Of a DNA stretch of 25,473 bases, positions 1-25,473 are shown in pieces. A model generated the notes under the pieces. It worked only from the letters and a program-made list of their open reading frames with translations, had not been told where the DNA came from and did no database searches. The translations under genes and the position numbers were made by a program. Positions within the stretch are counted from its first letter, which is position 1; each line of letters opens with the position of its first letter. The DNA comes from Andalucia godoyi And28 (taxonomy: Eukaryota; Protista; Jakobida), in assembly GCA_009859145.1 (NCBI GenBank), contig VRVR01000032.1, positions 276,402-301,874 on the forward strand, given 5' to 3'.

Positions 1-525
1 GCCGGCCTCTAAAGAATCCTCGGTAATGAGGCGAGCCAGAACAAGACTGGTGAATGCAACGACCATGACGACCGTCGACTTGACAACGATCCATCCCATC
101 AAGATGTTCTCTGCGCGCCATTTCACTTGCACGTATTCAAAGCACTCCAGGAACCGGTAGATGGAACCATTCGACATCGTTACACGGTGCCCATCATCTT
201 GAATCGACAGTCTAATCTCTTCATAAAAATTCTTTTGATTGGGAATGGTTGTACCGCTCATGCTCTTGGGAACGCCATAAAACCGAGCCGCATACTCGAG
301 AATGGTGTAGTTGCGATGCGAGAACCTTCGTTTCAGAAACCATAATCGAGTGCACGCGCTCGAAAAATTGGTATTTTCGGCAAAACGACAGCACGGGAAG
401 CATGACATGAGGAAACAGCAGCAAAAAGATGCGCCCGATGTGCACTTCCAAGTGTCGATCGGGAGACTCTGGTACCTTACATGTTTTGACGGTGAGCTCA
501 ATGCAACAGCATTGGAAATGGCCAT
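1..525 (-). CDS. Partial hypothetical protein running off the left edge; hydrophobic segment near the edge; true start uncertain
   Basis: Manual translation of the minus strand is stop-free from about 639 to 1; first in-frame ATG is at 525. The distal part is protein-like (LEYAARFYGVPKSMSG...FYEEIRLSIQDDG...ILMGWIVVKSTVVMVVAFTSLVLARL). It is absent from the ORF track, presumably because it has no stop inside the window. The Cys/Phe-rich upstream part may be non-coding. Confidence 0.4.
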   Translation of the reverse strand, partial: MAISNAVALSSPSKHVRYQSLPIDTWKCTSGASFCCCFLMSCFPCCRFAENTNFSSACTRLWFLKRRFSHRNYTILEYAARFYGVPKSMSGTTIPNQKNFYEEIRLSIQDDGHRVTMSNGSIYRFLECFEYVQVKWRAENILMGWIVVKSTVVMVVAFTSLVLARLITEDSLEAG

Positions 526-916
526 TCGTTGTTTTTGGCTGGATCCATGTAAGATTGTACGTGAAGAGGTGAGGGCACTGGTATGCTGGTTGATGTTTCG
601 TCTTTGGAGTGGATCTTCGCCGACAATGTCAATCAAGACTCAAGAGTGAAGAGTCTTTTTCAGTCAATGTGCAGATGATAACAATAGCACATGCTGAATC
701 CAATCAACGAAAAAAAAATTTACATCACTCCATTCCCAGTTAACTCTTGCAAACGTCCAATGGATAAACATCGCTGAACATCATGCGCAGGTAAAGACAA
801 CAGGTCTTCTCCGAAGAAGAAGCAACTCGGTTGTTGCGCAACATTTCACGAAAGATCTGTGCAGCCTGGAGCAGAATTGACACTGCAGTAAATGGTAAAA
901 GGGAAGAAGAACCCCA

Positions 917-2974
917 TCACTCAGAAAATTGGTAATCCCATCGGTTGAGTATAAAATGGAATATTTCGGATGACCGTTCTTGAGCAGTCTCAAATGTCCA
1001 GTTTCGAAACCGGGTCAGTTCTCTTTCCATTAAGATATCGGAATGCTCGTAAGTGTAAGAAATTGTTCCTGAGCATTTTTGATGAAAAGGATGGCGAGAC
1101 AACAGAACATTTCCGCGCGAAATGACTAAATTTCCCAAATTTTGAACATTCTTGTTGGGATGATTCCAATGCTCCCACCCCTCCAGCCTGGAAGAAAATG
1201 CAGACTGAGGGCATATGTGCTCCACAGAATACTTGAACTTATTGTGAAATGCGGACGACGGCCATAACACAGATTGTTCAGGATTCGCTCCATAACTGGA
1301 ATACAGGCTGTACTCGTATTCGAACAACAAATACCGTAACAAAGGAAAGAAGTCCTCACTCAAATCATGTTCCGGTTTGGAAAAAAAGTTGGAAAAAAGG
1401 TCATATCCACCCTTTTCAACAGTCTTTTTCACAAATTCTCGAAGATCTGTCAGCGTTTGGGTATCATCTCGAGAACCTTCGAAATATTTTCGAGCAATCG
1501 ACGCAAAACGCTTCTTTCCAGTGCCGGAATTGCGAACACCTGGAGCGTATATTATAAATATGGCTCTCTCCAGCTCCTGCATAACTCGGATAAAAAAGGA
1601 GGGGCTTGACTGGGTTTCAACAGTCCTGCAAAATACCGAAATCAGAAGTGGAAGAACAAGTGAAGGTCTTGAGAGACGCTTCAACTTGTCAAACCAGAGC
1701 ATCAATGTCGACTGAAACTGGCTCCACTCTTCATCTGTCTGCACAGCCTCAGTCCTGAGTGGAGAAATAGAAGACAGAAAAAGGCGCCGGAATTCTAGAT
1801 CCTCCTCGTTATCGCCAACAGCAGCACAAAAGAAGGCGACAAAAGCATTCAAACCGATCTGGATGGTGCGCAGAAACTTTGTCAACGATTCGATACTCGA
1901 CAACATTGCCGCAGGCTCTCCTGGATGGAACCTGTTGGATCCACAAATCTCTTTCAAATTCCAAATGAGGGTTTTGGACTTGGTCTGCGAACTGAGAGTT
2001 CCTTCGCATACAAAAGAAAGAAACGCCACTTCGTGGTCAAAGGAGGATTTCTTCATCATTGGAAATCGTGAGAATATGAGTTCCCAGGTATGCAACACGC
2101 CGTGACAAAGCCCATGACGATGCATTGGATCCGGATGCTTGCTGAACATGTATAGAAGAAAGTTTTTGACGAGATCTAACTGAGACAACGGAACTCCGCG
2201 ATTGTTTAGAACCTCAAAGAGCCGCCCTGCGGCTTCTGCAGACTCGACAATGTTCAGAGAGAATTTCACACGAATCCGAATTGTATTCTGAAGATGTAAT
2301 ATGAAAGTCCGGAATCCACTGAGATCGTTTTGAAATGTTTGTGACTGTGCTGTGGTCAGTCGCTCATCGAAGAATGCAAAAGCCGAGTTGATGAGTCGAA
2401 CAGCAGGGATTTCTCGATAAAGAGCAAGATCTTCCATATCCATTTCCAGATCATCCTCAGTTGTGTGCTGCAAGGGACTCGAAACAGAAGCAGCATCCTG
2501 GATAACTTCAGGGTCTGCTCCAATACTAACATTAGATGGTAATGAGGTCGTGATTCCAGACAAACTGAGTCGAAAAAAATCTGCGAGATTATGGTTCAAC
2601 TGGATTCGAGAAAACTGGCGATCCGCGGTATCATACCAAAATAATTTGTTGTCGATGTCAATTCTCAGTGGATCCGAAAGATCGAGAAATTTTCGGATAG
2701 AAGCTAAAACCACAGCACAGCATGTAAGGCGTTGTTGCCCATCAACAACTTCAAAACACTGAACATCAGTTTGAAAGCGATCTTTTTGAGTACCGGTTTT
2801 TGAAAGGTACACTGCACCCATCAAATAAGGTTCATCTTGGCAGTTTATGTCATTCCAGAAGTCCATGAGTTGCGAATCGCCCCAAGCAAAACATCGTTGA
2901 TAGTCTGGGATCCTCAAGATTGCGTTCTGAAGAATATGATCGAAATTCTGAACTTGTGACTGAAAGGAAGCCAT
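917..2974 (-). CDS. GmrSD-family (type IV restriction-like) protein: N-terminal DUF262 (ParB/Srx-fold NTPase) plus C-terminal DUF1524 (HNH nuclease)
   Basis: DUF262 motifs IPDYQRxFAW (IPDYQR at 2894-2911), VVDGQQRLT (DGQQR at 2729-2743) and LFEVLNNRGVPLSQLDLVKN. DUF1524 motifs SVEHICPQ (EHICPQ at 1205-1222), NLGNLVI..GNxLLSRHPFHQK and a terminal WTFETAQERSSEIFHFILNRW helix. The track start at 2995 is TTG; the first ATG is at 2974 (685 aa). Confidence 0.9.
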   Translation of the reverse strand: MASFQSQVQNFDHILQNAILRIPDYQRCFAWGDSQLMDFWNDINCQDEPYLMGAVYLSKTGTQKDRFQTDVQCFEVVDGQQRLTCCAVVLASIRKFLDLSDPLRIDIDNKLFWYDTADRQFSRIQLNHNLADFFRLSLSGITTSLPSNVSIGADPEVIQDAASVSSPLQHTTEDDLEMDMEDLALYREIPAVRLINSAFAFFDERLTTAQSQTFQNDLSGFRTFILHLQNTIRIRVKFSLNIVESAEAAGRLFEVLNNRGVPLSQLDLVKNFLLYMFSKHPDPMHRHGLCHGVLHTWELIFSRFPMMKKSSFDHEVAFLSFVCEGTLSSQTKSKTLIWNLKEICGSNRFHPGEPAAMLSSIESLTKFLRTIQIGLNAFVAFFCAAVGDNEEDLEFRRLFLSSISPLRTEAVQTDEEWSQFQSTLMLWFDKLKRLSRPSLVLPLLISVFCRTVETQSSPSFFIRVMQELERAIFIIYAPGVRNSGTGKKRFASIARKYFEGSRDDTQTLTDLREFVKKTVEKGGYDLFSNFFSKPEHDLSEDFFPLLRYLLFEYEYSLYSSYGANPEQSVLWPSSAFHNKFKYSVEHICPQSAFSSRLEGWEHWNHPNKNVQNLGNLVISRGNVLLSRHPFHQKCSGTISYTYEHSDILMERELTRFRNWTFETAQERSSEIFHFILNRWDYQFSE

Positions 2975-3419
2975 GATGCGTGAGGAAAGACACAAAATTT
3001 TGGCTCAGTCGGAACTTGGTCGAGAACATACAATGGGGAAGCGAGCCCGCAAAGGGGAGCGATTTTCTAACCATTCAAAGCTTCTCTCAGCCATGGACTC
3101 GTTTTTCCCACCGAGCCGTTGGGTGCAGGGGTCAGGGAGCTGGGGATGAAGGTCGGATGCGGAGTGCCCGAGGAAGCGCAGGATCTTTCATTTGTAGCGC
3201 ATGTGTGGTGGACCAAGCAGATTGCGAGGAACTTGAACCTGGATCCCGGAGCGCGAAGCGGATGCACGAGCAGATCAACTCCAACTCATGCAAAGACCGA
3301 ATCTGTGAGTTTGTGTTCTCCAGTGGCATCCATTCTTTGCTTTTCTGCGGATGCTTTTGCTTCTTATTTGTGTGTTTCAGAAATTGCTGTTGCTGGTTTT
3401 TTGAATTGTGCAGTCTGCA

Positions 3420-5390
3420 ATGAGCCATTCGAAAGTGCGTGTTGACGGCCTCGTGCTCTGTGCGCTTGCTGAAGAAGCTCGTCATTTTGCAGACGTTGCT
3501 CGAGAAACATACAAGAATTTTCGAAATTCCAGCGAGACTGCGGGGAACATCAATTACGTACTGCTGGAGATACCACAGAATGCAACCCATACTCGCTCAG
3601 AAGGGGGTCAACGCAGTGACCGTGTGGTGCGCCTTGCAGTCGTGACATGTTTCCGCGAAGGTGGTGGAAATTGTGCTTCGTTCCTAATGTCAACCATTCA
3701 GCAAGAGTTTGATTTTGACTGCGTCCTTATGCCAGGAATCTGTGCCGGAGCTGAAGGCGAAATGCGGCTCGGTGATGTTTTGCTTGTTGAAAAGGCTGTG
3801 TCTGTGACTGAGCATGTGAAAGAGTCTCAGTCAGCTGACGGCACGCAGCACCATGCTGCAGACGTGGAACCGGTCACAGTGTCCGAGACGTTCCGTCAAA
3901 AAGCACGTGTTTTTGCCGATTCCAAGACGATAGTTGACGCTTTGCGACAGCGTCCTCTCCACCGGGATATTTCCTCGATGTGTCTTTACATTCTCAAGTG
4001 TTCACAGGAAGAAATGGGGCCGGTGGCTTTCGAAGAAGCGGTCACCACGAAAGCCCACGAACTCTGGGATCCACATAGTCTCTCGGTTTCTGTGGAAGAT
4101 GCACTGAATTTCGCGTTTATAAAACTGGAAAAAAACCGGTATGGGTTGTCCGACAATGAATCTGGAAGGTTCGTTGTAACTGACAAGGGAAACTCATTCT
4201 ACCAGGCCCATCTTGAAAAAGTGTCTTACATGAACAGGAGAAAATTCCCTTTCCACGATACTCCATTGGCATCCATTGTCTGTGGCACAATGATGACTGC
4301 TCCTGGAGTGCGGGCCGATCTCAGTCCGGAAGAGTTCGCTCGACTTCGATCCCTATTAGGAGCCCGGAAGGCCATGGGACTCGATATGGAGATTCATGAT
4401 GTGTACCGTGCCGCCAAGTCTCTTGGAAAGCAGTTTATTGCGGCCAAGGGCGTTTCGGATTTTGGAACGTCTTGGAAAGACGACATTTTCCACCCTGCAG
4501 CCTCTCGAAATTCAGCATTCGTCCTGCTAATGTTTGCATCATCGCATCTTGACTGCTCACAGCGCGGCACTTCCGCTGCATCTTCATACGCAATTCTCGA
4601 TGAAGTTCTGAAAGAAATTCGCGCCGGTTATGATTCCCAGCCACAGCGGTTGCTCTCTCTGGAGGCCCATCCTCACGTACTTCGTTATGCTGAGAACAAC
4701 AAGCTTGCTCAGCAGTATGTTGCAACTGTGGAACGACTCCAGAAAGAAAGCGCGGTTCTTCGAGATCTGCAGAATCGTTTCGGCGCGGAGCAGGAAAAGA
4801 TTCGAAAACAGGCACTGCAGGACTTAGGACTAGAGTCACTTCCAAAACAGCTGCAGAAGCCAACAAGGTATCTGAAGGATCTGTCCTACGGTACATATGT
4901 TTTGCAAAGTTCTGATTCTACTGGCAACCCATGCACCGTTGAGGTTCGTATCGAACCTATAGTTCGATTCTCCAGAGACAACGTGCTCAGTATTTTGAGC
5001 AAGGACGTTGCAAAGGAAGTTGTGATGAACTGCTGTACCAAGAGAATTGATATTCTGCTGGACGGAAAATCTGAACTGCTGCACTTGGGAGACGACGATG
5101 GCGGTGATGACGGTGACGACAACGACAACGATGATGAACTAACCAGTATGAATGACGCAGTTTCGAATGACTGGCGCAAAGAGACTGTGGAGGGCTCATC
5201 ATTCTGCGTTGGCTACTGGGTCAAGCCGTCTGATGACGGCAGGTACTTTCTGAAGATCTTGAAGACGGATTCACCTGCGGATTGCATCGATCATGTTGTG
5301 GATGAAGGCGCGCTGCAAGCTTTCGAAGCCCATGAAAGCAAAGGAACAGCGTACGGCAAGTTCATCAAAGGAAAGATGCCGCACCTCTAG
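3420..5390 (+). CDS. Purine nucleoside phosphorylase / MTA-SAH nucleosidase-fold (PNP_UDP_1) protein with a winged-helix-like insertion, a coiled coil and an unknown C-terminal domain
   Basis: PNP motifs in order: VLCALAEEA; VLMPGICAG..GEMRLGDVLL; VCGTMMT; GLDME (4377-4391); AAKGVSDFG..KDD.FH..ASRNSA. The track start at 3408 is GTG; the first ATG is at 3420. Confidence 0.85.
   Translation: MSHSKVRVDGLVLCALAEEARHFADVARETYKNFRNSSETAGNINYVLLEIPQNATHTRSEGGQRSDRVVRLAVVTCFREGGGNCASFLMSTIQQEFDFDCVLMPGICAGAEGEMRLGDVLLVEKAVSVTEHVKESQSADGTQHHAADVEPVTVSETFRQKARVFADSKTIVDALRQRPLHRDISSMCLYILKCSQEEMGPVAFEEAVTTKAHELWDPHSLSVSVEDALNFAFIKLEKNRYGLSDNESGRFVVTDKGNSFYQAHLEKVSYMNRRKFPFHDTPLASIVCGTMMTAPGVRADLSPEEFARLRSLLGARKAMGLDMEIHDVYRAAKSLGKQFIAAKGVSDFGTSWKDDIFHPAASRNSAFVLLMFASSHLDCSQRGTSAASSYAILDEVLKEIRAGYDSQPQRLLSLEAHPHVLRYAENNKLAQQYVATVERLQKESAVLRDLQNRFGAEQEKIRKQALQDLGLESLPKQLQKPTRYLKDLSYGTYVLQSSDSTGNPCTVEVRIEPIVRFSRDNVLSILSKDVAKEVVMNCCTKRIDILLDGKSELLHLGDDDGGDDGDDNDNDDELTSMNDAVSNDWRKETVEGSSFCVGYWVKPSDDGRYFLKILKTDSPADCIDHVVDEGALQAFEAHESKGTAYGKFIKGKMPHL
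5091..5138 (+). repeat. Asp-rich low-complexity coding tract (GAC/GAT/AAC triplets)
   Basis: gacgacgatggcggtgatgacggtgacgacaacgacaacgatgatgaa encodes DDDGGDDGDDNDNDDE. Confidence 0.8.
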
Positions 5391-5577
5391 GATCTCCTCG
5401 CGATGTGAGAAGGACTCCTCGCAGCCAATCGGTGGTTGGAGACTCCCTTTAATCATGGGAAGCATCCGGCACGAAGGAATAAACATTTCGGTTGAAAAGA
5501 AAAAAGAACAACAACGAAAACGAGAACTTTACACGACGCCGGACCGCTGCAGTGAGGTTCAATTGGAAGCCGGCTGC

Positions 5578-6726
5578 TCATTCCTCTTGAAACCTCCGGT
5601 ATTCCGAGGAACTCTGCAGCTCTAGTGGCACTGCAGCCGCCGACGTGGAGGCCTTCATTACCGCCTCCAGTCGTCGACGCAGCACCCAGCAGTAAAAGAA
5701 CATAGCAACCGCAGCGAAGGCAACGAACGCAAAGAGAATCTCGAAAGCCAGCGTGGTCTCGTCGGAATTGTCGGACGAGCGGGGCGGTGGAACGAAAGGA
5801 AGGGAAGGAGGGGGAACGACCTCTGTGACAGGCGTTGCACTGTCCAGAGTGACCACCCACGTGAAATCCGACTGACCTGGAGATACCATGGAGTAGTACA
5901 CAAGATTCTTGGTTGCATTGGCGTCCCAAAGCGAACACTCGGGTACCGTGCAGGTTGGCAATGTGAAAAGCGAAAAGTTCGTCGTCGGTGGTCGAGGTTG
6001 AAGCAGAAAGGACGCGGTGCCCTGACTCGACGAGATGACATTTCCAATGTGGATAAACTCTTCGGCAGCCGGTCGTGTGGATCCAGTTGCGTTATAGATC
6101 GAGGTGAGTTGTGTCTGATTGACGGTTGCAGAGCCACTCACAAATTCTCCAACCATATCCATTTTGAATGCAAGCAATTCGTTCCCAGACGAATAGGTCC
6201 AAGACGTGATATTGACGAACAGGTACACGGTGTCATCTTCCAAGGTGATATTTTGAAACTGTGCCTTCACGGGGGATGAGATGTACGTCACCGACAGGGT
6301 GCCCTTGGAAGGAATGTCAATGGTGGAAACGTACGGAATGAAGCCATATTGCGACGGACCCGAGTGCGGTGCAAATTGACTCCAATCCGCATACGCCACG
6401 TCGTACTTTTGAAACCCACTGCACGAATCCGGAGAAAAGGTCTTGTTGAAACCGCTGCAATCCGATGTACTGTACTCGATGACAGAAAGGAGTCCCAAGT
6501 GCACAGAGTAGGATGAGAAGTGTTGACGCGGAGCCTCGGGAACCGTGAAATGATCTGTGTCCACATCCAGTGTGAGATTGAGAACTCCCGAAACCGAATT
6601 TGCGGTGGAGGAAAAGGTGACGTGTGGGAACGATTCCGCAGGAGCGTAAGCAGCAATCGAAGGGATCACTTGGTCCATGATTTGGCGGTGCACAGACCGA
6701 ACATGGGCACGCGTGAGTGGCAACAT
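5578..6726 (-). CDS. Predicted type I membrane glycoprotein: beta-rich ectodomain, Pro-rich stalk, single TM helix, short cytosolic tail
   Basis: Many N-x-S/T sequons (NLT, NKT, NIT twice, NQT, NAT twice, NFS). Stalk VVPPPSLPFVPPP. TM segment LAFEILFAFVAFAAVAMFFYCWVL followed by RRR. No recognisable signal peptide. Confidence 0.75.
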   Translation of the reverse strand: MLPLTRAHVRSVHRQIMDQVIPSIAAYAPAESFPHVTFSSTANSVSGVLNLTLDVDTDHFTVPEAPRQHFSSYSVHLGLLSVIEYSTSDCSGFNKTFSPDSCSGFQKYDVAYADWSQFAPHSGPSQYGFIPYVSTIDIPSKGTLSVTYISSPVKAQFQNITLEDDTVYLFVNITSWTYSSGNELLAFKMDMVGEFVSGSATVNQTQLTSIYNATGSTRPAAEEFIHIGNVISSSQGTASFLLQPRPPTTNFSLFTLPTCTVPECSLWDANATKNLVYYSMVSPGQSDFTWVVTLDSATPVTEVVPPPSLPFVPPPRSSDNSDETTLAFEILFAFVAFAAVAMFFYCWVLRRRLEAVMKASTSAAAVPLELQSSSEYRRFQEE

Positions 6727-8178
6727 GGAATCAAAAAAGGACTGAAGCGCAGCCGATTGGAATCGATACTTGTTCGCCGTGGATCAAATTCTGGAGCTGT
6801 TGCGGTTCCATTCTGCATGCAAGAGGTGTGTCGAAGTAGGACTGGGGGGTAGTTGCTTGCGAATATTGCTTGAGAAAGAGTCTGACCAGTGCTGCAGAAG
6901 ACGTGGGCATCAAATGAATGAGTGCGTTCGAATGCTTTTTGATCTGCAAGGTACGGATCCTCGACATTCGGTGCGAGGCGCAGACCGCTTCCTGGGAACG
7001 TATTTCCACTTGTTATCTGAATTTATGACTGGATCTATCGCAGACGTCGTGCGGTTTTGATTGAGCGTCAGCCGAGTTTTTGGAAAGAAGAATTGGTATG
7101 GAATCCTGTGAATCCGAATATGGACTCGCAGGTGCCGTTGGAAAGGATATCTGAACGATCCGATCGTTTGGATCGTATGGAAAATTCTAATGTTATAGCC
7201 GTTTCATCCATGACGCAATAATGGTTATGGGCGGCCGCTGTTTGGCCCCCCGAAGTCACGAGGTTGATTCTTGACGACCATACATCCATACTTGAAAGGA
7301 TTTTACACTTTTGTTTGTTCTTTTGTATGCCACTGTAAATCACCGACCTACCTACCATGCTGACCAGAATTCATCTAAGTCCTGTACAAAGTACTCGTTT
7401 TCTGTTCCGTCCTGGGCACGTTACGTATGCGCTGCAGAAACTAGTCAAAATCTGCAGCCAGAAATCCTCGCCGTCGTCGCTTTTCTGTAACGATTAGCCC
7501 CGAAATTGAAAGGATTTGTTCGACTTTCAATACTAAATGCCTTGATTTATTCGAATCTTACAGCAAAGGGGGAGACTATGCTTTTCCCAAATTTGCATCA
7601 TTCTGGCGGTCCAACCTTTCATCCATCATTTAATTGAGGCACACCTGGGTACATATGAAGCCAGGCCATACCCTGCAAGTCGAAGAATGATACGAGGGAA
7701 CAAACAAGGCACACTTCAATTGGGTACGATTTTCCAATTACAGGGCGAAGAAGAGCACAAATGCCGTCAGCAAATCCCTTTTTCAAAGTTGACCACATTT
7801 CTCTCCCAATCTTCCTCAATAGCGATGATCCATTCTTCAGCATCGATATTCACTGTCAAGCACCTCATAAATTGATTCTCTTGCTGAAGCGGGTGCAGAA
7901 AATACATGATGGATTTCTCTTATTGGAAGGCCAGTCTTTGTAGAGGGATTTCGGCTCATCGTGCCCAACACAATGAAAATAAGGATCCATTAAAATTGGT
8001 CTTCATAGGGAGTGATGATCACTCAGAGTGCAACAAATACGTTTTGCTGAATTCAGCTCTGTTCCCATCTGTTACAGTGTTTTATTTTTGCGATTCAAGA
8101 GACATGGAAATCTTTTCAACACACCAAGTTGAGATTGCTAGGCTGCTCATTGATTTGTATTGTTGCTGCAACGTCAAA

Positions 8179-18126: not shown

Positions 18127-18969
18127 GCAAAAAGTGTGCTTTCCGACGACGTAAAATGATTATGATTTGTTGAGTGACAAAGAATCAAGGGTTTCGTTTT
18201 CGTTTTCCTGAAAACACCGGATGGCACCCGATATTGCTGAAACACAAAGACGGCTTCATGACGTTTTCTCCATTGGTTCCCCGTGCAACAATGTCCGTTG
18301 TGGCCCTCTATTCTCATGGACATTCATCAGAGGAGCATGAATATTCAACCTACTGAGTCGCCAATCGAGGTTTTCCATTCCGGGCTGCAGCTCTTCACCG
18401 ATGATAGTCACGCCCTGGCTGGTGCAGTTTCCTAGTAAAAGTGGTAACCACAGCGTCGCTGCCGTTTGATCGACTCGCCACAAACTCGGTCCGTGAAAGC
18501 GTTGATGTAGCTGTTTCGTTTCGACAGTTCTTCGATGGGCATGCCACGCTCGCGCGCTCGTTAAGTAGCATGATGGGTAGGTTTCAGCGAGGGGGAAGGT
18601 ACTGAAAGGTCTCCTACATGTTTGTTACACCACCATTGTCTGTTCTTATCCATGCTCGGCCAAATGTTCTTTGAAAATGTAAATGGTAAATGACAATAAG
18701 AAGGAGAGATGAAGAAACAAGTCAACACATCACGGGCCTTGTCCACCTCACCAATCCAGCCCTCTCCCGAGTATGAACCACGGTTGCGGCTGCGATTACG
18801 TTACTGCGACCGGCTCCTTGTTCTGATTGTTGAGTCAGAAACAACGTGACGGTCTTGCCGTGCGAATGACTTCCCGGGGGGTTCTTAGGGAACTGGATTG
18901 TAAATAGGAGATAGGACTGCGATCATACAAATGCGCACGGATTATGATGCAGAATGTTACGGGGATCAC

Positions 18970-19362
18970 TCATTCGTTTGTGAGATCGATGATGCCGGAC
19001 GACGCGGTCTCCGGAGTCGAGCTCCTTGCAATGTGTCCCCTCGTCCAGCTGGCACGAAGCAAGCCTGAATCCGACTCTAGGAACCCGATGGCACGCCTCA
19101 TATCTACTCCGTGTTCTGCAAAAACGACCAGCCAGCATTTGTGCTGACGATACAGCGAAGGACGAACTTCGATATCGAAACCAGCAGAGCGCATCGCATC
19201 GACCCATTCCTGCGACGGCGGATGGTAGGGCTTGGACGCTCCAAACAAAAGGTCGCCCATTTGGAATGCGTACGAAAGATGATCGTAGGCCATGTCCTGA
19301 TGCATGATCTGGGTTAAGAAGTGGAGAGAAGTGCAGTCTGTCTTTTTGATTTCAGAAGACAT
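18970..19362 (-). CDS. Hypothetical protein (130 aa)
   Basis: ATG-initiated ORF with protein-like composition, not overlapping a long gene; ends in IIDLTNE. No family recognised. Confidence 0.4.
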   Translation of the reverse strand: MSSEIKKTDCTSLHFLTQIMHQDMAYDHLSYAFQMGDLLFGASKPYHPPSQEWVDAMRSAGFDIEVRPSLYRQHKCWLVVFAEHGVDMRRAIGFLESDSGLLRASWTRGHIARSSTPETASSGIIDLTNE

Positions 19363-19397
19363 TAATTCATGAAGGCCGGCAGCACTCCATTTCTTCC

Positions 19398-19664
19398 ATG
19401 CTTGATGAAACCCCTGAATCCCTTTTGGCAGCAGGCAGGACGGTGATTACAGAGATTTGCGAATTGACGACTTTTCACGTATCGTTGGACACAGCTTTCA
19501 ACATTGCTACTCGAGGTGTGTCGGTTAGCCACGAACCGCAGGAAGTCTTGGAACCACGGGTTGACGAGACAGCCGGGGATTGCTGGAAGATACAAACTGT
19601 TTGGAGAACAGAAAAAGACTTCGTTTCCGATCCTGTTGTCGTTGTTAACCCCTGGAGTGCATGA
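19398..19664 (+). CDS. Possible short hypothetical protein (88 aa)
   Basis: ATG-initiated, with an AATAAA at 19701-19706 downstream. No homology recognised. Confidence 0.2.
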   Translation: MLDETPESLLAAGRTVITEICELTTFHVSLDTAFNIATRGVSVSHEPQEVLEPRVDETAGDCWKIQTVWRTEKDFVSDPVVVVNPWSA

Positions 19665-19707
19665 AACGGGTGCTGCTTTCACAGAAGACGCCGACCAGTC
19701 AATAAAG

Positions 19708-19780
19708 CTCTCTCACTCTCATTCTCTCACTCTCTCACTCTCTCTCTCACTCTCACACACACACACTCTCTCTCGCTCTC
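19708..19780. repeat. Imperfect (CT)n/(CA)n microsatellite
   Basis: ctctctcactctcattctctcactctctcactctctctctcactctcacacacacacactctctctcgctctc. Confidence 0.9.
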
Positions 19781-19857
19781 AATGACAGTATCCAGATGCT
19801 GCTCAAATGAATGACGAAAGCAAAGCAGATACAGTGATTCTTGTTTCATACGGCTTG

Positions 19858-19916
19858 TGATGACGGCAAGTACTTTTTGAAGATCCTGGAAGACTCATTG
19901 GCCAACGGATAGCATC
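19858..19916 (+). pseudogene. Frameshifted relic paralogous to the C-terminal domain of the PNP gene at 3420-5390
   Basis: 19858-19894 matches 5231-5266 at 33 of 37 aligned positions (3 substitutions, 1 inserted base). Correcting the frameshift gives DDGKYFLKILKTHWPTDSI versus DDGRYFLKILKTDSPADCI. There is an in-frame stop upstream at 19835-19837. Confidence 0.65.
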
Positions 19917-20381
19917 AGTCGTGAAGCGATGCTGCGTGCACTCGACGCACTGCCACGGGGACCGTTTGGTATCCACAAGAGGCGTCAAGGCATCCAATTG
20001 CGACAAGAAATGTTTTGCTCGGTGAGCTCTTTTCCACCAAGATGCACAGCAGGTGAAGAAAGTGAGTTGCGAGGAAAATATCAAATTGTCAATTGAAGCA
20101 AGAGAGCCTGTATGAGCAAAAGTGGATGAGGCGTGAAGACGGAGAGGGTTGCTCTAAGGCTCCTCCTCGGCTTTCAGTCTTTCACCCTTCATTGCAAGGA
20201 ATGACCAAGTCCCTCTGTTGGTTGTTGGAAAGTGCTATTCGCTTTGACGAGTAAGTTGTTAGGGATATTATTACCAAGAACAGAGAGAGATCTGAGCTTT
20301 TCTCTTAAAAGATTCATACTCTGCACATTGACGCTGATTTCTCAATCTGGAACAGTGCGGCGTTGAGCGGCGCACGGAGCA

Positions 20382-23300
20382 ATGAACCAGAATTTGGTGC
20401 AGCAATGGGAAGCCGTCAACCGACGAGAGTCATATGGAGTTTGGATGCCAGGGCCGCGACTGCAGACGATTCAAAATTTTTGGTCTGCAGCAGTGATGTC
20501 GAATGGCCGGATCTATGTGATCGGCAATGGTGATCAAGTCGAAATCCTCGATACGCCCGTGTCGAGCTCTGCTTCGGCATGGAGACGGACGAGAGGCCCC
20601 TCTCTGACTCGTGGTCTCCCTAGTTCCTGGACGGCCGTTGAACTCAATGGCGCTATTTTCTGTGTTGGTGGAAATGATGTGCACCGTCTTGAAGATTCTG
20701 CCGATGCGCAGTGGAGACTCCTTGATCCCAAATTGCGGTCTTTTCGTACCAGCCATTGTGCAGTATCGTTGAAGGGACGCATCTACGTTCTTGGCGGAAG
20801 TTCCGAACCGAACGACCTCTCTTCTATTGAGAATTACGATCCACAGAAGGATGGTTGGTTTCTTGAATCTCATTCCATGAATGTGGGTCGGAAGCAGTTT
20901 GCATCTGTGGCTGATCCCACGCACAAATGCATTTATGCGATTGGGGGATATTCGTATGAAGGAGGGCTTGCAAGTGTTGAGAGGCGTGATCTTCGAGCGG
21001 AAAAGTGGTCTCTTATGGCACCGATGAGTATGCGTCGCTATGGACATTCTGCAGTGTTTGTCTGTGGCTTGATCTATGCCATGGGAGGATGTGGAATTAG
21101 GAATGTCGAGATTTACGAACCTCGAATGAACAAGTGGTTTGAGGGTCCCAGCTTGAGTGTTGTGCGACATTATGGGGCCGCAGTGAGCATTGACAATCGC
21201 ATTCTTGCAATTGGAGGCAGTGATGAGGGGTCCACAGAAATCCTGCATCTCATTCTAGCTGCTGACTGTTCTGTGAGTGCTCGTTGCCGTGCAGTATCTT
21301 CCCCATCTTCCGAATCTGGGTTTGATCTGTGTCTCTCATCTGCCGAGTATCTTGTGCGCAACAAGGTTGTGGCTCCTTTGGAAACACCAACGAGTGATCC
21401 ATCGAATCGTTCTCTGCTGGATGACCTCGATGCATCGCGTCCGTTAGGATTCCCAGTTCCCAGTGTCAAAGAGGTGAAGATTGATATTTCCGATATCGAG
21501 ATTGATGATGACGTATGGGTCCGACCATCGCGCGTGCGTCTGCTGGTTGTGGGGAATGCACGAGTGGGAAAGACGAGCTTGATCAAGAACTTGTCGTCTG
21601 GTGGGACAGAATTTGATACGAATGAGAATTCAACGGAAGTGGGCGATGTGAAGACAATGGAGATATCCATACGAAATCATGCGTGGGTCGATACCACGCA
21701 TGGCACTGGAACAACGTTGCTGTCACGGTTGATGCAGCAGCAGGTTGAAAAAGGGAAGCCTGAGATGATGGCACCGCTTCGAAATACGGTTGATACGACT
21801 AGTGGCCAAGCAAGTGAAGAGCCAGCAATGCCTCCACCAGCTTCCGCCCACGTTGACAATTCAGCGAGTCCGACAACAGAGAGTCAAGTGCCATCTGGGT
21901 CCACTTCGCAACCATCACCGAATGTTCCTCGCGAGCGTGTGATTGCGACTGAACGCATCGATGTTACCACTCGAGTGTTGACAGAACTGGAGAAGGAAAC
22001 GCTATCGGTGAGCGTTCTTGATTTTGCGGGTCAAAACGTGTTTCGGGTTTTTGATCCACTCTTTTTCGGTACGAAGTCCCTGTATTTTTGTGTGTTTAAC
22101 TTACGGGTTCTGCACGATGCCCATGGAAAAGGTTTCCTGGAGAAGGCAATTGAGGAGAATGTCATTTCATGGCTGCGCATCATTGCCAATGTTGGTGCGT
22201 GCAATGTTTCAATGCACGGAACGTTGTCAAAGGTGGTGCTGATTGGAACACACGGTGGATTTGCACATAATGAGACTTCTCAACAGCGGGAAGCGTTTTT
22301 GAAGGCGATCAACGCATTCATCAAACGATTTCTGGAACAACCGCAGTTGGGTGCGTTTTTTGAAGTGTGTCGGTTCCGCAGCAATTTGTGTTTTATGATT
22401 GTCGAAAATAATCCTCGTCATCGCGATGATTCTTTGCGACAGGGGCAAGTGAGGATGATGAAGTGGCTCTCGAAAACGATTGAAGAATTCCATCGTCGTC
22501 TGCCAAAAGTTCTTCTACGTAACCTTGTTCTAGAGCAGATGTGCCGAGAATGCAAGGATGTTGTTCTCGCAGTAGACAGCATTCGCGATAGGATTCGAGG
22601 CATTGCCAGTGTGTGCAGGACGAATATCGAGATGAAGAAATGCTTTGATGACCTGGTTGCTCTGGGTTGCTTTTTTGCTTGTTCCTCGGATGGACACATG
22701 ATTGTTCTGCAACCGGATGCCTTCATCCAAACCTGTGCTCAGCTGATTCCGCAGACACAGGATCATAATGATGGTGATGTTGATAATAATGGCATTGATG
22801 ATGATGATAGCGATGATAATGGTCATGGCGAGGGTGTTGGTGGGATAATGAGTGTCCATCACTCAGAAAAGACTGTTTACAAGTATTTGTTGGAGAATGC
22901 TGGTATTATTCCGTATGAAACTGCGAAACTGATTCTGGAAGGGCATCTTCTTGCCAACGAGATTGGCCCTGCTGATTCTCACAGCTTGGTAGCAAATCAG
23001 GTTCTTGCGATGCTCGTCACGCTTGGTGTTGTGGTTCCAATGGACCCAGAATCCAAACTCGCATTTTTCCCACAGTGGCATCGCCATTGTGATTCGCTCA
23101 TAGGCTCTCCTGATACGCTTGAGAGTCGCTGGAAGACGGAATGCTCCGAGAAGGTTGGATTCAAGCTTGTTTCGTGCTCCGTGCGGTGCGTTGGTCTTGG
23201 ACACTTGATCGGGATCATTGACGGGATAGTCACGGATCTGCATTTCTGGCGTTTCATCACGTTCCTGGGAAAGCGGTCTCTGTATCCTGACATTTCTCTT

Positions 23301-25349
23301 AAGTCTCCCCCGGCACTGGGGCTTGATGTGATCGTTTGTCGTCCTAACGCTTCCGGTTCTGGTTCCTGTTCCTTGCAGTCCAGAATCCGTCTTGATCGAA
23401 AGCAGGGAACATCGTCGATCTTCCATTTTGATACACTGTCTTCCCCTCGTGAGACGGATGTGCCAGACTTGGTTGCCCTGTTGACAGCGTTTCTGAACGA
23501 GGATCTGATGTCCAAGTCTGTGCTTTCGTGTGAGCTGGTCGCCCCACCTGTCGTCCAGGTTGTGTCTGCTCGTGGTCCATCTCTTTCGTCCTGCACACGA
23601 TCCGAATTCACAGCCGCTTTCCATGCAAACATGAATCCTTTTCTCAATTATTTTGCAACTCATTATGAAGCAATTTTCACGGATGCAGTGCATGCCCTGT
23701 ATGACGTTAACCCTGGACTATCGGATGGCGTGTTGGCAATGGATAATCGAGAAGGCGCTGTGAAACGGTGGATGCAAATGATCGTTCTGAATCCGAAGCA
23801 TGAGGATGCATTTTCCCGTTTCCACGATTTCCTGTCTCACCATCATGTACTATTCGAGGATGTCAACGCCATTCTCTTTCCACCTTTTGCGAGTATTCCG
23901 ACCCGCGCTGCTTCCCAAGCGCCCACTGCGCATGGAGCGGCATCTTCGTCGCAGGCGTCGCGGCCACATGATGCACCCTTTTCAATCGGCAATCTTCCTT
24001 CCCGGTCGCAGTTTTTGCAGATTTACCACGAGAATGCCTCGTCCATCCATGACTATCTGGTCCAGCATGATCAGTTGATGAAGGATGCGGTTGCCAGCCT
24101 TCCAATTGCGCAAGGAAAAGGATGGACCAGTGTCCTGGCTCGCAAACTCGGGGAGTCGCCTCCGCAAGCTGCGCAGTGGTTTGTCGGCAGCTGTTTATCC
24201 GTCTCGGATCAGTCATTGAAAGACTTCTGGACTTTTCTCAATGTTCAAGGATCAAACATTCTGAACGGGTTCATTTCTGTTTTCAATGCCCATTCTCCAG
24301 GCATGCAGCACACACAGCCTGCTCGAGTGCCGCCCGGCGTTGGGATTATTCTGACTGTAACCCCCGAAGAGGGCACAGCCGTCAAAGTCGCATTCATCCA
24401 GCTGTGTGACGTTGGAAAGACAGCAAAGAATGTTTCAGAGAATAGTCGTAACCAGCTCCTGGAATCTCTTTGCGGGAAGGAGGATCCTTCCTTACCTGAC
24501 TTTTTGGATTTCAAGCGCGTGTCTGTGGAGTGCATTGAGGCCAGGACGAAGCTTTCCGACGACCACGACCATCTTCTGAGGTTCCAGACTTACGTTTTCC
24601 GAAACAAGAGCCGCGGCAATGCGGAAGTGTACCGGCTGCATCACATCAGCTTTGGCGACGTCCAAGGATCAGTTCATTTTGCGGTAGTCGTGCCCCAGTT
24701 ACTGCTGCATTTCAAGCCGTCGCACGTCCTTGTCTCGGGTGTTTGTGCCGGGTATCCGGGATACAACGACATTGGCTTCGGGACCGTCGTTGTGGCAACG
24801 GATGTGTTTAGTGTGACACAAGGCAAGGCGACGCACGAAAGCATGAAATTCGACATTGAAAGGATCACCCTGAATTCTGCGCCGGGTGCGAATCTCCAAG
24901 CACTGATCTCCAACACAGTGAGCGTGTGGAATGCAAAGATCGAGGATCCATCTTCTGGCATAGCGACGTTCATTGCGGCTTCCGCGGCCGCCAAAAGGAT
25001 GCCGAGTTCCACTTCCCCGAATGACATCCCGATCAAGGCCAATGCACTGACCGGCTCGATTGGCTGTGCAGTGGACTTTGTCAAGGAGGATCTCCAAAAC
25101 AAAGCAGGATGGGACCAGCTGCGCAGAGATACCGCATCCCGCAAGCTGCGTGCCATCGAGATGGAAGGCGTTGGAATTGCCAAGGCGATTGAGAATGAAC
25201 CCAGGAAACCAATCTTCTTGTTCCAAAAGGCAGTGATGGACTTCGCAGGATCGCGAACGGACGCTGCAAAGCCGTATGCTTCCTTCACTAGCGCTCTGTT
25301 CGCCGCGCAGTTCCTGTTCTGCAGTGTTCTGCCCGAGTTGTACGAGTAG
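20382..25349 (+). CDS. ROCO-family protein: Kelch propeller - Roc GTPase - COR - two tandem CARD/death-fold-like repeats - C-terminal PNP_UDP_1 nucleosidase domain
   Basis: About six Kelch repeats (e.g. GRIYVLGG..SIENYDPQKDGW; IYAIGGY..SVERRDLRAEKWSLMAPM). Roc G1 GNARVGKTS (21552-21578), G3 DFAGQ (22020-22034), G4-like LIGTH. COR-like LVALGCFF..IVLQPDAFIQ. PNP from about 24336: GIILTVTPEEG, VLVSGVCAG..GFGTVVVA, AIEMEG (25152-25169), QKAVMDFA..AKPYASFTSA. An in-frame TGA 18 nt upstream supports the ATG. Confidence 0.9.
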   Translation: MNQNLVQQWEAVNRRESYGVWMPGPRLQTIQNFWSAAVMSNGRIYVIGNGDQVEILDTPVSSSASAWRRTRGPSLTRGLPSSWTAVELNGAIFCVGGNDVHRLEDSADAQWRLLDPKLRSFRTSHCAVSLKGRIYVLGGSSEPNDLSSIENYDPQKDGWFLESHSMNVGRKQFASVADPTHKCIYAIGGYSYEGGLASVERRDLRAEKWSLMAPMSMRRYGHSAVFVCGLIYAMGGCGIRNVEIYEPRMNKWFEGPSLSVVRHYGAAVSIDNRILAIGGSDEGSTEILHLILAADCSVSARCRAVSSPSSESGFDLCLSSAEYLVRNKVVAPLETPTSDPSNRSLLDDLDASRPLGFPVPSVKEVKIDISDIEIDDDVWVRPSRVRLLVVGNARVGKTSLIKNLSSGGTEFDTNENSTEVGDVKTMEISIRNHAWVDTTHGTGTTLLSRLMQQQVEKGKPEMMAPLRNTVDTTSGQASEEPAMPPPASAHVDNSASPTTESQVPSGSTSQPSPNVPRERVIATERIDVTTRVLTELEKETLSVSVLDFAGQNVFRVFDPLFFGTKSLYFCVFNLRVLHDAHGKGFLEKAIEENVISWLRIIANVGACNVSMHGTLSKVVLIGTHGGFAHNETSQQREAFLKAINAFIKRFLEQPQLGAFFEVCRFRSNLCFMIVENNPRHRDDSLRQGQVRMMKWLSKTIEEFHRRLPKVLLRNLVLEQMCRECKDVVLAVDSIRDRIRGIASVCRTNIEMKKCFDDLVALGCFFACSSDGHMIVLQPDAFIQTCAQLIPQTQDHNDGDVDNNGIDDDDSDDNGHGEGVGGIMSVHHSEKTVYKYLLENAGIIPYETAKLILEGHLLANEIGPADSHSLVANQVLAMLVTLGVVVPMDPESKLAFFPQWHRHCDSLIGSPDTLESRWKTECSEKVGFKLVSCSVRCVGLGHLIGIIDGIVTDLHFWRFITFLGKRSLYPDISLKSPPALGLDVIVCRPNASGSGSCSLQSRIRLDRKQGTSSIFHFDTLSSPRETDVPDLVALLTAFLNEDLMSKSVLSCELVAPPVVQVVSARGPSLSSCTRSEFTAAFHANMNPFLNYFATHYEAIFTDAVHALYDVNPGLSDGVLAMDNREGAVKRWMQMIVLNPKHEDAFSRFHDFLSHHHVLFEDVNAILFPPFASIPTRAASQAPTAHGAASSSQASRPHDAPFSIGNLPSRSQFLQIYHENASSIHDYLVQHDQLMKDAVASLPIAQGKGWTSVLARKLGESPPQAAQWFVGSCLSVSDQSLKDFWTFLNVQGSNILNGFISVFNAHSPGMQHTQPARVPPGVGIILTVTPEEGTAVKVAFIQLCDVGKTAKNVSENSRNQLLESLCGKEDPSLPDFLDFKRVSVECIEARTKLSDDHDHLLRFQTYVFRNKSRGNAEVYRLHHISFGDVQGSVHFAVVVPQLLLHFKPSHVLVSGVCAGYPGYNDIGFGTVVVATDVFSVTQGKATHESMKFDIERITLNSAPGANLQALISNTVSVWNAKIEDPSSGIATFIAASAAAKRMPSSTSPNDIPIKANALTGSIGCAVDFVKEDLQNKAGWDQLRRDTASRKLRAIEMEGVGIAKAIENEPRKPIFLFQKAVMDFAGSRTDAAKPYASFTSALFAAQFLFCSVLPELYE
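22761..22826 (+). repeat. Asp/Asn-rich low-complexity insertion in the COR region
   Basis: GAT/AAT triplet expansion encoding DHNDGDVDNNGIDDDDSDDNGH. Confidence 0.75.
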
Positions 25350-25473
25350 CAAGGTTGTTCAGATATTCTTCAGTTTCTGATGGCGAAATGGTTGTCCGCA
25401 ATTCGTTGTACGTACTTCACCGTGTGAAAGGCTGAACGCTTGCGTCGTCAAATGAATTTTTCCAATGTATTGT

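Follow-up and report, generated by a model that had tools for sequence, protein, structure and literature searches.

Both immune ATP nucleosidases and the conflict proteins of the Roc-COR AP-GTPase type have been defined chiefly in bacteria; among eukaryotes, fungi, corals, sponges and algae have supplied most of the cases. In bacterial LRR-AP-GTPase-COR proteins, the C-terminal effector can be any of at least 24 domains, PNPase among them, and Kaur (2021) lists the complete arrangement LRR-AP-GTPase-COR-PNPase for a myxobacterium. For eukaryotes, the legend of Fig. 4 in Rousset et al. (2023) names Roc, COR and LRR among the domains of PNP proteins. In the same work, the Death-PNP protein DDAN of the sponge Amphimedon queenslandica cleaved ATP as well as dATP and was toxic in E. 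coli. The LRR-ROCO proteins of brown algae are regarded as candidate immune receptors (PMC11378527, PMC3341825).

Here we analysed a stretch of 25,473 nucleotides from the jakobid Andalucia godoyi (the window; contig VRVR01000032.1), in which the original prediction had seen an NLR-like sensor, switch and effector built on a ROCO GTPase. It had not recognised such a fusion from any described protein, and it took immune PNP domains to be usually N-terminal. Both statements needed correction: the kind is known from the myxobacterial protein and, as far as the figure legend goes, from eukaryotic proteins that combine Roc, COR or LRR with PNP, while a C-terminal PNP beside a Death domain has already been assayed in the sponge DDAN.

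The gene itself was described correctly. A single uninterrupted ORF occupies positions 20382..25349 (+), with 1655 codons free of stops and a stop codon at the end, and its product is 100% identical to the A. godoyi gene model P0001 of the protein collection (the paralogs have ANDGO_ ids). On these grounds we annotated the entire interval as one gene with a single exon, which encodes 1655 aa and ends in a stop. The A. godoyi genome is reported to be compact and mostly without introns (PMC7050145). From N- to C-terminus, the protein consists of a Kelch propeller, a Roc GTPase, a COR-A-like region, a region in the COR-B position, two CARD-like helical modules (HM1 and HM2) and a PNP domain. An artefact of the gene model or the assembly was rejected, because nothing interrupts the ORF and the order Roc-COR-HM1-PNP recurs independently in ANDGO_01445. 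Long ORFs and a GmrSD gene had raised the suspicion that the window is of bacterial origin; we rejected this as well, since all close relatives are nuclear gene models of A. godoyi. Four other large ORFs of the window encode defence-type domains, namely a GmrSD-like protein, a Cap17-like PNP and two GBP-like GTPases.

The putative ligand sensor is a six-blade Kelch beta-propeller (aa ~30-300; 20469..21281, +). The predicted propeller was borne out by Pfam Kelch_1 (E 1.6e-31), by KLHL20 and KEAP1 Kelch structures in the PDB (E 1e-24 to 1e-28) and by six legible blades of the type xIYxxGG. Compared with the close paralog P0003, this is the fastest-diverging part of the protein, with 40% identity versus 64-91% for the Roc-COR core. 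Propeller and GTPase are connected by a conserved, family-specific linker (aa 301-382; 21282..21527, +), which is 63-68% identical in close paralogs and gave no family match in the Pfam scan of the protein.

The linker leads into a GTPase domain of the Roc type (Ras of complex; aa 383-650; 21528..22331, +). It exceeded the gathering score of PF08477 (27 bits) with 36.8 bits in the whole protein and 42.5 bits as an excised region, and its best sequence matches in the PDB were the Roc domain of LRRK2. More distant matches, found among 1.84 billion representative proteins, were bona fide Roc-COR proteins, and the nearest Roc domains outside the family include those of Roc-COR-TIR proteins (Hondaea, Cymbomonas) and of a Roc-COR-CHAT protein (Breviolum). 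G1 (GNARVGKT, aa 391-398) and G3 (DFAGQ, aa 547-551) are readily recognised, and a low-complexity insert of 85 aa (aa 441-525) interrupts the domain. G4 is degenerate: it reads THGG (aa 623-626) and lacks the Asp of [NT]KxD/THxD. This guanine-specifying Asp is absent in all seven family members, where the motif is THG, THC, THA or TRG, and a GTP-driven switch is therefore not assured. Neither NACHT nor NB-ARC was matched by Pfam in the whole protein or its segments, the central NTPase being a Ras-like Roc instead. Judged by its domains, the protein is thus NLR-like in layout and not an NLR.

Support for a COR region, the second half of the predicted Roc-COR unit, was mixed. Directly C-terminal of Roc lies a tandem winged-helix region that resembles COR-A (aa ~665-900; 22374..23081, +). 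Two hhalign comparisons with bona fide COR-A agreed in register (E 8e-5, probability 61% over 177 columns; E 9e-4, probability 23% over 103 columns), and phmmer alignments with three bona fide ROCO proteins continued into their COR-A. AF2 modelled winged-helix-like elements here (pLDDT 56-77), and Foldseek placed the RocCOR structure of M. barkeri Roco2 (MbRoco2) at rank 4 with a probability of 0.85 and a non-significant E of 0.34. Pfam COR-A matched neither the whole protein nor, at E<=10, the excised segments, and a search of the PDB with the post-Roc profile returned nothing relevant. An acidic insert of 24 aa within this region is unique to the 1655-aa paralog. Taken together, these comparisons give moderate support to the presence of COR-A.

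The following 160 aa (aa 901-1060; 23082..23561, +) occupy the position of COR-B and show 63-81% conservation within the family; we name them by this position only. Compared with bona fide post-COR-A regions, they gave no significant hhalign match (probability 0.07%), their profile search of the PDB was empty, and their AF2 model reached a pLDDT of 25-55. The claim of a Roc-COR unit is consequently retained for Roc, which passes the Pfam threshold, and with moderate support for COR-A, but not for COR-B, which was undetectable. Because COR-B, the dimerisation half, is not demonstrable, the dimerisation step is unsupported; with G4 degenerate as well, the Roc-COR oligomerisation of the original prediction was an assumption.

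Between the COR region and PNP, two death folds had been proposed. We found two homologous helical modules of about 100 aa, HM1 (aa ~1069-1169; 23586..23888, +) and HM2 (aa ~1199-1304; 23976..24293, +), the latter a diverged tandem copy whose alignment with HM1 spans the entire module. Their fold was assessed in two AF2 models, one covering aa 1050-1655 (5 sequences) and the other aa 640-1370 (9 sequences). Both modules showed the same helix pattern, with 6-7 helices each, at a pLDDT of 77-88 for HM1 and 83-89 for HM2. The top PDB neighbour of HM1 in Foldseek was the CARD of NLRC4 (6mks_A; probability 0.99, TM 0.66, rmsd 3.2 Å over 86 columns, E 0.24), and the same CARD was matched in the second model with a probability of 0.66 and an E of 3.0. 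As the E-values of both multi-domain models (0.24-3) are non-significant, these Foldseek matches serve as leads only. Pfam gave no match to Death, CARD, DED or PYD at E<=10, neither for the HM region nor for any of eight module copies scanned singly, and the helical-module profile retrieved no relevant PDB entry; weak matches to malate synthase were taken as chance. What stands of the proposed death folds is therefore a pair of homologous helical modules with the NLRC4 CARD as nearest neighbour, but neither a sequence-level nor a significant structural match.

Within A. godoyi, HM1 also occurs in P0002, P0003, P0064, P0061, P0063 and P0102, and it is carried alike by sensors, by small PNP proteins, two of which it heads (ANDGO_07231 and ANDGO_08453), and by a stand-alone HM1-HM2 protein (ANDGO_07253). 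HM2 was found elsewhere only in the stand-alone protein (P0061). On this indirect evidence we regard HM1 as a putative homotypic adaptor; its fold is predicted to be a CARD/death-like bundle. The N-termini of P0058 and P0064 and the tails of P0060 and P0062 contained no second common adaptor.

The C-terminal domain (aa 1319-1655; 24336..25346, +) was predicted to be a PNP that keeps the EME and KxxxDF motifs. Five weak, concordant profile comparisons confirmed the predicted PNP/MTAN fold. PF01048 matched with E 4.7e-5 and 23.3 bits, 1.8 bits below its gathering score of 25.1, and the MTA/SAH nucleosidase model of NCBIfam with E 7e-4 and 19.2 bits. The best profile match was PADLOC PDC-M60C, which is Detocs DtcC-type (E 1.7e-11, 41.6 bits), and the PN effector model of CBASS in PADLOC followed with E 2.3e-4. 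A profile search of the PDB returned MTAN and DeoD chains only. A Prevotella locus identifies PDC-M60C as the receiver-PNP gene in a Detocs-like system of three genes, which adjoins AbiL. The two predicted motifs are in place (EME, aa 1593-1595; KAVMDF, aa 1616-1621), together with PEE (aa 1328-1330) and GVCAG (aa 1453-1457). In alignments, E1593-M-E1595 coincides with the EME of DtcC, DDAN, NLRN and MTAN, and D1620 with D353 of DtcC, a residue whose mutation abolishes Detocs defence; K1616 and GVCAG are conserved too. Pairwise BLASTP detected a Prevotella DtcC-like protein (2e-9), the sponge DDAN (2.3e-7) and DtcC of V. alginolyticus (4.5e-6). Word-indexed homolog searches, with the single sequence and with a four-sequence profile, retrieved A. 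godoyi proteins only. Profile bits and pairwise BLASTP point to the validated ATP nucleosidases DtcC and DDAN as the most similar enzymes, and we infer that the predicted function of the domain is that of an ATP/dATP nucleosidase. Structure prediction for the protein was uneven: the helical modules were modelled confidently (pLDDT 77-89), but neither the PNP part (~30 in the model of aa 1050-1655) nor the COR-B region was folded.

The Roc-COR family comprises seven members, all from A. godoyi, and among the 1.84 billion representative proteins there was no full-length relative outside it. Between its members the C-terminal outputs are swapped: PNP, a CD-NTase-like domain, HM only, or tails without assignment. 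The 1655-aa protein ends in HM1-HM2-PNP and ANDGO_01445 in HM1-PNP, while ANDGO_07311 and ANDGO_00624 have HM1 only. The tail of ANDGO_05994 is a Pol-beta NTase; it contains the motif GS-x10-DMD and matched CBASS cyclases weakly. The C-terminus of P0004 matched nothing in the PDB. Sensor, GTPase, COR and variable effector, with several paralogs per genome, correspond to the layout of AP-GTPase conflict systems given by Kaur et al. (2021), with Kelch in place of LRR. The swapped effectors and the fast Kelch fit a pattern typical of immune receptors. The source annotation of one paralog is mitochondrial, a hint at a different kind of cell biology.

On balance, we lean slightly towards reading the gene as a ROCO-type counterpart of an NLR, a cell-autonomous sensor, switch and effector of A. 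godoyi. The fast-evolving Kelch propeller would bind a foreign or danger ligand, and binding would lift autoinhibition and shift Roc-COR to a different nucleotide and dimer state. The helical modules may then pair homotypically, with copies encoded in cis as well as with A. godoyi's stand-alone HM1-HM2 and HM1-PNP proteins. PNP domains gathered in this way into active dimers or oligomers would cut the N-glycosidic bond of ATP and dATP, leading to growth arrest or cell death. The sensor-switch-effector scheme of the original prediction gains from the divergence of Kelch, from the swapped C-termini and from the DtcC-like catalytic residues, but its oligomerisation step was assumed.

A wider proposal can be put forward only tentatively. 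Here, A. godoyi, a deep-branching protist of free-living habit, would possess a signalosome network centred on ROCO proteins, and a CARD-like module not described before would be its basis. Kelch-Roc-COR sensors with HM1 at their C-terminus (ANDGO_07311, ANDGO_00624) would recruit HM1-PNP proteins (ANDGO_07231, ANDGO_08453) and the HM1-HM2 adaptor (ANDGO_07253) in trans, with the 1655-aa protein as an all-in-one fusion. One paralog may feed a cGAS-like nucleotide signal, and the genes may form a heterogeneous eukaryotic 'defence island'.

Among the alternatives, the best surviving one sees a ROCO that signals outside immunity: its Kelch-Roc-COR part would govern everyday cell biology, comparable to the Roco kinases of Dictyostelium, and its PNP would be a locally regulated module of purine, MTA or SAH salvage or of nucleoside sensing. 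Propeller ROCOs with Kelch or WD40 are known from non-immune settings (PMC6320773), all sequence matches that the PNP domain has in the PDB are housekeeping MTA/SAH nucleosidases or DeoD, and the mitochondrial label of one paralog would fit too. However, the DtcC-type model outscored both the Pfam and the MTAN model, and the better pairwise matches were to validated ATP nucleosidases. Swapping between PNP, an NTase-like domain and no effector, combined with a fast Kelch, would also be unexpected for a housekeeping enzyme, and we consider this explanation unlikely.

A switch for death triggered by self/non-self recognition or by stress, as in fungal HET/NLR incompatibility proteins with PNP_UDP, is a rather improbable second alternative. 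The Kelch propeller would then read an endogenous protein that is polymorphic or stress-modified, and indeed its best structural relatives, the propellers of KLHL proteins and KEAP1, bind endogenous protein degrons. Fungal PNP NLRs function in allorecognition according to work cited in Rousset et al. (2023). Yet the neighbours in the window suggest roles against invaders. Moreover, A. godoyi is unicellular, feeds on bacteria and is not known to undergo cell fusion. The idea that PNP is a catalytically dead scaffold, whose sole task at the tail of a ROCO protein would be dimerisation or nucleotide binding, draws on its high divergence, its score below the Pfam threshold, an insert of ~75 aa after the first strand and its unfolded AF2 model, but is very improbable, given that GxCAG, ME and K...D are invariant in four divergent PNP-like domains of A. 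godoyi and match active DtcC, DDAN and NLRN, whereas pseudoenzymes usually lose these positions.

If the favoured reading as an NLR counterpart is correct, a complete protein with sensor, switch, adaptor and effector in a jakobid (Discoba) would take this plan to a very remote branch of the eukaryotes, within a paralog family whose separate sensors and effectors share one adaptor module. Compact and free of introns, it would lend itself to studying how an ATP-depleting effector can be gated by a GTPase instead of a STAND ATPase, and likewise whether death-like adaptors act outside animals and whether heterogeneous defence genes cluster in unicellular eukaryotes. Should the network exist, induced-proximity immunity in the style of death folds, with ATP depletion as output, would extend beyond animals, fungi and plants. 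If PNP proves to be an enzyme of the housekeeping type, the finding would reduce to an unusual domain fusion.

Compared with known systems, the protein shares parts with several of them. With canonical ROCO proteins (LRRK2, DAPK1, MFHAS1 and the Roco proteins of C. tepidum and M. barkeri) it has in common a Roc domain, most similar to that of LRRK2, and behind it a COR-A-like tandem winged helix; DAPK1 also ends C-terminally in a death domain. In contrast to these, the A. godoyi protein is devoid of kinase, LRR and ankyrin, reads THGG at G4, contains the 85-aa low-complexity insert in Roc and has an unrecognisable COR-B. The brown algal LRR-ROCOs and the protist Roc-COR-TIR and Roc-COR-CHAT proteins are likewise eukaryotic ROCO proteins read as immune receptors, but their sensors and effectors are different ones, and none of those examined has Kelch, helical modules or PNP. 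Fungal and coral NLRs with PNP_UDP (e.g. NLRN of Hyaloscypha variabilis) also combine sensor repeats, an NTPase switch and a PNP effector. Their switch, however, is a STAND ATPase (NACHT or NB-ARC) and their effector is N-terminal, and pairwise comparison of NLRN with the A. godoyi PNP detected no similarity (E 7.2).

On the effector side, DtcC of Detocs and Cap17 of CBASS provided the best profile matches of the A. godoyi PNP (1.7e-11 and 2.3e-4, respectively). Both belong to multi-gene bacterial operons and are triggered by phosphotransfer or cyclic oligonucleotides, whereas the A. godoyi PNP is fused to a GTPase-type sensor. The sponge DDAN likewise has a C-terminal PNP with an all-helical module immediately upstream, of death type in DDAN and predicted to be so in A. 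godoyi, and the two PNP domains are 25% identical over 225 aa (E 2.3e-7), with GVCxG, EMEG and KAVxD kept. The helical module of DDAN is a recognisable Pfam Death domain, whereas none of Death, CARD, DED and PYD matched the A. godoyi modules by sequence; DDAN is without Kelch or Roc-COR.

Close in overall plan is the myxobacterial protein of Kaur (2021). It likewise has a repeat sensor at the N-terminus, then a Roc GTPase and COR, and at the C-terminus a PNP-type effector, and its genome also holds several paralogs with differing effectors. This likeness is one of architecture: the A. godoyi protein is eukaryotic, has Kelch instead of LRR, adds two CARD-like modules between COR and PNP, and differs in its degenerate G4 and the lack of a detectable COR-B. 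As far as domain architecture can tell, the design is thus a known one, catalogued in bacteria, and the Kelch-ROCO-PNP protein of A. godoyi is a new eukaryotic variant of it.

The 1655-aa protein predicted at window positions 20382..25349 (+ strand) is encoded by a single unbroken open reading frame, and its product matched a protein in a public collection at 100% identity. We estimate that a stop-free stretch of 1655 codons cannot have arisen by chance in DNA of ~49% G+C. Since the genome of the jakobid flagellate Andalucia godoyi is compact (~20 Mb) and mostly lacks introns (PMC7050145), a single-exon gene of such size is credible. All close relatives of the protein carry ANDGO_ identifiers, that is, they belong to A. 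godoyi as well.

Five independent profile comparisons agreed in assigning aa 1319-1655 to the PNP/MTAN fold, with the PADLOC model PDC-M60C as the strongest match (1.7e-11). We then aligned this domain against the protein sequences printed in the supplementary table of Rousset et al. 2023. Over ~230 residues, identity was within 23-25% to both the Detocs effector DtcC of V. alginolyticus (E 4.5e-6) and DDAN, the sponge Death-PNP ATP nucleosidase (E 2.3e-7). Conserved residues comprised GVCAG, E1593-M-E1595 and K1616...D1620, and D1620 aligned with D353 of DtcC, mutation of which abolishes defence (Rousset et al. 2023). Thus, the EME and KxxxDF motifs of the original prediction are real and meaningful, and on sequence grounds the domain likely belongs to the defensive clade. 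A pattern scan of bacterial genomes with the PNP profile yielded a single bacterial relative, in a Prevotella sp. MAG (JAGCDO010000008.1). Its PDC-M60A, B and C genes (1742..9342) encode a large protein together with two receiver proteins, one stand-alone and one joined to PNP, which is the published three-gene layout of Detocs, and the locus directly adjoins an AbiL system (AbiLi/AbiLii pair). PDC-M60 therefore appears to correspond to Detocs.

The central part of the protein had been read as Roc-COR. The Roc domain scored 36.8-42.5 bits, above the Pfam gathering score of 27, and among solved structures its nearest neighbour was the Roc domain of LRRK2. The G1 (GNARVGKT) and G3 (DFAGQ) motifs are intact, and a low-complexity stretch of 85 residues is inserted within the domain. 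The G4 Asp, which specifies guanine, is missing: THGG occupies aa 623-626 (22248..22259), and all seven A. godoyi proteins that share the Roc-COR core (P0002-4, P0060, P0062 and P0064 included) carry THG, THC, THA or TRG instead. Guanine specificity is thus not assured, and the Roc switch may not be GTP-specific.

Pfam COR-A did not match the protein, but a profile of the seven-member family aligned to bona fide COR-A (hhalign E 8e-5, 177 columns), and a different template set gave an unchanged register (E 9e-4, 103 columns). The aligned segments represent two winged-helix motifs, 'FDDLVALGCFF...MIVLQPDAFI' and 'VLAMLVTLGVVVPMD', and winged-helix-like elements also appeared in this region of the AF2 model. 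In addition, phmmer alignments with three genuine Roc-COR proteins extended past Roc into their COR-A. With the AF2 model as query, M. barkeri Roco2 RocCOR was found by Foldseek at rank 4 with a probability of 0.85, but with an E of 0.34. COR-A is thus likely present after Roc. The 160 residues at the position of COR-B are conserved within the family, but neither hhalign, PDB profile search nor AF2 supported COR-B homology. An acidic insert of 24 residues, DHNDGDVDNNGIDDDDSDDNGHGE, lies inside the COR-A-like region (aa ~793-816, ~22758..22829) and is absent from close paralogs.

Between COR and PNP, where two death folds had been proposed, we found two mutually homologous all-helical modules, HM1 (aa ~1069-1169) and HM2 (aa ~1199-1304), alignable over their full length (pairwise E 4e-4). 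AF2 modelled both at pLDDT 77-89 with an identical helix pattern. Among 350,542 PDB chains, the NLRC4 CARD was the best Foldseek neighbour of the first model (probability 0.99, TM 0.66 on CARD, rmsd 3.2 A, non-significant E); it was found again with the second model, together with a RIP2 CARD/p75 death-domain entry, at lower rank. Both models were built on shallow alignments, and none of these neighbours reached a significant E-value (0.24-3), in part as a consequence of using long multi-domain models as queries. Sequence-based methods linked neither HM1 nor HM2 to Death, CARD, DED or PYD. HM1 and HM2 are hence fairly described as copies of a helical module that is specific to this family and predicted to adopt a CARD-like fold.

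The Kelch propeller, in turn, was clear as predicted (Pfam Kelch_1 E 1.6e-31; KLHL20/KEAP1 structures E 1e-24 to 1e-28), with six legible blades at aa ~30-300. Compared to ANDGO_07311, identity was 40% in Kelch versus 64-91% in Roc-COR, the pattern expected if a diversifying sensor were mounted on a conserved switch.

When 1.84 billion representative proteins were searched exhaustively with HMMER, using aa 375-1370 as query, only 46 matched, and every full-length match was from A. godoyi. While the Roc-COR core is common to seven proteins, their outputs vary: HM1-HM2-PNP in the protein studied here, HM1-PNP in ANDGO_01445, HM1 alone in ANDGO_07311 and ANDGO_00624, and tails without assigned domain in ANDGO_08376 and ANDGO_04544. 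In ANDGO_05994 (P0004), a Pol-beta nucleotidyltransferase (aa ~735-1162) replaces helical modules and PNP. It comprises a GS-x10-DMD and a later VDVLP motif and weakly matches CBASS oligonucleotide cyclases (6e-4, 8e-4) and SMODS (0.19); this protein could be a ROCO-cGAS-like fusion. HM1 is also N-terminal in two small proteins, ANDGO_07231 (P0063) and ANDGO_08453 (P0102), with a PNP-like domain of a second, divergent type, and ANDGO_07253 (P0061, 240 aa) is a stand-alone HM1-HM2 protein. The same putative adaptor is therefore found on sensors and effectors, which suggests that these three small proteins may act in trans as adaptor and effector partners. Such an 'effector-associated domain' pattern is the criterion of Kaur et al. 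for bacterial death-like domains. The more distant Kelch-Roc paralog ANDGO_08376 (P0060, KAF0852540.1) bears the source name 'mitochondrial Kelch and P-loop NTPase domain-containing protein', which would imply a predicted mitochondrial location of one family member.

Four further large ORFs of the window encode defence-type domains. The first (692 aa, 917..2995, - strand) combines GmrSD_N (DUF262) and GmrSD_C (DUF1524); these domains mark a type IV restriction-like family of nucleases, which in this case is encoded in a eukaryotic nuclear genome. A 660-aa protein (3408..5390, + strand) carries an N-terminal Cap17/DtcC-like PNP domain, which defence-type models matched more strongly than the PNP domain studied here (PADLOC PDC-M60C 2.1e-17, CBASS PN effector 1.7e-14, Pfam PNP_UDP_1 28.3 bits); its C-terminal ~275 aa gave no match. 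Two very large ORFs (8179..12183, - strand; 13837..18126, + strand) encode one guanylate-binding-protein-like (GBP-like) GTPase domain each, accompanied in one by ankyrin repeats and a weak UBR-box match and in the other by a protein kinase and TPRs. ORF 13047..13982 overlaps the start of 13837..18126 and may be part of it. Judged by domain content, the window appears for the most part to be a mixed, heterogeneous cluster of immune-type genes.

PNP/MTAN enzymes act as dimers or larger assemblies. In the activation scheme we propose, the Kelch propeller would recognize a ligand, the Roc-COR module would switch state, the helical modules would associate homotypically, and the PNP domains would thereby be gathered into active oligomers that cleave ATP/dATP. 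We infer each of these steps from the observed architecture, residue conservation and family pattern. On balance, we lean slightly towards a sensor in immunity or cell death whose output is nucleotide cleavage.

A sensor-GTPase-COR-effector design is already known. Prokaryotic conflict systems combine LRR, AP-GTPase (Roc) and COR with C-terminal effectors that vary among at least 24 alternatives, and a single genome holds many such paralogs (Kaur et al. 2021). The same study lists the order LRR-AP-GTPase-COR-PNPase in a myxobacterium. Eukaryotic PNP domains of immune-like proteins cleave ATP, including that of DDAN, where PNP is C-terminal; the drawn domains that the Figure 4 legend of the same study lists include Roc, COR and LRR (Rousset et al. 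2023). Kelch propellers beside Roc-COR have been mentioned for Dictyostelium-type Rocos (PMC6320773). Thus, the fusion that the original prediction did not recognize is already described for ROCO-PNP in general, but not in the exact order Kelch-Roc-COR-HM-PNP. Compared to these systems, the combination of Kelch, Roc-COR, two predicted CARD-like modules and PNP is new, and so is finding it in Discoba; the degenerate G4 and the putative trans-acting module network are new as well.
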